From: Escherichia phage vB_EcoM_CRP22
Sequence record: OQ708377.1
Strand: one strand, 5' to 3'
Length of the DNA stretch: 64,000 bases
Shown: positions 1 through 64,000 of the stretch, in pieces
Numbering within the stretch: the first letter of the stretch is position 1
How the letters are laid out: each line of letters starts with the position of its first letter
Position numbers and translations under genes: made by a program
Notes under the pieces: model-generated
What the model was told of the DNA's origin: nothing
Database searches by the model: none
Seen by the model: the letters and a program-made list of their open reading frames with translations, nothing else

Positions 1-1100
1 GCCCCCTTAACATCTTCTTAACAAATTCTTAACAATACCTACATAGTTATGCTTGTTAGAGACTTGTTAGCCCCTTGTTAAATCTCTGTTAAAACCACGT
101 AAAAGCTTTGTAAGAGTCTTTGACATAGCCTTAAAAGCTCCTGTAAAGCCTTATAAATAGGTGTCTGTATAGTTGGGGTGTAATTACTAGGAAGAGGTTT
201 AAAAGAGCTTACAAGGAGCTATAGAGAGCTTTTAAAAGGGCTATTTAGAGAATCACTAAGAGGGAAAGGGAACGATAAGAAAGAGATAGTGACCATGTTA
301 ATAGCTTGTTAAAAAGATTAAACACTTGTTAGGAACTTGTTAATTATCTTAACAAAATAACTCTTAAAAATTAACTTGTTAGCTCTTGTTAGTCATCCGT
401 TAAGACGCTGTAAAGCCCATGTAGCAACTGTTAAGAACTTGTTACAGCCTTGTTAGTTCTGTTAAGAGTCTGTTAAGACCTCTGAAGAGATGTTAAGAGG
501 ATGTAATAGCTGTTAAGAGATTGTTAAGGATATTTTAAAATTCTGCAAAGGGGATGTTACAGGGATGTTAAGGGCTACCAAGCAGATATACATCTTCTAC
601 AGATATTTTTGAGTTCCTTCAAAGACCCTAAAAAATGACTTGATAGTCCTATTTTATAAAAATTTTAAAATTCTGAATAATTACCTAGACAGTCTTTTAA
701 AAATACAGGCATAAACAGGCTTATAAGATACCTTGTTAGTACCGTGTTAGACCTTGTGAGATAAGGTCTGTAAAGATATTCCTGTTAAGTTTGTTAAAAC
801 AGTCTATATAGAGGCTTAGTAATATCTAGTGAACACCTATAGAGGGTAACATAGCTGACATAATGGGTTACTGTTAAGTAACACAGGTAACCTAGAGATT
901 AAGAGGTGTATAGGAGCTTCTAAGAGGGTATAGAGAGGTGGTTAAGGTGATTGTATAGGTTGTTAAGAAGGCTTGTTAGAAGAGTGTTTAGAAGGTTTAT
1001 ACAGAGGGCTATTAAGACCACTAGATAGATACTAAGATACTATATAGTACTATATAACTATATAGAGAGTAAGATTAAGAAGGTTGTTAAGAAGTGTGGA
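1..1100. repeat. Non-coding array of ~35 degenerate short repeats, consensus YTGTTAR / CTGTTAAG, in both orientations
   Basis: No ORF over 60 aa except a low-complexity one; motifs such as cttgttag, ctgttaag, atgttaag recur every 10-25 nt between 20-600 and again 720-1100. Confidence 0.6.
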
Positions 1101-1223
1101 TATTTTATTCACATATGATGGTGACCCAGAGGTTGGAACAACCGATAAAATTTTATAAAAATTATAAATTTCGTAAATTTTACTCAATAAAAAGCCCCCA
1201 ATTAAGGAGGCTCTTAAGGTATT

Positions 1224-1904
1224 TTAAATCAGTGTTTCCAGAACTGTTTTTAATGATGACTTGGTTGTCTGATAAAAATGAGTGAACCCATTGTTGTTAT
1301 CGAATATCAGCATCATGATATCATCTCCCTTGATTGGGTATACTCGGATATCATAGTGAGAGCCATTAAAGACAGCAGAACCATTACAGAATACACTAAA
1401 ATCATCCACTGAGATATACTCTTCATGGCTTGTGATTTTTATACAGACACCTTTACTCGGTCTCTTAGGGTTGATATCTTCCATCACAGACATACTCTGT
1501 CCACCAAGAGATACCATAGTGACCACTTTACGGTTCTTCTGTCTAAGGTACATTTTAGCTTTCTGTAAAGTATCTTCATAGAACGGATAAGACTTCTCTA
1601 CAAAGATTCCTTCAAGTGGCTCTTTACCATTCTTAACTTCTCTGATATGCCGTACTGTTAAGACAAGCTGCTCTAGTCTGTTAAGGCTTTCTTTGGATAA
1701 TGCTTCTTGAACATCATTCCAGTCAAGTACCAAGTACTTTCTCTCTAATTCAAACTGTTTTTCCATATCTATCAAATCCTGAAAATACTTCTTAGTGATT
1801 TTTGACCACTCAGCAAAATGAATCTTTTTCTTCTTCCGAAGGAGAACCATATCTTTCAAGTTCATCCAATTCATTCTGCGAAGGTGTCCCGTAAGATTCT
1901 TCAT
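1224..1904 (-). CDS. hypothetical protein
   Basis: 226-aa ORF starting at ATG; no motif recognised by eye. Confidence 0.45.
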   Translation of the reverse strand: MKNLTGHLRRMNWMNLKDMVLLRKKKKIHFAEWSKITKKYFQDLIDMEKQFELERKYLVLDWNDVQEALSKESLNRLEQLVLTVRHIREVKNGKEPLEGIFVEKSYPFYEDTLQKAKMYLRQKNRKVVTMVSLGGQSMSVMEDINPKRPSKGVCIKITSHEEYISVDDFSVFCNGSAVFNGSHYDIRVYPIKGDDIMMLIFDNNNGFTHFYQTTKSSLKTVLETLI

Positions 1905-2069
1905 CGTACAATTTCATAGTGTGGTATAGAGTAAGTTTTATTTCCAGATGACATAGCTAAATCTTCTTTAGTAGAGTTATTCAGTATTGCTTTACGAACA
2001 ATTTCTTTAAGTTTCATTTTCACTACCTTGTTTGGTTAAGAGGGGCTATCAAGTAACCCCTTCAAGATT

Positions 2070-2297
2070 TTACTCAGAATCCTCAGATTTCTTTTCAGTC
2101 TTCTTCGTTTTCTTTTCAGCTTTCTTCTCAACTTCTGGTTTTGATTCTACAGTAGCTTCAATAGCAATGTCCAGAAGTTTTGAAAGGTCATCTTTAAGAA
2201 CCGTTACAGGTTGTTCATTGTAGTAGTTCTTGTCAAGGTGCTCTTTCAGTTCGTTCAGAGAGCTAAAGCCGAATGGCTGGATAGGTGTCTTAATCAT
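2070..2297 (-). CDS. hypothetical protein, Lys/Glu-rich C-terminus
   Basis: 75-aa ORF in same orientation as neighbours. Confidence 0.35.
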   Translation of the reverse strand: MIKTPIQPFGFSSLNELKEHLDKNYYNEQPVTVLKDDLSKLLDIAIEATVESKPEVEKKAEKKTKKTEKKSEDSE

Positions 2298-2373
2298 TAC
2301 TTAGTTTCTCCATAAGCATCTTTCAAGATTGCCTTGTTAATCATTTCAGCGATTGCAAAACGAACACATACAG

Positions 2374-2907
2374 CTATAATTGTAGGTTGCATTCTTTACT
2401 TACCTCTTCAAGTTTAACCTCAGAATCCTTAAGTCGTTTCTTATGAACTCTGAATCTTATTAGTGAGATGATAATACCAGCTAAAGGGACAGCATACAAG
2501 TACCAAACATCATATACCTTTGCAGTAATTTGTGTAATGGTTAAGTCTTGAGCTATGGAACTGATTGCTGATACTGCCAGTAATGTTGCTAGGAAAAATG
2601 CCAGTACCATGACAATACTTAGACAACCTCTGGCACGGTGTTCATGCTTAATGCACTTATTCTTTTCGTCAACAACCCTGTTGTAGTCGTTTGTAAAGTC
2701 TCTGTAGAAGGCTTTCAAGTATTCTTGATTGTAGCCTTCAAAGCAACCTGTACCGTACCAATAATCACCACCAAAGTGTGCTATGATACCGGTATCTCCA
2801 TTTGGTTTGGTTACTCTTAAAGAGACGTGATGACCAGTCTTCTGGTAGTCTATTTTATATCTTTCTTCGTAAATCATTTCCCAACCCCTCTCAATCGTTT
2901 GTTCCAC
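2374..2907 (-). CDS. hypothetical membrane protein
   Basis: 177-aa ORF with two hydrophobic segments (LSIVMVLAFFLATLLAVSAISSIA and LYAVPLAGIIISLI). Confidence 0.45.
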   Translation of the reverse strand: MEQTIERGWEMIYEERYKIDYQKTGHHVSLRVTKPNGDTGIIAHFGGDYWYGTGCFEGYNQEYLKAFYRDFTNDYNRVVDEKNKCIKHEHRARGCLSIVMVLAFFLATLLAVSAISSIAQDLTITQITAKVYDVWYLYAVPLAGIIISLIRFRVHKKRLKDSEVKLEEVSKECNLQL

Positions 2908-3107
2908 TCAAGGTCAACAAGTCTTTGCAGGACTTTCCCTCTAGGTGTTACACCTTTTAAGTCTGCATCGTAGCAACGGTAAAAGTCACCTTCAGCGTGT
3001 TTACCATAGCATTTCCTGATATTCTGACTTCTACGATATTGTTCTAATAGAGACAGTCTGTAGTAATCTTCAACTGTAGTTAGTTTTTTCATTCTTTCAC
3101 CACGCAT
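2874..3107 (-). CDS. hypothetical protein
   Basis: 77-aa ORF overlapping downstream gene start. Confidence 0.35.
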   Translation of the reverse strand: MRGERMKKLTTVEDYYRLSLLEQYRRSQNIRKCYGKHAEGDFYRCYDADLKGVTPRGKVLQRLVDLEWNKRLRGVGK

Positions 3108-3175
3108 CTTCTTAAGAAACTAAAAAGGGAACCACCTCTCGATAGCCCCCATCATAGTTAACCTTGTATATTCGG

Positions 3176-3757
3176 TCAAGAGTATTTTTTAGGCAGTAAT
3201 GCACTACGTTTGTTGCTCTCTTCACTCAACAGTGCGATAAAATCGTCACCTTTGCCTTTCCACGGGCTGAATGAAGGGATATGTTCACGAATGGCTTCAA
3301 TCACCGTCTTAAGTGCTGTATTTTTCATCCACCAGTCAGAATCTGCTGATGCTACAACATAGTAGCCACCTTCATCAGTCAGGATTGGCTCTGAGATACA
3401 TGGTGAAATCAGAGTGGTGATGATTGAACCATTATTCATGTAGTATGTGCGCTTCATAACCTTTTCAAGAAGCTTGTGAAGGTCACCAAACAGTGTTACA
3501 AGCTCTTTATGGTCAATGTCTTTTTCAAGATTTGCTCGATACTTCAAAAGTGCAGCATCAACTTCTCTGTCATTAAACTTGAAGTACTGGACTTCTTCAA
3601 CAAGACAAACACTGATGTTGTTGACATTCATAGTCAACTTGCAGACTTTTGCAGGAGAATTGATATTTGGTTGAAAAAGTGCAATACACCCTTCAATGTT
3701 TCCAAAATGTTGTACTAATGTCACTTGTGGAGTGATACTTTGTTGCTCTTCGGACAT
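3176..3757 (-). CDS. hypothetical protein
   Basis: 193-aa ORF. Confidence 0.45.
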   Translation of the reverse strand: MSEEQQSITPQVTLVQHFGNIEGCIALFQPNINSPAKVCKLTMNVNNISVCLVEEVQYFKFNDREVDAALLKYRANLEKDIDHKELVTLFGDLHKLLEKVMKRTYYMNNGSIITTLISPCISEPILTDEGGYYVVASADSDWWMKNTALKTVIEAIREHIPSFSPWKGKGDDFIALLSEESNKRSALLPKKYS

Positions 3758-4101
3758 TACAGTTTCCTCATTAAATACTTTTTAAGTTGTGTGTTAGGTT
3801 TCTCAAAAACTTCTATAGAAGAAATCTTGACAGATTCACCACGCATACCAGTATGTTTGAATATGTAGTACTCTAACATCCCTATATACTTTGCTGGTAA
3901 GTCATGTTTGACATACACCGTTACAGAATCTTCAAATTCAACAACCTTTGTACCATCCTTGTAGTTAAACTCTTTAGGATGGTCGTAGTTGTCGATATCG
4001 TACATTAAAAAGAGTCTTTTCCGTTGCATATCAAGCTTATTTGTTAAAGACTCTTTGATATCTGAGAAGTTTTTGTACACTGTGACATGGAGCTTACTCA
4101 T
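3757..4101 (-). CDS. hypothetical protein
   Basis: 114-aa ORF, start/stop overlap with neighbours (operon-like packing). Confidence 0.45.
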   Translation of the reverse strand: MSKLHVTVYKNFSDIKESLTNKLDMQRKRLFLMYDIDNYDHPKEFNYKDGTKVVEFEDSVTVYVKHDLPAKYIGMLEYYIFKHTGMRGESVKISSIEVFEKPNTQLKKYLMRKL

Positions 4102-4387
4102 CGTTAAACTCTCTGACGAAGAAATAGTTGACTTTGTTATTACCTACCATAAGGTCAAAGCAGGTATTCTCAAAAGGTTTGTTGTAGGCATCATATGAAG
4201 TGTATGTATCAGCTACTTTTTTGGTGTTGAGCTTTTTACTTGATGGATTTAAGAGGCCACCATACAGTTTCTTGATAGCCTCTTCTACAACAGACCAGAT
4301 AATTTCGTCAGTAATTTCTTCGTACAGGTCAAGTTCACGCTCTAGTGAGAAGTCACAAATAGGGAAAATAACCTGTACTTTACTCAT
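4094..4387 (-). CDS. hypothetical protein
   Basis: 97-aa ORF. Confidence 0.45.
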   Translation of the reverse strand: MSKVQVIFPICDFSLERELDLYEEITDEIIWSVVEEAIKKLYGGLLNPSSKKLNTKKVADTYTSYDAYNKPFENTCFDLMVGNNKVNYFFVREFNDE

Positions 4388-4803
4388 TAACGAATAACCT
4401 GTGTGACTTGAATTGCTTCAGTTACGGACAATTCACCTACTTTCTCTTCTTTGATAAAAGTGAAGGTGAGTTCAACAGGTTCTCCCTCTTCTTCTTCTTC
4501 TTCTTCTTCTTGCTCAACTGGAACACCATTAAGCTCATCAAAGATTGATTGGGTTGTCCAGTCTTCACCACCATCTGGGTAGTGAATTGCGTAGAGAGGG
4601 AACTCCCTGTCAAACCAACCAAATACAGGGCAGCCATCTTCATCATCTCGCATTCGATGAAGGGTGCTTCCAGACCCTGTAAAACGAAGGAATAAATCTC
4701 CGTTGCACTTGAATATTACTGCGTCGGCAAAATCAATGTCTTCTCGACCATCATGACCAAATGTGTCCACCTTTACTTGGATATCTCTAACATCTTTATT
4801 CAT
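4387..4803 (-). CDS. hypothetical protein with poly-Glu tract
   Basis: 138-aa ORF; EEEEEEEE encoded by (TTC)n on plus strand ~4487-4511. Confidence 0.45.
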   Translation of the reverse strand: MNKDVRDIQVKVDTFGHDGREDIDFADAVIFKCNGDLFLRFTGSGSTLHRMRDDEDGCPVFGWFDREFPLYAIHYPDGGEDWTTQSIFDELNGVPVEQEEEEEEEEGEPVELTFTFIKEEKVGELSVTEAIQVTQVIR

Positions 4804-5194
4804 AAAAACCTCTCTCTGCTTGTTCGATTTTCGCTTTTAGAACTTCACACCGTTCAATGTGATATCTGGCTTCATGTTCATGCGTCGCCAAAGTTCTTTC
4901 AAGAATGGTTTTATAGTAACCTGCAAGTTGCTCTCTTGTCAATGGGTTCTCTGAAATAATATCAAGACCACTTTCACCTAGAGTATTAAACTGGCCATGT
5001 TCATTTACATGGTAAGTCTCAAATTTGAATAAACAGTTATTAGCAGCCTCAATAGGTGAGAGTTCAACCAACTCAACGGTGAACATTGTATGCACTCTAT
5101 CACCAACTGTAACAATGTTACTTCCAATGATGCGTACAAGCGAACCATTGCGAGTGTACTTAAAAGTCCCAAAGTCACTAGCCCAAAGCTTCAT
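4796..5194 (-). CDS. hypothetical protein
   Basis: Start trimmed from the track ORF (4796..5305) to the internal ATG (MKLWASDF...) preceded by AAGGAG and lying just downstream of the endolysin terminator. Confidence 0.45.
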   Translation of the reverse strand: MKLWASDFGTFKYTRNGSLVRIIGSNIVTVGDRVHTMFTVELVELSPIEAANNCLFKFETYHVNEHGQFNTLGESGLDIISENPLTREQLAGYYKTILERTLATHEHEARYHIERCEVLKAKIEQAERGFYE

Positions 5195-5208
5195 AGTTTT
5201 CTCCTTAG

Positions 5209-5237
5209 AAAATAAAAAAGGCTCCCAAAGGGAGCCT
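5209..5237 (-). terminator. Rho-independent terminator after endolysin gene
   Basis: Hairpin ggctccc-aaa-gggagcc followed on the minus strand by a T-run. Confidence 0.55.
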
Positions 5238-5246
5238 ATGAAGATA

Positions 5247-5711
5247 TTACTTTGGATATATGTTGTCAAGATAAATGGCAGCTTCCATTCTACGTCTGTT
5301 TGCAAGACCTTTGGAGACTACTTTCTTACCTTTGACTGTAACCTTGTTCCACCACTGCATAGCTTCTGCACAACCGACCTTATTACCAGCGTTGTGGTGC
5401 TTGATAAATGTAGAGTCCTGCATAGCCGTGATACCAATGTTGTATGTTTCACTTACAAGTGCATCAAACTCATTCTGAGAAGTTGGAACCTTGATGGCTT
5501 TGTTAACTGCTGCAACGAACTTCTCAACATCTGCGAGAAGATACTGTTCAGCTTGTTCAGCAGTAATTTTCATACCCATCTTAACAGGTTTTCCGTCAAT
5601 ACGGATTGTACCATACCCGATTGTTGGGATTCCGGCAGAGTCTTCGTAAGCCTCTAACTTCAGGCCTTCAAAGAACTTAATGGCTTCTAAGCCTTTTCTT
5701 GAGAGTTGCAT
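5247..5711 (-). CDS. endolysin, phage lysozyme (glycoside hydrolase family 24-like)
   Basis: 154 aa; N-terminal LEAIKFFEGLKLEAYEDSAGIPTIGYG matches the conserved catalytic region of T4/P22-type lysozymes. Confidence 0.85.
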   Translation of the reverse strand: MQLSRKGLEAIKFFEGLKLEAYEDSAGIPTIGYGTIRIDGKPVKMGMKITAEQAEQYLLADVEKFVAAVNKAIKVPTSQNEFDALVSETYNIGITAMQDSTFIKHHNAGNKVGCAEAMQWWNKVTVKGKKVVSKGLANRRRMEAAIYLDNIYPK

Positions 5712-6355
5712 TATACCTCCACTACTGTGATAACTGTAACTGTAACTGTAACTGTTGCCGCATTAGATGTTACAGAGCCACCTGCACCAGTCACTACACA
5801 AGTGTAGATTCCTTCATCAGCAGCAGTTGCACCTTCTTTGGTGTAAGTTGCAGTAGTTGCATCGAGGATGTCTTCCTCACCTTTCTTCCACTGGTAACCT
5901 GTTGCACCTGTTGCCACAACATTCAGCGTTAAGGTATCACCTTCAGTGATTTCTTGATTGGTTGGCTGTTGAGTAATTGATGGTGGCTTGATAGCACCCT
6001 TCAGCTTAGCATTCAGCATTGAGAAGGGCTTAACTCTTGCCAGCCCTTCACAATAAACTGTATCAACATCTTTACCATTGATAATTGCATATTGTAAGTC
6101 CATGAAGAAGTCAGAAGTTCTCATTTGAGCACCGATGCTGTAAAGCAACTCATCACTAAATGGGACTTTGTAGTCTGGTTTGTAGTCAAACTTCTCAACT
6201 TCTGCAATATCAGCTTCAGGCCAATATGAACTATAGGTGAGTGGTAAAATAGCCTCTTGATATGTTCTAAAATCATATCTCTTACCAGCCTTTACATTTG
6301 CGATAAAGCCCTTCACAAACTCTTTGAAGTCTGGGTAAGTCTTTGCTTTAATCAT
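5711..6355 (-). CDS. hypothetical protein with C-terminal Ig-like domain; paralog of upstream gene
   Basis: 214 aa; C-terminal EGDTLTLNVVATGATGYQWKK...GIYTCVVTG is an Ig-like fold signature; N-terminal ~120 aa align with ORF 6352..6723 (FFMDLQYA vs FLMDIQYV); ends in TVTVTVTV from a hexanucleotide repeat. Confidence 0.55.
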   Translation of the reverse strand: MIKAKTYPDFKEFVKGFIANVKAGKRYDFRTYQEAILPLTYSSYWPEADIAEVEKFDYKPDYKVPFSDELLYSIGAQMRTSDFFMDLQYAIINGKDVDTVYCEGLARVKPFSMLNAKLKGAIKPPSITQQPTNQEITEGDTLTLNVVATGATGYQWKKGEEDILDATTATYTKEGATAADEGIYTCVVTGAGGSVTSNAATVTVTVTVITVVEV

Positions 6356-6723
6356 TTCTTTTTAGCCTCTAAATGTGCGTTTAGTCTAAAATAACCTTTG
6401 TGATGCGGAGATACATCACCAACAACAATGCCTTTAACCTTATAACCTTTACCAAGTACATACTGGATATCCATAAGGAATCTTCCAAGACCAACAATAT
6501 GGAACATGGGATATAATAGCTTCTCAGAGTCTGGAATATTGATTTCAGGTTTGTAGGTGCATTGTTCGCTTGTTGGTGTGATATCTTCTTCAGGCCATTT
6601 ACTGAGTCTCCATGTCAAAGGTGTTGGGATAACATCATTAAGGTTGTACCTTTCACCATTTTGCACGGAATTGATATAGGATTGTAGGAAGCAATAAAAG
6701 TCTTTTGCACTCTTAGCTTTCAT
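6352..6723 (-). CDS. hypothetical protein, paralog of N-terminal domain of 5711..6355
   Basis: 123 aa; conserved blocks KWPEEDI, YKPE, LLY, FLMDIQYV shared with downstream gene; ATGA start/stop overlap. Confidence 0.5.
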   Translation of the reverse strand: MKAKSAKDFYCFLQSYINSVQNGERYNLNDVIPTPLTWRLSKWPEEDITPTSEQCTYKPEINIPDSEKLLYPMFHIVGLGRFLMDIQYVLGKGYKVKGIVVGDVSPHHKGYFRLNAHLEAKKK

Positions 6724-6770
6724 TAAATATCCTTATAAATAGTTAAAGGGGCATCAGCCCCTATTCACAC

Positions 6771-7361
6771 TTAAGTCTTGGTCTTAAGTAGGTTCTTAAG
6801 TTTTTTAAGATTCATACTCTCATCAAACTTAAAACCAAATCCATTGACATAATCAATGAACTCGGATTTCTTACTAAGTGACAATGCGTAACTCATATCA
6901 AAGTTCTTACTTGTTTCTGCGTCTGGACTAGAGTTCACATCAAATGAAATTTCTGTAGATTCTTGCTTACTTTTTCTCATATTATCAACCAACAAACATG
7001 TATAGTTTGCTGGATAGAAGTTAACACTACCATCAACGTAGCTATACTTATTATTGTGAATAAGATTGAAAAATACATTAAAGAATGTTTCTGAGTCGTG
7101 GCACACAAGTTTGAATTGGCTGCTCTCTCCAAGCGCAACTAATGAGTACGGACTTTCACTATCAAAGTCATAATTTGGATTAGATGCCGTTACTGTTACA
7201 CGCATCAAGTTATTAGCAATAGTCTTCTGTTTAAAAGAATTTGGGACATAGTGAAGACCTCTATCACACTGATTGACTAGCTCTTTAAGTAGGTCATTTG
7301 CATATGGCGAATTAATTGATACAGAACCATCACTATTGTAATTAAAACTTACTGTTAACAT
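6771..7361 (-). CDS. hypothetical protein
   Basis: 196-aa ORF followed by hairpin aggggcatcagcccct. Confidence 0.45.
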   Translation of the reverse strand: MLTVSFNYNSDGSVSINSPYANDLLKELVNQCDRGLHYVPNSFKQKTIANNLMRVTVTASNPNYDFDSESPYSLVALGESSQFKLVCHDSETFFNVFFNLIHNNKYSYVDGSVNFYPANYTCLLVDNMRKSKQESTEISFDVNSSPDAETSKNFDMSYALSLSKKSEFIDYVNGFGFKFDESMNLKKLKNLLKTKT

Positions 7362-7588
7362 TTTTCAGTTCTCCTGCGATTTATAATTTTGCTGCAATAG
7401 AGAAACGAAGTAAACTCACTGGAAGAAACCATTAAGTGTTGTTCACTAGATTGAGCCATTGCCCTGAAATACATTCCAGTCAAAGCATCGTAGTGACTAT
7501 TCTTTCCAATTGAGGTTATATAGCCATGACTCTTTGCAGTTTTATATAAATCTATAATATCTGCGATTTCTAATTGGGAACTACACAT
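7355..7588 (-). CDS. hypothetical protein
   Basis: 77-aa ORF. Confidence 0.35.
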   Translation of the reverse strand: MCSSQLEIADIIDLYKTAKSHGYITSIGKNSHYDALTGMYFRAMAQSSEQHLMVSSSEFTSFLYCSKIINRRRTEKC

Positions 7589-7980
7589 AGATAATCCTCT
7601 TGTCTTCTGTAATTTTGAAAGAACAGGTACAGACCAATTTCAGAGGATGAATAGTAGAGTAACTCTACCCTTTTTGATTCCTTACAGTGATTGGTATTTT
7701 TACCTTTCTTCGGGTTGTTTGATTTTCTCATTAAGTCTCCTTTGTAGAACAAGGCAGACCTACAGCTTTAAGTAAGATGGTACAGTAATCCATACAACAA
7801 GTCAAGAACTATTGCAAGTTAAAAAAGTTGTTGACAAAGGACTTGACAAGGTGTAGGCTTATAAATACTTAGAAGATAACTTAAAAGGTTCCTCTAAAAA
7901 GGCTATTTAAACAGATATCTTTCTGGATATCTATCTTTTATCTTAAAAGCCTTTTAAGAGGTCTTATAAGAGGCATACCA

Positions 7981-8352
7981 ATGAAAAACAGAACAAACAA
8001 AGGCCAGTTTAAAAAAGGCCAGTCTGGAAACCCATCTGGAAGACCAAAAGGCTCTCGTAACAAAAGCTCACTTGTAAAAGCTCAACTGACCATTGATAAT
8101 TCTGCTGAGTTTGCTGCAAAGTTGTTTGAGGCGATTGTTACAAGGGACGCTGCTAAGCTTGCAGAGTTCGGTTTGACGACTGACGATGTAAACCTGAAGT
8201 CAATGATGGAAGCTGGTAAAACTATCATGACTCACTCAGCAGGTGAGATGAAAGCAATTGCAGCAGACACTAAGAAAACCACTGATAATGGTGGTCAGCC
8301 ACAGACAGATAACAAACCGACGTTCTCTGCTGTAGCGACTCTCAAAAAATAA
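7981..8352 (+). CDS. hypothetical protein with basic Gly/Pro-rich N-terminus
   Basis: 123 aa; ATG preceded by AAGAGG; N-terminal GNPSGRPKGSRNK motif. Confidence 0.45.
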   Translation: MKNRTNKGQFKKGQSGNPSGRPKGSRNKSSLVKAQLTIDNSAEFAAKLFEAIVTRDAAKLAEFGLTTDDVNLKSMMEAGKTIMTHSAGEMKAIAADTKKTTDNGGQPQTDNKPTFSAVATLKK

Positions 8353-8433
8353 TTTTAAAAGGTGTTGACAGACTCTACAAAGTTGCTCTAAAGTCTGTCA
8401 CATCAAACAACAAATGAGAGAAGAGAGTAAAAT

Positions 8434-9849
8434 ATGAGCGAGTTATTTAAACATGCGCACCTTCATGTAGGTCGAACTGAAAATGGTGCTGTAAACCATA
8501 CTTCATCAATGTCTGCTCTGGTAGACTTCTACAAAGCCGCTGGCTCAAGCCGTAGCAATGTAGAAATCTTACCAGACCTGTTCTACAAAGCTTTGCGTGA
8601 GGATGTTGATGTTGCAGTTCGTATTTTACTGCATATGCGAGATGTACGAGAAGGTATGGGTGAGCGTAAAGCTTTCCGAACTGTTTTGCTTCAAACGATT
8701 GAAGATAAGGTTTTAGAACCTACACAGGTTCTTCGCATTATGGATAAGATTGCAGAACTTGGTCGTTTTGATGACTTCAAAATCTTCGTAGGTACTCGTT
8801 TCGAGACAGATGCCTTCAAACATTTAGAAGCAGCATTACTAGACCCTGCAACAGCAGGTTTAGCGGCTAAGTGGTTACCACGAGTAAAACCACGCCACAA
8901 ACAGTTTGTAAAACGTTTCTGTAAGTTTGCAAACTTAAGCGAGAAGGAGTATCGCACACTGTTATCTGCACTGTCTGATACGGTTGAGCAAAAAATCTCT
9001 GCTAATGAGTTTGGTAAGATTGACTACAGCAAGATTCCTTCACTCGCTGCTGCACGTTACCAAAAACTCTTTAACCGTAAAGATGGGGAACGTTACAAAG
9101 CTTACATCGAGTCCCTCTCAAAAGGTGAGGCTAAGATTAACGCTGGTGCTGTTTACCCATATGATGTGATTAAATCTATTAAGTATGGTAATGCAGATGT
9201 TGCTAACGAGCAGTGGAAAGCACTACCAAACTGGATGGCAGAAGGTGAAAACATCTTGTGTATGACTGATGTTTCAAGCTCAATGTCTTGGGTGAATCTT
9301 GGCTCAATTACTGCCCTTGATATTGGTGTATCACTTGCCTTGTATGTAGCAGAACGCAATACAGGTTGCTTTAAAGATGAGTTAATGGTCTATTCAACAA
9401 ACCCTCATTTCATTGAACTGAGTGGTGATTTACGAAACCGTCATCGTCAGGTGATGCGTCATGTTGAATATGGTTCAACTAACTTACAAGCAGCCTTTGA
9501 CCGCATTCTTGAGACAGGTAAGAGAAACAACTTGACTCAGAAAGATATGCCAAGTAAGCTTATCATCTTCTCCGATATGGAGTTCAATCAGGTTGATGGA
9601 GCTAACGGTCGTACAAACTTTGAAGCAATTCAGAGCAAGTACAAAAAAGCTGGATATGAGATGCCACAACTGGTATTCTGGTACTTAGCAAACCGTAATG
9701 GCACTTGCGAAGTGTCTGTTAAGGATAATGGTGTAGCAATGGTATCAGGGTTCTCTCCAGCCACTTTAAAAGCTCTGCTTGGTGGTGAGAAGTTTGACCC
9801 AATCAGCGTAATGCTCAAAGCAGTAATGATTGACCGTTACATCTGGTAA
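8434..9849 (+). CDS. von Willebrand factor A (vWA) domain protein; possible Ro60/TROVE-like protein
   Basis: 471 aa; MIDAS-type DxSxS motif (CMTDVSSSMSW) after a ~270-aa N-terminal region; Ro60 assignment is inference from context only. Confidence 0.6.
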   Translation: MSELFKHAHLHVGRTENGAVNHTSSMSALVDFYKAAGSSRSNVEILPDLFYKALREDVDVAVRILLHMRDVREGMGERKAFRTVLLQTIEDKVLEPTQVLRIMDKIAELGRFDDFKIFVGTRFETDAFKHLEAALLDPATAGLAAKWLPRVKPRHKQFVKRFCKFANLSEKEYRTLLSALSDTVEQKISANEFGKIDYSKIPSLAAARYQKLFNRKDGERYKAYIESLSKGEAKINAGAVYPYDVIKSIKYGNADVANEQWKALPNWMAEGENILCMTDVSSSMSWVNLGSITALDIGVSLALYVAERNTGCFKDELMVYSTNPHFIELSGDLRNRHRQVMRHVEYGSTNLQAAFDRILETGKRNNLTQKDMPSKLIIFSDMEFNQVDGANGRTNFEAIQSKYKKAGYEMPQLVFWYLANRNGTCEVSVKDNGVAMVSGFSPATLKALLGGEKFDPISVMLKAVMIDRYIW

Positions 9850-9867
9850 AAAGTTTTGAAAAGGGTA

Positions 9868-9896
9868 TTGACAATGTGTTTAATACCCTTTAATAT
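9868..9896 (+). promoter_or_regulatory. sigma70-like promoter embedded in an inverted repeat, upstream of tRNA array
   Basis: TTGACA - 17 nt - TAATAT; flanked by aagggtatt ... aataccctt. Confidence 0.5.
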
Positions 9897-10014
9897 GTTC
9901 TACATAGAAACGAAATGAGAGCTTTTCTAAGATACTGAAAAATATTTTAAAAAAGTTCTTGACAACCACTAAAAAATAATGTTAAAGTGGTTACATAGAG
10001 TTTGAAAAGTTTAT

Positions 10015-10091
10015 CTCTGTTTAGCTCAGCTTGGTAGAGCGTTCCGTTTGGGGCGGTAAGGCCGGAGGTTCAAGTCCTCCAACAGAGACCA
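10015..10091 (+). tRNA. tRNA-Pro (anticodon TGG)
   Basis: 7-bp acceptor ctctgtt/aacagag, D-arm GCTCAGCTTGGTAGAGC, T-arm ggagg-ttcaagt-cctcc, CCA encoded. Confidence 0.75.
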
Positions 10092-10098
10092 AATTAAT

Positions 10099-10176
10099 GT
10101 TCCAGTAGACAAAATGGTATAGTCACCACTCTTTCAAAGTGGATATTTGAGGGTTCAAATCCCTTCTGGAACGCCA
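10099..10176 (+). tRNA. tRNA-Glu (anticodon TTC)
   Basis: Acceptor gttccag/ctggaac, anticodon stem ccact/agtgg with loop ctTTCaa, T-loop ttcaaat, CCA. Confidence 0.75.
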
Positions 10177-10267
10177 GTTTTGACAGAAGACCAATTACAG
10201 CAAGTTTAATCTTATTCATCTGACACGAAATCGGACAAAGAAGAGATTTGGTCTGGTCATTAAGAAT

Positions 10268-10344
10268 TGCGGGTATAGAGAAAGGGCGTCTCACATGTCT
10301 CATTAGCATGGTATCGGCAGGTTCGACTCCTGCACCCGCCTCCA
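10268..10344 (+). tRNA. tRNA-Met (anticodon CAT)
   Basis: Acceptor tgcgggt/acccgcc, anticodon loop ctCATta, T-arm gcagg-ttcgact-cctgc, CCA. Confidence 0.65.
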
Positions 10345-10421
10345 ATTTTGCAGAAGACCGTATTCAGCAACAAACTACTTTTTGCGGATAAAAGAAAAAA
10401 CACGGTCTGGCAATGTATTAA

Positions 10422-10497
10422 GGTTAGGAAGCACATAAGGTATGTGCGGTCGCCTGTTAAGCGAATGGCACAGGGTTCGAATCCCTGACTAACCGCA
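10422..10497 (+). tRNA. tRNA-Asn (anticodon GTT)
   Basis: Anticodon loop ctGTTaa, T-arm caggg-ttcgaat-ccctg; acceptor has one mismatch. Confidence 0.6.
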
Positions 10498-10506
10498 AAA
10501 TTAAAT

Positions 10507-10594
10507 GTGTCGTTATCCCGTAGATGGTAGCGGTGGGGACTGTAAATCCCTTGTCATTGAGACTCGGTAGGTTCGACTCCTACACGGCACACCA
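10507..10594 (+). tRNA. tRNA-Tyr (anticodon GTA), long variable arm
   Basis: Acceptor gtgtcgt/acggcac, anticodon stem gggga/tccct with loop ctGTAaa, long extra arm, T-arm gtagg-ttcgact-cctac, CCA. Confidence 0.7.
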
Positions 10595-10616
10595 ACACTT
10601 AGCGAGATACTTAGTT

Positions 10617-11045
10617 ATGAGAGATGAAGTATACAAATCACAACTTGGTATGAGTTTAGGAACTGCACAAAACAGACTAGTAAAAGATTTGCTATTCGAT
10701 TTTATATGTAAAACAAATCAAAATAGATGTTTTCAGTGCGGAAAAGAAATGACTAGGGATGATTTCTCCATCGAGCATAAGGTTCCGTGGAGACATAGTG
10801 AAAACGCAAAAGAGCTTTTCTTTTCACTGGATAATATCTCTTATAGTCATCTTAAATGTAATATGAAAGCAGCAAGACCAGCACAGATAAGTGAAAGAAA
10901 ACATAAAACAGTTGAACACGGAACTGCGTATAGCTATTACAAAGGCTGTAGATGCGAGGAGTGTAGGTTGGCTAAGAATGCTGCTAGCAGGAAGAACTAT
11001 AGCCCAGAAAGGCGTAGGAAGAAGTATTTAAGAAATGGCACATAG
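10617..11045 (+). CDS. HNH endonuclease (free-standing, inside tRNA array)
   Basis: 143 aa from internal ATG; CFQCGKEM...EHKVPW...HLKCN zinc-binding HNH-like motifs; the track ORF start at 10524 overlaps tRNA-Tyr and is rejected. Confidence 0.7.
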   Translation: MRDEVYKSQLGMSLGTAQNRLVKDLLFDFICKTNQNRCFQCGKEMTRDDFSIEHKVPWRHSENAKELFFSLDNISYSHLKCNMKAARPAQISERKHKTVEHGTAYSYYKGCRCEECRLAKNAASRKNYSPERRRKKYLRNGT

Positions 11046-11049
11046 TTTT

Positions 11050-11125
11050 GGGGTATTAGTTTAGACGGTTAAAATACGGGATTGTCTCTCCTGAGCCGCG
11101 AGTTCGATTCTCGCATACCTCGCCA
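11050..11125 (+). tRNA. tRNA-Asp (anticodon GTC)
   Basis: Acceptor ggggtat/atacctc, anticodon stem cggga/tcctg with loop ttGTCtc, T-arm gcgag-ttcgatt-ctcgc, CCA. Confidence 0.7.
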
Positions 11126-11273
11126 ATTTTGAGAGGGCTATTTAGCCCCTCCCTTAAAGAGTTATTACGAGTATTCTTTAAAGGAGCAGAAGACCAAATT
11201 CAGCAAGTTACTTAAAATTTCAAGCCAATTTAATTTTGAAAAATTTAAAACTTGGTCTGGCTTAACAAATTTA

Positions 11274-11404
11274 CAGAAGACCGTTTACAGCAAAACTTAA
11301 ACAATCTATTTCTCGGTAAAGAAAAGGCGAAGGTTCGATTCCTTCACTCGGCAGATGTCGAGTTGGTGTAATGGTAGCACTTAAGATGATAAACAACGGT
11401 CTGG
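11274..11404 (+). ncRNA. Candidate structured ncRNA: circularly permuted tRNA-like module enclosed by an 8-bp stem (possible Y-RNA/YrlA-like element)
   Basis: Linear order is stem strand agaccgtt, T-arm gaagg-ttcgatt-ccttc, acceptor 3' strand actcggc, 4-nt loop, acceptor 5' strand gtcgagt, D-arm gtgt-aatggta-gcac, stem strand aacggtct; the acceptor halves pair over 7 bp. Confidence 0.35.
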
Positions 11405-11405
11405 T

Positions 11406-11551
11406 AATTATCTTTGCAGTAGCTTATGTGGCTAATTATGTCGTCCCATGAGTGCCGATGAATTTCCTTAGCATGATTCTAGATTAGCTTAATAGGGAAT
11501 GACTCTACAGACCCTTTAGCAAGGTCTGCGTAGGTTACTGCAAAGATAATT
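11406..11551 (+). ncRNA. Candidate structured RNA domain closed by a 16-bp stem
   Basis: aattatctttgcagta (11406-11421) is the perfect reverse complement of tactgcaaagataatt (11535-11550), enclosing ~112 nt with an internal cagacc...ggtctg hairpin. Confidence 0.3.
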
Positions 11552-11555
11552 TAAT

Positions 11556-11631
11556 GGAAGTGTAGCAGAATGGTGATGCGGCAGACTTTTAATCTGACAG
11601 GCGATGGGTTCGAATCCATCCACTTCTACCA
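11556..11631 (+). tRNA. tRNA-Lys (anticodon TTT)
   Basis: Acceptor ggaagtg/cacttct, anticodon loop ctTTTaa, T-loop ttcgaat, CCA. Confidence 0.6.
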
Positions 11632-11635
11632 ATAT

Positions 11636-11712
11636 GGTTCAGTCGCAGATAAGGTAATGCAGGGGTCTCATAAGCCCTATGAATGTGGGTTCGATTCCCA
11701 TCTGAACCTCCA
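11636..11712 (+). tRNA. tRNA with anticodon CAT (Met, initiator-like, or Ile2)
   Basis: Acceptor ggttcag/ctgaacc, anticodon loop ctCATaa on a stem with three consecutive G-C pairs, T-loop ttcgatt, CCA. Confidence 0.7.
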
Positions 11713-11714
11713 AT

Positions 11715-11790
11715 GCTGTGAAAGCACATATGGATGTGCATTCGGCTGATAACCGAAAGGAAGAAGGTTCGAATCCTTCTCACAGTACCA
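11715..11790 (+). tRNA. tRNA-Ile (anticodon GAT)
   Basis: Acceptor gctgtga/tcacagt, anticodon stem ttcgg/ccgaa with loop ctGATaa, T-arm gaagg-ttcgaat-ccttc, CCA. Confidence 0.7.
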
Positions 11791-11805
11791 ATTTCAATAA
11801 AGTTG

Positions 11806-11834
11806 TTGACATTGAGATGTGACCACTTTATAGT
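11806..11834 (+). promoter_or_regulatory. sigma70-like promoter inside the tRNA array
   Basis: TTGACA - 17 nt - TATAGT, preceded by A-rich tract aaagttg. Confidence 0.5.
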
Positions 11835-12126
11835 AACTAAAATACTTCATAATATGTATAATTCAAACACCAATACATGAGTATTAGACGTAATGCAATG
11901 TGGGGAAATTTGTTGTACATATTCTGAATAGTTTTCGTTGCGTAGCGTCTATTTTGCAAATTTAAAATAAATGCAAACGACAATGTTTTTCTGGCAGTAG
12001 CTTGATAGGCTAAACACCAGTGAGGTCTTCCAATCCCTCATCAAAGAATTTGGCGTACTCGCCCACGGTATGATTAATAAGGTGGGCATCTTTAAGGGTT
12101 TTTAAGAGAGTCTTTAAAGATAATTA

Positions 12127-12208
12127 CGGGGCGTATCTCAGCTGTCTTCTAAACAGCCGTTAACCGAGTAAGTGGAGTATGCGGGTTCGAGTCCTGCCGC
12201 CTCGACCA
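12127..12208 (+). tRNA. Atypical tRNA-like gene, possibly Arg (anticodon TCT); D-arm not resolvable
   Basis: Acceptor cggggcg/cgcctcg, T-arm gcggg-ttcgagt-cctgc, CCA; clean stem gctgt/acagc with loop ctTCTaa but no canonical D-arm by eye. Confidence 0.4.
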
Positions 12209-12222
12209 ATTTTGGAGAAATC

Positions 12223-12570
12223 ATGAAAACTTGTATTAGGTGCAAACTTAGCAAGGATGAAAATGATTTCTACATGAAAGATGGTAGAAGAACTCATTCA
12301 TACTGTAAAAAGTGTGTTAATGAGCAAACCATAGAAAGACAAAGAGCACTTAAACTCTCAGCTATTGAGTACAAAGGTGGTGTTTGTCAGGATTGTGGTA
12401 AAAGGTATCATCCAGCAGTGTATGACTTCCATCATTTGAATCCTTCAGAGAAAGATTTTAACATTGCTCATAGAAGAAGTCTTAAGTTCTCTCAGGAGCT
12501 TAAGAACGAACTTGACAAATGTGTTTTGCTATGTTCAAATTGCCATAGGGTAAGACATGCAAAGTATTAG
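12223..12570 (+). CDS. HNH endonuclease (free-standing, inside tRNA array)
   Basis: 115 aa from internal ATG (MKTCIRCK...); CxxC pairs and FHHLNP...LLCSNCHRVRH HNH motif; the track start at 12172 overlaps the preceding tRNA-like gene. Confidence 0.7.
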   Translation: MKTCIRCKLSKDENDFYMKDGRRTHSYCKKCVNEQTIERQRALKLSAIEYKGGVCQDCGKRYHPAVYDFHHLNPSEKDFNIAHRRSLKFSQELKNELDKCVLLCSNCHRVRHAKY

Positions 12571-12707
12571 TTAGCAGATTGCTTAGACGACCTTATCGGG
12601 TCTCCGTGTAAGGAGGTGGTCTGTATCTCATGTTTTCCAGAACATGTAAATAATCTGAGAAGGGGCTTTACAGTGTTGAGATAATACGGTAAGCTTCGAA
12701 TTATAAT

Positions 12708-12790
12708 ATGGGACGATGTTAAGACTCTAAGGCATGAGCAACGGCTTCCAACACCGTTTCAAAGGGGTTCAACTCCTCCGTCCCATGCCA
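12708..12790 (+). tRNA. Atypical tRNA-like gene with an apparent 9-nt anticodon loop
   Basis: Perfect acceptor atgggac/gtcccat, T-loop ttcaact, CCA; best anticodon helix aacgg/ccgtt encloses cttccaaca (9 nt); D-region longer than canonical. Confidence 0.4.
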
Positions 12791-12803
12791 AAGTCTTATT
12801 AGG

Positions 12804-12893
12804 GGTAGGTAGCGGCTAATGGTAGCCAAACTGTCTTGAAAACAGTTGCCACTGTAGAGATACGGTGAGGGTTCGACTCCTTTACTTACCGCC
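12804..12893 (+). tRNA. tRNA-Ser (anticodon TGA), long variable arm
   Basis: Acceptor ggtaggt/acttacc, anticodon stem actgt/acagt with loop ctTGAaa, long variable arm, T-loop ttcgact. Confidence 0.7.
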
Positions 12894-13148
12894 TAATAAG
12901 ATTTAAAGCCAAGCTTCATTCGGATGTTGCTTTGGTATCCCTCGTGTATTGTCGTACACACTGATAAAGCACCTGGTAGGTGTCACGGAGAAGAGATAAT
13001 ATCAAGCTCTCCAAAGGTTCTAGTCACCGGATTAAACAAGACTATGCAAAGACCAATTTAGGTCTTTTTAGAGGGCTTCTAAGGTTATTACAGCTTGTTG
13101 TGGAACCTTGTTGCTTAGGTTCTTAGAAGTTCTCTAAAAAGATTTAAT

Positions 13149-13225
13149 GCACCTATAGCCCAATTGGTAGAGGCAGCAGACTTAGAATCTGTTCAGTGTG
13201 AGTTCGAATCTCTCTAGGTGTACCA
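13149..13225 (+). tRNA. tRNA with anticodon TAG (Leu-type), short variable arm
   Basis: Acceptor gcaccta/taggtgt, anticodon stem gcaga/tctgt with loop ctTAGaa, T-loop ttcgaat, A73, CCA. Confidence 0.6.
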
Positions 13226-13232
13226 AATTAAT

Positions 13233-13308
13233 GCAGGTGTAGCAAAATGGTTATGCGGCTGACTCTTAATCAGTAAGACGATGGGTTCAATTCCCTCCAC
13301 CTGTACCA
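13233..13308 (+). tRNA. tRNA-Lys (anticodon CTT)
   Basis: Acceptor gcaggtg/cacctgt, anticodon stem gctga/tcagt with loop ctCTTaa, T-loop ttcaatt (weak T-stem), CCA. Confidence 0.55.
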
Positions 13309-13314
13309 AACATT

Positions 13315-13390
13315 GGGGTCATAGTTTATATGGTTAAAATTCGAGTTTTGCAAACTTGGGAACTGAGTTCAATTCTCAGTGACTCCACCA
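13315..13390 (+). tRNA. tRNA-Ala (anticodon TGC)
   Basis: Acceptor ggggtca/tgactcc, anticodon stem cgagt/acttg with loop ttTGCaa, T-arm ctgag-ttcaatt-ctcag, CCA. Confidence 0.7.
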
Positions 13391-13396
13391 ATTAGT

Positions 13397-13471
13397 GCAT
13401 CCATAGTTTAAACGGGAAAATTACAGTCTTCCAAACTGAGGTTGAGGGTTCGATTCCCTCTGGATGCTCCA
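13397..13471 (+). tRNA. tRNA-Gly (anticodon TCC)
   Basis: Acceptor gcatcca/tggatgc, anticodon loop ctTCCaa, T-arm gaggg-ttcgatt-ccctc, CCA. Confidence 0.7.
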
Positions 13472-13478
13472 AATTAAT

Positions 13479-13555
13479 GCTGCTTTCGTATAATTGGCTA
13501 TTACACATCCCTTGTAAGGATGGAAATGCAGGTTCGAGTCCTGTGAGCAGCACCA
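13479..13555 (+). tRNA. tRNA-Thr (anticodon TGT)
   Basis: Acceptor gctgctt/gagcagc, anticodon stem catcc/ggatg with loop ctTGTaa, T-arm gcagg-ttcgagt-cctgt, CCA. Confidence 0.7.
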
Positions 13556-13651
13556 ATTCAGAGGTCAAGTGAAAGACCGCTTTGAGTCAACTGAAGACCG
13601 TAACAAATCCCACGGAGTTGAGTTAGCGGCACAACTTCAGACCTCTTTCAT

Positions 13652-13726
13652 ACTCGCTTAGTTTATATGGTAAAACATCAACCTTACAAGATGAAGAAAA
13701 AGGTTCAAGTCCTTTAGTGAGTACCA
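13652..13726 (+). tRNA. tRNA-Val (anticodon TAC)
   Basis: Acceptor actcgct/agtgagt, D-stem gttt/aaac, anticodon loop ctTACaa, T-arm aaagg-ttcaagt-ccttt, CCA. Confidence 0.65.
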
Positions 13727-13727
13727 T

Positions 13728-13805
13728 GTTCCAGTATCCCAATTGGCAGAGGATGCAAGCTCAAACCTTGTATTAGTGACGGTTCGAATCCGTCTTGGAA
13801 CACCA
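13728..13805 (+). tRNA. tRNA with anticodon CAA (Leu-type), short variable arm
   Basis: Acceptor gttccag/ttggaac, anticodon stem gcaag/cttgt with loop ctCAAac, T-arm gacgg-ttcgaat-ccgtc, A73, CCA. Confidence 0.6.
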
Positions 13806-13810
13806 ATTTT

Positions 13811-13885
13811 GCAGGATTAGTTCAAATGGATAGAGCAACAGTCTACGAAGCTGTTAATAGGGGTTCGAATCCCTTATCCTGCGCC
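13811..13885 (+). tRNA. tRNA-Arg (anticodon ACG)
   Basis: Perfect acceptor gcaggat/atcctgc, D-arm TAGTTCAAATGGATAGAGC, anticodon loop ctACGaa, T-loop ttcgaat, CCA. Confidence 0.75.
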
Positions 13886-13892
13886 AATTAAA

Positions 13893-13969
13893 TAGGGGAT
13901 TAGTTTACAAGGTTAAAACCTCGGTCTTTGAAATCGAAGAAGTTGGTTCAATTCCAACATCCCCCGCCA
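13893..13969 (+). tRNA. tRNA-Gln (anticodon TTG)
   Basis: Acceptor aggggat/atccccc (1-72 mismatch), D-stem gttt/aaac, anticodon stem tcggt/atcga with loop ctTTGaa, T-arm gttgg-ttcaatt-ccaac, CCA. Confidence 0.65.
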
Positions 13970-13971
13970 AT

Positions 13972-14050
13972 GCTCCATTACTCCAATTGGCAGAGAGGCC
14001 AGACTTAAAATCTGTGTTATGTATCGGTTCGAATCCGATATGGAGTACCA
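13972..14050 (+). tRNA. tRNA with anticodon TAA (Leu-type)
   Basis: Acceptor gctccat/atggagt, anticodon loop ctTAAaa, T-arm atcgg-ttcgaat-ccgat, A73, CCA; D-arm parse ambiguous. Confidence 0.55.
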
Positions 14051-14055
14051 AATTT

Positions 14056-14131
14056 AGCGGTATAGCATAACTGGCAATGCAGCAGTCTCTGAAGCTGTCT
14101 TATTAAGGTTCAAATCCTTATGCCGCTGCCA
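14056..14131 (+). tRNA. tRNA-Gln (anticodon CTG)
   Basis: Acceptor agcggta/tgccgct, D-stem gcat/atgc, anticodon stem gcagt/gctgt with loop ctCTGaa, T-loop ttcaaat, CCA. Confidence 0.65.
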
Positions 14132-14162
14132 CTTCTAAGGGTTCTTACGAGAGTCCTTAAAT

Positions 14163-14238
14163 GTGGCCTTATCATAAAAGGTAATGACCCATGCTGTGAA
14201 CATGGTCTATACGGGTTCAAATCCCGTAGGTCACCCCA
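14163..14238 (+). tRNA. tRNA-His (anticodon GTG)
   Basis: Acceptor gtggcct/aggtcac, anticodon stem ccatg/catgg with loop ctGTGaa, T-arm acggg-ttcaaat-cccgt, CCA. Confidence 0.7.
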
Positions 14239-14243
14239 ATTTA

Positions 14244-14320
14244 TAGTCCAAGTAGCTTATATGGTTAAAGCGCGTGTCTGAAAAACATGAGAAGAGGGTT
14301 CAAATCCCACTGGACTACCA
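14244..14320 (+). tRNA. tRNA-Phe (anticodon GAA)
   Basis: Acceptor tagtcca/tggacta, D-stem gctt/aagc, anticodon stem cgtgt/acatg with loop ctGAAaa, T-loop ttcaaat. Confidence 0.6.
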
Positions 14321-14337
14321 ATTTCAAAGGTGCTTAA

Positions 14338-15071
14338 TGAAAGAGATGACAGAACAAGGTAAGGAGATTTTTAATCTCTTAAAAACCGGTAGAGGGTTTT
14401 CTAATCCCCTTATTACTGGTGCAGCAGTTCTCGGTGGAACCGTAGCTACCTCTACATCACTTGTAAACTCTATTAGCTCTGTAACAGACCCTACAATAAA
14501 GGATAAACTTGTTGCTGCTGGACTTACAACAGTTCTGCTTAACAGCTTTACAACGAGTCTGACAAGCACTACATCAACCACTAAAACACCGACAGATTAC
14601 GGTCAAAAGTCCATTGATGAGTTTTCATCACGTATGCAGGTAGCAAAAGGATACTCTAATGTTATGGGTGCAGCAGGAGAGCAAGTTGGTTGTACACCAT
14701 TTAGTGGTATTATGGGTGTTGCTACAGAGTATGGTCAAAAAGCTATTGACACAATTAACAGTGCACTAGACGGTGTTAATGATGTATTAAGTGACTTACA
14801 AGATGCTATTGATAAAGGTCTTGATACTATTTCTGATTTAGCTAACCAAGCTGTTAGTAAGATTAATGAAGGTATTTCGAAGATTACAGCTTATGCAGAT
14901 GAAGTTGTGCAGATGATTGAAGAAGAAGCTGCCCTTATTGCAGAGTACCTTAAAACGAATATCAATGGGTTCTTAGCAGGTATCTTACCAGACTGGTTTG
15001 ACGATGCTTGTAAAACTGGTGTGATTGATACTATTGCAACACCAGAAATGAAGAACGCATTACAGAAATAA
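14338..15071 (+). CDS. hypothetical Ser/Thr-rich protein encoded inside the tRNA array
   Basis: 244 aa from internal ATG (MKEMTEQGKEIF...); the track start at 14274 overlaps tRNA-Phe; long S/T-rich region followed by a helical C-terminus. Confidence 0.45.
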
Positions 15072-15072
15072 T

Positions 15073-15165
15073 GGAAGATTAACCCTAAAAGGTAAGGGAG
15101 CAGTTTGCTAAACTGCCAGTAGCTGAGAAATCGGTGTACCAGTTCAAGTCTGGTATCTTCCTCCA
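15073..15165 (+). tRNA. tRNA-Ser (anticodon GCT), long variable arm
   Basis: Perfect acceptor ggaagat/atcttcc, anticodon stem gcagt/actgc with loop ttGCTaa, long variable arm, T-arm accag-ttcaagt-ctggt, CCA. Confidence 0.75.
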
Positions 15166-15169
15166 ATTT

Positions 15170-15245
15170 GAATCCGTGACAGAAATGGCTATGTGCCTGT
15201 CTGCAAAACAGGTTTATAAGGGTTCGAGTCCCTTCGGATTCTCCA
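15170..15245 (+). tRNA. tRNA-Cys (anticodon GCA)
   Basis: Perfect acceptor gaatccg/cggattc, anticodon stem cctgt/acagg with loop ctGCAaa, T-arm aaggg-ttcgagt-ccctt, CCA. Confidence 0.75.
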
Positions 15246-15284
15246 AGTTATTTTACTCTCTCTCTCAATTAAAATAATAATAAT

Positions 15285-15345
15285 GCCCTGCTATAAGTAT
15301 TCTTCCTTTCGCTACCGAAGAGTATTTTTAGACAGGGCTTTTTTA
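15285..15345 (+). terminator. Rho-independent terminator with nested hairpin, after tRNA array
   Basis: gccctg ... cagggc followed by TTTTTT. Confidence 0.5.
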
Positions 15346-15409
15346 CAGAGTTATACTTTATAAGAAGACTTATACAGTATGTCTCTGACGTACATTGTGG
15401 TTTCTCCTT

Positions 15410-15433
15410 GACGGTCTCTGTACCGTCTTTTTT
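15410..15433 (+). terminator. Rho-independent terminator
   Basis: gacggt-ctctgt-accgtc followed by TTTTTT. Confidence 0.6.
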
Positions 15434-15469
15434 AAGGAGAAACATAATTAATTATTTGGAGAAAACATA

Positions 15470-15670
15470 ATGAGTGAGACCGTTTATAAAGAACTTTATG
15501 AAGCTAACAAAAAGCTGGAATTTATGCAGAACACTATCATGGCAATTGCAGACAGATTATCTGTAGCAACAGGTATTGATATTAAAGAGGCATCTATGGA
15601 TGCGCTTCTTGATGCTGTTGATGCTAAATTCGAAGTTAAGAAAGAAGAGACTGCTACAGACTCTGAATAA
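15470..15670 (+). CDS. hypothetical small protein upstream of large terminase
   Basis: 66 aa; ATG preceded by GGAGAAA; position is compatible with a small terminase subunit but the size is atypical. Confidence 0.4.
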   Translation: MSETVYKELYEANKKLEFMQNTIMAIADRLSVATGIDIKEASMDALLDAVDAKFEVKKEETATDSE

Positions 15671-15691
15671 TTCTATTTGCGGAGGTGCTTA

Positions 15692-17293
15692 ATGGATTTA
15701 AATGCTGTTAAGCAGAAGCGAGTGGAAGATGTTAGGAAAGTCCTAGCTGGAGAGTTGGGGCTTTCTGATGAAGTAAAAGAAATTATCAAATCATTCGGTA
15801 AAGACCCCTCTAAATTCCTTCCAACTCAAATTCTGACTTTATTAAGATACACACCAGACCAAGTTAGACTTATCTTCAAATTGATGACTGATAAGAACTA
15901 TGTAGCCCCTCAACCGGGTTCTCAAGAGGTGTTTTTAAATACTAATGCTGACTTGGTTTTATATGGTGGTGCTGCTGGTGCTGGTAAAACTGCTGCATTG
16001 TTAATGGACTCTTTAAGGTTTATTGAAGACCCTAACTATAATGCTGTATATTTCCGTCGAAATACAACACAGTTACAAGGTGGTTTATGGCCTGCTGCAA
16101 AGAAACTATTTGGTAAGTTTGGTGGGGTTCCTCACGAGCAGAAGATGACTATCACATTCCCTTCTGGGGCAACTATCAAGTTTACCTACCTAGAACTTGA
16201 AAAGCACGCTGAAGGTCATCAGGGTATTGAATACTCAGCTATTTACTTTGACGAAGGTACGCACTTCTCTGCTTCACAGATTTCATACCTACAGACTCGT
16301 CTACGTTCTGGGGCTGAAGGTGATTCATACATGAAGATTTCTATGAACCCAGACAGAGACCACTTCATTTATGATTGGGTAGAGCCATTCTTAGATGAAG
16401 AAGGTTACCCAGACCCTGAGAAATGTGGTCGTATTCGTTGGTATGTTATGAATGATGGTGTGATGGTTTCTGATTGGGAGAGAGACAAGATTCTTGAAAT
16501 GTTCCCTCTTGAGATTCCTCAGACATACACCTTCATCTCTGGTACGATTGATGATAACCCAATTCTTGACTTCTTAGAACCTAAATATCGTGGTAAGTTG
16601 GAAAACAACACACCTGTAAACGTTGCAAGACTTCGTTTCGGTAACTGGAAGGCTCGTGCAGAAGGTTCAAACTATTGGCAAAGACAGTGGTGTGAAATTG
16701 TTGATTCACTCCCAGAAGATGTGTTTGATGTCAGAGCATGGGACTTAGCAGCGACTTTACCATCTGAAATTAACCCTAACCCAGACTGGACAGCGGGTGT
16801 TAAGATGGGTAAATCTAAAAAAGACGGTTGCTATTATATCATTGATGTAGTAAGATTTAGAGATAGACCCTCTGGAGTCGAAACACAAATTAATTTGACT
16901 GCTGAAAGTGACGGTAAGCGAACTGGTATTTTTATCCCTCAAGACCCAGGCGCTGCTGGTAAATCCTATGCAACATCCCTCATCAGGAAACTTGCCGAGA
17001 AAGGTTATCGCGCAAGAGCTAAACCAACAAATAAAGATAAAGTTACCCGCTTTGCGGGATTTTCTGCTGCTTCTGAAGCTGGACTTGTAAAAGTCTTGAG
17101 AGGTAGTTGGAACGAAGCTTACTTTCAAGAACTTGAAGGTTTTTGTGGTGATGGTAAAACTAAAGATGACCAAGTGGATGCTACCAGTGATGCTTTCAAC
17201 AGTCTTAACGAAGTTAAATTATTCAAGCCACCATCAATGGGTGCTCACACAGACTTAGTGAGAGGAAACCCATATGAGGGGCTTAGACGTTGA
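15692..17293 (+). CDS. terminase large subunit
   Basis: 533 aa from ATG after GGAGGTG; Walker A LYGGAAGAGKT; C-terminal nuclease-like region; the track ORF begins at an upstream TTG. Confidence 0.85.
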   Translation: MDLNAVKQKRVEDVRKVLAGELGLSDEVKEIIKSFGKDPSKFLPTQILTLLRYTPDQVRLIFKLMTDKNYVAPQPGSQEVFLNTNADLVLYGGAAGAGKTAALLMDSLRFIEDPNYNAVYFRRNTTQLQGGLWPAAKKLFGKFGGVPHEQKMTITFPSGATIKFTYLELEKHAEGHQGIEYSAIYFDEGTHFSASQISYLQTRLRSGAEGDSYMKISMNPDRDHFIYDWVEPFLDEEGYPDPEKCGRIRWYVMNDGVMVSDWERDKILEMFPLEIPQTYTFISGTIDDNPILDFLEPKYRGKLENNTPVNVARLRFGNWKARAEGSNYWQRQWCEIVDSLPEDVFDVRAWDLAATLPSEINPNPDWTAGVKMGKSKKDGCYYIIDVVRFRDRPSGVETQINLTAESDGKRTGIFIPQDPGAAGKSYATSLIRKLAEKGYRARAKPTNKDKVTRFAGFSAASEAGLVKVLRGSWNEAYFQELEGFCGDGKTKDDQVDATSDAFNSLNEVKLFKPPSMGAHTDLVRGNPYEGLRR

Positions 17294-17309
17294 TAGCTAG
17301 GTGAGAAGA

Positions 17310-18776
17310 ATGGCAGAAATTACAGAAACACAAGAAAGCTTACCACCATTTAGAATGGGTGAAGTAGGTTCTTTGGGTCTGAAGGTTAAGAATGGTAGAA
17401 TCTATGAAGAACCTCGTCAGGCACTAAGGTTCCCTGAAAGTATTAAAACTTTCCAATTAATGATGCGTGACCCTGCTGTAGCAGCATCTGTAAATATTAT
17501 TAAGATGTTTGTCAGAAAAGTCAACTGGAGATTCGTACCTCCAAAGGGAAAAGAGCAAGACCCTAAAATGCTTGAAAGAGCAGACTTCTTTAATTCTTTA
17601 ATGGATGACATGGAGCATGATTGGGCAGATTTTATTAACTCTGTAATGTCATTCTGCACTTATGGGTTCTGTGTTAACGAAAAGGTTTATAAGAAACGTC
17701 AGGGTAAAAAAGGAAAGTACCAGTCAAAATTTGATGATGGTCTAATTGGGTGGGCTAAATTACCAATCAGAAACCAATCAACACTTGATAAGTGGTATTT
17801 TGACGAAGACTTTAGAAAAGTTACTGGTGTCAGACAAAATCTAAGAAATGTTTCACATATTGCTGGAGCAATTAATCTTGGAGAAAGACCACTAACAAGA
17901 AAACTCCCACGAGCTAAATTCATGCTGTTTAAGTATGATGACGAGTATGGTAACCCAGAAGGCCGTTCACCATTACTTAACGCTTATGTACCGTGGAAGT
18001 ATAAAGTACAGATTGAAGAGTATGAAGCTGTTGGTGTTTCAAGAGACTTGGTAGGTATGCCAAAGATTGGTCTACCACCAGATTATCTGGATGAAAATGC
18101 AGAACCTGAAAAGAAAGCTTTCGTACAATACTGCAAAACTGTTGTTAATGATATGATTGCTAACGATAGAGCAGGTTTAATCTGGCCTAGATATATCGAC
18201 CCAGATACTAAAGAGGATATTTTTGAGTTCTCATTAGTTTCTAGACAGGGTGCTAAAGCATATGACACAGGCTCTATTATTGACAGGTATTCTAAGCAGA
18301 TTATGATGGCATTTATGTCAGATGTTCTTGCTATGGGCCAGTCAAAATACGGTTCATTCTCTCTTGCAGATTCTAAGACAAGCTTATTAGCAATGTCAGT
18401 AGATATTCTGCTGAAGCAAATTAAGAACGTAATTAACCGTGACTTAGTTGCACAGACTTATGCTCTTAATATGTGGGATGATGAAGAACATGTGCAAATC
18501 ACATATGATGATATCGAAACTCCAGACCTTGAAGCAATTGGTTCTTATATTCAGAAGACTGTTGCAGTAGGTGCTTTGGAAGTTGACAAAGAGCTATCTA
18601 ACAAACTTAGAGAGCATATTGGTCTTCCTCCTGCTGATGAGTCTCAGCCAGTATCTGAAAAGCTTTCTCCGAATAGCCAAAGCCGTTCAGGAGATGGTTA
18701 TAAGACCGCTGGAGAAGGTACTGCAAAGACACCTTCAGCGAAAGACCCAAGCACAGCAAATAAGGCAAATAAATAA
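17310..18776 (+). CDS. portal protein
   Basis: 488 aa; immediately follows large terminase and precedes prohead protease; acidic/basic C-terminal tail; the track start is GTG at 17301. Confidence 0.65.
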   Translation: MAEITETQESLPPFRMGEVGSLGLKVKNGRIYEEPRQALRFPESIKTFQLMMRDPAVAASVNIIKMFVRKVNWRFVPPKGKEQDPKMLERADFFNSLMDDMEHDWADFINSVMSFCTYGFCVNEKVYKKRQGKKGKYQSKFDDGLIGWAKLPIRNQSTLDKWYFDEDFRKVTGVRQNLRNVSHIAGAINLGERPLTRKLPRAKFMLFKYDDEYGNPEGRSPLLNAYVPWKYKVQIEEYEAVGVSRDLVGMPKIGLPPDYLDENAEPEKKAFVQYCKTVVNDMIANDRAGLIWPRYIDPDTKEDIFEFSLVSRQGAKAYDTGSIIDRYSKQIMMAFMSDVLAMGQSKYGSFSLADSKTSLLAMSVDILLKQIKNVINRDLVAQTYALNMWDDEEHVQITYDDIETPDLEAIGSYIQKTVAVGALEVDKELSNKLREHIGLPPADESQPVSEKLSPNSQSRSGDGYKTAGEGTAKTPSAKDPSTANKANK

Positions 18777-19276
18777 TGGCTGAAGTTATCTCTATTTCAA
18801 ATGCTACACGAGTGCATTCGTATAGGGGTGTCCTTATCATTACTGATAAGCTATCTGTAGAGGCTGGCTCAAGGGTCAGCCTTTCAGGTTATGTTAGTGA
18901 TGGTGGAATCTCTGACGTTTTCACTATTTGCAGGTTACTTGATGCACCAATGAGTGGAAAACCGTTTATTTCAAGAAATTGTAGTGAAATTGTTAAAATT
19001 CCATTTGACAGTTCATGCCTTTTGGGTGTAAAGTTATATAACTGCGAGAATAAACGTATCAATGTTAAAAGCATTGAAGCCGCTTTCATTACCCTCAACA
19101 CTGCATTTCAATCTCCAATGACAGTTAATAAAGAAACAAACAGACTTGAATACATTTTCTCACAAAATGATTACAAAGTACTTGTCAAAGGTAAAGTATA
19201 TGATATGATTGTAAATGTGGTAGATGAATCTGGTAACCATTCAACAGTCCTTAAACAAAAAGTAAGGTTTAATTAA
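18776..19276 (+). CDS. hypothetical protein (head module)
   Basis: 166-aa ORF overlapping portal stop (ATAATG). Confidence 0.45.
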   Translation: MAEVISISNATRVHSYRGVLIITDKLSVEAGSRVSLSGYVSDGGISDVFTICRLLDAPMSGKPFISRNCSEIVKIPFDSSCLLGVKLYNCENKRINVKSIEAAFITLNTAFQSPMTVNKETNRLEYIFSQNDYKVLVKGKVYDMIVNVVDESGNHSTVLKQKVRFN

Positions 19277-19608
19277 TGGGAACATTAACTATTGATGGTA
19301 AGAACAAAATCCTCGCCACGCTAACCCCAACGACTATTATTTTACACAATGTAGACCCAACGGCAGACCCTACAGCAAATAAGGTTACTCAGCCAGTGGC
19401 TATTTATTTTTCTGAACCGGATAATGGCTTAATTGCCTCAGAAGACACAGTTAACATTACTGTCCCAGCTTCTGCAACGGTCTCACACTATAGCTTGTGG
19501 GATGCTAACGATAAATGCGTGGCAACTGGTGCTCTTAGTAAACCTCAATTCTTTGCTGAAGAAGGTATCTATGTTATCTCTTCAGTCTCTGTAGATTTAA
19601 ACAAATAG
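19276..19608 (+). CDS. hypothetical protein (head module)
   Basis: 110-aa ORF. Confidence 0.45.
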   Translation: MGTLTIDGKNKILATLTPTTIILHNVDPTADPTANKVTQPVAIYFSEPDNGLIASEDTVNITVPASATVSHYSLWDANDKCVATGALSKPQFFAEEGIYVISSVSVDLNK

Positions 19609-19619
19609 GGTGAGTAAAA

Positions 19620-20966
19620 ATGAGTTCGAATATCTTCAGACTTGCTGATAGATTATTCAACCAACCTTTACTAGCCACTGAATCATTAGCTCACTCAGCA
19701 GCAACTTATGTGAATAACAGATTGCTGGGTGATGTCCAAGCAGCAGTAAACTTTGATAAGCCCAAAGGTGACGCAAGAAGTCTTTTAAAAGTAAGAGATG
19801 ATATTGCTATTATCCCTATTATGGGTGGTTTAACTCATCGTATGACATTCATTGATGCAATGTGTACAGGTGGTTTAAGCTCTTATGAAGGTTTACGCAG
19901 AGGCTTTGACGAAGCTTTAGCAGATGAGTCAATTAAGACTATTGTTCTGCATATTGATTCTGGTGGTGGTGAAGCTTCAGGTTGCTTTGAATTAGCACGT
20001 CACATCATGGCTTCAAGAGGCCAAAAGAAAATTATTGCTTATGTAGATGAGTTCGCTTGTTCCGCTGCATATGCTCTTGCATCTTCTGCTGAAGAAATTA
20101 TTGCATCACCAGATGCAGATGTTGGTTCTATTGGTGTAATCATGGTTCATCAGGAATTAACTAAGGCATTTGAAAAGAATGGCGTAACAATTAACGTCAT
20201 CAAAGCTGGTGAGTTTAAAGGTATGGGTTCACCATTCCAAGCACTTTCAGAAGAAAGCAAAGAAAGACTTCAAAAGAGAATTAATGATACCTACGCAACC
20301 TTTACAGGTTTTGTAGCCGAATCTCGTAATCTCTCTGAAGAAGCTGTAAAGAATACTGAGGCGAATGTTTATTCTGCTCAGGAAGCTCTTGAACTTGGTT
20401 TAATTAACTCAATCATGTCTCAAGATGATTTCTTAAATTACTTACAAGGTTCTGAAGAGGCTCCTGTAAGTTTAAACGTTAACAATTCAGGTGAAGAAAT
20501 GACTGAACAAGAAAAGCAAGAACTAGAAGCTTTGCGTCTTCAGGTTGCTCAAATGAAAGCTAAAGAACAGGAAGCTGCTTTGTCAGATTTGACTAATAAG
20601 ATTTCTGCTTCTGCTGAAGCTTTTGGATTTGATGCAAAAGAAGCTGCAACGACTATTTTAGGTGCTGGTCTTGATAACCCTCTGAGTGTTCTGTTTATGA
20701 ATGCTATGGAAGGTGCTAACCAGAAACTTAATGAAACTATCGCATCCCATGCTTCTGCAATGGAAGAAAAAGAATCAGAAATTACCAAGCTAAAAGAAAC
20801 TGCTGGTGCTGTTCTTGAACATTCCAACGCTATGGAAGAAATGGGTAATGACGGCGAAGCTGATTTGGTTGAAGAAGAAAAAGAACCAGCTAAGAATGCT
20901 TCCGAAGACACCGCTGAACAACGCAAACTGGCTCTCCAGAATGCTCTAAAATCTCTTATCAAATAA
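19620..20966 (+). CDS. prohead protease (S49/ClpP-like serine peptidase) fused to scaffold-like C-terminal domain
   Basis: 448 aa; IVLHIDSGGGEASG and DEFACSAAYALA are S49 signatures as in lambda gpC; C-terminal ~170 aa are Ala/Glu/Lys-rich. Confidence 0.75.
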   Translation: MSSNIFRLADRLFNQPLLATESLAHSAATYVNNRLLGDVQAAVNFDKPKGDARSLLKVRDDIAIIPIMGGLTHRMTFIDAMCTGGLSSYEGLRRGFDEALADESIKTIVLHIDSGGGEASGCFELARHIMASRGQKKIIAYVDEFACSAAYALASSAEEIIASPDADVGSIGVIMVHQELTKAFEKNGVTINVIKAGEFKGMGSPFQALSEESKERLQKRINDTYATFTGFVAESRNLSEEAVKNTEANVYSAQEALELGLINSIMSQDDFLNYLQGSEEAPVSLNVNNSGEEMTEQEKQELEALRLQVAQMKAKEQEAALSDLTNKISASAEAFGFDAKEAATTILGAGLDNPLSVLFMNAMEGANQKLNETIASHASAMEEKESEITKLKETAGAVLEHSNAMEEMGNDGEADLVEEEKEPAKNASEDTAEQRKLALQNALKSLIK

Positions 20967-20977
20967 GGAACACAATA

Positions 20978-21355
20978 ATGGCATATCAAGGTTTTACTAA
21001 GTTAGGTAAAAGAGAACCTCTGAATGATATCATTCTTTGGGAACAGGTTACCCCAACAGGCCACTCTCGTAAAGAGTACACTCCAGTTGCTTCAACAGAA
21101 TACCGTGTAGGTGAAGTTCTGAAAGCAGATGGTACTAAGGTACAAGCTGGGGAAGAAACTCAGGCTGATTCTGTATGTATCGTTAACTTTTATGCAGACC
21201 TGCAACTGTCTTACCACGGTCAGTTGAAAGTTGTTGGTATTTACCGTGATGCAGAATTAAAAGACATGCTTACTCTTGAATCAAGCGTTGATGCTGCCGC
21301 AGTCAAGAAAGCTCTGGCTGCTAAAGGTATTGATTTCGTACCAACTGGCCTGTAA
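20978..21355 (+). CDS. head decoration protein (lambda gpD-like position)
   Basis: 125 aa between protease and major capsid gene; assignment by gene order and size. Confidence 0.45.
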   Translation: MAYQGFTKLGKREPLNDIILWEQVTPTGHSRKEYTPVASTEYRVGEVLKADGTKVQAGEETQADSVCIVNFYADLQLSYHGQLKVVGIYRDAELKDMLTLESSVDAAAVKKALAAKGIDFVPTGL

Positions 21356-21388
21356 TAACAATAATAAGACATTCTGGAGAATTTTACA

Positions 21389-22495
21389 ATGTTGACTAAT
21401 TCTGAAAAAAGCAGATTTTTCCTTGCTGACCTGACTGGTGAAGTCCAGTCTATCCCAAATACTTATGGGTATATTTCCAACTTAGGTCTGTTCCGTTCAG
21501 CACCAATCACCCAAACTACTTTCCTTATGGACTTGACTGATTGGGATGTTAGCTTGCTTGATGCGGTAGACCGTGATAGCCGTAAAGCAGAGACTAGCGC
21601 ACCTGAGCGTGTTCGTCAAATCAGCTTCCCAATGATGTACTTCAAAGAAGTTGAAAGCATCACTCCTGATGAAATTCAGGGTGTACGTCAGCCAGGCACT
21701 GCAAACGAACTGACTACTGAAGCTGTAGTACGTGCTAAGAAGCTGATGAAGATTCGTACCAAGTTCGATATTACTCGTGAGTTCCTGTTTATGCAAGCTC
21801 TGAAGGGTAAAGTTGTTGATGCTCGTGGTACGCTGTATGCTGACCTGTACAAGCAGTTCGATGTTGAGAAGAAGACTATTTACTTCGACCTTGATAACCC
21901 TAATGCGGATATCGACGCTTCTATCGAAGAACTGCGTATGCACATGGAAGATGAAGCTAAGACTGGCACTGTAATCAACGGTGAAGAAATTCACGTAGTT
22001 GTTGACCGTGTGTTCTTCAGCAAGCTGACTAAACACCCTAAGATTCGTGACGCTTATCTTGCACAGCAGACTCCACTGGCTTGGCAACAGATTACTGGTT
22101 CTCTGAGAACTGGTGGTACTGACGGCGTTCAGGCTCATATGAACACTTTCTACTACGGTGGTGTTAAGTTTGTCCAGTACAACGGTAAGTTCAAAGACAA
22201 GCGTGGTAAGGTTCACACTCTGGTGAGCATTGATAGCGTAGCAGACACTGTTGGTGTTGGTCATGCTTTCCCTAACGTTTCTATGCTGGGTGAAGCAAAC
22301 AACATCTTCGAAGTTGCATATGGTCCATGTCCTAAGATGGGTTATGCAAATACACTTGGTCAGGAACTGTACGTATTCGAATACGAAAAAGACCGTGACG
22401 AAGGTATTGACTTCGAAGCTCACTCTTACATGCTGCCATACTGTACTCGTCCTCAGTTGCTGGTCGATGTTCGCGCTGACGCTCAAGGTGGCTGA
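21389..22495 (+). CDS. major capsid protein (lambda gpE-like)
   Basis: 368 aa; position after protease/decoration genes; ATG after GGAGA. Confidence 0.75.
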   Translation: MLTNSEKSRFFLADLTGEVQSIPNTYGYISNLGLFRSAPITQTTFLMDLTDWDVSLLDAVDRDSRKAETSAPERVRQISFPMMYFKEVESITPDEIQGVRQPGTANELTTEAVVRAKKLMKIRTKFDITREFLFMQALKGKVVDARGTLYADLYKQFDVEKKTIYFDLDNPNADIDASIEELRMHMEDEAKTGTVINGEEIHVVVDRVFFSKLTKHPKIRDAYLAQQTPLAWQQITGSLRTGGTDGVQAHMNTFYYGGVKFVQYNGKFKDKRGKVHTLVSIDSVADTVGVGHAFPNVSMLGEANNIFEVAYGPCPKMGYANTLGQELYVFEYEKDRDEGIDFEAHSYMLPYCTRPQLLVDVRADAQGG

Positions 22496-22515
22496 TAAAC
22501 TTAGGAGGGTTATGA

Positions 22516-22965
22516 ATGTGTTATACAGGCGACCCAGCCAATAACCCTCTTGATAGAGTAAGAATCCTCTGCACAGACACCAATAATGATGAAATTCTTA
22601 TTGAGCAGTCTGTGCTAGAGTGGTTCTATCTAGAATCTGGAAAGGATGAAAAGAAAGCAGCCATCAAAGCTCTTAAATATTTACTCTTTCAAGTAGCCAA
22701 GATGGGAGATGAGAAGGTTGGTGGTGTTTATTTACGTAACTCTTCCAGATTCAAATCTCTGAAAGCTGTTTATGACGACCTTGTTAAAAGCTCTGTTTCA
22801 GGACTACCCTATGCAGGTGGTATTAATCAGTGTGACATTGATATGCGTCGTCAGAATCCTTGCTCTGTCAAGAAATACACAGAATATGGTGATGCTGCCA
22901 GATACGAAGGCAGAGATTACTGCAACCGTGTTAATGGCGTATTTATTATCGAGCGAGATGAATAA
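22516..22965 (+). CDS. hypothetical protein (head-tail joining region)
   Basis: 149 aa; ATG 8 nt after AGGAGG. Confidence 0.45.
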   Translation: MCYTGDPANNPLDRVRILCTDTNNDEILIEQSVLEWFYLESGKDEKKAAIKALKYLLFQVAKMGDEKVGGVYLRNSSRFKSLKAVYDDLVKSSVSGLPYAGGINQCDIDMRRQNPCSVKKYTEYGDAARYEGRDYCNRVNGVFIIERDE

Positions 22966-23447
22966 TGGTTAAAAGGGTTATTCACCCCGCTAGAGCAAAA
23001 TTAGTCGGGGCTATGAAGAACTTGCAAACGGCTAATGCTCAAGTTGGGTATTTTCAAGAACAAGGTCAACATAGCTCTGGTTTTTCTTATCCTGCTTTAA
23101 TGTATTTACAAGAAGTTATTGGGGTTCCTTCAGCTTCTGGTAAAGTATATCGTAGGTTGTTTGAAATCACTATGATGCTAAACAGACAGACCTTGTTAGA
23201 GCAGACTAAGAAGAATCTATATAAGCAACTTAGCAGTCTCAACACAGACCCTTCAAATACCTTAGAAGCATTTGCAAAGAATGCTCAGAAGGCAATTAAA
23301 AGAGGTTTTGGTAATTCTGCTATCCTCCCTCCTAACGCACCTTCCACAGTCAAGAAAAAAGGCTTTAACGCACCTCTTGTTGAGACAGGTGACTTAAGAG
23401 ATAACCTTGCTTATAAAATTTCTACTAAGAAGGGTATTAAAAAATGA
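22965..23447 (+). CDS. hypothetical protein (head-tail joining region)
   Basis: 160 aa, ATGA overlap with upstream gene. Confidence 0.45.
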   Translation: MVKRVIHPARAKLVGAMKNLQTANAQVGYFQEQGQHSSGFSYPALMYLQEVIGVPSASGKVYRRLFEITMMLNRQTLLEQTKKNLYKQLSSLNTDPSNTLEAFAKNAQKAIKRGFGNSAILPPNAPSTVKKKGFNAPLVETGDLRDNLAYKISTKKGIKK

Positions 23448-23845
23448 GACTCTTAAACAGACACAGCTTTGTAGTAAAGCGTAAAGTCTCTGAAGACGGT
23501 TATTATAACGATGATGGTGATTGGGTAGCTTCACAAGATATTGTAGAGGTTAACTGTAAAGGTAATATCCAGCCATATATCAAAGGTTCTGTAAAGAATG
23601 GTACACAGATTGCTTTACCGGAAGGTATTAGGCTTACCGATACAAGAATCCTGTATACCACATATAAACTTAGAACTTCAGATGATGTAGAGTGGAATGA
23701 GTCTGATATTGTTATGATTGATGGTCATGAGTATGAAGTATTTATGACTATGGATTGGTCACAGCAATTAGCCCATACGTCCCATTATGAATATATCATT
23801 ATTAGAAGGGATAAAATGAATGCAGTTAGAAACAGCAGAACTTGA
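23444..23845 (+). CDS. hypothetical protein (head-tail joining region)
   Basis: 133 aa. Confidence 0.45.
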   Translation: MRLLNRHSFVVKRKVSEDGYYNDDGDWVASQDIVEVNCKGNIQPYIKGSVKNGTQIALPEGIRLTDTRILYTTYKLRTSDDVEWNESDIVMIDGHEYEVFMTMDWSQQLAHTSHYEYIIIRRDKMNAVRNSRT

Positions 23846-24419
23846 AAAAGGTCTAGTTAGAACCTTAGTGGATGTTATTGGTCACAGACTAGCTCGTGAT
23901 AAGAATAATAGACCAAACGTAATTAGAGCTTACCCTTCTGATAACTCAAATGACAAAGGTTTAAAACCTGACCAGCCATTTATTACCGTATATTGTCAAG
24001 ATGCTGCAACACCTTATGGTTGGGTTCTTGATAAGTTTGTTGAGGATGATGTAGTTTGCTACAGAATTGCTTTTCAGATTCCAGTATTGATTACGGTGAA
24101 TGGTAAAGGTGCTCACAGTATTATGCTTGAGCTTAAACAACGATTAGAGATGAGTTCAGTCAGAGATTTAATCCTTGAAGAAACAGGAGCTACAGTACTA
24201 GATACTGGAGCAATCCCTAATGACTACACTTATCTCAATACAGATTTCGAAAATTCTGCACCTCTTGTTGTAACTCTTGTAAAAAACTCAGTCCTGAAAG
24301 ATGAACGTGGAAGTATCATTGAGCGTGTCATTGTCGATGGTGAGTTGGTTTATGAGGAAGGACAAGAGCCACCAGAATATACTATCCATCTAGATGTAGA
24401 CTCCAAAGGGGTAAAATAA
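23820..24419 (+). CDS. hypothetical protein (neck / tail completion region)
   Basis: 199 aa. Confidence 0.45.
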   Translation: MQLETAELEKGLVRTLVDVIGHRLARDKNNRPNVIRAYPSDNSNDKGLKPDQPFITVYCQDAATPYGWVLDKFVEDDVVCYRIAFQIPVLITVNGKGAHSIMLELKQRLEMSSVRDLILEETGATVLDTGAIPNDYTYLNTDFENSAPLVVTLVKNSVLKDERGSIIERVIVDGELVYEEGQEPPEYTIHLDVDSKGVK

Positions 24420-25772
24420 ATGTGGAATCCAATTGTTAATGTAGATATTACATTGAACACCGCAGGAACTACAAGAGAAGGTTTTGGTTTGCCACTATTC
24501 TTAGCTTCAACAGATAACTTTGAAGAAAGAGTACGTGGTTACACTTCCTTAACTGAAGTTGCTGAAGATTTCGATGAGAATACTGCTGCATATAAGGCTG
24601 CTAAACAACTTTGGAGTCAGACTCCTAAAGTAACTCAGCTTTATATTGGTAGACGTGCTATGCAGTACACTGTATCAATTCCTGATGCCGTTACCAAAAG
24701 TACAGACTACTCGATTACTGTAGCTGCTGGCGGTGGAATTTCTCAACCATACCAGTATACAGCACAAGGCTCAGACACTGCTGAAGTAGTGTTGCAACAG
24801 TTTAAAACACAGATTGAAGCTGACCCAACAATCAAAGATAAGGTTTCTGTGAACGTAACTGGTAGCAATGGTTCTGCCACAATGATTATTACCAAAGCTG
24901 GTGATAATGACTTTGTGAAAGTAACAACTACAGCACAGACTGTATCTATTGCAAGCACAACTGCCGATACAGCATCAACTGCTCTGGCAGCCATTGAAGC
25001 TTATTCTACTGACTGGTATTTCATTGCAGCAGAAGATAGAACTCAACAGTTTGTCCTAGCAATGGCTTCTGAGATTCAGGCTCGTAAGAAAATCTTCTTC
25101 ACTGCTAACTCTGATGTATCAGCACTACAAGGTACAGAATTAAACAGTGCAAACGATGTTCCAGCACAGCTTGCTAAGAGTATGTATACTCGCACAGTTT
25201 GCTTGTGGCATCACACAGCAGCAGAAGACTATCCAGAGATGGCATACATTGCTTATGGTGCTCCATACGATGCAGGGTCAATTGCTTGGGGTAATGCTCA
25301 GTTGACTGGTGTAGCTGCTTCTCTACAGCCAGCTAATAAGAGACCTCTGACAAGTATTCAGAAGTCAGCTTTAGATGCACGTCACTGTAACTTTATTGAC
25401 CTTGATGGTGGTGTTCCAGTGGTTCGTAGAGGGATTACTTCTGGTGGGGAATGGATTGATATCATCCGTGGCGTTGACTGGTTGGAATCAGACCTGAAAA
25501 CTTCTCTGAGAGACTTGCTAATTAACCAGAAGGGTGGTAAGATTACTTATGATGATACTGGTATTACCCGTATTCGTCAAGTCATTGAAACCTCTCTACA
25601 AAGAGCAGTCAACAGAAACTTCCTGTCATCTTACACAGTTAATGTTCCTAAAGCCTCTCAAGTTGCTTTGGCAGACAAGAAAGCTCGTATCCTGAAAGAT
25701 GTTACCTTCTCAGGTATCTTAGCAGGGGCTATCTTGGATGTTGACTTGAAAGGTACAGTGGCTTACGAATAA
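24420..25772 (+). CDS. tail sheath protein
   Basis: 450 aa immediately upstream of a ~150-aa tube-sized gene; assignment by size and order. Confidence 0.65.
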   Translation: MWNPIVNVDITLNTAGTTREGFGLPLFLASTDNFEERVRGYTSLTEVAEDFDENTAAYKAAKQLWSQTPKVTQLYIGRRAMQYTVSIPDAVTKSTDYSITVAAGGGISQPYQYTAQGSDTAEVVLQQFKTQIEADPTIKDKVSVNVTGSNGSATMIITKAGDNDFVKVTTTAQTVSIASTTADTASTALAAIEAYSTDWYFIAAEDRTQQFVLAMASEIQARKKIFFTANSDVSALQGTELNSANDVPAQLAKSMYTRTVCLWHHTAAEDYPEMAYIAYGAPYDAGSIAWGNAQLTGVAASLQPANKRPLTSIQKSALDARHCNFIDLDGGVPVVRRGITSGGEWIDIIRGVDWLESDLKTSLRDLLINQKGGKITYDDTGITRIRQVIETSLQRAVNRNFLSSYTVNVPKASQVALADKKARILKDVTFSGILAGAILDVDLKGTVAYE

Positions 25773-25787
25773 TAGAGGTAAATTGGA

Positions 25788-26234
25788 ATGGCTATGTATC
25801 AGCAATATTCCCCTAAAGACGTTGTATGTAGCTGGAATGGTATTGCCATTGAAGGCTTTGCTCCAGACTCATTCTTACGTCTACAGAGAACATCACCACT
25901 TATTACACCAGTTGTAGGTGCAGGTGGTCAAGTTGCTCTGACAAGAAATGCAGATAAGACAGGTACTATTGAGATTGAGCTAATGCAGACTTCTCTCTCT
26001 AATCAGATGCTTTCTGCAATTCAAGCTAAACAAGACAATATGGAACTTGAAGAAGATATCTCTTCTAACTTCGTAATCTACGACCCATCAGGCTCTGTTC
26101 TGGCAACTGGTATTAATGCTTGGTTGCAGGAACTACCACAGATTGAACTTGGTCGTGACCAGAACTCTAAAACTTGGATTTTTGGTTGTGAGAAGCTAGA
26201 CTACACTTCTACAATTCCAGCGTCAAGTGTTTAA
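25788..26234 (+). CDS. tail tube protein
   Basis: 148 aa following sheath gene; followed by a strong terminator. Confidence 0.6.
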   Translation: MAMYQQYSPKDVVCSWNGIAIEGFAPDSFLRLQRTSPLITPVVGAGGQVALTRNADKTGTIEIELMQTSLSNQMLSAIQAKQDNMELEEDISSNFVIYDPSGSVLATGINAWLQELPQIELGRDQNSKTWIFGCEKLDYTSTIPASSV

Positions 26235-26246
26235 TAAATCCTATAA

Positions 26247-26279
26247 GGGGGAGACTTTAAAAGGTCTTCCCCTTTTTTG
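26247..26279 (+). terminator. Rho-independent terminator after tail tube gene
   Basis: ggggagac-ttttaaaag-gtcttcccc followed by TTTTTT. Confidence 0.7.
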
Positions 26280-26307
26280 TTTCTTTTAAAAGTATTAAGG
26301 AATCACA

Positions 26308-26706
26308 ATGAAAACAGAATCTAGAGTAATTAATGGTAAGAAAGTAAATATCGTTCTGCTTGGGGCAAGAGATGGTATTAAGATGTCTATGAAGTTGGGT
26401 AAAATTGTTGTTCCAACTTTTGCACAGATGCTATCAAGTCTGACTGATAAAGATAAGAAAGAAGCACCGATGGTTCCATTTAAAGAACTTGTTGAAGCTT
26501 GTTTTGACAGAATTGAAGAAATTAACCTTGAAGAAATGGCTACCCTATTATTTCAAGGGGCAACTGTTGATGACTTCCCACTTAATATTGATACATACTT
26601 CCAAGCAAACTATGGTGAATTTATTGATTACTTAGCATTTGCGCTGGAGGCAAATTTCGGAAGTTTTTTCGAAGCAAGCATTTTCAAAAGCCTAACTTCT
26701 CAGTAA
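26308..26706 (+). CDS. tail assembly chaperone (putative)
   Basis: 132 aa between tube and tape measure genes. Confidence 0.45.
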   Translation: MKTESRVINGKKVNIVLLGARDGIKMSMKLGKIVVPTFAQMLSSLTDKDKKEAPMVPFKELVEACFDRIEEINLEEMATLLFQGATVDDFPLNIDTYFQANYGEFIDYLAFALEANFGSFFEASIFKSLTSQ

Positions 26707-26708
26707 AC

Positions 26709-26947
26709 ATGGGTAACACTCTACAGACACCACTGACTGATGCTGCTGTAGAGGCAACCTATGAAGAAGCAGACGAGATGAAATTTGTGCTTGCTATTTA
26801 TGGTATGGAAGGGTGTAAAGAAACACTTGACCAACTCTTTGCTATGACATTCTCTGATTTATTATCATTGAGACAATTTCTTGAAATTCAGAGGTCGTAT
26901 AAAGAGGAAATTGCTTACAACGAACTTAGAAGAGCAGGAAAAATGTA

Positions 26948-26948
<1 letters not shown>
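26709..26948 (+). CDS. tail assembly chaperone (putative, second)
   Basis: 79-aa ORF directly upstream of tape measure gene. Confidence 0.4.
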
Positions 26949-34964
<8,016 letters not shown>

Positions 34965-34966
34965 TA

Positions 34967-36154
34967 ATGGCAGTAGGTGAAATTCAAATTAGTGCCTTGC
35001 CTCAAGCAGCCTTACCAATTGACCTTAGTGATATCTTCCATCTTAAGCAGGGTATTGAGGATAAGAGGTGTACTCTTGAGCAATTACTTGCTCCACACTC
35101 AAGTCTAAAAAATAACCCTCATGGTGTTACTAAAACACAAATTGGTTTAGATAATGTTATTAATGCTCTTCAATTAGTTGCTGCAAATAACTTATCAGAT
35201 ATTGTTAATGTAGCTGAGGCAAGAGCAAATCTACAGATTATGTCTTCAGAAGAGGTTAATAACCTTGTCCAGCAACATACCAAGGACAAGAGTAACCCAC
35301 ACAATACAACTAAGGCACAGGTTGGTTTAAGTAATGTCCAGAACTGGACAACATCTAATCTGTATAACGAAGATGCAGATAAGTATGCTACAGCAAGAGC
35401 AGTAAATAACTTGTACAAGGCTGTTCAGGCTTCTTATCCAGTAGGTACTATCCATCTTTCTATGAACTCTGCAAACCCTTCTACATACTTAATTTGTGGA
35501 GGTACTTGGGAGTTAGTTTCAAAAGGTAGGGCATTGGTTGGTTATGACTCTGAGACAAGGCCAGCAGGTTCTGTATTTGGTGCTTCAACTGTCACTTTGT
35601 CAGTTAATAACATGCCTCAACACTCACACTCTGTATCTCTTAGTGGTGGTGGTCACACTCATAATGCAACTGTTTCAATTTCAGCTTTTGACTATGGGAC
35701 TAAGACTACCAACTCTTTTGACTATGGGACTAAGACTACTAACACAACTGGTAACCACAACCATGTTGGTAGTGGGTCAACAAGTGCTGCTGGTGCTCAC
35801 AACCACAGATTAACCTATGAAGCGGGTGGTGGTCTATCGGAAAGACCTGCAATGGTCTGGTCTTCAAGGAATGACCAATCGTGGTACTCAGCAGATGTTG
35901 TCTGTGAAGTCGCTGGTGCGCACACCCACTCTTTCAGTGTTACCACCAACACAACTGGTGACCACAACCATACGGTGGGTATTGGTGCTCACAGTCACAC
36001 AGTTGGTATTGGTTCGCATACGCACAATGGTACTGTGACAGTTTCTTCTTCTGAGCATACGCATAGTGGAAACACGAACAGTGTTGGTGGAGGTCAGGCT
36101 GTGAATATTGAGCAGCCATCCTTTGTACTTTATGTATGGCAGAGAACAGCTTAA
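34967..36154 (+). CDS. tail fibre protein with His-rich C-terminal repeats
   Basis: 395 aa; C-terminal HxH motifs ([38 protein letters not shown]) typical of tail fibre tips; contains a 30-bp tandem duplication. Confidence 0.65.
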   Translation: MAVGEIQISALPQAALPIDLSDIFHLKQGIEDKRCTLEQLLAPHSSLKNNPHGVTKTQIGLDNVINALQLVAANNLSDIVNVAEARANLQIMSSEEVNNLVQQHTKDKSNPHNTTKAQVGLSNVQNWTTSNLYNEDADKYATARAVNNLYKAVQASYPVGTIHLSMNSANPSTYLICGGTWELVSKGRALVGYDSETRPAGSVFGASTVTLSVNNMPQHSHSVSLSGGGHTHNATVSISAFDYGTKTTNSFDYGTKTTNTTGNHNHVGSGSTSAAGAHNHRLTYEAGGGLSERPAMVWSSRNDQSWYSADVVCEVAGAHTHSFSVTTNTTGDHNHTVGIGAHSHTVGIGSHTHNGTVTVSSSEHTHSGNTNSVGGGQAVNIEQPSFVLYVWQRTA

Positions 36155-36164
36155 TTTCTTTACA

Positions 36165-36186
36165 GGGGCTTGAAAGCCCCTTTTTA
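36165..36186 (+). terminator. Rho-independent terminator
   Basis: ggggcttgaaagcccc followed by TTTTT. Confidence 0.7.
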
Positions 36187-36200
36187 GAGGAAAATTTATA

Positions 36201-38582
36201 ATGGCAGATTACAAGTTGAGTGAATTAAACTCAATCGACACAATCCGTTCAGATGACCTTCTTCATGTCAGGGTTAAAAAGAGACCTGAAATGCTGGGTG
36301 ATGAAGACCGTCGAATGACCTATCAAGACTTCTTAGCATCTTTTAAACTTGAAAGATTTGTTCAGATTGCTGGTAGCACCATGACGGGCGACTTAGGGAT
36401 TGTTAAGTTACTTTATGGTGGTAAGGCAGTATTTGACCCAACAGGCTCTTCTGAGATTACTATTGGGGATGTTTTAAAGACTTTTAAAATCAACGCAAAT
36501 GGTCTTAAACTAACTATTGCAGACGCTTCAAGGTCGGCAACTGTTTATCATACTCTGAATAAGCCAAGTCCTAATGAGCTTGGGATGAGAACTAATGAAG
36601 AGAATGACGCAAGATACTCAAGATTAACGGCAAATAACATCTTCACCTTCCAGCAAATTATCCAAGCAAATGGTGAAGCTCTTAGGGTAAAAAACTCTTC
36701 TGAGAACTCACCGTTGTATATCAGAGGTCAGGATAGTGCTGGGAATAATAGGTGGTATGTAGGTAATGGCTCAGGGAGTGATGATGTTACTATCTCCAAC
36801 TACAAGACTGGTTCCTATGTTAATCTTGCTAACGATATTGCTATCAATAAAACACTAAAAATCACTGGTCAAGTTCAACCTTCTGATTTCTCTAACTTAG
36901 ATGCTAGATATTTTACTCAGACAGTAGCTAATCAGAGATTTGCACAGTTAGCTGGCAATAATACATTTAGTGGCGTTAATACATTTAACCAAATCTTATC
37001 GATTCAGACGAATAATGCAGCTTTAAGACTGAAAAGCACTGTAGCAAGTGGTGCGCTATACATTAAAGCTGAAACCAATGATGGTGCTGGCAGATGGTAT
37101 GTAGGTAATGGCGATAATACACCTTCTGTATTAATCCACAACTATACGTATGGCTCTAATCTTAGACTTGATAATGGTTATGTTGAAGTTAACAAGCAGC
37201 TTAGGGTTGTTGGTCAAATTCAACCTTCTGATTGGACTAACATTGACTCTAGATATATTCCGGCGGGAACTTTGAGTAATCTTGCTAAGTTAAGTGATGT
37301 AAACACTTTTAGGATGGCACAGATTATTAATCAGAATGGCTCATTGTTACAGCTAAAGAACACTACACAAGACAGAGAGCTATACTTTGCTGGTCATAAT
37401 GCTGATGGTGTTAGAAGGTGGTACATCGGTAATGGGGAACCATCCAATCCAACAAGACTTACTATCCGCAACGACAGAACTGCAACTACGCTTTATATGC
37501 AAGATGATTTCTTGTTGGATAAAAATGTAAGAATCACTGGTCAAGTTCAACCTTCTGATTTCTCTAACTTAGATGCTAGATATTTCGTAAAAACAAAACT
37601 GTTAAGCCAATCTTTAATGACAAGGACAGCTAACAGGCTTGAGAGCGCGTCATCATTTAACAAAGATTATTCGGGATTTGTAAGAAACAACGGTATTGAG
37701 CAGGGTCTGAAAGATTTAGCCATCCATGTAGCACATTCTGCTGGTATTGCTCATGCCAGAGGTATTGCTTTTACATATGGGTCTAAAGGTCTTGATGTCT
37801 TCACATATGCTTATGGGTCAGGTGGAACATATGTTGGAGAGGCACAGTTGTATTCAACGGCATTTAAACCAACCCCTTCAGATATTGGTGCATACACTAA
37901 AACAGAAACTGACCAGAAAATTGCAACAGCAATTAGTGACTCTACAGACCTTAATAAAATCTATCCAGTAGGTATTGTAACGTGGTTTAACAGTAATGTT
38001 AACCCTAATACAGCACTTCCTGGTCTAACTTGGACATACCTAAACAATGGTGTTGGTAGAACTATCAGAATCGCAGCAGCAAACGGTTCAGATGTTGCTA
38101 CAACTGGTGGTTCAGACTCTGTAACGTTAGCTGTTGGTAACTTACCATCACACACTCACAGTTTCTCTGCTACCACTTCATCTTTTGATTATGGTACAAA
38201 GGGAACTAACAGTACTGGTGGACATACTCACTCTGTAAGTGGTACAACAAGTGCTGCTGGTAACCATGCTCACCACTTAGGTCTGCTATTGGTTAATGGT
38301 GGTGATGCTTTGTACGGATATACAACAGTTGGTAACAGTCTCCCTAGAACGCTTGACTGGCTTGAGAGAAGAGATAACAAGTTCCCTAACACTAACACAA
38401 CTGGTAACCATACACACACATGGTCTGGTACTACAAGCGGTGCTGGTGACCATTCCCACTCTGTAGGCATTGGTGCTCACAGCCACACAGTTAGTGGTAA
38501 CACTGGTAGTACAGGTTCTGGTTCAGCATTTAGTGTTACTAACCAGTTCTATAAATTAATGGCTTGGGTGAGAACTGCTTAA
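36201..38582 (+). CDS. long tail fibre protein with internal repeats and His-rich C-terminal module
   Basis: 793 aa; three ~115-aa internal repeats ([18 protein letters not shown]); C-terminal HTHS/HSHS motifs ending ...WVRTA, matching the end of 34967..36154 (...WQRTA). Confidence 0.7.
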
Positions 38583-38589
38583 TCCCTTA

Positions 38590-38618
38590 TTGACTGATTG
38601 TTAAGATGGTGTTAATAT
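38590..38618 (+). promoter_or_regulatory. sigma70-like promoter
   Basis: TTGACT - 17 nt - TAATAT, followed by inverted repeat aagatggtg ... caccatctt. Confidence 0.5.
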
Positions 38619-38661
38619 TCTTTATGGGTATTCTCACCATCTTGGCTGATGAGGTGATTAA

Positions 38662-38859
38662 ATGCCTACAATCCTAGCAATTCTTCTAAAAAATCTAGGT
38701 AGCTTCTTCTGGAAACTCATTTTATCCCTTCTAAGTGAATACATGATTGAGAAAGTGTTCTTTAGGCTTGCAAGGTATCTTGCAAGTAAAACAGACACAC
38801 CTATTGATGATGAGTTCGTAGATAACTTAGAAAAAGCTTTTAAGGGGGAGAATAAATGA
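38662..38859 (+). CDS. small membrane protein (holin-like candidate)
   Basis: 65 aa with N-terminal hydrophobic segment ILAILLKNLGSFFWKLILSLL and charged C-terminus. Confidence 0.35.
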   Translation: MPTILAILLKNLGSFFWKLILSLLSEYMIEKVFFRLARYLASKTDTPIDDEFVDNLEKAFKGENK

Positions 38860-39227
38860 AGTGGCTAGAGGAAGCTTTTAAAAATAATATTGGTGCAATT
38901 GTAGTTGGTATTTTTAGTGTTATTGGGATGTATACCACCATGCAAGTCTCGGATGGTAAGCAAGAAGTGTCTATCACAACAAAGTTACAGCAGTTAGATA
39001 ATTATTCCAAAAGTAATTATTCAGCTATTCGTGATTTACAGTCTGATGTGAGGCTGCTTCAGCTAGGGATGGAGAACCAGAAAGTCCAGTTAGAGAATGT
39101 TAAGGGTGAGAACGCAAAACTTACTAAGACTCTTGATAAATTCTCTGATAGTGTGAACAATCTGGCTCAATCAGTATCAGCCCTCCAAGCTATTACTGAA
39201 AAGAACACAAAGAATACTGAAAAGTAA
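38856..39227 (+). CDS. membrane-anchored coiled-coil protein (spanin-like or lysis-associated candidate)
   Basis: 123 aa; N-terminal TM IGAIVVGIFSVIGMY followed by heptad-like Q/L-rich region. Confidence 0.35.
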   Translation: MKWLEEAFKNNIGAIVVGIFSVIGMYTTMQVSDGKQEVSITTKLQQLDNYSKSNYSAIRDLQSDVRLLQLGMENQKVQLENVKGENAKLTKTLDKFSDSVNNLAQSVSALQAITEKNTKNTEK

Positions 39228-39234
39228 AGTTTAA

Positions 39235-39262
39235 GGCTCCTTTTTACGGGAGCCTTTTTTGT
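39235..39262 (+). terminator. Rho-independent terminator at convergent gene junction
   Basis: ggctcc-ttttta-cgggagcc followed by TTTTTT; lies between the converging genes ending at 39227 and 39264. Confidence 0.65.
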
Positions 39263-39263
39263 T

Positions 39264-40163
39264 TTATTTACCTACTGACAAAGGTGCTTCAATCTTTCCT
39301 GCATGTTGGTAGTTGTTAATTCCACCAATAAAGTCACTTGCAGTGAGATGTTTTAGGTCACTTAAGGTGTTAAGTGGGATACCAATCTCAAAAGTTGGTG
39401 CGTGGAACTCTTCATTGTTCATCAGTTCATAAACCTGCTTCATATGATTCTGATAAATCTGAGTATCTCCAAAGACACCTATCAAGTACCGTGGAGTGTA
39501 TCCAGTCATCTTACAAAGAACTTCCAGAATAAAACCATAAGATGCAATATTAAACGGAAGTCCTAAAAAGGTGTCTACAGAACGCTGATACCATTGTAAG
39601 TCAACTTCACCCTCGTTAGTAATATAAATCTGAAACAGAACATGACAAGGTGCTAGAGCCATTGAGTTTGCTGCAATATCTGCTGCATTCCAAGCATTAA
39701 CAAGCATATAACGGTCTGTGATATCACCCTTCATCTTCGTTACTAAGGTCTCTAACTGGTCTACAACACAACCATTATGACCTTCAAAGTTTCTCCACTG
39801 AACCCCGTAGATTCTTCCACCTGCATCTTCTAACCAATCTTGTTCAGAAGAGTAATTAGAGCTTAACCAGCGTTTAAAATCATCTGACCAGATAGTCCAG
39901 CGTTCTCCGTCATTTTCACCCCAAGTACGGTAACGGAGTTCACCAAGCTTATTCTCGCCATTTAGGAACCATAAAGCTTCCCCAATAACTTGCCGTGTAA
40001 ACACCTGTTTAGATGTTAAGAGCGGGAAACCAGTTCGCATATCAAAACGAAACTGAGGTGGAGCAAAAGCAGAGATAACATCTCCAGTTCGTGTAGTACG
40101 CAGTTCACCAACGGATAAAACATGGTTCAGGATATTTTTGTAACTTGAATCTGCTTGTGACAT
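39264..40163 (-). CDS. thyA: thymidylate synthase (ThyA-type)
   Basis: 299 aa; RTGTGD, active-site MALAPCH, DLQWYQRSVDTFLGLPFNIASY match E. coli ThyA conserved blocks. Confidence 0.9.
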   Translation of the reverse strand: MSQADSSYKNILNHVLSVGELRTTRTGDVISAFAPPQFRFDMRTGFPLLTSKQVFTRQVIGEALWFLNGENKLGELRYRTWGENDGERWTIWSDDFKRWLSSNYSSEQDWLEDAGGRIYGVQWRNFEGHNGCVVDQLETLVTKMKGDITDRYMLVNAWNAADIAANSMALAPCHVLFQIYITNEGEVDLQWYQRSVDTFLGLPFNIASYGFILEVLCKMTGYTPRYLIGVFGDTQIYQNHMKQVYELMNNEEFHAPTFEIGIPLNTLSDLKHLTASDFIGGINNYQHAGKIEAPLSVGK

Positions 40164-40164
40164 A

Positions 40165-40710
40165 TCAAAAGTGTCCTTTTACTTGTGGAACATAAATTTC
40201 AAAAGTTGCTTTACCATCCTCTGATGGTTTTGACTGTACCTTTGTAAATACACGGTTATCATACAGCTTCTCAAAGAAGTTTTCAAAAGGTAAATGCACA
40301 GTGGCCTCTTCAGTAACTTTATGGAAAACAGTATGGAACACCACACTAGCATATGGTAAAGCATTGACAAGGACACCTGCACCACCAATTACAAAGACAT
40401 CTTCATCAATAGAGCTATCAAGATACTTCAAAAATGCTCCAAATGAATCTTTACTGGCTTTAGCATACATTACATCATCTTTACCAAAGTCTATGCCTAA
40501 ATATGGTACAGAATTTGTTAAGATGAGGTTTGCACGTTCTGGTAAAGGTTTACTACCCAGAGTCTTAAAAGTCTCATTACCCATCACTACTAAGTTATTT
40601 TTAGTGAGTCTCTTAAACTCTTGCATGTCCTGTTTATGTCGAGGCCACGGCATACCAGTTGGAGTACCAAACTCACCATTTTCACCACTTGCAAAGATTA
40701 ATTTAATCAT
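40165..40710 (-). CDS. folA: dihydrofolate reductase
   Basis: 181 aa; N-terminal IKLIFA...GMPW and VVMGNETFKTLG resemble DHFR signature regions; adjacent to thyA. Confidence 0.8.
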   Translation of the reverse strand: MIKLIFASGENGEFGTPTGMPWPRHKQDMQEFKRLTKNNLVVMGNETFKTLGSKPLPERANLILTNSVPYLGIDFGKDDVMYAKASKDSFGAFLKYLDSSIDEDVFVIGGAGVLVNALPYASVVFHTVFHKVTEEATVHLPFENFFEKLYDNRVFTKVQSKPSEDGKATFEIYVPQVKGHF

Positions 40711-40967
40711 TTTGTAAACCCTTTCTTAATGAACCAGTTGATAACATTCTTCACAGCTTTATTGCTATGGTAGATTAAGTGCGGTGTAGGTTGGTATGAA
40801 CCATAAGCCCAGAAAGCAATAATTTCACTACACCCTGTACATCTTGTACTCTCTTCAGCAATATGACCGTTGACTATTTCACTCACCTCACCTTGTAAGT
40901 CTGTACACCCACAATGTGGACAACGAATAGGTGTTCCATCAGACTCATAGCAGTGTTCAATTTTCAT
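40707..40967 (-). CDS. hypothetical zinc-ribbon protein
   Basis: 86 aa with CPHCGC ... CTGC cysteine pairs. Confidence 0.45.
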   Translation of the reverse strand: MKIEHCYESDGTPIRCPHCGCTDLQGEVSEIVNGHIAEESTRCTGCSEIIAFWAYGSYQPTPHLIYHSNKAVKNVINWFIKKGFTK

Positions 40968-41483
40968 TTATTTAACCTCAAAAACTGGCTCAAGAGCCAA
41001 TATAAAGTCTACACAGTCATCTTCTTCATCCAGAATACCATCAAAGTTCTTAGGAACGAAGTCGAAGAGGTTCATAACAAAGCAGTCAGAAGTAACCCTT
41101 ATAGTCCCTCCCATATTCTCTACAGTCAACACTGTACGGCTTTCTTTTACCTCTCTCAGAAGATTGCTCACAAAGTCATCTAGGAAGTACTTCATTAGTG
41201 ACTTAAAACCTTTAGGGTAATCTGTACCAGAGTATGTTTCAATCTGAGGTACAAGCTTAACATTTATACTAGTCTTTGCTAAGAACGTGCTAGAGAACAT
41301 ACTATCAGGTAACTTGCAAACAGTCTTTCCAGTGCCTTCATGTTCAATCTCAACAAAACCAGCTTCATCGCCACACGTAACTATTTTAAAAGATGCTTCA
41401 TTCTCATACTGTGAAGCCATAAACTTTTTAAGCATGACTTTAAGGAAGTCTGCATGAGCATCTTGTAAGTAGATATCAATCAT
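40968..41483 (-). CDS. hypothetical protein
   Basis: 171-aa ORF. Confidence 0.45.
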   Translation of the reverse strand: MIDIYLQDAHADFLKVMLKKFMASQYENEASFKIVTCGDEAGFVEIEHEGTGKTVCKLPDSMFSSTFLAKTSINVKLVPQIETYSGTDYPKGFKSLMKYFLDDFVSNLLREVKESRTVLTVENMGGTIRVTSDCFVMNLFDFVPKNFDGILDEEDDCVDFILALEPVFEVK

Positions 41484-41496
41484 AGTTAATCACCTA

Positions 41497-41856
41497 TTAT
41501 GGGAACAGACACTTAATGTCATCGTTTTTGAAAACGAAACTTGTGTAGTTGTGACCATCAACATCCAGCCAAACAGCCTGAACATCTACACCATCAAGAT
41601 TCTGGTAAAGCTCTTTGATGAAGTGGTCTTTTACAATCTGACTGCTAGTTGTTTCCAGCTTAATGTTAGAGATTGCTGAACCTACAGCCATATAACCCAT
41701 GACACGTTTCTTCTCAGTATGCTTAATCTTACCATCTTTGTAAGCCATAATGAGATTGGAAAGAATCTTCACACCATAATACTTTTCAAGGTGAGTCGGT
41801 ACACCATAAAAACCTAATGCGAAGTTTTCAGAGTGGATAATGTTTTCACGTTTCAT
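41497..41856 (-). CDS. hypothetical protein
   Basis: 119-aa ORF. Confidence 0.45.
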   Translation of the reverse strand: MKRENIIHSENFALGFYGVPTHLEKYYGVKILSNLIMAYKDGKIKHTEKKRVMGYMAVGSAISNIKLETTSSQIVKDHFIKELYQNLDGVDVQAVWLDVDGHNYTSFVFKNDDIKCLFP

Positions 41857-41857
41857 A

Positions 41858-42157
41858 TTAATCTGCCAGCCTTAAATTAAAATTAACACCAAATTTTTCA
41901 CATACTTCCAACATAAACTCAAGAGAGACATTACCAGTGAGATTAATTATGTTGGATACACGAGCCTGAGAGATACCACAAATTTTAGCAACTTGCTCTT
42001 GAGAAAGACCTCTGGATTTAATCTCTCTCTTAAAACGATGTGCAACGAAATCTCTCATTTCGTCTACATCCATTGGACAAATATAACTCTCCATTTCAGC
42101 CTCTCTGTCAGCCTCCCAATCATCTTGTGGAGCATAAGGGTCAAAAACCTCATTCAT
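41858..42157 (-). CDS. helix-turn-helix (XRE-like) DNA-binding protein
   Basis: C-terminal LSQEQVAKICGISQARVSNIIN is an HTH signature; start set to the internal ATG (MNEVFD) which has a GGAAG RBS. Confidence 0.55.
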   Translation of the reverse strand: MNEVFDPYAPQDDWEADREAEMESYICPMDVDEMRDFVAHRFKREIKSRGLSQEQVAKICGISQARVSNIINLTGNVSLEFMLEVCEKFGVNFNLRLAD

Positions 42158-42362
42158 CTTTCTTCTTCCGTTTACGTGAAGTGTCAATCAATGAATCTAT
42201 GTTTGTAGCCCTAACCTTTTCACGTTCATCGTTAAGATAATCGTCAAGAGCCTTTTCAATCTGTGAATCATCTTGGCAGATAACTGTAAAGACTGTAAAG
42301 CCATCTGTATCGTCAATTATCTTACCATAACCGCTTCTGGGATGTAACTTTTTAAGAGCCAT
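42150..42362 (-). CDS. hypothetical protein
   Basis: 70-aa ORF. Confidence 0.3.
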   Translation of the reverse strand: MALKKLHPRSGYGKIIDDTDGFTVFTVICQDDSQIEKALDDYLNDEREKVRATNIDSLIDTSRKRKKKDE

Positions 42363-42363
42363 A

Positions 42364-42747
42364 TCAAATACCTGTGCAGCTTCTGTTTTCTAAGAAATAC
42401 TCAACACCATACATAGCTTTTTGCATCAAGTCTTCTTTAAACTGAATACGATGATTGAGCATAGCCTGTACATCAATATCTTCATGGTGCTTCTCTTTAA
42501 TGTTTGCAGATTGCAGGAAATACTCTGCAAGAACACGATACTGATAGTCAGTTACCTTATCAGTCATCTCTGTCAAAGACTCTTCAGAGATTGGTTTAAG
42601 TAACTCACCATTAGCTAGAGCAACACCTTTAACAATCTGGCAAGTGTCTTCTGGAACACCTGATAAGTCCACATTGGGAAGTTCTGTTGCATTGACTGGT
42701 AAATTCATTGCCATAACCATTGCAGCAGCTAATAAAATCTTTTTCAT
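42364..42747 (-). CDS. secreted/periplasmic hypothetical protein
   Basis: 127 aa; N-terminal signal peptide MKKILLAAAMVMAMNLPVNA. Confidence 0.5.
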   Translation of the reverse strand: MKKILLAAAMVMAMNLPVNATELPNVDLSGVPEDTCQIVKGVALANGELLKPISEESLTEMTDKVTDYQYRVLAEYFLQSANIKEKHHEDIDVQAMLNHRIQFKEDLMQKAMYGVEYFLENRSCTGI

Positions 42748-42860
42748 AATGACCTCAAAGTTATATTAAATTTTGTATTACGATGAGTATAAAAATAAGC
42801 TATAACACCTGACTTGTCAACAGATTTTATAGCTTATTTGGCAGATTTTTTATAAGGCTA

Positions 42861-43140
42861 CTGCCATCCTTCCATACTTTACCGAACATCACCCTACTGA
42901 ACCCGACCCTACCTCACCCGACCCAACCGAACCGTACCGAGCACAGCCTTATTAAAAGACCCTGTTTAAAGACCTTTTAAAAAGGTAAGTCTCATTTTAA
43001 TGTAGCTGAGACTAACTACCCATACTTCACATCACCGCACCATACTACACCTGACACCACCTTACACCACCGCACCATACCTGACCAAGCTACACATCAC
43101 TTAAAAACCCTCTTAGAAGACTCTTAAGTGATGCTGGTGA
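42861..43140. repeat. Strand-asymmetric C/A-rich intergenic tract with short direct repeats
   Basis: Plus strand nearly G-free: acccgaccctacctcacccgacccaaccgaaccgtaccg and caccgcaccatac repeated; minus strand carries GGG-N2-GGG-N7-GGG-N2-GGG. Confidence 0.5.
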
Positions 43141-43197
43141 GTACCCGTTGGTTTATGCTGCTCAGTATACTCACCAAATTTTCTATGTCAACAACTT

Positions 43198-44301
43198 TTA
43201 TTCATAATCTCGTATAACTAGACCAACAGGGAACTGTAAAGACCCCTTACGAGTCATCTTCTGGAACTGTACCGTTAAAGGTTTTCCGATAAACTCTTCA
43301 GGATGCTCAGCAAGATACTGTTTCTTCTCATGAGTGGTTTTCCATGAGACATCCACAAAGACGTTAGGAAGAGTCTCTACAACGAACTTGCCATGACCAC
43401 GCTTATCAGTCTTTACACCAGTCACTTTAAACTCTTCAGTGTGCATCTTCTTGTGCTTAATCAAGAAGTATGAACGGTGACAACACTCATAGAAGGAGTT
43501 TTCAGAGATTGAACGGTACATTGCACCTTCAAACTTAGCTTCAACCCACTTATCATGAGCTTCATCGAACTCTTCCCAAGAATTTACACGACGAGACTTA
43601 ACAGGGACAACTTTACAGCCATCTCTAAAGTCATTCAATGGTGAAGTCTCAATGATATCTCTACGCTCAGGCCACGTCTTAGTACTGTCACAGATATCAT
43701 ACCAGTAAAACTTGAGTAGGTGTCTGTCAGGATTGTCTTCATTTTTAATCATGGAGACGATATCTTCTAAGTCCCACCCATGAGCATAAATCTCTCCATC
43801 AAATTCATCAACATCTTTGTGGAGCCTTAACATTGCCATAATGTCATGTATTAGTTCAGTAGGGATTTTGTAAACAGTATTTTCACGAGAGTATGCTGTG
43901 AATACACTGCCAATACTTAAGTGCCTTGAAATCCTACAACGAACACCATCAAGTTTTGGTTGAGCATCAGCAGGGAATATCAAATACTTTGCATGACTAA
44001 CTTTTGCAGCATCATGAGCAAGCTGTACACCTACCTTTTCAGTGTTCTGTGCAGACTCTTTTGTGTAAGCATAACCTTTACGGTCAACTTGCTTTTTATA
44101 CTTAGCAGCAACTTCAAAGAGAGCTTGCTGTTCAGCATTACGCTCATTCTTTTTACCGATGTTTTTCGGTTCTGCTGTGTACTCTTCAAACATCATCTTG
44201 CCATTTTCTTTACCGTAGGTTGTAATAACTTTGTCACCTACAGCAACGCATGACCAGACGTTAAAAGAGCCATCTTTATTTTGTTTGTATAGAATTGTCA
44301 T
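43198..44301 (-). CDS. ATP-dependent DNA ligase
   Basis: 367 aa; adenylation motif KLDGVR (KxDG) and downstream nucleotidyltransferase-like blocks. Confidence 0.85.
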   Translation of the reverse strand: MTILYKQNKDGSFNVWSCVAVGDKVITTYGKENGKMMFEEYTAEPKNIGKKNERNAEQQALFEVAAKYKKQVDRKGYAYTKESAQNTEKVGVQLAHDAAKVSHAKYLIFPADAQPKLDGVRCRISRHLSIGSVFTAYSRENTVYKIPTELIHDIMAMLRLHKDVDEFDGEIYAHGWDLEDIVSMIKNEDNPDRHLLKFYWYDICDSTKTWPERRDIIETSPLNDFRDGCKVVPVKSRRVNSWEEFDEAHDKWVEAKFEGAMYRSISENSFYECCHRSYFLIKHKKMHTEEFKVTGVKTDKRGHGKFVVETLPNVFVDVSWKTTHEKKQYLAEHPEEFIGKPLTVQFQKMTRKGSLQFPVGLVIRDYE

Positions 44302-44603
44302 TTTCTCTTACCACCAATCTCTACGTCGATAACCTGAACATCACCAGCAACATCGAACTTATGGATGATGCTTTCCACAGTGTAAGTCCAACCATCAATG
44401 CGAACCAACTCACCTTCCCGTGGGACTATTGGATTACGTTGAGCTACGGTTGTAGTGGAGTGAACAACATCATAACAGTAGATATAGTTTACTAGGACTT
44501 CCATCTTGAAAACCTCACTCAATAACAGTAGTGTGTGATTGACCATTTTTGCCATAGCTATAAGATGTTGTTGTTTGAGAGTTTGGACATCTGACCACAA
44601 CAA
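44298..44603 (-). CDS. hypothetical protein
   Basis: 101-aa ORF overlapping ligase start. Confidence 0.4.
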   Translation of the reverse strand: MLWSDVQTLKQQHLIAMAKMVNHTLLLLSEVFKMEVLVNYIYCYDVVHSTTTVAQRNPIVPREGELVRIDGWTYTVESIIHKFDVAGDVQVIDVEIGGKRK

Positions 44604-44751
44604 TATCCCTACTTATAGCATCGCCATGTAACTTGTATACTCTGCAATCTTGCATCTCTGGTGGGAGGCTGTAAGAAGCATTTTTATCTTCATAAGAAGG
44701 GTTGCAGCCAGATAGAAAAATAACACCAAGTGCAATTACTGCTTTCCACAT
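44515..44751 (-). CDS. putative lipoprotein
   Basis: Signal peptide with lipobox (MWKAVIALGVIFLSGC); start trimmed to internal ATG. Confidence 0.4.
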   Translation of the reverse strand: MWKAVIALGVIFLSGCNPSYEDKNASYSLPPEMQDCRVYKLHGDAISRDIVVVRCPNSQTTTSYSYGKNGQSHTTVIE

Positions 44752-44937
44752 AATACCTCTCCTATTACTGTTCACGATGTTCTACTTCTCTGTACGTTCG
44801 TCGATAGTATATAATAAGCTGTGCTAACTCGTTGCTTTTAACATCTGAACGTAGTAGTTGCCAATCAAAACCTTTACCGACTCTTCCATACAAACTAAAT
44901 AATTTTACTTTGCGTTTCATTTTGGTACTCCAAATAC

Positions 44938-45150
44938 TCAGAGGCCAATGCTAATACGTTCACCCTTAAGGACTCCTGTACGGTCTCTTGCAATCTTACC
45001 GTCAACAATAAGGATATGCGCAGACTTTAAAGATTCACTATTAAAACCTTTTACGAACTTACTAGGCATCACCACAATAAGCATCTCTTGAATCAACTCT
45101 GGAGTATAGCAGTTGTCGTGAAGTTGCTTAATAACGTCTGCAAGTGTCAT
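44938..45150 (-). CDS. hypothetical protein
   Basis: 70-aa ORF. Confidence 0.35.
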   Translation of the reverse strand: MTLADVIKQLHDNCYTPELIQEMLIVVMPSKFVKGFNSESLKSAHILIVDGKIARDRTGVLKGERISIGL

Positions 45151-45201
45151 ATAACCTCCTATATAAGATATTGTATAAGGTACTCTTCCATGAGCACCTT
45201 G

Positions 45202-45735
45202 TCAAGATAGTTTTGCAAACTCTCCGTGGAGTTTCACAGCAGCTTCACAGTAAGCTTTATGGGCTTCTTCTGGTGTGTCATGGTAACCTAAAAACATCTT
45301 CTTACCTTTATAACTTATCTGTGCGACCCACTTACCAGACTTCTTCTTAAGACTTACACCCTTGTACCCAGATTTATTGGTGACTAGTTTACCTTTATTC
45401 CAAGCACTTTGAAAGTCATCTGCCTCCCTTAAGTTTACAATCCTGTTGTCAAGTGAATCTCCGTTGATATGGTCAATGATACCTTTTGGCATCTTGCCAT
45501 ACACGTAAAGCCATGCGAGTCTGTGTGCTTTATGTGCTTTCTTGTCAAAATAGATACTAATCTGTTTATGACCACTTGAATCAGTCTGGATATTACCTGC
45601 CACCTTTCCTGCATAATTACTATTAAAAACACTAACAGCTCTTGATTTACCTTCTCTACGAAGCCAAGTAAAGACCCCTGTTTCGGGGTCATAGTGCAGC
45701 AGCTCCTTTAAACGTTTTTGTAAAATTAAATCCAT
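45202..45735 (-). CDS. HNH homing endonuclease with AP2-like DNA-binding domain
   Basis: 177 aa; HNH motif IDHINGDSLDNRIVNLR and AP2-like GYKGVS...GKWVAQISYKGKKMFLGYHDTPEEAHKAY. Confidence 0.75.
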   Translation of the reverse strand: MDLILQKRLKELLHYDPETGVFTWLRREGKSRAVSVFNSNYAGKVAGNIQTDSSGHKQISIYFDKKAHKAHRLAWLYVYGKMPKGIIDHINGDSLDNRIVNLREADDFQSAWNKGKLVTNKSGYKGVSLKKKSGKWVAQISYKGKKMFLGYHDTPEEAHKAYCEAAVKLHGEFAKLS

Positions 45736-45738
45736 TAA

Positions 45739-48438
45739 TCAATGTACCTCATACCAGCTCTTACCAACCTTTGCTGTACCAGTTACAAGTGTTTCTTTCC
45801 TCAAACCTAAGTTTTTTGAAGCTTGTCCATACATCCAGTCAGCAATTGCTTTCATATCATGTGTCATACCCTCTGGACATTCCCAACTATTTTCATCGTG
45901 ATATGCCAGAAGTAACCTTGCTCCGATAGCTGGTTTTCGAGCATTCAGTTTTGTCAGGCCATCTTCACAGGCTTTTCTTGCTGCTAGGTTGATGGCCTCA
46001 TTCTGAATCTGTGCTTCCGAACTCATCAGGAGGTAGTTCAGTAGTTTATGTGGAGATTTGCACCATATCCATGCTCCAGCGACCCTGATATAACCACCTT
46101 TAGCAATTGAAGAGTTCTTCCCAAAAACCTCTTCCAGAGCCTTTTTAGACGCCTTAAAATCAGCTTCTAAGCTATCAAGTAACTTCTTAATCTTTGGCAA
46201 ACGCATATAGTAAGTTTGTTTAGTCAATGCACCTTCTTCCGTAGATGATGCCTTGATAGTTTTTGCAAACTTCTCGTCTCCGGCTCCAAATAACAGGGCG
46301 TAGATGCCATTTTTGCTCTTCTTACGACCTTTTGTAATCTCGTGAAGAAGTTCCTCATCCTGTGTCTCCCTGCAACGAACAATATCTTCTTCCTTGTTCA
46401 GACCAAAGTAAATACTATTCAGTGTATGTGCATCAGTACCTGTGTAGACTTCGTAGAGGTCATTCTCAGCATCATAACGAAGATACTTATCAGTTTCTGG
46501 ATTGAGGTACTTATCGAGATGCTTGCAATAGTATCTCCCATCCTCTTGCTTGGTAAATTCTACTGACTCTTTACCTTCAGTTACCGCTTTGGTGAAGTCT
46601 TTATCACCCATAAAGTTACACAGTAAAACAAGCTGTGCAGAGTTCTGGTCAACTGAAACGATATTAGTCCCTTCCTCGCAAATCCAAACCTCCCTCATAG
46701 GCGCTCCATAGACAGCAGCACCAGACGGTACGTTTACAATACCATATTGTGTCATACGTCCAGTTGAAGTACCAAACACCATTGCACCAGCACTAAGGCG
46801 ACCATCAGGACGAATCTGGTTCAACCAACCTTTTTCATCATCCTTTGAGTTCTCAATAGTCCTACGTCGGTGCATCAAAGTATAGTATTTAGCAATCTTC
46901 TGTCCAAGCTCACCTTCAATCGTATCATAAGATGATTCAGTAAGTTTTGGTGAAGTACGGATTAAGCAAGGCTCAAGCAAATCTGTGTACTTCTTCACAG
47001 ACCAGTTATGTTCAATGTACTGGACACCTTCGTGTTCAACATAACTCAAACCACACCGTTCCACCATCTCATCCCACTTAGGATGTTTTGTAATCATCTT
47101 TTTGTTGTCTTTGAAGCGACAAACCTTAACAGGACGACCATCAGAGTCTTTCTTATAGTTCCAGTCATCTGGAATCCAACCAACTGATTTCAAGTAGTCT
47201 TTGACAACTGCTACCTGAGTCATACGAGAAACTTCGAACTCAATTGGTGTATATGGTGCATCAATCAAACCTGTGTAGCGACTTGACTCAAGCTCAAAGT
47301 GGTTAACAACATGGCTGTTATAGTACTTCACAGTTTTAACTGTTTTTACTGGCTTCCAGTCTTTGCACTTCTTACCAATCTTTGCATTCAACTCATTGCA
47401 AATTGCACGAGCATCCTTCATTGCTACAAAGCCTTCCTTGTACTCTTCACCAGTTACAGAGTTGGTTGGTGTATAGCAATTCCGCTTTTCAATGTTAAAA
47501 ATCTTGGTAGTTGGTTTACCAAATGGCTTGATTTCATATGTCTGCATCTCACCGTTGCGTACCTGTTGACGATACTTTGTCTTAGGGTACTTGGTAATCC
47601 TCTTCAGTCCATCTGCATGGCCAAATGCTTCAACATACTCATTCCAAGCTTTTGCAAATTCTTCTCCAGTGACTTTACCTTTAGTCTTAATAGTTGGAGG
47701 AAGATGTGGTTCAACTTCTGAAGCAAGCTCATTAGTCAACTTGTCAAGTTCCTTTACATGAAACTCCATAAGCTCTTTATCAGCTTTCCAACCATTGATA
47801 GCCTGTTGACTCATCCAGAAAGATGTTTCTTTAGCTCGCATGTAGGTTTCATAGGTGTCTACGCCACACTTCTTTAGCTTCAGATATTCATTATCCAATG
47901 CACGTTTAGTTTTGGCGTTGATACGGATATCTTCTACAACACGAGTGAAGATTTCTGCATTCCACACACCCCAATGTTCAATCTCTGGTTTACGGACACC
48001 AACACGAGCACCCCATGCTGCCAAGCCATGAGCACCTTTATAGCCTTTTGGAGTTGGCCTATCCATCCACTGAACACGAGACTGGATAAGAGAATCCTGA
48101 AAGAAATTACTCCACGGCTTACACTTTGGATTATCAAAGTTCCACAAATCAGGTGCAATGTGATTGAAAACCCACCAGTCATACCCTAAACCATTATGGA
48201 TGCAAAGTCGTTTTGCCTTTAACGCAAACTCAACACCTTCACGCAAGCCACCCTTAATGTACTTGGTATACTTGTGACCGAGGATAGGCTCATCTGTAAA
48301 GACCCATACAGGTGGCTCTTCATCGTCAGATTTATAGTCTGCGAAAGCCATTACGTGTACTTTAGTGAACTCAAGGAGTAAACCATCAGTTTCTGTATCA
48401 CCAACTAAATGTAAGTTTTTAAAATCTACGTTTTCCAT
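45739..48438 (-). CDS. DNA polymerase, family A (Pol I-like) with 3'-5' exonuclease domain
   Basis: Exo I motif LVGDTETDG near N-terminus; polymerase motifs KSKNGIYALLFGAG and LLAYHDE; start set to second ATG (MENVDF) preceded by GAGGGAG (track ORF extends to 48471). Confidence 0.9.
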   Translation of the reverse strand: MENVDFKNLHLVGDTETDGLLLEFTKVHVMAFADYKSDDEEPPVWVFTDEPILGHKYTKYIKGGLREGVEFALKAKRLCIHNGLGYDWWVFNHIAPDLWNFDNPKCKPWSNFFQDSLIQSRVQWMDRPTPKGYKGAHGLAAWGARVGVRKPEIEHWGVWNAEIFTRVVEDIRINAKTKRALDNEYLKLKKCGVDTYETYMRAKETSFWMSQQAINGWKADKELMEFHVKELDKLTNELASEVEPHLPPTIKTKGKVTGEEFAKAWNEYVEAFGHADGLKRITKYPKTKYRQQVRNGEMQTYEIKPFGKPTTKIFNIEKRNCYTPTNSVTGEEYKEGFVAMKDARAICNELNAKIGKKCKDWKPVKTVKTVKYYNSHVVNHFELESSRYTGLIDAPYTPIEFEVSRMTQVAVVKDYLKSVGWIPDDWNYKKDSDGRPVKVCRFKDNKKMITKHPKWDEMVERCGLSYVEHEGVQYIEHNWSVKKYTDLLEPCLIRTSPKLTESSYDTIEGELGQKIAKYYTLMHRRRTIENSKDDEKGWLNQIRPDGRLSAGAMVFGTSTGRMTQYGIVNVPSGAAVYGAPMREVWICEEGTNIVSVDQNSAQLVLLCNFMGDKDFTKAVTEGKESVEFTKQEDGRYYCKHLDKYLNPETDKYLRYDAENDLYEVYTGTDAHTLNSIYFGLNKEEDIVRCRETQDEELLHEITKGRKKSKNGIYALLFGAGDEKFAKTIKASSTEEGALTKQTYYMRLPKIKKLLDSLEADFKASKKALEEVFGKNSSIAKGGYIRVAGAWIWCKSPHKLLNYLLMSSEAQIQNEAINLAARKACEDGLTKLNARKPAIGARLLLAYHDENSWECPEGMTHDMKAIADWMYGQASKNLGLRKETLVTGTAKVGKSWYEVH

Positions 48439-48497
48439 TTGCACTCCCTCTAATTCATTAACCTCATACATTACTGCAAAAAATTATAAAAAGCAAG

Positions 48498-48527
48498 TTG
48501 ACAATGTGCTTGACAAGGTGTTAATCT
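48498..48527 (+). promoter_or_regulatory. sigma70-like promoter in divergent intergenic region
   Basis: TTGACA - 17 nt - TTAATC, after an A-rich tract. Confidence 0.4.
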
Positions 48528-48694
48528 TTGCGAAGTGGGTTTTTACTTAAAAGGTTACTTAACAGTTTAACTATACAGCTACTTTAAAACTCTTAAAAGA
48601 TTATTTAATAGCTTTTAAAAAGCTTTAAAGTATAACGTATAGAATACGTTAAGATAAAAGATTAAAACTTAACAGTTACTTAAAAGAGGCTTAC

Positions 48695-49117
48695 ATGCAG
48701 AAAATGTTTGTTCACCCAGACATAGCTGACTTTGTTAGAGCTTTGCAGAAGTTGGAAGAACTTGACATTGCTGCTCAACGGGAATATGCTCACCATCACA
48801 GGAGAATGGTTGATATACAACATGAAATAGAGTTGTCTGAAAACTATGAGGATGACTTAAAATGCTCTGTATTTGAGCATATGAAAGATGTTGCTACAGC
48901 GAGGCGTAAAGCTAAAGACACAGTTGCTTTACTAGATTCTCTTAAAAAGAGGTTGCAAAGTGGTACAGACCTGTGTAATCTAGCGTCACTGATTAACGAT
49001 GTTGAAACTTCTTGGGATAGACATTACTATCCACGTTCTGAAAAGACACTTGACTTTTCTTCATCAGAAAACTTAAAATGTTCTAGAAAGAAACTTAACC
49101 AACTGAGAGAGAAATAA
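48695..49117 (+). CDS. hypothetical protein
   Basis: 140-aa ORF. Confidence 0.45.
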   Translation: MQKMFVHPDIADFVRALQKLEELDIAAQREYAHHHRRMVDIQHEIELSENYEDDLKCSVFEHMKDVATARRKAKDTVALLDSLKKRLQSGTDLCNLASLINDVETSWDRHYYPRSEKTLDFSSSENLKCSRKKLNQLREK

Positions 49118-49118
49118 T

Positions 49119-49919
49119 ATGAATAACGATGTAGAAAAGATGCTTGAAGAGAAAGGTGTTGATGAAGCATTCTTAATAAATGCCGTAGAAAGCATGGCTA
49201 TGATTCTTCGTGGAAACAACTACACAGAACAGTTTATGCCTGCAAGCTATAACTTGCCTAAAGACAAGTCTGATAACGGTGCTTTTGCAGAGCAGGTTAA
49301 TATGATGTTGACAGACACTACACTTGCTCTGGCATCTATTGCGGTTGGTGTTGATGCACTTGCTGAGTTCATTTTTTATGAAATGCAAAAGAATGACTAT
49401 ATCAGGATGTCAGACGAAGATAAGGAACTGTTGCTGACTAAGGACACTGATTTCATTATTGATACGCTTATCTCATCAACGAGTGCTGTTATGGCTGTTC
49501 TTGAGAAGCGTATGGAAGAGAAACTTTCACGATATGAAAAACTTGATTGGGGCGTAGAAGAATTAAACCCACGAATCAAAGAGATTATCCAGCAAACTAA
49601 AGAGTCTTTGGAAGAAGCTGTTGAAAATGACTCTGTAGCTGACATTGAACCACTTCAGGTGAAAGTTGCACTGATGATTCAAGCTATATCTACGATGATG
49701 TATATCGTTGCACTAATCCAACTGTCACAGATGATGGGTGTGAGTATTGAGTTCATTGAGGAGATGACTGGTGGTGCTAGTATGCAAGCAATCAATGATG
49801 TTTTGGTGAATATTGGTGCTTCAATCATTGAAGAGAAGCTACGCATTAACTTCGGTGATGATTTTGTGAAGCAAATCTCAACTATGGCTGAAAAAGAGTA
49901 TGCTGACCAACTGCACTAA
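49119..49919 (+). CDS. hypothetical protein
   Basis: 266 aa with hydrophobic central segment. Confidence 0.45.
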   Translation: MNNDVEKMLEEKGVDEAFLINAVESMAMILRGNNYTEQFMPASYNLPKDKSDNGAFAEQVNMMLTDTTLALASIAVGVDALAEFIFYEMQKNDYIRMSDEDKELLLTKDTDFIIDTLISSTSAVMAVLEKRMEEKLSRYEKLDWGVEELNPRIKEIIQQTKESLEEAVENDSVADIEPLQVKVALMIQAISTMMYIVALIQLSQMMGVSIEFIEEMTGGASMQAINDVLVNIGASIIEEKLRINFGDDFVKQISTMAEKEYADQLH

Positions 49920-49937
49920 GTCTTTATAAATCTTACA

Positions 49938-49961
49938 AGCCTCCTTAGTTGGGGGCTTTTT
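49938..49961 (+). terminator. Rho-independent terminator
   Basis: agcctcc-ttagtt-gggggct followed by TTTTT. Confidence 0.6.
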
Positions 49962-49980
49962 AGTAATTAAGGGAGACAAA

Positions 49981-50724
49981 ATGAGTAATATTATCGCATT
50001 TACTGGAAAGGCACGTTCTGGAAAAGATACCTCATGCTCTATTGTTAAGAATATCCTAGAAGATGAGTATGGCTACAATGTTGCAGTAATGGCCTATGCA
50101 GACAATCTTAAGCTATCTGCATCAAAGATATTTGACTTGACGTGGAATGACCTGTACGGTGAAACTAAAGAGACTCCACAGGTTTTTGATTTATCATACT
50201 CTGAACTTATGTTTAAAGTTACAGAAGCTATGGAGTTTACCTTCAGGGGCGAGCGTTATCATACGGACTTCAAACTTATGTCAGAGTTAACCGGACGATT
50301 AATTATGGAGCTTAAGAAGGTTGCTAAACCAACTCTATTGACACGTCTGGGATTTAGTAAAAAGTATAAATTCTCGTCAAGGCAAATTCAACAGATTTGG
50401 GGTACTGAAGTTATCCGTAAAGTTATGGGTGACAAATTCTGGGCTAAAGACCTCGAAAAACGAATGGCAAATTTCTTTGACGTTTGCTCACTTAGGAATC
50501 AAGAAGGTGTTGTTTTAATCAGTGACTTAAGGTTTGACTCTGAAGCTGAGTGGTTGAGCAGATTTGCACACCAAATTGTTGAAGTAAAAAGAAACAATGT
50601 GGATAAGGTTTCGTCACATGTTTCAGAAAATGGAATTTCTACCAAATATGCGCGTGACATTATCCATAATAATGGTACTCTTGCAGACCTTGAAAGCAAG
50701 CTAAGAGCTATCCTGAAAATTTAA
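49981..50724 (+). CDS. deoxynucleoside monophosphate kinase-like P-loop protein
   Basis: 247 aa; N-terminal IIAFTGKARSGKDT resembles T4 gp1 dNMP kinase N-terminus as I recall it. Confidence 0.6.
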   Translation: MSNIIAFTGKARSGKDTSCSIVKNILEDEYGYNVAVMAYADNLKLSASKIFDLTWNDLYGETKETPQVFDLSYSELMFKVTEAMEFTFRGERYHTDFKLMSELTGRLIMELKKVAKPTLLTRLGFSKKYKFSSRQIQQIWGTEVIRKVMGDKFWAKDLEKRMANFFDVCSLRNQEGVVLISDLRFDSEAEWLSRFAHQIVEVKRNNVDKVSSHVSENGISTKYARDIIHNNGTLADLESKLRAILKI

Positions 50725-50732
50725 AAGAGAGG

Positions 50733-50933
50733 ATGAAGATGAGAGTAAAAGATAATTTTAAAGTTATTGACCATCGTTTAGTGGAACTCTCATCTCTTTC
50801 CGATGAGGTAATGATTGAACGTCTTAAGAGAGTTGAATCACGAAGGAAAGAGATTGCAGATGAAATTCATGAACTGGACAAGATTGAAAATGGATTGAAG
50901 GCAGAACTACAACGAAGAGGTGCTAATGTCTAA
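50733..50933 (+). CDS. hypothetical small coiled-coil protein
   Basis: 66-aa ORF. Confidence 0.4.
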   Translation: MKMRVKDNFKVIDHRLVELSSLSDEVMIERLKRVESRRKEIADEIHELDKIENGLKAELQRRGANV

Positions 50934-52911
50934 AGGTCGTAAATTGAAAGAGGCTGGTCAGTTTGTTGGTCATTGTGCATGTCCACGTTGTGGTTCATCA
51001 GATGCTGGTTCAATCTATCATCATGACGATGATTCTTATTCAATGACTTGCTTTAGTTGTAACAAAGGTTTCCCAGAGTGGGATTTTGATAAAGGACAAA
51101 TCGTGAGCACTTATTCTACTGGTTCAGACAATAAAAACCGTACTTTCCGTGGAATGGATTTAGACGATGTGAAAGAAAACCTTGAAGCAATGGACTTGAA
51201 AGACAGGAAAATCCCTGCAAAAGTCCTTGAACGTTTAGGTATCAAGGTTGACATTGACAGTGATGGTGAAATTGACGCACATTTCTACCCAACTTACAAA
51301 CGTAATGAAGATGGCAAGCTAGAGCATGTTGGCTACCGTGTTCGTCACCGTTACCCAGAAGACCATCCAAAAGAACACCTACGTGGTAAGCTAAAAGACT
51401 TTTCAGGTGGTGTTGGAGACATTAAAGGTGAACTGGCAATGTTCGGTTCATGGATTGCTCCAGAAGGTGGCAACCGTCTATTCATCTGGGAAGGTGAGAT
51501 GGAATGTGCGACAGCAATCTACATGACTTCTTTGGCGATTAAAGATAAATCTCGTCGTAAGAATTACTGTCACGTATCTGTTCCATCAGGTGCAAACATT
51601 AAGTCTATCAAAGACAACTATCAGTACATCACATCATTTGATGAAATTTACTTGTGCTTTGATAACGATGAAGCAGGTGCTAAAGCCACTAAAGAGGCTG
51701 CTGGTATCCTACCTATTGAGAAGGTCCGTTTATTCCAGTATCCAGAAGGTGTAAAAGACCTTAACGAGTGGTGGACAAAGTTCTATAAAGAGAAAGATAC
51801 AGTTCTGGAAGGATTTAAGCAGCGTATCTACAACGCACCTCGTTACTGCCCTGCTGGTATCAAGAACTTTGCAGATGGTTTTGAGGCAATGAAGAATCGT
51901 GGTCAGATTCCATTGATTCCTTTCCCAGAATCTTTCGGGGATTTGAACAGGCTGACTTATGGTGGTTACGGTTTAGGTGAGATTACAACTCTGGCAGCAC
52001 CATCTTCAGTAGGTAAATCGGCATATACCCGTGAAATGATTTACACTGCTTGGAAGGAAACCGATTACAATATTGGTGTAATTCCTGTAGAAGATACCTA
52101 TGAAGAGTTGATGGAGATGCTCTGTGCAATTCACCTGAGCAAGCAGATTTCTGAGATTCCTTATGATGAACGGGATTGGGATGAATTAAAAGGAGCACAC
52201 GCAGAACTATCTAAAGGTCGTCGTATCCATATCGTTGACCATCAAGGGGCAATTGACCAAGATAACCTGCTGGAATTTGTTGACTACCTTGTTAACAGTT
52301 TAGACTGTAAGATTATTATTCTTGACCCTATTACGTTGGCTCTGTCACGTTCTGATACGGATGAAGAAGAAGTCTTGTCTGAGTTATTGCGTCGTTGCAA
52401 ACGCTACCAGTATGCACAGGTAAACGTATGTCACGTTCGTAAGAGTGCAGGTGGTCAGAAAGCTAACTCTGAAGGCGGGGATATCTCTGAAGAGGATATT
52501 AAGGGTTCTGGTGCGTATTTCCAGATTTCCATGAACAACATCCTGTTAATGCGTAACAAGGTTGACCCAGACCCTGTTAAGAAAAACTTGACAAAAATCA
52601 AGTTAACTAAGTGTCGTCGTCATGGTAAGTCAACAGGTATTGCTGGTCATACTTGGTACAATCCAGATACAGGACGTCTTATCAAAGCTTCTGGATGTGG
52701 TGTTGATATTGATGGTGCAGCAGAAAATATTCGTCAACAGTTTGGTATTGGTGAAGCTGAAGACCATTACGATGACTCTTTACCTCATTATGAGGATGAA
52801 GTGTTTGACCGTGAGACTGGTGAAGTCTATACTGAAGAACAGCGTCAAAGCTCAACGATTCCACCTGTATTAAGTGAGGATGCAGATGACTGCCCGTTTG
52901 AAACTGAGTGA
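50926..52911 (+). CDS. bifunctional DNA primase / DnaB-like helicase
   Basis: N-terminal zinc ribbon CACPRCG...CFSCNKGF, TOPRIM-like FDNDEAGAKA, C-terminal helicase Walker A APSSVGKSAY; ATG after GAGGTG (track start is GTG at 50920). Confidence 0.85.
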   Translation: MSKGRKLKEAGQFVGHCACPRCGSSDAGSIYHHDDDSYSMTCFSCNKGFPEWDFDKGQIVSTYSTGSDNKNRTFRGMDLDDVKENLEAMDLKDRKIPAKVLERLGIKVDIDSDGEIDAHFYPTYKRNEDGKLEHVGYRVRHRYPEDHPKEHLRGKLKDFSGGVGDIKGELAMFGSWIAPEGGNRLFIWEGEMECATAIYMTSLAIKDKSRRKNYCHVSVPSGANIKSIKDNYQYITSFDEIYLCFDNDEAGAKATKEAAGILPIEKVRLFQYPEGVKDLNEWWTKFYKEKDTVLEGFKQRIYNAPRYCPAGIKNFADGFEAMKNRGQIPLIPFPESFGDLNRLTYGGYGLGEITTLAAPSSVGKSAYTREMIYTAWKETDYNIGVIPVEDTYEELMEMLCAIHLSKQISEIPYDERDWDELKGAHAELSKGRRIHIVDHQGAIDQDNLLEFVDYLVNSLDCKIIILDPITLALSRSDTDEEEVLSELLRRCKRYQYAQVNVCHVRKSAGGQKANSEGGDISEEDIKGSGAYFQISMNNILLMRNKVDPDPVKKNLTKIKLTKCRRHGKSTGIAGHTWYNPDTGRLIKASGCGVDIDGAAENIRQQFGIGEAEDHYDDSLPHYEDEVFDRETGEVYTEEQRQSSTIPPVLSEDADDCPFETE

Positions 52912-53320
52912 TAGTTATAAAAGAGAGGGGTTCACTCCCTTCTTTGAAGAAAAAAGTTTAAATGAATTTCAGGAAGAGTGTTTGACAAAGGTTGATAGGT
53001 TCTATAGAATGCTTCTCATGAAATGCGATGGAGAGGTTGCTATAAAAGAAGATTCCTACCAAAGCACGATTACAGTCATCATTACACTGCCTCAGCATAA
53101 TATTAGTTGGCTGTTTATAATTAAAGAAAATGTGTTTGAATATCAAGTATATCGGAGAATATCATGAAACACTCTAAAGCATTTGAAAAAGTTTTTGGTG
53201 ATTCCTTAAAAGCCACTGCTGGAAAACCAGCAAAATACTATGAAGAAAAACGTGTAAGAACTGGAAAAACTGCACGTAAAGCAGCTTCTAAAGATAAGCA
53301 CAACTTCCAGTAATTAGTAT

Positions 53321-53349
53321 TTGACAATAGAGTATCAACAAACTAGAAT
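53321..53349 (+). promoter_or_regulatory. sigma70-like promoter overlapping a palindrome
   Basis: TTGACA - 17 nt - TAGAAT; gagtatcaa ... ttgatactc inverted repeat spans the spacer and -10. Confidence 0.5.
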
Positions 53350-53385
53350 TGATACTCTTCATAAATTGAGATAGAGGTTTAAATA

Positions 53386-54243
53386 ATGTCTAAAGTTGTT
53401 AAAATGAAAGCTCCGGTAGAGAAGTACAATGGTACTGAACGTCAAACTCTGCGTTACCTGCTGAAAGATGTCTGGTTTTATTACCTGAACACTTCACCAC
53501 GTCCGGGAAAAGGTAAATCCATTGATAAGAAATTCCCAGGAAAAGACTGTAACTACAGCGTATCAATCCTGGCAGAAGACGGTAACAAGCTCTTTAAAGA
53601 GTTTACTAAGTCTAAGAAGAATCCAGAAGGTTGGGATAAAGTTACTACTGAAGCAGTTGATGCAGACGACTTTGAAGAGAAGTTTGGTTGCAAACCACCA
53701 TTTGAAGCAGATACTTACTACATCTTGAAAGTAAGTCGTGCAGCAGCTTATAAAGATGGTGCTGTGTGGACAGCTAAACAGTCATTCCCTGTAATGCTGA
53801 TTGAAGAAGTAAATGGTAAGCGTGTAGCTGTTAAACAGCCGATGAAGAAAATCAAAGCTCAAGCATCTGATGAACATGAAGATGACAAGAACTATGATGT
53901 AATTCATCCAGATATTGCAGTCGGTAATGGTTCTTTTGGTAGTGTGATTCTTTCTACTCACTTCTACACTTTTGAGAACAATGTTCTGACAAAACCTATT
54001 CAGGAACAGTTTATCATTGATACTCTTGTACCTTACACTGGTGGTAACGGTGCTAACGGCGAACCTGAACTGGATGAAGATGAACTGGCTATGCTTGGTC
54101 TTGATGGTGTTGAAGATAACGGTGAAATCACTGAAGAAGATGCAACAGACCACAAACCTTCGAATGCTTCTGATGATGGTGATGATGAAGACTTGCCAGA
54201 CCCAGATGATGAAGAAGATGAAGACTTCGATACAGAAGACTAA
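53386..54243 (+). CDS. putative single-stranded DNA-binding protein with acidic C-terminal tail
   Basis: 285 aa; extremely acidic C-terminus (DDGDDEDLPDPDDEEDEDFDTED); sits between replication genes; assignment is inference. Confidence 0.4.
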   Translation: MSKVVKMKAPVEKYNGTERQTLRYLLKDVWFYYLNTSPRPGKGKSIDKKFPGKDCNYSVSILAEDGNKLFKEFTKSKKNPEGWDKVTTEAVDADDFEEKFGCKPPFEADTYYILKVSRAAAYKDGAVWTAKQSFPVMLIEEVNGKRVAVKQPMKKIKAQASDEHEDDKNYDVIHPDIAVGNGSFGSVILSTHFYTFENNVLTKPIQEQFIIDTLVPYTGGNGANGEPELDEDELAMLGLDGVEDNGEITEEDATDHKPSNASDDGDDEDLPDPDDEEDEDFDTED

Positions 54244-54262
54244 TCTCTAAAAGTTACTTTAA

Positions 54263-54290
54263 AGCCCTGTACTTAGTATGGGGCTTTTTC
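54263..54290 (+). terminator. Rho-independent terminator
   Basis: agcccc ... ggggct followed by TTTTT. Confidence 0.6.
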
Positions 54291-54305
54291 ATATGGAGAG
54301 CCATA

Positions 54306-55352
54306 ATGGAGAAGTACACATTAACAAAACTTCCCGATTCAGTTACACATGTTTTTATTGACTCTGACAGTATTGCCTATAAAGGTGCTTGTGTAGTTGA
54401 GAAAGCAAAATATAAATATGTCAATAAACTCACAGCAGAAGAGTCTGAGCCATTTGATAATGCGAAAGATGCTGCAAGATGGTTATCAGACCAGAGAATC
54501 CTTGTGGAAGAGCTTGGCCTGACATTTGATGAAGATGAATGGGAAAGACAGACTTGGAAAGAAGCTAAGAGTGAAAAAGAAGCTATCATGGCTACTCAAC
54601 AGGTGCTTCAGGAATGGCTTAAGATTGTTGGTAAAGAAAGAACTTGGGTAGGTTATTTAACAGAGAAAGGTGTGCATAAGCATAAAGACATTAAAGGTCT
54701 TGAGCACCAATATCAAGGTAACCGTAAAGATGCTGTCACACCAACACACTTAGTTGCTTGTCGTGAGTATCTTCTGTCAAGACCAGAGTTTAAATTGATT
54801 CTTGATGGATTTGAAGCTGACTCTATCGTTATTGCTAAAGCTGAAAAGATGGGTAAAAAGGCTGCCTTAATGAGTATTGATAAAGACCTTCGCCAAGCTG
54901 AAGGGACTTACTGCATTGATATGACCTATGAGAAGTCACCTTTGATTTTCATTGCTGATAACAACGTTGGTGAAATTTGGGATTGTCCAATAAAATCGAC
55001 ACCAAAAGCTAAGAAGACAGTTGGGGTAGGTTTTAAATTTCTTTGTTACCAAGCTGTGGCTGGTGATAATGCAGATAACTATTTTGGTTTAAAGGGCGTT
55101 GGTAAGGTTGCTGTAATGAAAGCCCTTGAAGGTAAAACTACTTACAAAGAGTGTCTTGATGCAATTTATGAGCTTTATGCTAAGAAAGAGTCATACACTT
55201 ATGTCTCGTGGGATGGTCAAACAATTACCAGAACACCCTTAGAGTTAATGCAGCAACACTTTTTCTTAGCTTATCAGGAAAGAAATAAGAAAGACGATTT
55301 TACTTTTGATAAGTATGGGTGGACACCAAATGTTAACTCAACAAACTCTTAA
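54306..55352 (+). CDS. putative 5'-3' exonuclease / RNase H (FEN-like)
   Basis: 348 aa; N-terminal VFIDSDSIAYKG resembles the flap-endonuclease/T4 RNase H N-terminal motif. Confidence 0.45.
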   Translation: MEKYTLTKLPDSVTHVFIDSDSIAYKGACVVEKAKYKYVNKLTAEESEPFDNAKDAARWLSDQRILVEELGLTFDEDEWERQTWKEAKSEKEAIMATQQVLQEWLKIVGKERTWVGYLTEKGVHKHKDIKGLEHQYQGNRKDAVTPTHLVACREYLLSRPEFKLILDGFEADSIVIAKAEKMGKKAALMSIDKDLRQAEGTYCIDMTYEKSPLIFIADNNVGEIWDCPIKSTPKAKKTVGVGFKFLCYQAVAGDNADNYFGLKGVGKVAVMKALEGKTTYKECLDAIYELYAKKESYTYVSWDGQTITRTPLELMQQHFFLAYQERNKKDDFTFDKYGWTPNVNSTNS

Positions 55353-55366
55353 AGAATACCTACACT

Positions 55367-55822
55367 ATGACCCCGAAACAGGGGGTCTTTACTTGGATTA
55401 AGAAGTCTGCTAAGCACACAAAAATTGGTTCTGTTGCAGGTACAAACTTAAGGGGATACATCAGAATCTATTTGTTTGGTAAGGGTTATTATGCACATAC
55501 ACTGGCTGTTCTGTATATGGATGGTTACCTCCCTGAGTGTGTTGACCATAAAAATCATGTAACCCTAGATAATCGCTGGATAAATCTTAGGGCATGTACG
55601 TTATCAGAGAACCAATGTAATAGGTTACTCAATAAGAATAATAAATCAGGTGTTAAAGGTGTGTACTACAAAAAACAGTATGGTAAGTGGTCTACACAGA
55701 TAACTTTTAAGAAGAGAGTTTACTTCTTCGGCAACTATGACACGATTGCTGAAGCAGCAGAGGTTGTAAATAGGGAACGTCAACGGTTACACAGAGAGTT
55801 TGCTAATAAAGGTGATGAATGA
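55367..55822 (+). CDS. HNH homing endonuclease with AP2-like domain
   Basis: 151 aa; VDHKNHVTLDNRWINLR HNH motif and SGVKGVYYKKQYGKWSTQITFKKRVYFFGNYDTIAEAA AP2-like region; paralog of 45202..45735. Confidence 0.75.
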   Translation: MTPKQGVFTWIKKSAKHTKIGSVAGTNLRGYIRIYLFGKGYYAHTLAVLYMDGYLPECVDHKNHVTLDNRWINLRACTLSENQCNRLLNKNNKSGVKGVYYKKQYGKWSTQITFKKRVYFFGNYDTIAEAAEVVNRERQRLHREFANKGDE

Positions 55823-56319
55823 GAAAAATAAAAGGTTTTGGCAATTGCCCTGAATATGGACATTGGACTTCACTATGTGGTGAGGTTGACCCAGCAAAGC
55901 ACTTTGGTTTTGTCTACCTAGTGTACTGCAAAAAGACTGGACAGTACTATTTGGGTAAAAAACAGCTTAATAGCGTGACCAAAAGAAAAGTTGCTGGTAA
56001 GACTCGGAAGAAGGTAGTCACTAAGGAGAGTGATTGGATGACTTATGAGACTTCTTCTGAGTATATTAAAAAAGATATTGAGAGCTTTGGAAAAGAATTT
56101 TTTGACTTTTACATTATTCAGACCTACTACACAAAAGGTGGCCTAGTCTATGGTGAAGCAAACCTTCAACATAAATTCGATGTAATGACAAAAAGGATTG
56201 ACTCGAAGCTCAGACTCTTCTACAATGCCAATATTGCAGCAATTAAGTTTATCACTAAAGAAACTTATGAAGATGCTGAAAAAAGAATCCATAAGGTAAT
56301 GAAAGCAAATCGTGCTTGA
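55819..56319 (+). CDS. hypothetical protein, possible GIY-YIG-like nuclease
   Basis: 166 aa; FVYLVYCKKTGQYYLGKK loosely resembles a GIY-(10-11)-YIG spacing; weak. Confidence 0.3.
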   Translation: MRKIKGFGNCPEYGHWTSLCGEVDPAKHFGFVYLVYCKKTGQYYLGKKQLNSVTKRKVAGKTRKKVVTKESDWMTYETSSEYIKKDIESFGKEFFDFYIIQTYYTKGGLVYGEANLQHKFDVMTKRIDSKLRLFYNANIAAIKFITKETYEDAEKRIHKVMKANRA

Positions 56320-56325
56320 TAACTA

Positions 56326-56589
56326 TTGAGAGAGAATAAAATGTTTAACAAAAGTAAAGCTGTGAGTCATGTAGCAAAAGTTGACAGCAAGATTGAAGAA
56401 CTTGAGCGCATCCTTGCAAATGCTAGAGAGTCAATAATTAAAGAAGTTGAAGCTGTTGAATCTCAAATGCAGCACCTAATGCTTAAACGCCAAGAGCTAC
56501 GTGAGCATCTTGAATATATTGAAACACGAGAGCTAAAGGTTAACAAATATTTTAAGGAGTACGAATGTTTAACTCAAGAGAATCAGTAA
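56326..56589 (+). CDS. hypothetical coiled-coil protein
   Basis: 87-aa ORF. Confidence 0.4.
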   Translation: MRENKMFNKSKAVSHVAKVDSKIEELERILANARESIIKEVEAVESQMQHLMLKRQELREHLEYIETRELKVNKYFKEYECLTQENQ

Positions 56590-57320
56590 AAAACTGGAAC
56601 CTTCGTTGTGGAAACACTCAAAAGCAACCTTACAGTGATGAGTATTGGGAATCTTTAAAATCTCAATCTCTGTGTATGCTTGAAGAGGCAAAAGAGCTTG
56701 TAAAAGCAATTGAAGAGAAAGACCCCATTGAGACACTGGATGCTCAGGCAGATTTACAATATGTTCTTGACGGTTTGATTTACCTGTCACAACATGACCA
56801 TAACGGTGCTATGGAAGCTGTTTGCCATAATAATGACCTGAAGTACACAGATGACTATGAAGAAGCTTTAAAACGTCTTGCAGATATTGAGAAGCGCACT
56901 GGTCAAGATTGTATTGTCAGAATGTCAGTGGTTGATGGCAAAGAATGGTATGCAATTGTTCGTGCAGCCGATGGGAAGATTATGAAGCAATCAAATCTTC
57001 CTAAAGTGCAGCTTGGTGAATACATTGTAGAACTTGAAAGCCAAGAACTTTTTGTGGTAGTATCTGAGACATGCGTTATCTGCAAAGGTCTTGTAGGTAG
57101 CTTAAAGGATTTGGGTGTAGATGGTTTTGTAGAAGTTAATCCAATTACCTCTAAGGCAGATAAAGACTTCTGTAAAGAGAATGGACTATGGATTGCAGAT
57201 ATTGTCTACTATGATGGTGAGCAGTTCCATGTAACCTCATACCCGAAACTGAATTATGATGCTAATAACCTGAAGTGCTGGTTAAAAGGGGTTGGTTATA
57301 ATGGATTCACAGAACATTAA
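56565..57320 (+). CDS. hypothetical protein, possible MazG-like pyrophosphohydrolase domain
   Basis: 251 aa; LEEAKELVKAIEEK...DAQADLQYVLDGL has the ExxE...ExxD spacing seen in MazG/HisE-type enzymes; weak. Confidence 0.3.
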   Translation: MFNSRESVKNWNLRCGNTQKQPYSDEYWESLKSQSLCMLEEAKELVKAIEEKDPIETLDAQADLQYVLDGLIYLSQHDHNGAMEAVCHNNDLKYTDDYEEALKRLADIEKRTGQDCIVRMSVVDGKEWYAIVRAADGKIMKQSNLPKVQLGEYIVELESQELFVVVSETCVICKGLVGSLKDLGVDGFVEVNPITSKADKDFCKENGLWIADIVYYDGEQFHVTSYPKLNYDANNLKCWLKGVGYNGFTEH

Positions 57321-57624
57321 TAAAGAAGGTGTGGCTCAGAAGAGCCACTTCTCAAACTACAATATTTCTATGACGGTGTTTATGAATGACCCGTTACTTG
57401 AGAAGTATGGTGAGACTCCAGATACACTTCTGGATAATGAACAAGTTTTAAAAGCAGTTCTGTACAAATACGGGATTGATATTGAGAAAGAGTATTCTTT
57501 TGAAATCTGTCAACACAGGAATACTTTTGGTAAAGTTGTAATGGCTCCACTCTTCATGGGTGTAGAAAGAACTGACTATGGTTGGTTATATCTAAAAAGA
57601 AACTTGGAGAAATACCGTGTCTAA
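57292..57624 (+). CDS. hypothetical protein
   Basis: 110-aa ORF. Confidence 0.4.
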   Translation: MVIMDSQNINKEGVAQKSHFSNYNISMTVFMNDPLLEKYGETPDTLLDNEQVLKAVLYKYGIDIEKEYSFEICQHRNTFGKVVMAPLFMGVERTDYGWLYLKRNLEKYRV

Positions 57625-57955
57625 AGCAAAAAAGTTATCTTATGATGACATTATCTCAGGTGCTAAGTTAGGTGTTGATAGTATCGGACAAGACGTTAAG
57701 CACGGAGACACAGTTATGTACTGTGATGACCGAAGAGGGAGAAGTGCAATCTTGTTTGGAAGAATTGTTTGCAATATGCGAGGCAATTACGTTGTTGCAG
57801 ACATGGATGTGAACGTTACACAAAAACTTGAAACACTTATGGATGATAATCCATCATCATGGTTCTCCCTGAACTGTATGCACACTTCATCAGTCACAAA
57901 AGTAAGTGATAAGTTTTACGATATGTGGCAGAATGAGCAAATTTTCAAGATTTAA
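57617..57955 (+). CDS. hypothetical protein
   Basis: 112-aa ORF followed by terminator. Confidence 0.4.
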   Translation: MSKAKKLSYDDIISGAKLGVDSIGQDVKHGDTVMYCDDRRGRSAILFGRIVCNMRGNYVVADMDVNVTQKLETLMDDNPSSWFSLNCMHTSSVTKVSDKFYDMWQNEQIFKI

Positions 57956-57958
57956 ACT

Positions 57959-57984
57959 AGGGAGCCTCTTCGGGGGCTCTTTTC
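57959..57984 (+). terminator. Rho-independent terminator
   Basis: gggagcc-tcttc-gggggctc followed by TTTT. Confidence 0.65.
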
Positions 57985-58000
57985 ATCTGTAGGATTCAAA

Positions 58001-60235
58001 ATGATTAAGACAATTAAAAAATCAAACGGTACAGTAGTAAGCTTTGACCCAGAAAGACTGAATAAGTGGGCATCATGGGCAGATAAACGTGGAATTATCT
58101 GGTCAGAAGTCACTATGGAAGCTATGAAACGTGTCTATGAAGGTTGCACTACAAAAGAGATGCACCAAGCCATGATTGATGTTTGTGTTGATAAGCAAAC
58201 TCAAGAGTACTCAGATATGGCTGGACGGCTACTTCTGGGAATTATCTACAAAGAATCCTTTGGAGGCTTTACTAAGGTTCCTACGCTGGTTACCTTCGTT
58301 AAAAATATGGAGAGAGCAGGACTTTGGGAGAAGATGGACTATTCACAGGAAGAGCTTGAATACCTGCAAGGGTACATTGTGCACTCAAAAGATATCTCTT
58401 ACGGTTATGCAGTACTGAAACAGTTTAGAGACAAGTATGGTATCCGTGATATTAAAACGGGAAGACTTTTTGAGTCACCACAGTTTATGTTTATGGGTAT
58501 GGCTATGAAAGCCTTCGAGAAGCAACCAAAGCACCGTAGACTGCAAGATGTTATCAAGCTGTACACTTACCTATCTGACCTGAAGATTAATGCTCCTACG
58601 CCTTATCTGAATGGTTTAAGAGCTACTAAATCAGGTTATGCGTCATGCTGTTTGATTAAGGCAAATGATACTGCTGAATCTCTAGGTATTGCTGCAAAGG
58701 TTGCTTATGATATGACTACAAAGCAAGCTGGTATTGGGATGCTGATGGAGACTCGCACTATTGGTGATGGTATCCGTCAAAATACTATTGAGCATATGGG
58801 TAAACTACCTTATTACAAGCTTGTACGTTCATCTGTAGAGGCAAACAAACAAAAGAGCCGTGGTGGTTCAGCTAACAACTTCTACACCGCTCTAGACCCG
58901 CAGATTGAAGATTTACTGCGTTTGAAGCACCCTACAACGGTTCCTTCGAAACGTATTAACGAGATGGACTACTCATTTGGTACAAATGATTATTTCTGGC
59001 AGTGTGTTCAATATGATACAGACTGGTTGCTATTCTCTTACAAGGATGCACCAAAGCTCTATGACATGTTCTACACAGCATCTGCTGATGAGTTTGCTAT
59101 GGCAGTTGGTCACGCAGTGCATTCAGGTGTTAAGCACAGACGAGTAAAGGCTCGTGAAATTGCTAAACTGTTTATCCAGCAGCGTTATGCAACAGGCCGT
59201 GTGTACCCATTCTTCACAAATAATGCAAACACACATACACCATTTAAAGAGCCTTTGAAGATGTCAAATCTTTGTATGGAAATTGTGTTGCCAGTGTACG
59301 GTTTTGAGAAAGAGACAGACCTTTACAGAGATGATGCTGTGAAAGAGGATGGTGAGGTAGCTCTTTGCTTCCTAGCTAGTTTGGTTGCAGGGAGAATTTC
59401 AGAAGATGAATACGCTGACGTTGCTTATTATGCTCTTGCAATGGTTGACTCCGTTATTGACCTTATGGATTATCCGTATCCGTCGATGTGTAACCATGTT
59501 CAGAAGCGTCGTTCTGTTGGGATTGGCCTTACAAATGTGGCTCATTACCTTGCAAAAAACTACGTGAACTACTCTTCAAGAGCAGGTAAGACGAAGCTTC
59601 ATGAGCTTGCTGAAATGCACTCTTACTACTTACACGAAGCTTCTTTAAGACTTGCTAAAGAACGTGGTGTACCTGAGTATATGCAGTTCACTAAGTATCC
59701 TGAAGGTTGGGTTCCTCCGAAGACAGCTAACAGGAAGATTGATGAGAAGCATGATGCAAAACTTCGTTATGATTGGGATGACTTAGCACAACGTATTAAA
59801 GAAAATGGTGGAATCCGCAACTCTGTATTAGAAGCTTACATGCCTAATGAGAGTTCTTCACTGGCAACTAATACGACAAACGGCTTGTACCCAATTCGTG
59901 ACTTTATTTTAACTAAAAAGTCTGCAACTGGTAACGTACTGTTTATTGTTCCAGATTACGAAGAGTTGAAGTATGTCTATGAAATTGCTTGGGATATTGA
60001 CACCTTTGACCTAATTGATTGCTATGCAATTGTTCAAAAGTTCACTGGTCAAGCTATCTCTTCAGATTTCTATGTTGACTACGCAAAAGCTAAGAAGGTA
60101 TCATTGGCTCAAGCTTTGAAGTACATGATTTATGCCAACTCAGTAGGTATGAAAACCATGTACTACCTTAACAGTCGCATCGGTGTAGGTAAATCTGCAC
60201 TGCAAGATGCTTATTGCGAGGGTTGTGGTGTTTAG
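58001..60235 (+). CDS. nrdA: ribonucleoside-diphosphate reductase large subunit (class I, NrdA)
   Basis: 744 aa; N-terminal ATP-cone-like region, C-terminal tail ending CEGCGV with Cys pair; followed by nrdB. Confidence 0.9.
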   Translation: MIKTIKKSNGTVVSFDPERLNKWASWADKRGIIWSEVTMEAMKRVYEGCTTKEMHQAMIDVCVDKQTQEYSDMAGRLLLGIIYKESFGGFTKVPTLVTFVKNMERAGLWEKMDYSQEELEYLQGYIVHSKDISYGYAVLKQFRDKYGIRDIKTGRLFESPQFMFMGMAMKAFEKQPKHRRLQDVIKLYTYLSDLKINAPTPYLNGLRATKSGYASCCLIKANDTAESLGIAAKVAYDMTTKQAGIGMLMETRTIGDGIRQNTIEHMGKLPYYKLVRSSVEANKQKSRGGSANNFYTALDPQIEDLLRLKHPTTVPSKRINEMDYSFGTNDYFWQCVQYDTDWLLFSYKDAPKLYDMFYTASADEFAMAVGHAVHSGVKHRRVKAREIAKLFIQQRYATGRVYPFFTNNANTHTPFKEPLKMSNLCMEIVLPVYGFEKETDLYRDDAVKEDGEVALCFLASLVAGRISEDEYADVAYYALAMVDSVIDLMDYPYPSMCNHVQKRRSVGIGLTNVAHYLAKNYVNYSSRAGKTKLHELAEMHSYYLHEASLRLAKERGVPEYMQFTKYPEGWVPPKTANRKIDEKHDAKLRYDWDDLAQRIKENGGIRNSVLEAYMPNESSSLATNTTNGLYPIRDFILTKKSATGNVLFIVPDYEELKYVYEIAWDIDTFDLIDCYAIVQKFTGQAISSDFYVDYAKAKKVSLAQALKYMIYANSVGMKTMYYLNSRIGVGKSALQDAYCEGCGV

Positions 60236-60290
60236 TTTTAATAACTATGAGGGTCGTAAAAGACCCTCTAAAATTAACTTTGGAGAGACC

Positions 60291-60548
60291 ATGAAAGATT
60301 TAATAGAAAAACATGAGCGACCTATATACTTGCTCCACAAGCCTCGGAAAACGATGTACTATGTGAGTAGCACAGATATGATGATAAAACAAAAGGATGA
60401 CTCATGGGTTGCTGGTATCTCTTACATCTCTACAGCAGATGGTAAAATCTACGCAAGACCTTATGAGATGTTCAACAAAGAAAATTGGGAAGTTTTAGAC
60501 AGAAAACAAGCCTTAGAAATGATAAAGAAAGGAGAAATCACGCTATGA
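60291..60548 (+). CDS. hypothetical small protein between nrdA and nrdB
   Basis: 85 aa from internal ATG after GGAGAG; overlaps nrdB start by ATGA. Confidence 0.35.
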   Translation: MKDLIEKHERPIYLLHKPRKTMYYVSSTDMMIKQKDDSWVAGISYISTADGKIYARPYEMFNKENWEVLDRKQALEMIKKGEITL

Positions 60549-61618
60549 TTAACCAGCACCCAATCTTTTTAGGTGGTGAGAGAAAAACTTTTGACTCACT
60601 TAATAAACACTACCCAAAAATCTTTGAGCTTTATAAACAACAAAAAGCACAAGATTGGTCAGAAGATGAGTTCCCTTTTGAACAATCACGTCTTGATTTT
60701 GAGAGTGTTCCAGCATCAATGTCAGGTGTAATGCTTGAGATTCTTAAGTGGCAGTGGGAAGCAGATACTCAAGTTGCTAAGAGCTTGGCATTTGCCTTTG
60801 CACCCTTTATCTCTGATGATATCTATGCAACTGCAATTATGAAGCAGTCTGAGATTGAAAACCTACATGCTCTTACTTACTCAGAGATTGTAAGGCAATG
60901 TATTAAAAACCCTGAAACAATCTTAGATGAGATTAACCAGAATGTTGCTGTACAAGACCGATTAAAAACTGTGAATCGTGTTCTTGAAGAATTGCTGGAT
61001 GAAGGTATAAACTACCGACTGAGTTATGTCCGTGACTCACTTCTGGACAAAGACCCTTTACACTTCCATAAAGTGATTCTAAAAGGTCTATTTGCAGTGA
61101 CTGCACTTGAAGGTATTTCTTTTATGGCATCCTTTGCATGTACTTTTGCACTTGATGCTCAAGATAAATTTCAAGGTATTGCTCAAGCTGTCCAGAAAAT
61201 TATGCTTGACGAAATCCTTCACACTAAAATTGATATTGAAGTTTTAAAAGAAACTTTAAGAGATGATGAGTGGCAAAAAGCTTTCCAACAAATTCTTCCA
61301 GAGATTAAAGTAATCTTAGATGAAGTAGTTGAAAGTGAAGAGAAATGGTCGTATTATATCTTCTCCGAAGGACGTGCTGTAGTTGGGTTAAATACAAAGC
61401 TTCTTCATGAGTGGGTTTACTATAATGCTGCCCCACTGTATGATATGTTTGGCATTCCCAGAGATTTTGTAGCTCCTAAAGAACCACCTTTGAAGTACAT
61501 GATTAAGAAGATGGAAATTGATAAAGAGCAGAATGCTAATCAGGAGCAACAGAACGGTGCGTACCTGTTGAATACTGTTGTAGATGATTTGAATAGTGGA
61601 TTTTTAGAGGTTCCTTAA
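60545..61618 (+). CDS. nrdB: ribonucleoside-diphosphate reductase small subunit (NrdB)
   Basis: 357 aa from ATG (MINQHP); ferritin-like di-iron fold residues (EILHT, LEGISFMASFA). Confidence 0.85.
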   Translation: MINQHPIFLGGERKTFDSLNKHYPKIFELYKQQKAQDWSEDEFPFEQSRLDFESVPASMSGVMLEILKWQWEADTQVAKSLAFAFAPFISDDIYATAIMKQSEIENLHALTYSEIVRQCIKNPETILDEINQNVAVQDRLKTVNRVLEELLDEGINYRLSYVRDSLLDKDPLHFHKVILKGLFAVTALEGISFMASFACTFALDAQDKFQGIAQAVQKIMLDEILHTKIDIEVLKETLRDDEWQKAFQQILPEIKVILDEVVESEEKWSYYIFSEGRAVVGLNTKLLHEWVYYNAAPLYDMFGIPRDFVAPKEPPLKYMIKKMEIDKEQNANQEQQNGAYLLNTVVDDLNSGFLEVP

Positions 61619-61860
61619 TGACTTATGTAATTTACTCCAAAACTGGATGCCCTCAATGTGAGACTGCAAAGAATTTTGCAAAAGCTCGTGGTATTGACCA
61701 TGTTGTGAGAATGTTGGGGCAGGATTATGAACTGTCAGACCTGATTGATATTGCACAGATGCCAGTTCGTCAGATGCCATTCATCATGAAAACTGATGGT
61801 CAAAATCTAAAACCTGTTGGAATGCTACAGAATTTCATGGCAGAGGTGAATAATGCTTAA
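61618..61860 (+). CDS. glutaredoxin-like redoxin
   Basis: 80 aa; active site CPQC near N-terminus (KTGCPQCETAK), thioredoxin-fold size. Confidence 0.8.
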   Translation: MTYVIYSKTGCPQCETAKNFAKARGIDHVVRMLGQDYELSDLIDIAQMPVRQMPFIMKTDGQNLKPVGMLQNFMAEVNNA

Positions 61861-62059
61861 ACGCCTTTGGGAAGGCTTGGTTGTTGATGCACCAGCTATT
61901 GTGATTGGTATGCTTATTGTTAACCTATTTACTGACTTTGAACAAGGTTCATTGTTTGGAGCCATGTTACTATGGGTTATCTTCGAAATATTAGAGATAC
62001 AGCTAGGTATCACTGAAAAACTAAGAGAACTCTTTGCGAAGTTTTCTAAAAAGATTTAA
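61853..62059 (+). CDS. hypothetical small membrane protein
   Basis: 68 aa with hydrophobic segments. Confidence 0.3.
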   Translation: MLKRLWEGLVVDAPAIVIGMLIVNLFTDFEQGSLFGAMLLWVIFEILEIQLGITEKLRELFAKFSKKI

Positions 62060-62066
62060 AATGAAA

Positions 62067-62088
62067 GGGTCTCTTCGGAGACCTTTTT
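62067..62088 (+). terminator. Rho-independent terminator
   Basis: gggtctc-ttcg-gagacc followed by TTTTT. Confidence 0.65.
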
Positions 62089-62107
62089 AGCATGTAAAGG
62101 GGCAATA

Positions 62108-63304
62108 ATGAACAAAGTACAGATTATTAAAAAGAATGGCTCACTCGAAGAACCTGATATCAAAAAAGTTTTAGCAGCAGTCACAAAGTCAGCTAACAGG
62201 GTTGGATATAAAGAACTCCCACCAGATGTTACCCAAGCTCTTGAGTCAGCATTTATGAGGATTCTGGTAAAATCTACTAAACAGAATAATTTGCTAATTT
62301 CTGTAAATGATATTCACAGTATTGTTGAGGGTGCTTTGGCAGAAGTCAATCACGAGATTTATGAGTCTTACTCAACATATAGAAATTACCGTAAAGAAGT
62401 TGCTCAAAATTGGGATGAGCTTTACCAGAAGACCAAAGACACACTCTTCTTAGGTGACAGAGAGAATGCTAACTTTGATAGCAGTTTAATTTCTACAAAA
62501 GGTTCAATTATTCGTGGTTATCTGACTAAAGAAATCTTTAAACAGTACCACTTAACACCAGAGGAACTTGAAGCCATTGAAAAAGGGTTTATCTACATCC
62601 ATGACTTAAGAGACCTAATTTTTGGTGGTATCAACTGTTGCCTGTTCGACATTGGTAAAGTCCTGAAAGGTGGCTTTGAAATGTCCGGCATCGAATATTG
62701 TGAACCAAAGTCTGTGCTGTCGGCATTACAGGTTATTGGTGACGTAGTTCTTTCAGCAACTGCACAGCAATTTGGTGGATTTACTTTAGCAGAGATTGAT
62801 AAGGTACTTGTACCGTATGCTAAGAAGTCTCTACGCTATCATGCTGAGAAAGCAGCATCTTATGGTATTCCTAAAGAGCATTACCACAATTATGTCATGG
62901 AGCAGCTACAGATTGAGCTAACTCAAGGTTTCCAGTCACTTGAAATGAAACTAAATACTGTACCTTGTAGTCGTGGGGATTTTGCATTCACAACTTTGAC
63001 ATTCGGGTTACTTGACTCAGATATGTCCAATGAAGATAACCGACTGCAATATATAATTGCAAGTACTCTCCTAGATGTTCGTATGAATGGACAAGGTAAG
63101 AGCAAAAAGCCTGTTGTATTCCCTAAACTGGTTTATATTTATGACCAGAAGAGACATAATGAGAATATCTGTCAAGGACACCTGTACAGTAAAGCCATTG
63201 AGTGTTGCTCTAAAGCAATGTATCCAGATTTCTTAAGTGTATCTGGTCATGGTGCTGTAGCAGAGGCTTTTGAGCGTTCTGGCAAGGTAATTTCACCGAT
63301 GGGT
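62108..63304 (+). CDS. nrdD: anaerobic ribonucleoside-triphosphate reductase (NrdD), exon 1 only
   Basis: ATP-cone N-terminus; IHDLRDLIFGGINCCLFDIGKVLKGGFE and ...SPMG align with T4 NrdD as I recall it, where the protein continues CRSFLS; here the frame stops right after PMG at an intron-like sequence. Confidence 0.8.
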
Positions 63305-64000
63305 TAACAAGCTCTATAGCTCATCTAAAACGTGCCTAAACAGGGAAACTCTACAGGTGTAGACAATCCTGTGCTAAATGATGTACGATGTAAGAAACTA
63401 TATAAATAGGAGTATTACATGCCAAATTATCATGTTACTGAGGACGGAAGAGTCTTTAGGAAAAATGGTGTAGAACTTACGCAGTGGAAATCCAACACTG
63501 GTTATATGAAAGTAAGGTTTTATGGAAGGAAGAATCGTGACATGTATGTCCATAGGTTAGTTGCTGAAAAGTATGTACCTAACCCTAACAATCTTCCAAT
63601 TGTAAAACACAAAGATGATAACAAACTGAACAACCATGCTTCTAACTTAGAATGGGGAACTCATTCTGAGAATGTTAAAGAGGGTTATGAAAACGGTTGC
63701 TACAAGTTTTGTAAGCGTTCATATGCTGTGAAGGCTACACACAAAGTGACAAAAGAAGTTATTGTTGCTAAGTCAATACGAGAGTTATCCAACATACTCG
63801 GATATAATCGCAAGACTATCTCTTCAATATTGAAGGGTGTAAAAGAGCATAATAACTTTGAACATGAATTTGAGTACATTTAAATGCCGAACGACTAACC
63901 GTGATGAATGTAGCGGTGTAGGGTCAAGCGACTCGAAATGGTACGCTACTTAGAAATAAGTAGAAGATATAGTCTGGACTTACTGGTGACAGTAAGCAGC
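63305..64000 (+). mobile_element. Group I self-splicing intron in nrdD carrying an HNH endonuclease ORF; extends beyond window end
   Basis: 5' part ctaaacagggaaactctacaggtgtagacaatcctgtgctaaat closely resembles the T4 td intron core as recalled (CUAAACGGGGAACCUCU...UAGACAAUCCCGUGCUAAAU); 3' part has gggtcaagcgactcgaaa and atagtctgg; no downstream exon within window. Confidence 0.7.
63419..63883 (+). CDS. intron-encoded HNH homing endonuclease
   Basis: 154 aa; YVHRLVAEKYVPNP...VKHKDDNKLNNHASNLEWGTHSEN HNH motif; ATG after AGGAG; lies inside the intron. Confidence 0.75.
   Translation: MPNYHVTEDGRVFRKNGVELTQWKSNTGYMKVRFYGRKNRDMYVHRLVAEKYVPNPNNLPIVKHKDDNKLNNHASNLEWGTHSENVKEGYENGCYKFCKRSYAVKATHKVTKEVIVAKSIRELSNILGYNRKTISSILKGVKEHNNFEHEFEYI

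What the first reader, a model, noticed from the sequence alone, without database searches (positions are those of the whole stretch)
11406..11551. 16-bp perfect inverted repeat enclosing a ~112-nt domain just upstream of tRNA-Lys
aattatctttgcagta (11406-11421) and tactgcaaagataatt (11535-11550) are exact reverse complements. The enclosed region has no ORF and contains an internal cagacc...ggtctg hairpin. A stem this long is unlikely by chance in AT-rich DNA and suggests a structured RNA or an insertion with terminal inverted repeats.
Basis: seen in the sequence. Interest (0 to 1): 0.55.

Follow-up and report, generated by a model that had tools for sequence, protein, structure and literature searches.

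The report
Conserved structured RNA in phage tRNA operon
The inverted repeat is the closing stem of a conserved, roughly 146-nt folded non-coding RNA in the tRNA operon of a Felix O1-like phage, next to a tRNA-mimicking RNA and downstream of a Ro60-like RNA-binding protein gene, so it is probably one of that protein's long-suspected but never mapped partner RNAs, not a mobile insertion.

Summary
The repeat is real. A perfect 16-nt repeat is expected about 0.02 times per window.

The window is a Felixounavirus. The stem closes a 146-nt domain that ends 4 nt before tRNA-Lys(UUU). Orthologues in at least five lineages keep this architecture: a long stem, variable hairpins, and a last hairpin with the loop CYUWAGCAA. 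Sequences diverge but pairing is kept: 98% of cells are paired, and 11 of 28 pairs changed on both sides (0/500 shuffles). G·U pairs and model scores (130 vs 30 bits) place it on the tRNA strand.

It is single-copy, has no target duplication and is absent from E. coli genomes, so it is not a mobile insertion.

Context:
- A gene 1.5 kb upstream has a Ro60 fold.
- The adjacent 11273-11405 is a circularly permuted tRNA mimic of YrlA type.
- Four "CAGCAA" stem modules lie in the cluster. This module family accompanies Ro-like genes in many phages and is not in Rfam.

Best reading: a processed, nuclease-resistant accessory RNA of a phage Ro/Y-RNA-like system. Any function with Ro is inferred, not shown.

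The parts
11406..11428 (+). P1, the 5' strand of the 23-bp closing stem.
   Evidence: Covariation.
11529..11551 (+). P1, the 3' strand of the closing stem. Its last 16 nt are the exact repeat.
11430..11456 (+). H1, the first inner hairpin. Its sequence varies between alleles. It contains GCUAA (11431-11435), the candidate pseudoknot partner of the H3 loop.
   Evidence: MFE fold. Loop/partner complementarity with a U-A to A-U switch. Suggestive only.
11462..11500 (+). H2, the second inner hairpin. Its apical CUAG (11479-11482) is also present in alleles v2 and v3.
11508..11528 (+). H3, the 'mini hairpin' CAGACC-CUUUAGCAA-GGUCUG. The loop C(C/U)U(U/A)AGCAA is conserved in all lineages, the stem covaries, and it abuts the P1 3' strand.
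   Evidence: 44 forward hits, 0 reverse, one per genome..
11552..11631 (+). The UAAU linker followed by tRNA-Lys(UUU). RNase P cleavage at 11555/11556 would create the 3' end of the module.
   Evidence: Adjacency is conserved in L035, L036 and L037. The cleavage itself is inferred.
11273..11405 (+). M4, a circularly permuted tRNA-like RNA of YrlA type. Components: closing stem AGACCG/CGGUCU, CAGCAA, a V hairpin, T arm 11329-11345, a 7-bp acceptor hairpin (11346-11352 with 11357-11363) and D arm 11366-11380.
11186..11261 (+). M3, a simple CAGCAA-motif stem module.
10350..10411 (+). M2, a CAGCAA-motif stem module in the spacer between tRNA-Met and tRNA-Asn.
10183..10257 (+). M1, a CAGCAA-motif stem module in the spacer between tRNA-Glu and tRNA-Met.
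8434..9849 (+). Gene for a Ro60-like protein (DUF2828 helical ring plus a vWA domain with a DxSxS MIDAS motif).
   Evidence: Pfam. AF2 model with pLDDT 89.9. The top 11 Foldseek PDB hits are all Ro60. Annotated 'Ro-like RNA binding protein' in mycobacteriophages.
9868..9988 (+). Two sigma-70-like promoter matches (9868-9896 and 9959-9988) upstream of the first tRNA. No terminator match occurs before 11790.
   Evidence: These are consensus matches only.

Best explanation
The repeat is helix P1 of a roughly 146-nt non-coding RNA domain, which I call 'module C'. It is transcribed as part of the phage's polycistronic tRNA precursor.

Proposed steps:
1. RNase P cutting at the 5' end of tRNA-Lys(UUU) leaves the module with a 4-nt 3' tail.
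2. The 23-bp P1 clamps both ends and should protect the RNA from 3' exonucleases. It may also be an RNase III site.
3. Inside P1, three hairpins fold into a compact body. The invariant loop of the last hairpin (CYUWAGCAA) probably pairs with GCUWA, just after the P1 5' strand.
4. The released RNA most likely acts as an accessory RNA of the phage's Ro60-like protein. It would act alongside four neighbouring 'CAGCAA' stem modules, one of which (M4) is a YrlA-type tRNA mimic. In effect it would be a lineage-specific, fast-diverging Y-RNA-like module or decoy.

Shown: the structure, its strand, its conservation and covariation, its genomic context and the Ro60 fold of the neighbouring protein. Inferred: transcription and processing, the pseudoknot, and any interaction with the Ro-like protein.
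For: Structure and selection:
- The fold gives -54.3 kcal/mol, z = -5.46.
- On 18 distinct sequences from four structural variants, 98.4% of cells are paired and 11 of 28 pairs changed on both sides. No shuffle of 500 reached this. Slid controls gave 24-48% paired and 0-2 double changes.
- The same architecture is predicted in a fifth lineage, Yersinia phage P778.

Strand:
- G·U pairs are present in P1.
- The + strand folds at -54.3 against -42.4 kcal/mol for the - strand.
- The covariance model scores 129.8 bits on + against 30 bits on -.

Functional constraint beyond a plain stem:
- The H3 loop is invariant and occurs once per genome, with 44 forward hits and 0 reverse.
- Two alleles share length and architecture. 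Their interiors are only about 52% identical, while the flanks are 97% and 89% identical.

Context:
- The module lies inside the tRNA unit, with promoter-like sites upstream and no terminator match.
- It always sits directly 5' of tRNA-Lys(UUU).
- It abuts M4, a permuted tRNA mimic that ARAGORN calls a tRNA once it is re-permuted in silico.
- The upstream protein has a Ro60 fold.
- CAGCAA modules accompany Ro-like genes: 200 hits on the gene strand against 3 on the other strand, and 3.8 in shuffles. A motif-first search found a Ro-like gene in 45 of 120 stretches, with strand agreement 208 to 2.
- The L036 orthologue of module C is closed by an M-like stem carrying CAGCAU.
- H3 keeps the AG...CU-G stem signature and AGCAA.

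Literature: Bas63 gp130, the Ro-like protein of another Felixounavirus, counters the Ppl defence. Those authors only guessed that partner Y RNAs hide among the tRNA genes (PMC11482910).
Against: - There are no expression, end-mapping or binding data.
- Module C lacks the canonical Ro-binding motifs GGUCCGA and GNCGAAN0-1G.
- In Felix-type phages it is not closed by a strict CAGCAA stem.
- A generalised AGCAA-loop hairpin is not enriched in distant Ro-like loci: 72 against 52, with a control of 51 against 29.
- Module C is confined to Ounavirinae-like lineages, whereas the Ro-like gene and the CAGCAA modules are far more widespread.
- Phages SP116 and FG1m keep the Ro-like gene but have lost module C, so it is dispensable.
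- Each loop/partner complementarity taken alone is not significant. About 37% of shuffles reach 5 nt.
Confidence: 0.5

Rival explanations
1. It is purely a cis-acting processing or insulating element. The long duplex would be an RNase III-type processing stalk, or an exonuclease block. Its job would be to separate the upstream tRNA mimic from tRNA-Lys and define their ends. The enclosed RNA would have no function of its own.
For: A near-perfect duplex of about 22-23 bp (two helical turns) is kept in four lineages. A second long stem lies in the same position relative to tRNA-Leu(UAG), at about 13058-13147, with the same ...AAAGAU..UUUAAU ending. Isolate SP116 lost the module and is viable.
Against: A processing stalk would not need a roughly 100-nt interior of constant size. 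It would not need an invariant 9-nt loop, a conserved apical CUAG, or a covarying inner hairpin. In L036 the stem is interrupted by internal loops.
Confidence: 0.25
2. It is a cis-regulator of tRNA-Lys(UUU). A structured 5' leader would tune RNase P access or the yield of this tRNA, which is a frequent target of anticodon nucleases.
For: Direct adjacency (0-12 nt) to tRNA-Lys(UUU) is the one positional feature kept in every lineage, even where M4 is elsewhere or absent.
Against: ESCO50 keeps the module although tRNA-Lys is truncated. L050 has tRNA-Lys(UUU) without any such leader. No ligand-binding or attenuator features were found, and no U tract.
Confidence: 0.1
3. It is a miniature mobile element or insertion bounded by terminal inverted repeats.
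For: It has perfect 16-bp terminal repeats. Two unrelated-looking interiors (alleles v1 and v2) lie between identical ends.
Against: There is one copy per genome at one locus, with no other copy of the arms in the window and no target-site duplication. It has no match in E. coli genomes. The arms change by compensatory substitutions and use G·U pairs. Losses are T-loop or motif recombination deletions, not excisions.
Confidence: 0.02
4. It is a DNA-level palindrome, such as a protein-binding site, an origin or a cruciform.
For: It is the longest inverted repeat in the window.
Against: Pairing is complete only on the + strand, because the G·U pairs become A·C on the other strand. The strand asymmetry is 130 against 30 bits and 12 kcal/mol. 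The interior hairpins are conserved, and the location is inside an RNA operon.
Confidence: 0.03

Closest known systems
Bacterial and phage Y RNAs, especially YrlA (Chen et al. 2014, PMC4201824) and Yrl1/Yrl2 of Thermus phage phiLo (PMC12135203)
   Same: These are non-coding RNAs encoded within a few kb of a Ro60-type gene on the same strand. Their 5' and 3' ends pair into a long stem that closes a variable 'effector' module. The neighbouring M4 has exactly the YrlA layout: stem, V, T arm, acceptor-like hairpin, D arm. Like M. smegmatis YrlA it has a 7-bp acceptor stem, and orthologues in other phages encode CCA.
   Different: The partner protein belongs to the DUF2828 branch and resembles Ro60 only at the fold level. 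No GGUCCGA or GNCGAA motif is present. The recurring signature is instead RG-NNNN-NNUN-CAGCAA...CY-G. The RNAs are embedded in a tRNA operon in multiple copies. Module C itself has no tRNA-like domain.
Stable RNAs C and D (species 1 and 2) of the phage T4 tRNA cluster (recalled from my own knowledge, not tested here)
   Same: These are non-tRNA structured RNAs co-transcribed with, and processed out of, a phage tRNA cluster. Their function is unknown.
   Different: No sequence or structure comparison was possible with these tools. T4 has no Ro-like gene.
RNase III processing stalks of rRNA operons and phage T7 early transcripts (established knowledge)
   Same: A long duplex formed by sequences flanking an RNA domain, placed between mature RNAs of a polycistronic precursor.
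   Different: Here the enclosed domain is only about 100 nt and carries its own conserved loops. Cleavage is untested.

Membership tests
Y RNA (Ro60-associated non-coding RNA) | Encoded near a Ro60 orthologue, on the same strand | tested here: met
   The module lies 1.56 kb downstream of ORF 8434-9849 on the same strand. The ORF's model matches Ro60 structures over its full length, with E from 1e-8 to 3e-6 and TM 0.52-0.65.
Y RNA (Ro60-associated non-coding RNA) | The 5' and 3' ends pair into a long stem that closes internal loops or modules | tested here: met
   The 23-bp P1 is supported by covariation.
Y RNA (Ro60-associated non-coding RNA) | Conserved Ro-binding motif (GGUCCGA bulged helix, or GNCGAAN0-1G / CGAA) | tested here: not met
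   A regex over 10177-11555 found none in module C. The single GGCGAAGG at 11326 lies at the V/T junction of M4, and the L036 orthologue lacks it.
Y RNA (Ro60-associated non-coding RNA) | Physically bound by the Ro60-type protein | not testable with these tools
   This needs RIP/CLIP or EMSA.
YrlA (tRNA-like bacterial Y RNA) | Permuted tRNA-like domain: V loop, T arm, acceptor-like hairpin and D arm enclosed by a stem | tested here: not met
   Module C has no T loop or D loop. The adjacent M4 (11273-11405) does meet this feature.
CAGCAA-motif stem modules (family defined here) | A 6-bp stem starting RG, then 4 nt, then CAGCAA, then the 3' partner followed by G | tested here: inconclusive
   P1 of the Felix-type module C fails the strict pattern. 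The L036 orthologue has a degenerate version with CAGCAU. H3 keeps AG...CU-G and AGCAA but lacks the leading C and any interior. The generalised form is not enriched elsewhere.
MITE / insertion bounded by terminal inverted repeats | Several copies, target-site duplication, and empty sites in relatives | tested here: not met
   It is single-copy, the flanks GGUCUGGU and UAAUGGAA are unrelated, and losses are larger recombination deletions.
Intrinsic terminator | A G+C-rich hairpin followed by a U run | tested here: not met
   The scan found no terminator-like site here. The stem is followed by UAAU and then a tRNA.
Any curated Rfam family | Score at or near the family's gathering threshold | tested here: not met
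   Searches returned only chance snoRNA-level hits at E of 3 or more. One search found only tRNAs in nine related loci.
RNase III substrate | About 20 bp or more of regular duplex, and cleavage by RNase III | tested here: inconclusive
   The duplex length criterion is met. Cleavage cannot be tested here.

The most novel reading that the evidence does not exclude
Module C, its neighbour M4 and the M1-M3 hairpins could be the missing RNA partners of a large, unstudied branch of phage Ro60-like proteins (DUF2828). On this reading the 'CAGCAA' stem is a new Ro-binding scaffold. It would carry interchangeable cargo: nothing, a tRNA mimic with CCA, or large folded domains. Module C would be a rapidly diversifying decoy or effector cargo used against host defences such as Ppl.
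Probability: 0.35. Interest if true: 0.8.

Novelty: new variant of a known kind. Interest (0 to 1): 0.6.

Why it matters
Ro60-like genes occur in about 700 sequenced phages, including Felix O1, Listeria A511-like, KVP40-like, staphylococcal, campylobacter and cluster L mycobacteriophages. One of these proteins has just been shown to counter a bacterial defence system, yet its RNA partners are unknown.

This analysis gives exact coordinates and structures for candidate partners in a tractable E. coli/Salmonella phage. It also gives a simple sequence signature that finds hundreds more. That makes the question "what does a phage Ro RNP bind and do?" directly testable.

It also shows that the unannotated "gaps" in phage tRNA clusters hold conserved structured RNAs. 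Some of these are currently mis-annotated as hypothetical proteins.

Tried and rejected
- **Rfam.** Scans of the cluster, of the gap at E up to 10, and of nine related loci found no family apart from tRNA.
- **Two-piece or permuted tmRNA for 11329-11555.** Rejected. ARAGORN finds no tmRNA. The acceptor lacks G3:U70 and there is no plausible tag frame. The permuted cloverleaf is explained by the YrlA layout.
- **Split or intron-containing tRNA, or tRNA pseudogene.** Rejected for the same reason.
- **Terminator or attenuator.** There is no U tract.
- **MITE.** See the rival explanations.
- **Sequence-level link of the protein to Ro60.** Single-sequence and profile searches of PDB sequences found nothing. 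Only the fold search did.
- **Trimmed covariance model of the CAGCAA core (R2).** It failed to recover the real modules because of their long interiors, so it was not used as evidence.
- **Generalised AGCAA-loop hairpin.** Not enriched in distant loci.
- **UUGUUGCU loop of the second long stem as a general partner motif.** It is not conserved beyond Felix-like phages and L035.
- **Covariance model R1 of module C.** It found no further homologues in about 70 distant loci, and it missed P778.
- **Literature.** The Chen 2014 supplements and the 2020 Annual Review were not available. No transcriptome of a Felixounavirus was found.

Full report
**Observation.** The window carries AATTATCTTTGCAGTA at 11406-11421. 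Its exact reverse complement is at 11536-11551, one base to the right of the coordinates given. With G·U pairs the helix extends to 23 bp, 11406-11428 with 11529-11551. It encloses about 100 nt that fold into three hairpins. The MFE is -54.3 kcal/mol with z = -5.46. A perfect 16-nt inverted repeat within 300 nt occurs once in the window, against a mean of 0.02 in 200 shuffles, and it is the longest in the 64 kb. The stem ends 4 nt before tRNA-Lys(UUU) at 11556. No ORF of 25 aa or more lies inside it.

**Where this is.** The window is a Felix O1-like myovirus (Felixounavirus). About 250 phage records match the region. The element lies in a 430-nt tRNA-free gap, 11126-11555, inside a 25-tRNA cluster. 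Almost no record annotates anything there. A few place "hypothetical proteins" on it.

**It is a conserved RNA structure on the tRNA strand.**
- Felixounaviruses carry two alleles of the element, v1 (this window, 59 records) and v2 (the majority).
- The two alleles have the same length and the same outermost stem bases.
- Their interiors are only about 52% identical, while the flanks are 97% and 89% identical.
- Further orthologues exist in three more distant lineages, whose Ro-like proteins are 62%, 56% and 53% identical: L035, L036 and Yersinia phage P778 (L037).
- In all of them the element sits directly 5' of tRNA-Lys(UUU).
- All fold into a 12-25-bp closing stem, variable hairpins, and a final hairpin abutting the 3' strand of the closing stem. 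That hairpin carries the loop C(C/U)U(U/A)AGCAA.
- The final hairpin occurs exactly once per genome, with 44 hits on the forward strand and none on the reverse.

On an 18-sequence alignment, 98.4% of cells are paired and 11 of 28 pairs show changes on both sides. None of 500 shuffles reached this. Structures slid by one to three columns gave 24-48% paired and 0-2 such pairs.

Several P1 pairs are G·U and would be A·C on the other strand. The - strand folds 12 kcal/mol worse. A covariance model scores 129.8 bits on + against 30 bits on -. The structure is therefore RNA, on the same strand as the tRNAs.

Promoter-like sites lie upstream of the first tRNA (9868-9896 and 9959-9988), and no terminator-like site intervenes. 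The element should therefore be part of the polycistronic tRNA precursor. This step is inferred.

**A possible pseudoknot.** The conserved loop of the last hairpin is complementary to 5-7 nt lying just after the 5' strand of P1.
- UUAGC pairs with GCUAA in v1 and P778.
- UAAGC(AA) pairs with (UU)GCUUA in v2, L035 and L036.

This amounts to a U-A to A-U switch at one position, spread across lineages. Each match alone is not significant, so the pairing is suggestive only.

**Not a mobile element.**
- There is one copy per genome at one locus.
- The arms occur nowhere else in the window.
- The flanks share no duplication.
- There is no match in 5,426 complete E. coli genomes.
- Relatives lacking it lost it by larger deletions. 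SP116 recombined the T loop of the upstream tRNA mimic with that of tRNA-Lys. VSe11 and ESCO50 show other recombination deletions.

These deletions also show that the element is dispensable for growth in the laboratory.

**Surroundings.**

(a) ORF 8434-9849, 1.5 kb upstream on the same strand, hits DUF2828 and DUF7788 and has a DxSxS MIDAS motif. Its AlphaFold model has pLDDT 89.9 and pTM 0.89. Over its full length the model matches only Ro60 structures among its top 11 PDB hits. These include Thermus phage phiLo Ro60 and the Xenopus, human and Deinococcus proteins. Sequence searches against PDB found nothing. Homologues occur in about 700 phage records and are annotated "Ro-like RNA binding protein" in cluster L-type mycobacteriophages. 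A 2024 preprint reports that the orthologue in Felixounavirus Bas63 (gp130) resembles Ro60 and counters the Ppl defence. Its authors only speculate that some neighbouring "tRNA genes" are Y RNAs (PMC11482910).

(b) The 133 nt immediately upstream (11273-11405) fold as a circularly permuted cloverleaf. The order is closing stem, V hairpin, T arm (GAAGGUUCGAUUCCUUC), a 7-bp acceptor stem closed by a 5-nt loop (discriminator A followed by GAU), and D arm. This is the layout of bacterial YrlA Y RNAs (PMC4201824). After in-silico re-permutation, ARAGORN calls it a tRNA.

(c) The stem closing this mimic recurs four times in the cluster: M1 10183-10257, M2 10350-10411, M3 11186-11261 and M4. The consensus is [RC][ANA][AGACCR][WWUW]CAGCAA...[YGGUCU]G[GY], and the variable stem position covaries.

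**The CAGCAA module is widespread and tied to Ro-like genes.**
- A strict pattern (RGNNNN-NNNN-CAGCAH ... 6-bp partner-G) hits 200 times on the gene strand, in 58 of 75 non-Felix loci fetched through the protein.
- The same pattern hits 3 times on the other strand and about 3.8 times in shuffles.
- Modules fall into three size classes. Those under 80 nt are simple hairpins.
- Of the 66 modules of 80-160 nt, 45 have a T loop and the YrlA-type layout, some with an encoded CCA.
- Those over 160 nt are large multi-branched RNAs.
- A search starting from the RNA motif alone returned at least 120 viral stretches. Of these, 45 contained a Ro-like gene, including 25 of the 51 stretches of 10-20 kb. 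Modules lay on the gene strand 208 times and on the other strand twice.
- The arrangement extends to mycobacteriophage Gabriela, which has three modules directly after the gene, the middle one tRNA-like. A KVP40-like vibriophage also carries a module.

Rfam has no model for these modules. Chen et al. searched only genomes annotated with TROVE proteins, and the mycobacteriophages they name belong to a different group. Within the literature I could search, this family is undescribed.

**How module C relates to that family.** In Felix-type phages its closing stem does not fit the strict pattern. The links are as follows.
- The L036 orthologue is closed by a degenerate version: UUGCA-AA-GAAUC-UUU-CAGCAU ... 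GUGCUG-CGA-GAUUC-CC-UGCAA.
- The conserved inner hairpin keeps the AG...CU-G stem signature and AGCAA.
- A second long-stem RNA before tRNA-Leu(UAG), at about 13058-13147, encloses an M-like hairpin.

Against this link:
- A generalised AGCAA-loop hairpin is not enriched in distant loci.
- Module C itself is confined to Ounavirinae-like phages.

**Mechanism.** I consider it most likely (about 0.5) that module C is a processed, exonuclease-resistant accessory RNA. RNase P at tRNA-Lys would define its 3' end. The 23-bp P1 would clamp the ends and might be cut by RNase III. A compact three-hairpin body would display conserved loops. The RNA would work with the Ro60-like protein alongside M1-M4. 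Its fast-diverging interior suggests a specificity or decoy role.

The main rival (0.25) is that it is only a processing or insulating stalk. The constant-size interior with invariant loops argues against that. A leader regulating tRNA-Lys (0.1), a DNA palindrome (0.03) and a mobile insertion (0.02) are less likely.

**Novelty and verdict.** The "structured RNA" reading is supported and the "TIR insertion" reading is not. The element is best filed as a new variant of a known kind, namely Y-RNA-like RNAs accompanying Ro60-type proteins. It differs in three ways: it lacks the canonical Ro-binding motif and any tRNA-like domain, it sits in a tRNA operon, and it has no curated family. The larger by-product, the CAGCAA module family and its YrlA-type members, is the more significant lead.

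Noticed in passing
window 10183-10257, 10350-10411, 11186-11261, 11273-11405; also L035-L037, L050-L239: A recurring stem module, [RG NNNN][NNUN]CAGCAA...[NNNN CY]G, occurs four times in this tRNA cluster. It also occurs in arrays next to Ro-like (DUF2828) genes in many unrelated phages. Counts are 200 hits on the gene strand against 3 on the other, and a motif-first search gave at least 120 viral stretches. It is not in Rfam.
   Followed up: yes
window 11273-11405: A circularly permuted tRNA-like RNA of YrlA type with a 7-bp acceptor hairpin. ARAGORN calls it a tRNA after in-silico re-permutation. Orthologues in L036, L055 and L073 encode CCA after the acceptor 3' strand, which hints at RNase P cleavage and a free CCA end.
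   Followed up: partly
window about 13049-13147: A second long-stem RNA with a closing stem of up to about 29 bp (MFE) lies directly 5' of tRNA-Leu(UAG). It ends in ...AAAAAGAUUUAAU, like module C, and is preceded by a degenerate M-like hairpin, AAAGACCAAUUUAGGUCUUU. It is kept with compensatory changes in L020, L022 and L035. In L008, L012 and L019 it is replaced by unrelated sequence. Its inner loop, UGUUGCUU, is complementary to the AAGCAA of module C's loop and to CAGCAA(CAA), but this motif is not conserved more widely.
   Followed up: partly
window 12127-12205 and 12172-12570: Rfam calls a tRNA at 12127-12205 (31.2 bits, just above the gathering score) that ARAGORN misses. It overlaps the start of an HNH-endonuclease-like ORF. 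A second HNH-like ORF lies at 10524-11045, overlapping tRNA-Tyr (10507-10594) and ending just before tRNA-Asp.
   Followed up: no
window 11791-12130: A strong promoter-like site at 11806-11834 (11 of 12 matches) is followed by a structured, unannotated leader of about 300 nt (z = -3.3). The leader contains a 27-nt imperfect inverted repeat (11835-11861 with 11913-11939) and weak sub-threshold tmRNA-model hits.
   Followed up: no
L004 (SP116), L033 (ESCO50), L034 (VSe11): The repeated T loops and CAGAAGACC stems act as recombination substrates. Natural isolates carry deletions that fuse M4 to tRNA-Lys, fuse M2 to M4, or truncate tRNA-Lys. These deletions reshape the tRNA set.
   Followed up: partly
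window 11131-11186: Two overlapping hairpins lie right after tRNA-Asp: GAGGGCU-AUUU-AGCCCCUC and CUCCCUUAAAGA...UCUUUAAAGGAG. Counterparts sit at the same place in L035 and P778. Their role is unknown.
   Followed up: no
L052 4234-4308 and 2820-2894: A distant Ro-like-encoding phage contig carries a tRNA with a CUA (amber-reading) anticodon and an odd tRNA with a two-base anticodon call.
   Followed up: no

Follow-up and report, generated by a model that had tools for sequence, protein, structure and literature searches.

The region between positions 11835 and 12126 of Escherichia phage vB_EcoM_CRP22 (OQ708377.1), located within the Felixounavirus tRNA cluster, is conserved with compensatory base changes to a degree that exceeds chance (positions are those of the window, i.e. 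the whole stretch of 64,000 nucleotides that was analysed). Its sequence points beyond a small stable RNA of a generic kind to an RNA that would consist of a tmRNA-derived messenger module and an arm antisense to the tmRNA of the host. Derivation from tmRNA, with the messenger half retained and the tRNA half lost, appears to be the best explanation for this RNA. Bacteria rely on the tmRNA-SmpB system as their main means of rescuing ribosomes and tagging proteins; the system is also an antibiotic target, and several phages need it for growth. In the reading that we favour, and to which we assign somewhat less than an even chance, the arm of the phage RNA would dock onto host tmRNA and mask its template, and the RNA would most likely supply a tag template of its own.

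Locus, transcript and family

The preliminary description had placed a strong promoter in front of a candidate small RNA gene within the tRNA array. The promoter (Table 1) was recovered as the top sigma-70 match across positions 9500-15500, a segment in which the total count of promoter-like sites is not above chance. In relatives, the same promoter lies immediately 5' of the RNA. Of the 78 distinct upstream contexts known family-wide, 29 contain a TTGACA-17-TAnnnT promoter with its end 7-13 nt upstream of the UUUUCG box. With the consensus promoter in this position, the arm would form the 5' end of the transcript in those contexts. For the window, we infer a transcription start at about 11841 and an RNA of roughly 285 nt spanning ~11841-12126, the 3' end at 12126 probably arising when RNase P cuts at the 5' boundary of the downstream tRNA-like gene. 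A canonical tRNA-Ile was identified upstream of the RNA by ARAGORN, and the element is always found in tRNA-array-like, translation-related regions.

Table 1. Features of the phage RNA and its surroundings (window positions)
Feature	Position	Strand	Basis or remark
Sigma-70 promoter TTGACA-17-TATAGT	11806..11834	+	near-consensus, 11/12 matches
Module A, optional 5' domain: long irregular hairpin, inner hairpin with GACG loop	11841..11927	+	fold
Anti-tmRNA arm AUAGUUUUCGUUGCGUAGCGUCUAUUUU	11928..11955	+	antisense to host tmRNA nt 80-107
Predicted cis hairpin UAUUUU / AAAAUA	11950..11969	+	sequence reading and MFE fold
Frame-setting context AUAAAU, U(-5) at 11968, A(-4) at 11969	11967..11972	+	sequence
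Tag frame ANDNVFLAVA, then stops UGA, UAG	11973..12008	+	Rfam tmRNA models align here
Helix-5-like hairpin, stop codons in loop	11991..12020	+	helix 1, 100% paired
PK2-like H-type pseudoknot	12021..12053	+	helices 2 and 3: 99.8% and 100% paired
Second pseudoknot	12055..12087	+	helix 4: 99.7% paired, 2 covarying pairs
Terminal hairpin AUCUUUAAGG...CUUUAAAGAU	12088..12121	+	fold
Atypical tRNA-Arg(UCU)-like gene, outside the RNA	12127..12208	+	Rfam tRNA 31.2 bits

The family was gathered by a pattern that fixes ATAAATGCAAAYGA and GGTCTTCC, and these positions are therefore invariant by construction. Members were found in about 627 phage records, in about 754 phage-plasmids and also in E. coli prophages. 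The core is shared by phages of unrelated families, prophages and phage-plasmids, the carriers being Felixounavirus, Kuttervirus, Chaseviridae, Schitoviridae, Klebsiella siphophages, lambdoid prophages and SSU5/pMT1-type phage-plasmids. Phage-plasmids of the K. pneumoniae pKPHS2 type and the Y. pestis pMT1 type contain the element as well. The preliminary description had held that a lack of conservation beyond the flanking tRNAs would speak against a small RNA gene; the opposite was seen, with conservation extending far beyond the tRNAs. The candidate is thus strengthened by a core conserved in hundreds of phages, by compensatory stem changes and by a promoter of its own. The family is never annotated as RNA. 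Searches with blastn revealed no similarity to E. coli ssrA at E <= 1e-5, and no description of the element was found in the literature on Felixounavirus tmRNA, phage tmRNA-like RNAs, tag peptides, antisense tmRNA regulation and phage transcriptomes. Identity with the prophage Pas sRNAs was rejected, as those are confined to Escherichia and Shigella and their paper does not mention tmRNA.

Neither ARAGORN nor Rfam at gathering thresholds called a tRNA or tmRNA between 11790 and 12127, which agrees with the earlier observation that no recognisable tRNA precedes position 12127. The gene at 12127-12208, correctly described as tRNA-like, exceeds the Rfam tRNA threshold of 29 bits and is missed by ARAGORN. 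It possesses an acceptor stem, an anticodon arm and a T-arm, all of which covary, together with an invariant CUUCUAA loop; G3:U70 is not conserved. In place of the D-arm there are UAUCUCA and, following the anticodon arm, a conserved segment of 23 nt. We considered a complete tmRNA of standard or permuted type over 11841-12208, with the 12127 element as alanine acceptor, and rejected it. The element forms a closed structure of its own whose anticodon arm covaries and whose UCU loop is invariant, the homologues from 121Q, phi92, Sugarland and Kamaji have not kept G3:U70, and ARAGORN finds no tmRNA.

A related reading, which we regard as very unlikely, is that the RNA serves as the coding part of a true two-piece tmRNA of the phage, for which an odd phage-encoded tRNA-like or T-arm module nearby would provide the acceptor. 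T-arm cassettes or tRNA-like elements do flank the element in prophages, Kuttervirus, TR2 and phiEa21-4, and natural two-piece tmRNAs are known (PMC11915505). However, the sole neighbour in the window is the tRNA-Arg(UCU)-like gene with its covarying anticodon arm and non-conserved G3:U70, and sequence inspection revealed no complementarity between the RNA and 12127-12208. Furthermore, a TLD-like candidate of phiEa21-4 (L006 ~990-1180, upstream of the element) is recognised by neither Rfam nor ARAGORN, the RNA is a stand-alone unit with a terminator in TR2-like phages, and the match of the arm to host tmRNA would be left unexplained.

Conserved structure

Seventeen base pairs in four helices, including a pseudoknot stem, were tested across 91 distinct copies, and 99.9% of the cells pair. 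Compensatory double changes occur in 8 of the 17 pairs (193 cells) and one-sided changes in none. Slid helices served as controls and reached 32-50%, and the observed values were reached by 0 of 500 shuffles. Pair 90-113 of helix 1, for example, is represented by G:C in 58 copies, by A:U in 32 and by C:G in one. The PK2-like pseudoknot is formed by stem 1 (12021-12025/12036-12040) and stem 2 (12030-12033/12050-12053), and five of its pairs are changed on both sides (e.g. CCGA/UCGG, CCAA/UUGG, CCAG/CUGG). A hairpin gcccac...gtgggc had been noted earlier at 12061-12087. It is real and covaries across relatives, and it constitutes stem 2 of the second pseudoknot (GCCCAC 12061-12066 with GUGGGC 12082-12087; variants GCCC/GGGC, GACGGGAG/CUCCCGUC, CCCUGA/UCAGGG and AUCC/GGAU), the first stem being 12055-12058/12068-12071. 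This pseudoknot contains the conserved loop UGAUUAAUAA.

The slot of the terminal hairpin is variable and holds a longer cassette in other relatives. Both plus-strand copies of the motif TTAAGRG that lie within the tRNA array (12092 and 12102) are inside this hairpin. The motif had been taken for a conserved spacer motif, but it is enriched window-wide (51 copies versus 24 expected). Given this enrichment and the restriction of the array copies to the terminal hairpin, a role as a tRNA-spacer signal is unsupported.

At the other end of the RNA, Module A is missing in many Felixounaviruses, in which the promoter abuts the arm. The Chaseviridae flopper and PYps3T carry Module A directly 5' of the arm plus tag module, and its stems covary there (GUAUUA/UAAUGC versus GCCUUC/GAAGGC). 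The seed of the arm may be partly buried in an upstream hairpin in Kuttervirus and, by Module A, in the window. The predicted cis hairpin shares sequence with the 3' part of the arm and would occlude the U(-5) and A(-4) of the RNA itself; covariation does not prove this hairpin, which may possibly act as a switch.

The statement that no ORF exceeds ~16 aa had to be corrected, since the mechanical list of open reading frames contains one of 21 aa on the plus strand and two of 48 and 46 aa on the minus strand. Could the region encode small proteins from the minus-strand ORFs of 46-48 aa, or be a non-functional spacer? We consider this hardly credible. The ORFs are on the list, and some GenBank records show such ORFs as hypothetical proteins, with three such CDSs in JLBYU28. 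In other members, however, stops interrupt the homologous frame of the minus strand, the substitution pattern is compensatory for RNA stems, and most records leave the region unannotated. Protein-coding ORFs on either strand were rejected because the frames are not conserved.

Tag reading frame and antisense arm

In the Rfam scan nothing reached gathering thresholds in the region, and tmRNA models aligned below threshold. The alignment is centred on AAAAUAAAU-GCAAACGAC. RF00023 scored 15.3 bits (E 3e-4, model positions 56-295 only) and RF04321 20.5 bits, the threshold being 47 bits in both cases. A family profile of the messenger part matches real ssrA genes on the plus strand at nt ~79-150. 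The aligned segment contains a reading frame with the resume codon GCA at 11973 (GCA AAC GAC AAU GUU UUU CUG GCA GUA GCU). It would specify the tag ANDNVFLAVA, which differs from the E. coli tag ANDENYALAA. A 10-codon tag is present in 128 of 128 copies in 17 variants of the form AN[DE]xxxL[AM][VA]A. In all 91 distinct copies codon 11 is a stop; this holds for frame 0 alone, whereas the remaining frames vary. Within the tag, synonymous variation is frequent (GCU/GCC/GCG/GCA, CUG/UUG, UUU/UUC, GAC/GAU), although some of it may be structural because part of the ORF lies in helix 5.

In E. coli tmRNA, A86 is essential for frame choice and nearly universally conserved, U85 is highly conserved, and base-paired structure around the resume codon inactivates the molecule (PMC2481249). 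The phage RNA has equivalents of U85 and A86 upstream of a resume codon and a short stop-ended tag ORF, followed by a helix 5 containing the stop codon and by two pseudoknots, where three are usual. Yersinia- and Sodalis-type tmRNAs read AAUAAUU-GCA at this place. Neither a T-loop nor an acceptor stem was detected within 11841-12126 by sequence or Rfam. The RNA has no tRNA-like domain of the kind that marks a tmRNA (7-bp acceptor stem with G3:U70, T-arm and 3' CCA, built from both ends of the molecule), nor the arrangement of permuted tmRNAs, i.e. an upstream acceptor piece joined by acceptor and P2 helices.

For the arm, duplexes were predicted after verification of the E. coli ssrA sequence. 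Residues 11929-11940 pair with E. coli tmRNA nt 95-106 (CGACGAAAACUA), 11945-11947 with nt 89-91 (C-GC of the resume codon) and 11949-11955 with nt 81-87 (AAAAUAG, including U85 and A86) in the predicted duplex. The target is a single-stranded stretch of tmRNA that holds U85/A86, the resume codon and codons 2-6. The duplex of the window arm is predicted at tmRNA nt 80-107 with -24.7 kcal/mol. When its reverse complement was aligned to ssrA 80-106, the score was reached by 6 of 2000 shuffles, and in seven of nine representatives 0 to 8 of 2000 shuffles reached the score in the same test. For each of the 43 distinct arms, the best predicted duplex falls at tmRNA nt 68/80-107 (-23 to -38 kcal/mol), and the collinear arm:tmRNA blocks are UAGUUUUCGU:ACGAAAACUA, GCGACU:AGUCGC, UUGCGG:CCGCAA and UUUUU:AAAAA. 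Conversely, the arm profile matches ssrA genes on the minus strand, nt 108-71. RNAduplex energies are 1.8 to 5.1 SD better than those of dinucleotide shuffles; for the window arm z is -2.7, with one shuffle better.

The target lies at nt 68/80-98/108 in 91 of 91 members, a common site that is partly inheritance because the copies are related. Members found independently of the pattern (an SSU5-like plasmid, a lambdoid prophage, Chaseviridae and an Aeromonas phage) have the same target site. Most of the changes seen among the arms (GCGACU to GCGGCU, GUGGCU or GCGAUU) still allow wobble pairing with a fixed target, and in the variant class L013 only the 11-nt block is retained. The target site is nearly invariant in Enterobacterales, so that host-specific covariation between arm and target is uninformative. 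The Salmonella tmRNA tag is ANDETYALAA, which would result in one mismatch in the arm seed for Salmonella phages.

Pairing with host tmRNA beats pairing with the member's own downstream sequence by 12.2 kcal/mol on average. A purely intramolecular arm, serving as the partner of the RNA's own tag region, was rejected on this difference of ~12 kcal/mol and because the arm is invariant and the RNA's own codons 4-6 vary. Neither Module A nor the 3' half of the RNA showed similarity or complementarity to ssrA above shuffles, and both were discarded as additional antisense or homologous ssrA segments. The RNA combines its own promoter with extended, variant-wide complementarity to a defined host RNA, as would be expected of a trans-acting antisense RNA or phage anti-sRNA.

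The likeness to tmRNA could also consist of leftovers of captured ssrA in another structured RNA, such as a tRNA-array processing scaffold or an anti-defence RNA. We judge this improbable. The tmRNA homology is short and statistically weak, the duplex z-scores are moderate, and modular cassettes surround the element elsewhere, all of which would fit such an origin. A leftover, however, would not retain frame, stop and A(-4) in diverged copies, nor an arm that matches the host better than its own sequence in at least five phage families and phage-plasmids.

Proposed mechanism and comparison with known systems

According to the docking model that we favour, the arm would dock the phage RNA onto host tmRNA and thereby mask the frame-setting nucleotides and the tag template. 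Docking would at the same time open the cis hairpin that otherwise covers the U(-5)/A(-4) of the phage RNA, and the phage resume codon would be exposed where the duplex ends on the PK1 side. A hybrid two-piece tmRNA with the phage template would then be delivered by host TLD-SmpB, and rescued proteins would receive AANDNVFLAVA, not AANDENYALAA. The minimum effect would be a block of host tagging. That the RNA acts in trans as a replacement template, such that a chimeric host-phage two-piece tmRNA adds the phage tag (AANDNVFLAVA; ...LMAA elsewhere), is a tentative proposal that we consider less likely than not. A partner as bulky as 200-290 nt may fail to pass the ribosome together with tmRNA, a consideration that speaks against the model.

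Another possibility, which we rate as rather unlikely, is a pure inhibitor or decoy that pairs with tmRNA only to stop trans-translation or tagging, perhaps triggering cleavage, and whose body titrates tmRNA-binding factors (S1, SmpB, RNase R), the tag frame never being translated. The RNA is without a tRNA-like domain, U85/A86 and the resume codon lie under the arm at a site where structure inactivates tmRNA (PMC2481249), and the TLD-only tmRNA fragment of phage DS6A is already thought to inhibit tmRNA (PMC4131195). An inhibitor would nevertheless leave unexplained the 10-codon frame in 128 of 128 copies with its in-frame stop at codon 11, the AN[DE]...[VA]A pattern, the exchange of synonymous codons and the preceding A(-4)/U(-5).

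If the arm pairs with the template region of tmRNA, the phage RNA would be, as far as the literature was searched, the first antisense regulator of tmRNA to be found in nature, and if the tag frame is used, the phage would be the first virus to re-code the host degradation tag via a hybrid two-piece tmRNA. Under the docking model, the virus would take over ribosome rescue through contact between two RNAs. The model would explain the recurrent "empty" gap in the tRNA clusters of therapy and biocontrol phages (Felix O1, Kuttervirus) and offer a testable handle on why phages care about trans-translation. Derivatives of tmRNA without a tRNA-like domain escape current tmRNA finders.

By genomic setting, the phage RNA can be likened to the T4 small stable RNAs (species 1 and 2), likewise encoded by small non-tRNA RNA genes in a phage tRNA array and probably released by tRNA-processing enzymes. 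This analogy, drawn in the preliminary description, is too generic, and the T4 RNAs are not known to be connected with tmRNA. Phage and prophage anti-sRNAs such as AgvB and AsxR are base-pairing RNAs that neutralise host small RNAs. They share with the phage RNA a promoter of their own and extended, 5'-proximal complementarity to an abundant host RNA. Their targets are Hfq-dependent regulatory sRNAs, whereas that of the phage RNA would be tmRNA. The phage RNA also has a body that mimics tmRNA and contains a conserved reading frame, and in the window it lacks an intrinsic terminator.

With standard tmRNA (SsrA, RF00023) the phage RNA has in common the GCA resume codon after U(-5)A(-4), a 10-codon tag that begins with AND and has small hydrophobic residues at its end, and tandem stops in a helix-5-like loop followed by H-type pseudoknots, with weak, position-consistent sequence matches. 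In contrast to standard tmRNA, it is devoid of acceptor stem, T-arm and CCA and therefore cannot be charged or enter the ribosome alone. It has only two small pseudoknots and no recognisable PK1 or P2, stays far below the Rfam threshold, is missed by ARAGORN and carries an arm antisense to tmRNA.

Other phage-borne tmRNAs comprise the TLD-only form of mycobacteriophage DS6A, which is thought to interfere with host trans-translation, and full tmRNAs in cluster C mycobacteriophages and Bacillus phage G (PMC4131195, PMC11915505). DS6A retains the tRNA half, whereas the phage RNA family retains the messenger half plus the antisense arm, and its hosts are Enterobacterales, unlike those of DS6A, cluster C and phage G. 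In two-piece tmRNAs, a coding RNA has to stay base-paired with an acceptor on another RNA molecule (PMC11915505), an arrangement that is also proposed here. The two pieces of the tmRNAs of Alpha- and Betaproteobacteria and cyanobacteria (RF04321 and related) derive from one permuted gene and pair via the acceptor and P2 helices, whereas the phage RNA shows no permuted gene order and its proposed partner is the complete host tmRNA, with pairing in the messenger region.

Messenger module and tested helices

The window is a genome segment of a Felixounavirus (Felix O1-like myovirus) with 25 tRNA genes within 10015-15245 according to ARAGORN, which called no tmRNA in this tRNA region; Rfam at gathering thresholds returned tRNAs only. 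The promoter TTGACA-17-TATAGT, which a preliminary description had placed before a candidate small RNA gene, was recovered as the top match of the region (11/12). Many Felixounaviruses of Escherichia and Salmonella match stretch 11700-12300 at 90-98% identity, and in their GenBank records the homologous sequence is unannotated or holds tiny 'hypothetical proteins'. The earlier statement that no ORF exceeds ~16 aa was inexact: the plus strand has a 21-aa ORF and the minus strand ORFs of 46 and 48 aa, and stops break the homologous minus-strand frame in other family members.

A permissive Rfam scan of 11780-12240 gave sub-threshold tmRNA matches to standard tmRNA (RF00023; 11937-12125, 15.3 bits, E 3e-4, model positions 56-295) and permuted tmRNA (RF04321; 11879-12005, 20.5 bits), both alignments being centred on AAAAUAAAU-GCAAACGAC. 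The tag frame specifies ANDNVFLAVA followed by two stops, compared with ANDENYALAA in E. coli tmRNA. In the latter, A86, the equivalent of A(-4), is essential for frame choice and conserved almost universally, and U85 is highly conserved (PMC2481249). The context AAUAAUU-GCA occurs naturally in Yersinia and Sodalis tmRNAs. The gcccac/gtgggc hairpin noticed earlier at 12061-12087 is indeed present and constitutes stem 2 of the second pseudoknot. Stretch 11841-12126 lacks an acceptor stem, a T-arm and CCA.

Features of the RNA locus (window coordinates; host tmRNA in E. coli numbering)
Feature	Position	Details
Promoter	11806-11834	TTGACA-17-TATAGT
RNA locus	~11841-12126 (+)	flanked by tRNA-Ile (11715-11790) and the tRNA-like element at 12127
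Module A	11841-11927	extra 87-nt domain in the promoter-to-arm gap; window, Felix O1, some others
Anti-tmRNA arm	11928-11955	
Arm pairing	11929-11940	tmRNA nt 95-106
Arm pairing	11945-11947	C89-G90-C91
Arm pairing	11949-11955	nt 81-87, U85 and A86 included
Resume-codon context	before 11973	AUAAAU precedes GCA; U at -5, A at -4
Tag frame	from 11973 (+)	GCA AAC GAC AAU GUU UUU CUG GCA GUA GCU UGA UAG
Stop-bearing hairpin	11991-12020	stops in loop, as in tmRNA helix 5
H-type pseudoknot 1	12021-12053	
H-type pseudoknot 2	12055-12087	
Terminal hairpin	12088-12121	

The helix-5 outer stem, both stems of pseudoknot 1 and stem 1 of pseudoknot 2 were tested in an alignment of 91 distinct copies. Standard pairs occupied 99.9% of the 1531 cells, with two-sided changes in 8 of 17 pairs (193 cells) and one-sided changes in none. 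Pairing fell to 32-50% when partner columns were slid, and no shuffle reached the observed covariation. Stem 2 of pseudoknot 2 occurs as GCCC/GGGC, GCCCAC/GUGGGC, GACGGGAG/CUCCCGUC, CCCUGA/UCAGGG and AUCC/GGAU. In frame 0 the first stop is codon 11 in 91/91 copies, its position wandering in the other two frames, and codons vary at position 10 (GCU/GCC/GCG/GCA), 7 (CUG/UUG), 6 (UUU and UUC among the variants) and 3 (GAC/GAU/GAA). Such variation before a fixed stop is what a translated tag should show; it is not a clean test of one, because helix 5 overlaps part of the frame. The existence of a real RNA is strongly supported.

In Felix O1 (L001:1885-1960) the short terminal hairpin is replaced by an element with the conserved loop motif CCCUUAUGGGGCUUGGCUUAAAUGCA, which is not present in the window and recurs upstream of the arm in the prophage-like contigs L105 and L109; the long stems closing it covary, since their sequences are entirely different between Felix O1 and these contigs. 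TTAAGRG, previously read as a tRNA-spacer motif, did not hold up as one, because its only plus-strand copies in the array are the two in the RNA's last hairpin; it is enriched across the 64 kb on both strands (51 copies versus ~24 expected from shuffles, with 0/100 shuffles reaching 51).

An arm complementary to host tmRNA

Every copy begins, in its 5' arm, with a conserved box, (U)AGUUUUCGU, whose sequence corresponds exactly to nt 97-106 of E. coli tmRNA (ACGAAAACUA, in tag codons 3-6) when reverse-complemented. With a verified E. coli ssrA sequence, the best duplex of all 43 distinct arms lay at tmRNA nt 68/80-107. The duplex energy is -24.7 kcal/mol for the window arm and -30 to -38 kcal/mol for a commoner arm type, which adds GCGACU:AGUCGC (nt 86-91), UUGCGG:CCGCAA (nt 75-80, the 3' strand of PK1) and UUUUU:AAAAA. 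RNAduplex is permissive, and comparison with dinucleotide shuffles accordingly gives z-scores of just -1.8 to -5.1. Nine representatives had their arm reverse complements locally aligned with ssrA: for seven, 0-8 of 2000 shuffles reached the score, and the two weaker cases were L092 (27/2000) and L013, which keeps only an 11-nt block. On average, pairing of the arm with the host is more stable by 12.2 kcal/mol than pairing with sequence further downstream in its own RNA. Codons 4-6 of the RNA vary freely and the box is invariant, so the arm is not tracking its own template. The arm variants GCGGCU, GUGGCU and GCGAUU are still wobble-compatible with AGUCGC. Against ssrA genes, the arm profile matches the minus strand (nt 108-71) and the messenger-part profile the plus strand (nt ~79-150). 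Among 120 host ssrA genes sampled, the target GUAAAAAGCCGCAAAAAAAUAGUC-GCAAACGACGAAAACUAC is nearly invariant in Enterobacterales, including Erwinia, Serratia, Citrobacter and Enterobacter, and hence the arm is without variation.

A TTGACA-17-TAnnnT promoter ends 7-13 nt 5' of UUUUCG in 29 of 78 distinct upstream contexts, so that in these 29 the arm is the 5' end of the primary transcript; in many Felixounaviruses the window-type promoter directly adjoins it. Module A, for which no relation to ssrA was found, recurs with covarying stems immediately 5' of the arm in Chaseviridae, so it counts as an optional domain of the RNA. In prophages, what precedes the arm is the 3' strand of a long-stem cassette. 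An intrinsic terminator closes the unit in TR2-like phages; none precedes the tRNA-like gene in the window, and the 3' end is presumably made by RNase P cleavage at 12126/12127. Upstream in Kuttervirus sal1 (L004), a 24-bp perfect hairpin pairs the arm seed with a segment, GAACGAAAACCUG, resembling the host target, and might act as an RNase III site or mask the seed.

Sequence comparison shows a conserved structured RNA that combines a tmRNA-type template with an arm whose complementarity is to the template region of host tmRNA. The arm would dock onto single-stranded nt 80-107 of host tmRNA and bury U85/A86 and the host resume codon, a site at which base-paired structure inactivates tmRNA (PMC2481249). 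Inhibition of host tmRNA and nothing else would explain the arm and leave the conserved frame unexplained; we consider it rather unlikely. Docking with a template swap would account for both arm and frame. The phage RNA's U(-5)/A(-4) are covered by a cis hairpin predicted between 11950-11955 and 11964-11969, which overlaps the 3' part of the arm, and docking would expose the phage resume context. Because the arm is antiparallel to its target, the phage template would leave the duplex at the PK1-proximal end, the usual start of the host template. A hybrid two-piece tmRNA could then be brought to the ribosome by the host tRNA-like domain (TLD) with SmpB, and translation would resume in the phage-specified frame, a tag swap that we put forward tentatively. 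With regard to recognition by ClpX and SspB, phage tags retain the AAND...F/Y portion and often end in -AVA; this ending might, speculatively, change degradation of tagged proteins.

Distribution and neighbouring tRNA-like elements

Conservation in other phages, suggested earlier as a check, was found: the region is a mosaic whose core (~11964-12088) is shared with unrelated phages in distant blastn searches. The 627 matching phage records include Felixounavirus relatives, Kolesnikvirus (Erwinia), Kuttervirus/Ackermannviridae (CBA120 among them), Schitoviridae (TR2, Pollock), Chaseviridae and 46-49-kb Klebsiella phages. Of 5426 complete E. coli genomes, 329 also carry the element: lambdoid prophages have it in the interval that separates the Q antiterminator from the lysis genes, other copies reside on plasmids of 105-125 kb, and in neither setting is it ever annotated. 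An SSU5-like variant occurs on 754 plasmids of Klebsiella, Escherichia, Enterobacter, Salmonella, Yersinia and Citrobacter, mostly non-mobilizable phage-plasmids of ~100-125 kb; carriers include NZ_CP151620.1 (Y. pestis, 100.9 kb) and CP003223.1 (K. pneumoniae HS11286). In pRM9975-1, the sole context examined, this variant (tag ANEEVYLAVA) lies just 5' of a small tRNA array. At least 120 IMG/VR contigs matched an exact pattern in which ATAAATGCAAAYGA and GGTCTTCC were fixed. A 10-codon ORF from GCA was present in 128/128 copies (IMG/VR matches listed plus known phage loci), with 17 tags, including ANDDVVLMAA, ANDNVFLAVA, ANDDLMLMAA, ANEEMYLAVA and ANDEQFLAVA. Members found by blastn only (SSU5-like plasmid, lambdoid prophage, flopper, phiA050) differ in sequence and keep the architecture; ANDSEMRVAA is the tag of flopper (Chaseviridae) as well as of the Aeromonas phage phiA050.

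The element at 12127-12208 was first considered a candidate for the missing alanine-accepting domain, given the G3:U70, A73 and CCA of its acceptor stem CGGGGCG/CGCCUCG. This assignment was ruled out by homologues (85-88% identity) in the unrelated phages 121Q (annotated tRNA-Leu), phi92, Sugarland and Kamaji. Five different covarying stems around an invariant CUUCUAA loop (UCU, Arg) identify its hairpin as a true anticodon arm; position 3:70 reads G:U, G:U, G:C, G:U and U:G across homologues, and the slot is filled by a canonical tRNA-Arg(UCU) in other Felixounaviruses. Judged by its sequence, the element is an atypical tRNA-Arg(UCU)-like gene and not a tmRNA domain. It has acceptor stem, anticodon arm and T-arm, an invariant UAUCUCA instead of a normal D-arm, and an invariant 23-nt CGUUAAYCGAGUAAnUGGAGUAU 3' of the anticodon arm; its Rfam score is just above threshold and ARAGORN misses it. 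A phage-encoded acceptor piece might partner the RNA in phages with T-arm cassettes, which we regard as highly improbable; the window holds no candidate.

Directly 3' lies an HNH homing-endonuclease ORF (12224-12570), whose presence differs among relatives, a variation typical of mobile-endonuclease traffic within the tRNA array; many relatives' genomes match only as far as ~12212. In lambdoid prophages and 46-49-kb Klebsiella/E. coli phages the RNA element sits inside repeated-cassette arrays (IMG/VR loci L129:2380-2900; L005:1330-1560; L077, L088, L105, L109). In every cassette a long stem, ACAACAGGUAAGAGCAUUG ... CAGUGCUCUUUCCGUUGUGG, surrounds a variable insert, often with a T-arm-like GGUUCGAnUCC hairpin adjoining the 3' strand, an architecture reminiscent of bacterial Y RNAs. 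Downstream of the Kuttervirus sal1 copy (L004:1330-1650) are several tRNA-like elements with T-arms and unusually long acceptor-like stems (~14 bp, e.g. CAUCUUAGAGGACA...UGUCCUCUAAGAUG), none called by ARAGORN. In Erwinia phage phiEa21-4 (L006:990-1180), a ~190-nt stretch between tRNA-Arg and the element's promoter starts with UGGGUGAUUCUG..., resembling the tmRNA 5' end GGGGCUGAUUCUG, and ends in a T-arm-like GGUUCGAAUCC and then AAUCACUC-G-CCA, able to pair with the 5' end. The stretch may represent a degenerate tRNA-like domain; neither Rfam nor ARAGORN recognized it.

Relation to known systems

The RNA shares template, helix 5 and pseudoknots with tmRNA; since it lacks a tRNA-like domain and stays below the model thresholds, it is neither a tmRNA nor a permuted tmRNA. 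It appears most like a trans-acting antisense RNA fused to the tmRNA coding piece. Our full-text literature searches (tag peptides, Felixounavirus tmRNA, tmRNA antisense regulation, prophage sRNAs, phage transcriptomes) found no earlier description of the family. The tmRNAs known from phages are either complete genes (mycobacteriophages, Bacillus phage G) or, in DS6A, a TLD-only fragment (PMC4131195, PMC11915505), to which the present RNAs are reciprocal, without TLD and with an anti-tmRNA arm. The family is widespread and the hypothesis directly testable. As a class it is a variant of two known ones, tmRNA derivative and phage antisense RNA, and a tag swap, if true, would be categorically new.

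What the first reader, a model, noticed from the sequence alone, without database searches (positions are those of the whole stretch)
12127..12790. Two tRNA-like genes with non-canonical architecture
12127..12208 has a good acceptor stem, T-arm and CCA but no resolvable D-arm; its only clean internal helix is gctgt/acagc with loop ctTCTaa. 12708..12790 has a perfect acceptor stem and T-arm, but the best anticodon helix (aacgg/ccgtt) encloses a 9-nt loop cttccaaca and the D-region carries extra nucleotides. These may be functional atypical tRNAs, pseudogenes, or further tRNA-mimic RNAs.
Basis: seen in the sequence. Interest (0 to 1): 0.5.

Follow-up and report, generated by a model that had tools for sequence, protein, structure and literature searches.

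The report
Rearranged phage tRNAs for Arg, Trp
Two genes in this Felix O1-like phage that tRNA finders skip are most likely working tRNAs (arginine-UCU and tryptophan-CCA) with rebuilt cores; the arginine one belongs to a widespread phage-borne class whose anticodon arm is nested inside the D-stem, which I could not find described.

Summary
Both elements are real and sit at the stated coordinates, in the tRNA array of a Felixounavirus.

**Candidate 1 (12127-12208)** has an acceptor stem, T-arm, ACCA and a UCU anticodon hairpin. A further helix (12137-12140 / 12165-12168) encloses that hairpin. A D-loop-like segment (AAGUGGAGUAU) follows it and runs straight into the T-stem.
- About 70 unique relatives from unrelated phages covary in all four helices.
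- 65 of 66 topology hits carry Arg anticodons (UCU, CCU, UCG, ACG), and all Arg members keep GG-A at the A20 position.
- In sister phages the same slot holds either this gene or a canonical tRNA-Arg(UCU) (11 versus 13 loci, never both, never neither).

**Candidate 2 (12708-12790)** is a cloverleaf with a CCA anticodon, G73 and A1-U72. It has a 9-nt acceptor-to-D connector instead of 2 nt, and a conserved 31·39 mismatch.
- It alternates with canonical tRNA-Trp (22 versus 2 loci) and supplies the only amino acid missing from the 25 called tRNAs.

Best reading: functional atypical tRNAs. Nothing has been tested experimentally.

Caveats:
- RNAalifold does not predict the nested helix.
- The window copy carries G3·U70, the AlaRS mark.
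- The literature I could search is incomplete.

The parts
12127..12208 (+). Candidate 1: whole gene, rearranged ('nested') tRNA-Arg(UCU), 82 nt including the encoded CCA
   Evidence: Sequence. RF00005 31.2 bits. Family model R1 97.5 bits. Family alignment A1.
12127..12133 (+). Candidate 1 acceptor stem, 5' strand (pairs with 12198-12204); includes G3.U70
   Evidence: All 7 pairs show double-sided changes across the family; 99.5% of cells paired. G3.U70 noted.
12134..12136 (+). Candidate 1 invariant U8-A9-U10 connector
   Evidence: Invariant in 54 of 54 and 73 of 73 unique members.
12137..12140 (+). Candidate 1 outer (D-stem-like) helix, 5' strand CUCA; pairs with 12165-12168 and encloses the anticodon arm
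   Evidence: Pairs 12-41 (UA 33, AU 11, GC 9, CG 1) and 13-40 (CG 44, UA 6, GC 4) have no unpaired cases. Mutual information 1.56 and 0.98, among the top 12 column pairs. The rival pairing breaks in 21 of 54. Not predicted by RNAalifold.
12141..12157 (+). Candidate 1 anticodon arm GCUGU-CUUCUAA-ACAGC; anticodon UCU at 12148-12150
   Evidence: All 5 pairs covary. Family anticodons are UCU, CCU, UCG and ACG, all Arg.
12158..12164 (+). Candidate 1 conserved 7-nt bulge CGUUAAC (family consensus C-R-U-Y-A-A-N) on the 3' side of the composite arm
   Evidence: C32, U34, A36 and A37 are invariant. Its role is inferred only.
12165..12168 (+). Candidate 1 outer helix, 3' strand CGAG
   Evidence: See 12137-12140. 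The junction pair 14.39 is mostly A.C or C.A.
12169..12180 (+). Candidate 1 relocated D-loop-like segment U-AAGUGGAGUAU (A14/R15, two variable positions, G18 G19, A20 ... U48 equivalents), running directly into the T-stem
   Evidence: Invariant apart from the two positions that correspond to D-loop 16/17. GG-A is typical of Arg tRNAs: 85% of canonical phage Arg against 2-27% of other isotypes. The canonical allele's D-loop is AACUGGACA.
12181..12197 (+). Candidate 1 T-arm GCGGG-UUCGAGU-CCUGC
   Evidence: 98.9% of cells paired; 3 pairs with double-sided changes.
12198..12208 (+). Candidate 1 acceptor 3' strand, A73 and CCA
   Evidence: Family discriminator: G 36, A 31, U 5, C 1. CCA is encoded in 50 of 73.
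12214..12570 (+). HNH homing-endonuclease ORF between the two genes; an optional cassette, absent from several sister phages
   Evidence: Pfam PF01844, 18.5 bits, below its cutoff. Annotated as HNH in relatives. Candidate 1 to candidate 2 spacing is about 143 nt in loci that lack it.
12708..12790 (+). Candidate 2: whole gene, tRNA-Trp(CCA) with an expanded connector, 83 nt including CCA
   Evidence: Sequence. Cloverleaf minimum-energy fold. Alignment A2 and pair counts. ARAGORN mitochondrial mode calls Trp(cca).
12715..12723 (+). Candidate 2 9-nt acceptor-to-D connector GAUGUUAAG (normally 2 nt); the first G could pair with C12779 to give an 8-bp acceptor
   Evidence: Invariant from Felixounavirus to Pectobacterium phage Arno18. 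The same connector occurs in a Lys(UUU)-like element in the unrelated contig L184. Other expanded connectors ending in ..UAA occur in phage arrays, with none in the null.
12724..12739 (+). Candidate 2 D-arm ACUC-UAAGGCAU-GAGC
   Evidence: Pair 21-32 of A2 is UA in 5 and AU in 4 sequences; the helix is 100% paired.
12740..12758 (+). Candidate 2 anticodon arm: pairs 26-44 and 27-43 to 30-40, a conserved 31.39 mismatch (C.A here, C.C in Arno18), anticodon CCA at 12748-12750
   Evidence: 4 of 5 pairs show double-sided changes. The mismatch is present in all 9 variants.
12763..12790 (+). Candidate 2 T-arm (A.C mismatch plus GGGG/CCUC, loop UUCAACU), acceptor 3' strand, G73, CCA
   Evidence: Pair 59-73 of A2 is GC in 7 and UA in 2. 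G73 and A1-U72 match the bacterial Trp identity set.

Best explanation
Both elements are phage-encoded tRNAs that work in translation despite rebuilt cores.

Candidate 1 decodes AGA (and possibly AGG) as arginine.
- Its chain order is: acceptor 5' strand, U8-A9-U10, one strand of a D-stem-like helix, the anticodon arm with no spacer, a conserved 7-nt bulge, the other strand of that helix, a D-loop-like segment (A-A-N-N-G-G-A-G-U-A-U), the T-arm, the acceptor 3' strand, A73 and CCA.
- Relative to a normal tRNA, the module 'connector + D-stem strand + D-loop' has changed places with the anticodon arm.
- Inferred, not shown: the short helix stacks on the anticodon stem as the D-stem normally does; the relocated GG still contacts the T-loop to form the elbow; the A after GG serves as the ArgRS determinant A20, together with C35, U36 and A/G73.

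Candidate 2 decodes UGG as tryptophan. It is a normal cloverleaf with CCA, G73 and A1-U72, but it has about 7 extra nucleotides between the acceptor stem and the D-stem, and an anticodon stem whose bottom pair (31.39) is always mismatched.

In Felix O1-like phages each gene is an allelic alternative to a canonical tRNA-Arg(UCU) or tRNA-Trp in the same array slot.

Why the odd architectures persist is not shown. The most plausible idea, which is speculative, is resistance to host nucleases that target tRNA while host synthetases still recognise them.
For: Shown by tools:
1. Family breadth. About 85%-identical copies of candidate 1 occur in Felixounavirus, Asteriusvirus (121Q, 7t3), Vequintavirinae, Sugarlandvirus and a Streptomyces phage. 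Scans of viral contigs gave 96 and 93 matching stretches, yielding 67-73 unique members.
2. Structure. 94.6% of cells are paired; the covariation score is 0.767 against 0.188 in shuffles (0 of 500 reach it), and slid controls give at most 0.156. The nested helix pairs 12-41 and 13-40 never break. All 12 highest mutual-information column pairs are model pairs.
3. Identity. A search that left the anticodon free found only the Arg anticodons UCU, UCG and CCU. A motif-free topology search found 66 elements against 0 in the null, 65 of them Arg (adding ACG). The one exception (UAU, Ile; L141) has GG-U-U and A73, matching the Ile identity set. GG-A is Arg-typical among 779 canonical phage tRNAs.
4. 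Functional equivalence. In Ounavirinae loci, candidate 1 and canonical Arg(UCU) are mutually exclusive (11 versus 13 loci, 0 both, 0 neither). The same holds for candidate 2 and canonical Trp (22 versus 2). The allele swap is precise to about 3 nt from the gene's 5' end. Elsewhere only 6 of 99 loci with a permuted Arg also have a canonical Arg with the same anticodon.
5. Demand. AGA is the window's most-used Arg codon (299 of 724) and UGG occurs 201 times. With candidate 2 counted, all 20 amino acids are covered.
6. Candidate 2 structure. 99.4% of cells paired, 8 pairs with double-sided changes, none in the slid controls. G73, A1-U72, G3-C70, G4-C69, G5-C68, A9 and CCA match the bacterial Trp set.
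7. Phage-borne. Only 9 pattern hits in 185,579 species genomes, and the true ones lie on MAG contigs with tRNA arrays. No match in 5,426 E. coli genomes.
Against: - No expression, processing, aminoacylation or decoding data exist for either RNA.
- RNAalifold recovers the acceptor, anticodon and T stems of the candidate 1 family but not the 3-4 bp nested helix. The single-sequence minimum-energy fold is different and no better than shuffled sequence (z = -0.14). Support for the helix is comparative only.
- The tertiary equivalences (U8-A14, 15-48, G18/G19 with the T-loop, A20) are inferred from invariant nucleotides, which cannot covary.
- The window copy has G2-C71, G3.U70, G4-C69 and A73, the AlaRS determinant set, so some alanine charging cannot be excluded.
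- Candidate 2 has U2-A71 rather than G2-C71 and a non-standard 31.39, and only 9 distinct sequences support its structure. In Arno18 the acceptor stem needs a bulged U.
- The loci were collected with sequence patterns taken from candidate 1, so the family sample is biased towards Arg-like sequences. The topology searches reduce this bias but do not remove it.
Confidence: 0.72

Rival explanations
1. They are tRNA mimics with a job outside decoding, for example decoys that soak up or blunt host tRNA-targeting nucleases, or regulators. They keep tRNA-like ends but are not used by the ribosome.
For: Unusual cores that standard tools reject. Phage tRNAs are documented counter-measures to tRNA-cleaving defences (PMC10264068, PMC11555353, PMC11464382, listed). 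Phage-versus-host tRNA differences cluster around the D-loop (PMC12475279). A tmRNA-like RNA lies immediately upstream of candidate 1.
Against: A decoy would not need every anticodon to stay within the Arg codon boxes across two codon families, nor isotype-matched A20/U20 and N73. It also would not be expected to replace the canonical decoder one-for-one in the same slot. A decoy function could exist alongside decoding rather than instead of it.
Confidence: 0.12
2. They are decaying pseudogenes: remnants of tRNA-Arg and tRNA-Trp damaged by insertions, deletions or homing-endonuclease traffic.
For: Homing-endonuclease ORFs are scattered through the array and one sits between the two genes. The Felix O1 genome paper already labelled some array members 'pseudo' (PMC3185647). 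Arno18's candidate 2 homologue needs an acceptor bulge.
Against: Purifying selection is evident. Compensatory changes occur in every helix of both RNAs. Loops and junctions are invariant across unrelated phage families, including a Streptomyces phage. The class is cleanly separated, at 91-97 bits against 36 or less. In nearly all arrays they are the only decoders of their codon.
Confidence: 0.04
3. In the enterobacterial-phage clade, candidate 1 is charged wholly or partly with alanine through G3.U70, so it is an AGA-reading Ala donor or a dual-identity tRNA rather than a plain tRNA-Arg.
For: The window copy has G2-C71, G3.U70, G4-C69 and A73, the bacterial AlaRS set. G3.U70 occurs in 16 of 22 canonical phage tRNA-Ala and in 0 of 46 canonical Arg. 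It is kept in 121Q and KB57 even though neighbouring pairs changed.
Against: G3.U70 occurs in only 7 of 73 family members, essentially one clade, and is not a family feature. AGA is the phage's most frequent Arg codon, so Ala insertion would damage most proteins. The same slot is filled by a canonical tRNA-Arg in sister phages. The ArgRS determinants A20, C35 and U36 are intact.
Confidence: 0.07
4. Candidate 2 is specialised to read UGA as well as UGG (a programmed read-through tRNA-Trp), because its anticodon stem is effectively 4 bp in the canonical register.
For: A tRNA-Trp(CCA) with a 4-bp anticodon stem raises UGA read-through in E. coli (PMC13092985). The 31.39 mismatch is conserved in every candidate 2 variant.
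Against: The published effect concerns unpairing at the top pair (27-43), not the bottom. TGA ends 14 of 63 long ORFs here, with no sign of avoidance or recoding, and most read-through extensions would be only 0-19 codons. Two sister phages replace candidate 2 with a canonical tRNA-Trp.
Confidence: 0.05

Closest known systems
Canonical tRNA-Arg(UCU), e.g. the sister-phage allele (L006 3132-3208; Sf16 L001 1043-1118)
   Same: Same array slot. Same anticodon loop CUUCUAA. Similar D-loop sequence (AACUGGACA versus AAGUGGAGUA) with A after GG. Same T-loop, A/G73 and encoded CCA.
   Different: Chain order. In candidate 1 the anticodon arm is nested inside the D-stem-like helix, the D-loop follows that helix and leads straight into the T-stem, there is no separate variable loop, and a conserved 7-nt bulge is added.
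D-armless mitochondrial tRNAs (e.g. nematode mt-tRNA-Ser; review PMC7609411)
   Same: No D hairpin between the acceptor and anticodon stems. Rfam's tRNA model aligns candidate 1 in exactly that way.
   Different: The mitochondrial tRNAs lose the D-arm and its elbow contact and become flexible. Candidate 1 keeps a covarying D-stem-like helix and an invariant GG-containing loop, both relocated, and it works with ordinary bacterial factors rather than adapted ones.
Circularly permuted tRNA genes of the red alga Cyanidioschyzon merolae (PMC3728597, listed)
   Same: Segments of a tRNA appear in a non-standard order in the gene.
   Different: In the alga the whole gene is permuted (3' half before 5' half), and by my own knowledge processing restores a normal tRNA. 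Here the acceptor strands are at the ends as usual, only internal core segments are swapped, and nothing suggests the order is restored.
8/4 and 9/3 tRNAs (allo-tRNAs; phage Ser and His 8/4 tRNAs), Mukai et al., PMC5389517
   Same: Non-canonical phage and bacterial tRNAs missed by standard tools. Candidate 2 can be drawn with an 8-bp acceptor (G12715-C12779) and a 4-bp T-stem.
   Different: Those were described for Ser, His, Cys and Sec, with long variable arms or Sec-like D-arms. Candidate 2 is Trp, has a 5-nt variable loop, and its hallmark is a 7-nt single-stranded insertion before the D-stem. The 8/4 reading is untested because the nucleotides involved are invariant.
tRNA-Trp(CCA) with a 4-bp anticodon stem (PMC13092985)
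   Same: Trp anticodon CCA, with one of the five canonical anticodon-stem pairs not formed.
   Different: Published cases are mainly unpaired at the top (27-43). Candidate 2 is unpaired at the bottom (31.39) and gains a 26-44 pair. There is no evidence of UGA reassignment in this phage.
tmRNA tRNA-like domain
   Same: Acceptor stem with G3.U70 and A73, a T-arm and no normal D-arm. A tmRNA-like tag template lies just upstream.
   Different: Candidate 1 has a full anticodon arm with a conserved Arg anticodon. Both acceptor strands lie within 82 nt. It occurs in many phages without the upstream element, and that element is also found upstream of the canonical allele.

Membership tests
tRNA (cloverleaf; Rfam RF00005 / ARAGORN) | 7-bp acceptor stem, discriminator base, 3' CCA (encoded or added) | tested here: met
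   Both candidates. Covarying in both families.
tRNA (cloverleaf; Rfam RF00005 / ARAGORN) | T-arm: 5-bp stem and a 7-nt UUCRANY loop | tested here: met
   Candidate 1 meets it fully. Candidate 2 has 4 pairs plus a conserved A.C mismatch, with loop UUCAACU.
tRNA (cloverleaf; Rfam RF00005 / ARAGORN) | Anticodon arm: 5-bp stem, 7-nt loop with U33 and a purine at 37 | tested here: met
   Candidate 1: GCUGU-CUUCUAA-ACAGC. Candidate 2 has U33 and A37, but 31.39 is a conserved mismatch, so the loop is effectively 9 nt.
tRNA (cloverleaf; Rfam RF00005 / ARAGORN) | D hairpin (10-25) between a 2-nt connector and the anticodon arm | tested here: not met
   Candidate 1 has no hairpin there; the D-stem-like helix encloses the anticodon arm. 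Candidate 2 has the hairpin, but its connector is 9 nt rather than 2.
tRNA (cloverleaf; Rfam RF00005 / ARAGORN) | Reaches the detection threshold of standard tools | tested here: inconclusive
   Candidate 1: RF00005 31.2 bits against a gathering score of 29, but no ARAGORN call. Candidate 2: no Rfam hit at E<=10 and no ARAGORN call except in mitochondrial mode. tRNAscan-SE was not available. Deposited records label candidate 1 homologues as TERM, Leu(taa), OTHER, plain 'tRNA', or nothing.
Bacterial tRNA-Arg (ArgRS substrate) | C35 and U/G36 in the anticodon | tested here: met
   C35 is invariant, and position 36 is U or G in all 65 Arg-type members. Rule taken from PMC9976931.
Bacterial tRNA-Arg (ArgRS substrate) | A20 in the D-loop (the major determinant) | tested here: inconclusive
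   An invariant A follows the GG of the relocated loop. That pattern is Arg-typical in canonical phage tRNAs (85% against 2-27%). Whether it occupies the position-20 pocket in three dimensions cannot be tested here.
Bacterial tRNA-Arg (ArgRS substrate) | Discriminator A73 or G73 | tested here: met
   The window copy has A73. Across the family: G 36, A 31, U 5, C 1.
Bacterial tRNA-Arg (ArgRS substrate) | Actual arginylation and AGA decoding | not testable with these tools
   Needs charging assays or a reporter. G3.U70 in the window copy is a possible competing AlaRS signal.
Bacterial tRNA-Trp (TrpRS substrate) | C34-C35-A36, G73, A1-U72, G3-C70, G4-C69, G5-C68, A9 | tested here: met
   All are present in candidate 2, against the rule. 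Some variants have G1.U72. The A9 assignment depends on how the expanded connector is numbered.
Bacterial tRNA-Trp (TrpRS substrate) | G2-C71 | tested here: not met
   Candidate 2 has U2-A71; Arno18 has C2-G71.
D-armless (mitochondrial-type) tRNA | D-arm replaced by a short unpaired connector, with no D-loop/T-loop elbow nucleotides | tested here: not met
   A covarying nested helix and an invariant A-A-N-N-G-G-A segment are retained.
Permuted tRNA gene (C. merolae type) | 3' half encoded upstream of the 5' half, with mature ends internal to the gene | tested here: not met
   The acceptor 5' and 3' strands are at the two ends of the 82-nt gene, with CCA at the 3' end.
8/4 tRNA (Mukai et al.) | 8-bp acceptor stem plus a 4-bp T-stem (a 12-bp branch) | tested here: inconclusive
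   Candidate 2's minimum-energy fold uses G12715-C12779 as an eighth pair, but both nucleotides are invariant, so there is no covariation test.
tmRNA tRNA-like domain | No anticodon arm; acceptor strands from the distant 5' and 3' ends; alanine identity | tested here: not met
   Candidate 1 has a covarying anticodon arm and contiguous ends. ARAGORN calls no tmRNA. Only the G3.U70/A73 feature is shared.

The most novel reading that the evidence does not exclude
Candidate 1 represents a previously undescribed tRNA fold. The D-loop module and the anticodon arm have swapped places in the chain, yet the molecule is still charged by the host ArgRS and used by the ribosome. The fold has spread among unrelated phages, from enterobacterial myoviruses and jumbo phages to Streptomyces phages. 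It is used almost only for arginine, with one isoleucine case. It may persist because it escapes host nucleases that recognise the normal D-arm/anticodon-arm geometry. Candidate 2 would be a member of a second, rarer class of phage tRNAs with an insertion between the acceptor stem and U8.
Probability: 0.55. Interest if true: 0.85.

Novelty: new variant of a known kind. Interest (0 to 1): 0.75.

Why it matters
- **tRNA structure.** If candidate 1 works as a tRNA, the connectivity of the tRNA core is not fixed. An L-shaped, synthetase- and ribosome-competent molecule could be built with the D-loop placed after the anticodon arm. That would matter to tRNA structural biologists, and to people designing orthogonal tRNAs, because it would be a new natural scaffold.
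- **Annotation blind spot.** Felix O1-like and Moogle-like phages are published as lacking tRNA-Trp (and often Arg-UCU), for example '22 tRNAs' for Felix O1 and '26 tRNAs, 19 amino acids' for Sf14. They most likely encode decoders for all 20 amino acids. About 100 viral contigs carry an Arg tRNA that current tools miss or mislabel as a terminator suppressor, Leu or 'other'.
- **Phage-host conflict.** Phage tRNAs are now known to counter tRNA-cleaving defence systems. A remodelled D-arm/anticodon-arm region gives a concrete, testable candidate for structural rather than sequence-level escape.

Tried and rejected
- **Minimum-energy fold of candidate 1** (CUC paired with the second GAG at 12175-12177, and no anticodon hairpin). 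Rejected: that pairing breaks in 21 of 54 relatives, and the VpaE1 and 7t3 variants compensate within the anticodon hairpin.
- **Reading CGUUAAC as the anticodon loop**, as implied by the 'tRNA-TERM' and 'Leu(taa)' annotations. Rejected: no conserved stem flanks it, whereas CUUCUAA sits in a fully covarying 5-bp stem.
- **ARAGORN mitochondrial-mode parse of candidate 2** (D-stem UUAA/UGAG with a 13-nt loop). Rejected in favour of CUC/GAG, which covaries to CAC/GUG.
- **Candidate 1 as the tRNA-like domain of the upstream tmRNA-like RNA.** Rejected: the family occurs without that element, and the element occurs upstream of the canonical allele.
- **Wholesale UGA recoding by candidate 2.** No support from stop-codon usage.
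- **Wider scan for the GATGTTAAG connector**. Most of the 44 hits were chance matches lying upstream of ordinary tRNAs. Only L184 reproduced the architecture.
- **RNAalifold as an independent test.** It did not recover the nested helix. I report this as a weakness.
- **Literature.** Seven searches, two reviews of non-canonical tRNAs and two Felix/Moogle phage papers gave no description of either architecture. The held library lacks most subscription journals, so a prior description cannot be excluded.
- **Not used:** protein homology and structure tools, because the features are RNAs.
Full report
**Context.** The window comes from a Felix O1-like myovirus (Felixounavirus). Region 11400-13200 is 92-98% identical to many such phages. 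ARAGORN finds 25 tRNAs on the + strand between 10015 and 15245. They cover 19 amino acids, and only Trp is missing. Neither candidate is called. HNH homing-endonuclease ORFs interrupt the array, and one (12214-12570) lies between the two candidates.

**Observation check.** Both descriptions hold at the stated coordinates.
- Candidate 1 (12127-12208) has a 7-pair acceptor stem, a T-arm, ACCA and the hairpin GCUGU-CUUCUAA-ACAGC.
- Rfam's tRNA model reaches 31.2 bits (gathering score 29) only by deleting the D-arm and inserting 20 nt in the variable region.
- Candidate 2 (12708-12790) has a perfect acceptor stem, GCCA, and a T-stem of 4 pairs plus an A.C mismatch. Between the acceptor and a normal D-arm (ACUC-UAAGGCAU-GAGC) lie 9 nt (GAUGUUAAG) instead of 2.
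- Its anticodon helix can be read as AACGG/CCGUU with a 9-nt loop. Equivalently, it is a canonical-register stem with a C31.A39 mismatch and an added 26-44 pair.
- It has no Rfam hit at E<=10. It folds as that cloverleaf on its own. ARAGORN's mitochondrial mode calls it Trp(cca).

**Candidate 1 belongs to a large phage family.**
- Copies about 85% identical over the full length occur in unrelated phages: 121Q and 7t3 (about 350 kb), rV5-like Vequintavirinae, the T5-like Sugarlandvirus GZ8, and Streptomyces phage BoomerJR. They are annotated inconsistently as tRNA-TERM, tRNA-Leu(taa), tRNA-OTHER, plain 'tRNA', or nothing.
- Two pattern scans of viral contigs gave 96 and 93 matching stretches, yielding 67-73 unique members.
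- The same pattern hit only 9 stretches in one genome for each of 185,579 prokaryotic species. The genuine hits lie on MAG contigs that carry tRNA arrays.
- There is no match in 5,426 complete E. coli genomes.

**Structure of candidate 1.**
- On a 54-sequence alignment whose columns match candidate 1 numbering, the acceptor (1-7/72-78), anticodon (15-19/27-31) and T (55-59/67-71) stems covary strongly.
- So does a short helix, 11-14/39-42, that encloses the anticodon hairpin. Pair 12-41 is UA 33, AU 11, GC 9, CG 1, and pair 13-40 is CG 44, UA 6, GC 4, with no unpaired case. C11-G42 is invariant. The junction pair 14.39 is mostly A.C or C.A.
- Overall, 94.6% of cells are paired and the covariation score is 0.767, against 0.188 in shuffles (0 of 500) and at most 0.156 in slid controls.
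- The rival pairing from the minimum-energy fold fails in 21 of 54 sequences.
- All twelve highest mutual-information column pairs are model pairs.
- A covariance model separates the family (91-97 bits, including four untrained copies) from every canonical tRNA (36 bits or less).
- RNAalifold recovers the other three stems but not this helix. Support for the helix is therefore comparative, not thermodynamic.

**Reading the anatomy (inference).**
- After the helix's 3' strand comes U, then A-A-N-N-G-G-A-G-U-A-U, then the T-stem. This segment is invariant except at the two N positions. It matches a D-loop (A14, R15, variable 16/17, G18, G19, A20 ... A21) followed by a pyrimidine where Y48 would sit.
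- The canonical allele's D-loop in a sister phage is AACUGGACA.
- Relative to a normal tRNA, the module 'connector + D-stem strand + D-loop' and the anticodon arm have therefore changed places.
- The 5' helix strand runs into the anticodon stem with no spacer, so the two helices should stack as the D and anticodon stems normally do, and the relocated GG could still meet the T-loop.
- The conserved 7-nt bulge (C-R-U-Y-A-A-N) sits where a U8/A9-type connector would precede that module. Its role is unknown.
- None of these tertiary equivalences can be tested by covariation, because the nucleotides involved do not vary.

**Identity of candidate 1.**
- With the anticodon left free in the search, the loops found were CUUCUAA, CUUCUAC, UUUCUAC and UUUCUAA (UCU), CUUCGAA (UCG) and UUCCUAA (CCU). 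All are arginine, and one contig carries a UCG copy and a UCU copy side by side.
- Motif-free topology searches over all held loci gave 42 elements (strict, all Arg) and 66 (relaxed), against 0 in reversed sequence. The relaxed set was UCU 61, UCG 2, CCU 1, ACG 1, plus a single UAU (Ile).
- C35, U/G36 and A/G73 match the bacterial ArgRS determinants.
- The A after GG matches A20. Among 779 canonical phage tRNAs from the same loci, that A is found in 85% of Arg tRNAs and 2-27% of other isotypes.
- The Ile-anticodon member instead has GG-U-U and A73, as the Ile identity set would predict.

**Functional equivalence.**
- In terminase-anchored Ounavirinae loci with complete arrays, the slot about 225 nt upstream of candidate 2 holds either candidate 1 (11 loci) or a canonical 77-nt tRNA-Arg(UCU) (13 loci), never both and never neither.
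- The flanks are identical up to about 3 nt before the gene.
- Elsewhere, only 6 of 99 loci with a permuted Arg gene also have a canonical Arg with the same anticodon.
- AGA is the window's most-used Arg codon, at 299 of 724 Arg codons. The Felix O1 genome paper had remarked that a tRNA for AGA would be expected (PMC3185647).

**Candidate 2.**
- Homologues occur throughout Ounavirinae, in 235 phage records. There are nine distinct sequences, reaching as far as Pectobacterium phage Arno18.
- The connector GAUGUUAAG is invariant. The D-stem (CUC/GAG, CAC/GUG), anticodon stem (ACGG/CCGU, UAAG/CUUA, UAGG/CCUA) and T-stem (G-C to U-A) all covary. In total 99.4% of cells are paired and 8 pairs show double-sided changes, with none in the slid controls.
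- The 31.39 mismatch is conserved: C.A, or C.C in Arno18.
- CCA, G73, A1-U72, G3-C70, G4-C69, G5-C68 and A9 fit the bacterial Trp identity set. G2-C71 does not, because candidate 2 has U2-A71.
- Candidate 2 is present in 22 complete arrays that lack tRNA-Trp. It is absent from the 2 arrays (including wV8) that carry a canonical 71-nt tRNA-Trp plus an extra HNH gene at that position.
- A 2025 analysis of the Moogle-like phage Sf14 lists 26 tRNAs for 19 amino acids with no Trp (PMC12482277), so the homologue has gone unnoticed.
- The same connector precedes a Lys(UUU)-type cloverleaf in an unrelated contig (L184). Other expanded connectors ending in ..UAA occur with Cys, Lys and Trp anticodons in phage arrays, and never in reversed sequence. 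Candidate 2 therefore belongs to a sparse class with an insertion between the acceptor stem and U8.
- An 8-bp acceptor / 4-bp T-stem reading is possible but untestable.

**Caveats and rivals.**
- There are no experimental data for either RNA.
- The window's candidate 1 carries G2-C71, G3.U70, G4-C69 and A73, the AlaRS set. G3.U70 is found in 16 of 22 canonical phage tRNA-Ala, in 0 of 46 canonical Arg, and in 7 of 73 family members, essentially one enterobacterial-phage clade. Partial Ala charging is therefore possible, though it is hard to reconcile with the heavy use of AGA.
- A decoy or mimic role is not excluded and could coexist with decoding. Phage tRNAs are known to counter tRNA-cleaving defences, and phage-versus-host differences cluster near the D-loop.
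- Pseudogene status is contradicted by the covariation and by the occupancy data.
- UGA read-through by candidate 2 is suggested only loosely by work on 4-bp-stem tRNA-Trp, and stop-codon usage does not support it.

**Comparison with known kinds.** Candidate 1 works like a tRNA-Arg, but it fails the defining cloverleaf feature of a D hairpin beside the anticodon arm.
- It is not a D-armless mitochondrial-type tRNA, because the helix and the GG loop are retained.
- It is not a C. merolae-type permuted gene, because its ends are normal.
- It is not a tmRNA tRNA-like domain, because it has an anticodon arm.

Neither architecture appears in two reviews or surveys of non-canonical tRNAs (PMC7609411, PMC5389517) or in seven full-text searches. 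The library is incomplete, so prior description cannot be ruled out.

**Verdict.** The finding is real. The best explanation is two functional, structurally atypical phage tRNAs.
- Candidate 1 is the more remarkable: a discrete, widespread, almost Arg-specific tRNA class with rearranged core connectivity.
- I rate it a new variant of a known kind, with interest 0.75 and confidence 0.72 in the functional-tRNA reading.
- My confidence is lower (about 0.5) in the specific three-dimensional equivalences.

Noticed in passing
window 11806-12126 (+): The 336-nt 'gap' upstream of candidate 1 has a near-consensus sigma-70 promoter (TTGACA-17-TATAGT, 11806-11834). It also has a tmRNA-like tag template at 11972-12007: GCA AAC GAC AAT GTT TTT CTG GCA GTA GCT TGA TAG, which reads ANDNVFLAVA followed by two stops (compare SsrA ANDENYALAA). 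Rfam tmRNA_permuted scores 20.5 bits on that stretch, below its cutoff. The frame is conserved in Moogle-like phages through synonymous changes, and the following hairpin changes in a compensatory way. I found no acceptor stem or T-arm of its own.
   Followed up: partly
L141 5506-5582 (IMGVR_UViG_3300027976_000090): This is the one nested-architecture element with a non-Arg anticodon: UAU (Ile), with GG-U-U in the relocated loop and A73. The same contig also has a nested Arg(UCG) copy at 2864.
   Followed up: partly
L139 2689-2763; L093 10185-10274 (-): These are variants of the nested Arg architecture with an ACG anticodon. One has only a 3-nt bulge. The other has an extra hairpin inserted after the D-loop-like segment.
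   Followed up: no
L184 518-602 and 272-350 (IMGVR_UViG_3300038660_000290): A tRNA array contains a Lys(UUU)-type element with the same G-AUGUUAA-G connector and an 8-bp acceptor as candidate 2. It also contains a separate, uncalled Trp(CCA) element with an expanded connector and an odd D-arm.
   Followed up: partly
L053 10293-10371, L107 13811-13888, L154 (-) 7743: Uncalled cloverleaf elements with expanded acceptor-to-D connectors (GCGUUAAC, GACCUAA, CAACGUAAA) and Cys(GCA) or Lys(CUU) anticodons. Several contigs also hold about 80-nt elements (GGGUCUG...CAGAUCCAC) with an acceptor stem and T-arm but no obvious anticodon arm.
   Followed up: no
window 45202-48471 (-): A 910-aa family A DNA polymerase ORF ends in TGA and continues in frame, one codon later, into a 177-aa HNH_3 + AP2 homing-endonuclease ORF. 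This is probably a chance in-frame juxtaposition, but read-through fusion was not tested.
   Followed up: partly
window 8434-9849 (+): The ORF immediately upstream of the tRNA array carries DUF2828 and DUF7788. By my recollection DUF2828 is related to the TROVE/Ro-type RNA-binding proteins, which would make its position next to a tRNA array interesting. I did not examine this.
   Followed up: no
window 10507-10594 and 10524-11045 (+): tRNA-Tyr(gta) overlaps the start of a 173-aa HNH ORF. The Felix O1 genome paper labels this Tyr tRNA a pseudo-tRNA.
   Followed up: no
window 13056-13148 (+): The 255-nt gap between tRNA-Ser(tga) and tRNA-Leu(tag) contains a long imperfect hairpin, picked up only as weak plant-miRNA-model hits of 26.7 bits. 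Some sister phages have an ORF inserted in this gap.
   Followed up: no

Follow-up and report, generated by a model that had tools for sequence, protein, structure and literature searches.

A long variable arm is given in textbooks as the rule for bacterial tRNALeu, and bacterial TyrRS depends on the long variable arm of its own tRNA. The long arm is likewise treated as the rule for bacterial tRNALeu by Fan et al. (2019, PMC6614811). SerRS requires a long arm together with G73 (PMC9976931). The identity set of E. coli LeuRS comprises A73, U8:A14, A15:U48, G18G19, and A20a (Giege and Eriani, 2023, PMC9976931). Leucylation in E. coli is reported to need neither the long arm nor the anticodon (Fan et al., 2019, PMC6614811, introduction; Giege and Eriani, 2023, PMC9976931); the minimal tRNALeu of Larkin et al. 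(2002) is cited here as its result is given by Giege and Eriani (2023, PMC9976931). EcLeuRS contacts residues 47f-47i, and the leucine-specific domain prefers a large variable loop (Fan et al., 2019, PMC6614811). EcLeuRS is described as charging type II tRNALeu only. A type I tRNALeu(CAA) of Streptomyces coelicolor was leucylated in vitro by its own LeuRS and was not charged at all by EcLeuRS (Fan et al., 2019, PMC6614811); no other type I tRNALeu from bacteria has been studied biochemically.

The short form of tRNALeu in phages is barely described in the literature. A search for short-arm phage tRNALeu or 'type I tRNALeu' returned just the Streptomyces study and a one-sentence remark, made in passing, on the short-loop tRNALeu of mycobacteriophages and mycobacterial tRNA arrays (Behra et al., 2019, PMC6582537). 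The papers on the Felix O1 genome and on tRNAscan-SE 2.0 do not mention short-arm tRNALeu, nor do a survey of tRNAs across viruses and a review of non-canonical tRNAs. A search for charging experiments with tRNAs encoded by phages gave no relevant result, and the literature found holds neither charging nor expression data for the three tRNAs considered here. In this study, we analyzed a 64,000-nt stretch of DNA from Escherichia phage vB_EcoM_CRP22 (OQ708377.1; hereafter, the window), which carries three Leu tRNA genes with short variable regions. The reading that we favor, with a probability of about 0.8, is that they encode functional phage Leu tRNAs on a type I scaffold and are members of a widespread short-loop tRNALeu family.

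The window derives from a Felixounavirus and is ~97-99% identical to many GenBank records. Its tRNA cluster (Table 1) is interrupted by HNH-endonuclease-like open reading frames, a DUF7217 open reading frame, and tRNA-like remnants, and the same cluster layout is annotated in phage wV8. The presence of the Leu genes is ordinary for a Felix O1-like phage, and they are already annotated as tRNA-Leu in Felixounavirus GenBank records. Homologs of the UAG species were found at 96-99% identity in 91 phage records, nearly all of which annotate it as tRNA-Leu. In the Felix O1 genome paper, tRNAscan-SE (v1) called this species Leu by its anticodon, with a Cove score of 52.24.

Table 1. Position and calls of the tRNA cluster, its three Leu genes, and the long-arm tRNA genes used as internal contrast.
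Feature	Coordinates in the window	Strand	Call or content
tRNA cluster with the three Leu genes	10015..15245	+	25 tRNA genes, one strand
tRNA-Tyr(GUA), 88 nt, 15-nt variable arm (internal contrast)	10507..10594	+	ARAGORN
tRNA-Ser(UGA), 90 nt, 20-nt variable arm (internal contrast)	12804..12893	+	ARAGORN
tRNA-Leu(UAG), type I	13149..13225	+	ARAGORN; Rfam tRNA 58.8 bits
tRNA-Leu(CAA), type I	13728..13805	+	ARAGORN; Rfam tRNA 44.0 bits
tRNA-Leu(UAA), type I	13972..14050	+	ARAGORN; Rfam tRNA 47.5 bits
tRNA-Ser(GCU), 93 nt, 21-nt variable arm (internal contrast)	15073..15165	+	ARAGORN

The preliminary description, made from the letters of the window, had placed tRNAs with TAG, CAA, and TAA anticodons at the positions of the three Leu genes. 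ARAGORN returned identical coordinates, and the Rfam general tRNA covariance model agreed. With the encoded CCA, the UAG, CAA, and UAA species are 77, 78, and 79 nt long, respectively (ARAGORN). Their Rfam scores exceed the gathering score of 29 by 15-30 bits (E-values, 5e-13 to 6e-9). The 7-nt anticodon loops (CUUAGAA, CUCAAAC, and CUUAAAA in UAG, CAA, and UAA, respectively) were put at the same positions by ARAGORN and the Rfam model; this check of the anticodon positions did not refute the preliminary finding. The variable regions are TCAGT (5 nt), ATTAGT (6 nt), and GTTATGT (7 nt) in the same order. The type I fold of the preliminary description was thus borne out, and its range of ~5-8 nt for the variable loops narrows to 5-7 nt. 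A73, which it had also listed, and an encoded CCA are present in 3/3, and all invariant tRNA positions are intact. The long variable stem-loop, a type II trait, is missing from all three, whereas leuQPV, leuZ, leuX, leuW, and leuU of the host E. coli K-12 have variable arms of 13-15 nt.

The layout of the UAG species is GCACCTA TA GCC-CAATTGGTAGA-GGC A GCAGA CTTAGAA TCTGT TCAGT GTGAG TTCGAAT CTCTC TAGGTGT A CCA. Its first pair is a G1.U72 wobble, position 37 is A37, and the T stem contains a single mismatch (U50.U64). The CAA species has the D arm TCC-CAATTGGCAGA-GGA and G1-C72. The UAA species has the D arm CTC-CAATTGGCAGA-GAG, G1.U72, a C27.U43 mismatch, and A36A37A38. Minimum free energy (MFE) folding did not separate the three Leu tRNAs from shuffled sequence (z of -0.07, -1.78, and -1.59). 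For the UAA species, a non-cloverleaf MFE fold was favored by 4.8 kcal/mol, and the cloverleaf was the MFE structure in just 13/25 of the phage tRNAs, the UAA species being among the other 12. Thermodynamic folding was dropped as a reality test, since it is uninformative for A/T-rich unmodified tRNAs; the evidence for the structure is accordingly drawn from the covariance model and compensatory changes among relatives. For 24 type I Leu tRNAs of 12 phages, pairing holds in 168/168 acceptor-stem cells, with 3-6 pair types per position, and the D, anticodon, and T stems also show many compensatory changes.

These data bear on whether the three genes are decaying or non-functional relics. The cluster does hold such material, namely a degenerate tRNA-like piece at 12127-12205 and remnants at 11321-11345, 11416-11435, and 11994-12013. 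In addition, two of the Leu tRNAs carry the stem mismatches given above, and a few tRNAs of the block are labelled tRNA-OTHER in some GenBank records. Against decay, the three genes are kept at 96-99% identity across Felixounavirus and are conserved across Ounavirinae, including Erwinia and Pectobacterium phages, whose counterparts have fully compensated stems. The intact invariant positions, A73, and encoded CCA, together with the margin over the Rfam threshold, also speak for maintained genes, and we consider decay very improbable. A host or prophage copy of the UAG species was considered and rejected, because no match to it was found in 5,426 complete E. coli genomes.

The nucleotides that E. 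coli LeuRS reads are present in the three tRNAs. At the sequence level, U8 (T8), A14, A15, and a last variable nucleotide T would allow U8:A14 and A15:U48 in 3/3. G18G19 and A20a lie in an 11-nt D loop on a 3-bp D stem in 3/3, and the Rfam alignment marks 13:22 as unpaired. The T loop is TTCGAAT in 3/3, with which G18:U55, G19:C56, and U54:A58 can form. The Leu D arms, NNN-CAATTGG(T/C)AGA-NNN, match the host tRNALeu D arm, GNG-(G/A)AAT(T/C)GGTAGA-CNC, in length and sequence, and a D arm of this type occurs in 0/22 of the other tRNAs of the window. The variable regions end in GT in the phage Leu tRNAs as in host tRNALeu. The phage UAG, CAA, and UAA species share with host leuW, leuX, and leuZ, respectively, the anticodon, and with all of them A73, U8, the 3-bp D stem, the 11-nt D loop ending in AAU(U/C)GGUAGA, the standard T loop, and GU as the last two variable nucleotides; the G1.U72 wobble is also found in host leuZ. 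The two sets differ at position 9 (G9 in host tRNALeu versus A9 in the phage) and in the D stem (G/A13 with G12-C23 in the host versus C13 with C12-G23 in the phage).

The D-arm pattern TAGCCCAAYYGGYAGAGGC, which places no constraint on the anticodon, was run on bacterial genomes and viral contigs. The matches were 117 bacterial and 115 viral tRNAs, all 74-79 nt long. Leu anticodons were found in 117/117 of the bacterial and 114/115 of the viral matches (231/232), with all six Leu anticodons represented. In this family, A73 is present in 229/229 and a terminal variable-region T in 228/229. In fetched phage loci, the Leu-type D-arm motif was present in 20/28 Leu tRNAs versus 3/169 others. The family D arm is (U8 A9) NCC-CAAYYGGYAGA-GGN; the UAG species matches the search pattern exactly, and the CAA and UAA species differ in stem pairs only. 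The three Leu tRNAs of the window also conform to the family variable loop of ~5 nt ending in U48 and to the length of 74-79 nt.

The preliminary description had raised the option that the identity of the three tRNAs is not Leu. Under that alternative, they would be charged by another synthetase, with recoding of UUR/CUN codons, or would have a non-translational role. The missing long arm is in its favor, as is the failure of EcLeuRS on a heterologous type I tRNALeu (PMC6614811). The same study provides one class member, from S. coelicolor, that is leucylated in vitro (PMC6614811). No identity set for another synthetase was found: G3:U70 for Ala is absent, with 3-70 pairs of A-T, T-A, and T-A, and the long arm and G73 needed by SerRS are both missing. 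E. coli ValRS reads C36, whereas residue 36 in these tRNAs is G or A. Across the 232 phage and bacterial tRNAs selected by D arm, the anticodons on the scaffold are almost exclusively those for Leu, all six of which occur. Moreover, recoding ~8% of all codons is implausible in a phage relying on host-like proteins. A non-Leu identity is therefore extremely improbable, since every readable E. coli LeuRS identity element is present and 231/232 of the selected tRNAs have Leu anticodons. The three tRNAs are very probably genuine Leu acceptors, and from their identity nucleotides we infer that host LeuRS charges them with leucine. The EcLeuRS failure may not transfer to the phage tRNAs, because position 48 is C48 in the S. 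coelicolor tRNA (variable loop ACAGC) versus U48 in the phage tRNAs; it is still a real caution.

The scaffold is widely distributed. BLAST matches were found in 346 phage records. The window Leu tRNAs are 72-83% identical to their type I counterparts from phages of Cronobacter, Mycobacterium, Myxococcus, and Streptomyces, versus 57-62% identical to E. coli tRNALeu. Phages with the short-arm scaffold infect hosts from at least six phyla, and near-identical bodies were seen in phages of Proteobacteria, Actinomycetota, Bacillota, Cyanobacteria, and Myxococcota and in crAss-like phages. In a sample picked regardless of Leu, 25/46 phage Leu tRNAs had the short form, and Ser and Tyr tRNAs were almost never short. 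Short and long Leu tRNAs can occur together in one phage, as in Enterococcus EFDG1 and Streptomyces Genie2. Many Actinomycetota carry the short form in the chromosome as an ordinary solitary gene (99/120 loci). The premise that bacterial tRNA-Leu normally carries a long arm consequently holds for the host and fails as a general rule, since phages and Actinomycetota chromosomes often have the short form. Short-arm Leu tRNAs are real, ordinary for phages, and under-described.

Anticodons appear to vary freely inside the Leu box on this scaffold. In the Val-Leu-Arg gene-order slot, the window has CAA and an Erwinia phage has AAG. A switch of anticodon within this slot was considered and rejected, because body similarity suggests pairings across different slots: the window UAG gene would be the nearest relative of the Erwinia AAG gene, and the Erwinia CAA gene, sited elsewhere, would be the counterpart of the window CAA gene. 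The claim is hence limited to free variation within the Leu box.

Among described tRNAs, S. coelicolor tRNALeu(CAA) resembles the phage family in its 5-nt loop (ACAGC versus xCAGU) and coexists with type II isoacceptors. It differs in that its own LeuRS ignores A73 and has a special leucine-specific-domain linker (PMC6614811), whereas the phage tRNAs must use an E. coli-type LeuRS; E. coli LeuRS itself does not charge the S. coelicolor tRNA. The short-loop tRNALeu species in mycobacteriophages and in mycobacterial tRNA gene arrays have the same scaffold as the window Leu tRNAs. Roots515 tRNALeu(CAG) is 80% identical to the window UAG species and has the same D arm, the variable loop GCAGT, the T arm GTGAG/CTCAC, and G1.U72. 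These tRNAs are unlike the window Leu tRNAs in host phylum, anticodon set (CAG/GAG/CAA), and the lack of an encoded CCA. Animal mitochondrial tRNALeu(UUR) is also type I, with A73 and A14 as identity elements (PMC9976931), but it is structurally floppy and reduced and is served by its own mitochondrial LeuRS, which touches the anticodon stem, and nothing points to shared ancestry with the phage family. Phage T5 tRNALeu(UAG) is likewise coliphage-encoded, lies in an HNH-rich tRNA cluster, and has A37 after the anticodon; it differs in being type II, 85 nt long, with a 13-nt variable arm. For this reason, T5 was rejected as an experimentally studied short-arm precedent, and the short arm is not universal among coliphage tRNALeu. 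T4 tRNALeu is presumably to be grouped with T5 tRNALeu(UAG) in this coliphage comparison.

In the favored reading, the variable stem-loop alone would have been lost, a part reported as dispensable for E. coli leucylation, and host LeuRS would recognize the retained A73, U8:A14, A15:U48, G18G19, A20a, 3-bp D stem with 11-nt D loop, and T loop. The Ser and Tyr tRNAs of the cluster keep the long arm, in this reading because SerRS and TyrRS depend on it, which would explain why only Leu was trimmed. Once charged, the UAA and CAA species would read UUA/UUG, and the UAG species would read CUN. The phage has a G+C content of 39%, and its Leu codons are TTA (26.6%), CTT (28.3%), and CTA (11.4%) versus CTG (14.9%). 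Host tRNA genes for UUA/UUG and CUN codons are single-copy only. In the Felix O1 genome paper, Leu[TTA] is among the codons aided by phage tRNAs. The suggestion of unusual isoacceptors for A/T-rich Leu codons was therefore upheld, as the anticodons serve UUA/UUG and CUN, which are favored by phage codon usage. Weighing against the favored reading, besides the EcLeuRS failure, are the U50.U64 and C27.U43 mismatches, the unremarkable thermodynamic folding, and A37 in the UAG species versus G37 in host leuW, so that modification and frame maintenance may differ between the two.

By analogy, the short arm, together with loss of G37 in the UAG species, might evade host defences that cut or modify tRNAs by reading the long arm. 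Translation could then continue after destruction of the host tRNALeu pool. This proposal is compatible with Leu charging and differs in the selective reason, which would be immunity evasion and not tolerated loss. A precedent in E. coli is the cutting of tRNATyr in its variable loop by Septu and retron-Eco7, to which T5 tRNATyr is resistant owing to its distinctive variable loop (PMC13096335). The MenT3 toxin requires the long variable loop of tRNASer (PMC11541572). Other points in line with evasion are the enrichment of the short form in phages (25/46 Leu tRNAs), the UAG species having no homolog in the 5,426 E. coli genomes, the coexistence of long and short Leu tRNAs in some phages, and A37 in both window and T5 Leu(UAG) versus G37 in host leuW. 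However, the documented targets, Tyr and Ser, retain their arms in the window phage, and the literature search found no defence system reported against bacterial tRNALeu or its variable arm; a bacterial Schlafen preprint and the Septu/SegB paper (PMC13096335) contain no Leu data. Evasion therefore remains an analogy. The chromosomal occurrence in Actinomycetota also means that no phage-defence rationale is needed for the short form. We regard evasion as quite unlikely.

A broader reading is, in our view, speculative and unlikely. Short-arm tRNALeu could be a phage-favored, horizontally mobile 'universal' Leu adaptor, which through loss of the variable stem-loop would be chargeable by LeuRS from widely differing bacteria and invisible to host enzymes that recognize the long arm. 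It would explain why about half of the sampled phage Leu tRNAs are short and why near-identical bodies occur across phyla. If true, E. coli LeuRS would charge a natural type I tRNALeu, contrary to the literature.

The three genes encode natural Leu tRNAs with a short arm that, if functional, must work in E. coli or Salmonella cells, and they offer a ready test of how much of the arm LeuRS needs. Suppressor and genetic-code work might also use them as compact scaffolds of Leu identity. The phage-wide pattern, in which about half of the sampled Leu tRNAs are short, Ser and Tyr almost never are, and Actinomycetota carry the short form in their chromosomes, merits a census. For annotation there is a hazard, since such Leu genes could be scored too low or mislabelled by isotype models in which a long arm is expected.

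Between positions 10015 and 15245 of the window, 25 tRNA genes were called on the + strand with ARAGORN, among them the three tRNA-Leu genes (UAG, CAA, and UAA) listed in the table. Their cloverleaves were drawn with a 7-bp acceptor stem, 5-bp anticodon and T stems, and an 11-nt D loop on a 3-bp D stem; all three have A73 and an encoded CCA. The Rfam general tRNA covariance model (gathering score, 29 bits) covered each gene end to end and flagged 13:22 as unpaired, in agreement with the 3-bp D stem. The preliminary description had located the three genes and their short variable arms, a view to be abandoned if a covariance model moved the anticodon. The coordinates and short arms were borne out by ARAGORN, segment parsing (5, 6, and 7 nt), and the Rfam model, which placed all three anticodon loops exactly as ARAGORN did; hence, the observation was confirmed and the finding stands. 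Minimum-free-energy folding gave weak, uninformative z-scores, and a non-cloverleaf fold was favored for the UAA species, as for approximately half of the phage's tRNAs.

Features of the tRNA cluster and its flank in the window
Feature	Position	Strand	Evidence and remarks
471-aa ORF	8434-9849	+	DUF2828 (E 3e-29) and DUF7788 (E 3e-43)
HNH endonuclease-like ORFs (two) in tRNA cluster	10524-11045, 12172-12570	+	Weak (E 0.002 and 0.003), below Pfam cut-off
tRNA fragments, T-arm-like and 5'-half-like, in cluster spacers	11321-11345, 11416-11435, 11994-12013		Direct-repeat families shared with real tRNAs
tRNA-like element	12127-12205	+	Rfam tRNA model 31.2 bits (gathering score 29); without ARAGORN call
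tRNA-Leu(tag)	13149-13225	+	ARAGORN; Rfam tRNA model 58.8 bits; variable region TCAGT, 5 nt
tRNA-Leu(caa)	13728-13805	+	ARAGORN; Rfam tRNA model 44.0 bits; variable region ATTAGT, 6 nt
tRNA-Leu(taa)	13972-14050	+	ARAGORN; Rfam tRNA model 47.5 bits; variable region GTTATGT, 7 nt
tRNA-Phe	14245-14320 (ARAGORN), 14246-14316 (Rfam)		ARAGORN register off by one base
DUF7217 ORF	14274-15071	+	E 5e-88; flanked by tRNA-Phe and tRNA-Ser; counterparts annotated as holin or membrane protein

The three genes themselves are known and annotated. Many Felix O1-like myophages (genus Felixounavirus) of E. coli, Salmonella, and Shigella share 97-99% identity with the region, and all three genes already bear the tRNA-Leu label in most annotated relatives' records. 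The 2010 Felix O1 genome paper tabulated them from tRNAscan-SE and discussed codon usage, with no comment on the variable arm.

E. coli K-12 leuQPV, leuZ, leuX, leuW, and leuU were parsed in the same way as the phage tRNAs. The host variable arms are 13-15 nt, and the host D arm has 3 bp and the 11-nt loop (G/A)AAU(U/C)GGUAGA. The phage loop, CAAUUGG(U/C)AGA, is nearly the same on identical geometry; by segment parsing, this D arm is absent from the other 22 tRNAs of the window. E. coli LeuRS (EcLeuRS) reads A73, the A15:U48 Levitt pair, G18G19 and A20a of the D loop, and the D/T-loop tertiary pairs (Giege and Eriani, 2023; PMC9976931). Recognition does not extend to the anticodon or to the long variable arm (PMC9976931; see also PMC6614811), and truncated tRNALeu without the anticodon arm and the variable arm is still charged (PMC9976931). 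Every identity element readable from sequence was found in the three phage tRNAs. They have T8, A14, A15, and A73, GG with an A past position 20, the T loop TTCGAAT, and, like the host tRNAs, GT at the end of the variable region. The long variable arm, which is characteristic of the family but unused for identity, is the only family feature they lack. No competing identity set was found in them (no G3:U70, no long arm with G73), and the other synthetases that read the anticodon and accept A73 would, by the rules in PMC9976931, fail to recognize UAG, CAA, or UAA. We infer that the window Leu tRNAs would work like ordinary tRNALeu.

Coupling between tRNA body and anticodon was assessed by scanning two public collections, bacterial genomes and viral contigs, with the D-arm pattern TAGCCCAAYYGGYAGAGGC, on which no anticodon constraint was placed. 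At least 120 loci were obtained per collection, and the matches listed were run through ARAGORN. Among these, Leu anticodons were carried by 117/117 bacterial tRNAs (taa 72, caa 23, cag 9, tag 9, gag 4) and by 114/115 viral tRNAs (tag 40, taa 37, caa 27, cag 5, gag 3, aag 2). All D-arm-pattern tRNAs among the matches listed were 74-79 nt long, with A73 in 229/229 and a variable-region terminal T in 228/229. In the fetched annotated phage loci, the Leu-type D-arm motif occurred in 20/28 Leu tRNAs versus 3/169 others. As judged from sequence, the scaffold with the TAGCCCAAYYGGYAGAGGC-type D arm is a leucine scaffold, because it is found with each of the six Leu anticodons and with essentially no others. 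Leucylation has been demonstrated for one such tRNA, the tRNALeu(CAA) of S. coelicolor, whose variable loop is ACAGC (PMC6614811).

The short form is widespread. BLAST with the window UAG species matched 346 phage records, including 101 Mycobacterium and 56 Streptomyces phages, and also phages of Gordonia, Enterococcus, Pseudomonas, Cronobacter/Pantoea, and Myxococcus, one cyanophage, and one crAss-like phage; no homolog was found in 5,426 complete E. coli genomes. With a 13-tRNA query, all Actinomycetota or Enterococcus phage matches listed fell on the Leu(UAG) gene. In 24 short Leu tRNAs parsed from 12 representative phages, A73 was invariant (24/24), the variable region ended in T in 23/24 and measured 5 nt (n=20), 6 nt (n=2), or 7 nt (n=2), and the acceptor stem was paired in 168/168 cells with 3-6 pair types per position. 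U8-A9 was present in 19/24, whereas all type II (long-arm) tRNAs have U8-G9. Identity of the window Leu tRNAs is 72-83% to short Leu tRNAs from unrelated phages with other Leu anticodons, but just 57-62% to the host tRNALeu of the same anticodon. Phage T5 tRNALeu(UAG) is type II; hence, the short form is not found in all coliphages.

In bacterial genomes, the D-arm motif was a solitary chromosomal gene in 99/120 loci listed, chiefly of Actinomycetota. Among the matches listed from these loci (L018-L137), short-arm chromosomal tRNALeu, mostly UAA, was seen in Nocardia, Gordonia, Amycolatopsis, Corynebacterium, Arthrobacter, and others, and genes sharing this D arm were seen in Planctomycetota and Myxococcus. 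This conflicts with the published claim that bacterial tRNALeu are almost all type II. Of the three window Leu tRNAs, two (13149/13225 and 13972/14050) have a G1.U72 wobble at the end of the acceptor stem, as do 19/24 short phage Leu tRNAs (fetched phage loci L003 and L010-L017, and the window); among the D-arm-pattern matches listed, the wobble was enriched on the phage side, at 47/112 viral versus 20/117 chromosomal tRNAs.

The identity elements suggest that the three phage tRNAs would be leucylated by an E. coli-type LeuRS. EcLeuRS has been described as type II-only, with a leucine-specific domain that favors a large variable loop and a C-terminal domain that contacts variable-arm nucleotides 47f-47i, and it does not charge Streptomyces type I (short-arm) tRNALeu(CAA) at all (Fan et al., 2019; PMC6614811). 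That failure precludes certainty on the charging of the phage tRNAs. However, the Streptomyces tRNA has C48 where the E. coli identity set calls for U48, and its leucylation system does not use A73; thus, the negative result may not apply to the phage tRNAs. Short-arm tRNALeu is known from mitochondria (PMC9976931) and S. coelicolor (PMC6614811), and is mentioned in a single line for mycobacterial tRNA arrays (PMC6582537). In the literature searched, we found no description of the short arm as a general phage tRNALeu feature and no assay of such a tRNA with an E. coli-type LeuRS. Given the minimal-substrate work on tRNALeu, these tRNAs are unlikely to astonish a tRNA specialist; a simple charging experiment is nonetheless worthwhile in view of the family's breadth and the clash with the description of EcLeuRS as a type II-only enzyme.

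A bias-reduced sample of 428 tRNAs was taken from 120 viral-contig loci with a T-arm pattern requiring G73, which excludes tRNALeu itself. In this sample, Leu tRNAs were short in 25 and long in 21 cases (13 vs 17 unique sequences), and long arms were present in 41/44 Ser and 14/14 Tyr tRNAs. SerRS is known to depend on the long variable arm, as does bacterial TyrRS; it fits this dependence that Ser and Tyr tRNAs have selectively kept their long arms. The simplest reading of the short Leu arm is a tolerated loss. An anti-defense adaptation of phages is conceivable by analogy, since Septu and retron-Eco7 cleave tRNATyr in its variable loop (PMC13096335) and MenT3 requires the long loop of tRNASer (PMC11541572), but it appears improbable, and no defense system targeting tRNALeu was found reported in the literature searched.

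Across the window, 70 long ORFs (17,626 codons, 39.0% G+C) had Leu codon shares of TTA 26.6%, TTG 12.8%, CTT 28.3%, CTC 6.1%, CTA 11.4%, and CTG 14.9%. CTG makes up approximately half of the Leu codons in E. coli, whose tRNALeu genes comprise four CAG and single UAG, CAA, UAA, and GAG genes, as partly confirmed by the fetched K-12 genes. The tRNALeu species encoded by the phage are precisely UAG, CAA, and UAA; for Leu[TTA], the 2010 Felix O1 genome paper came to the same conclusion. Most likely, the Leu tRNAs would be transcribed within the tRNA cluster, charged by host LeuRS via A73 and the D-loop/elbow elements, and used to decode UUR and CUN codons.

Further features were noted in and beside the cluster. 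Position 37, where G37 is the site of m1G37, is A37 in the phage tRNA-Leu(UAG) (loop CUUAGAA) versus G37 in host leuW (UUUAGGU); A37 also occurs in T5 tRNALeu(UAG) and in 5/7 short UAG tRNAs of other phages. Such phage-host differences in the anticodon loop may bear on modification or anticodon nucleases. In the tRNA-like element, the acceptor stem and T arm are good, A73 and CCA are present, and the anticodon stem-loop bears CUUCUAA (UCU, Arg AGA), with just 4 nt in place of the D arm and a 20-nt variable region. Its counterpart is probably the pseudo 'tRNA-OTHER' of wV8, directly upstream of an HNH gene; the 2010 Felix O1 genome paper noted the absence of an Arg(AGA) tRNA that would have been expected. 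The spacer fragments group with real tRNAs in direct-repeat families, which suggests that they are decayed tRNA genes; comparable 'tRNA-like stable RNAs' are annotated in the T5 tRNA cluster. The DUF2828/DUF7788 ORF, whose wV8 counterpart is named 'RNA-binding protein', lies directly upstream of the cluster, and its placement beside a tRNA cluster that includes tRNA-like RNAs may be meaningful. In Myxococcus phage Mx1 and crAss-like phage cr111_1, short-arm Leu tRNAs likewise have HNH genes as neighbors; the placement is consistent with tRNA gene shuffling driven by homing endonucleases. In the ARAGORN register, tRNA-Phe has the T loop GTTCAAA and a 3-nt variable region; one-base shifts of this kind in several tRNAs of other loci were corrected by hand.
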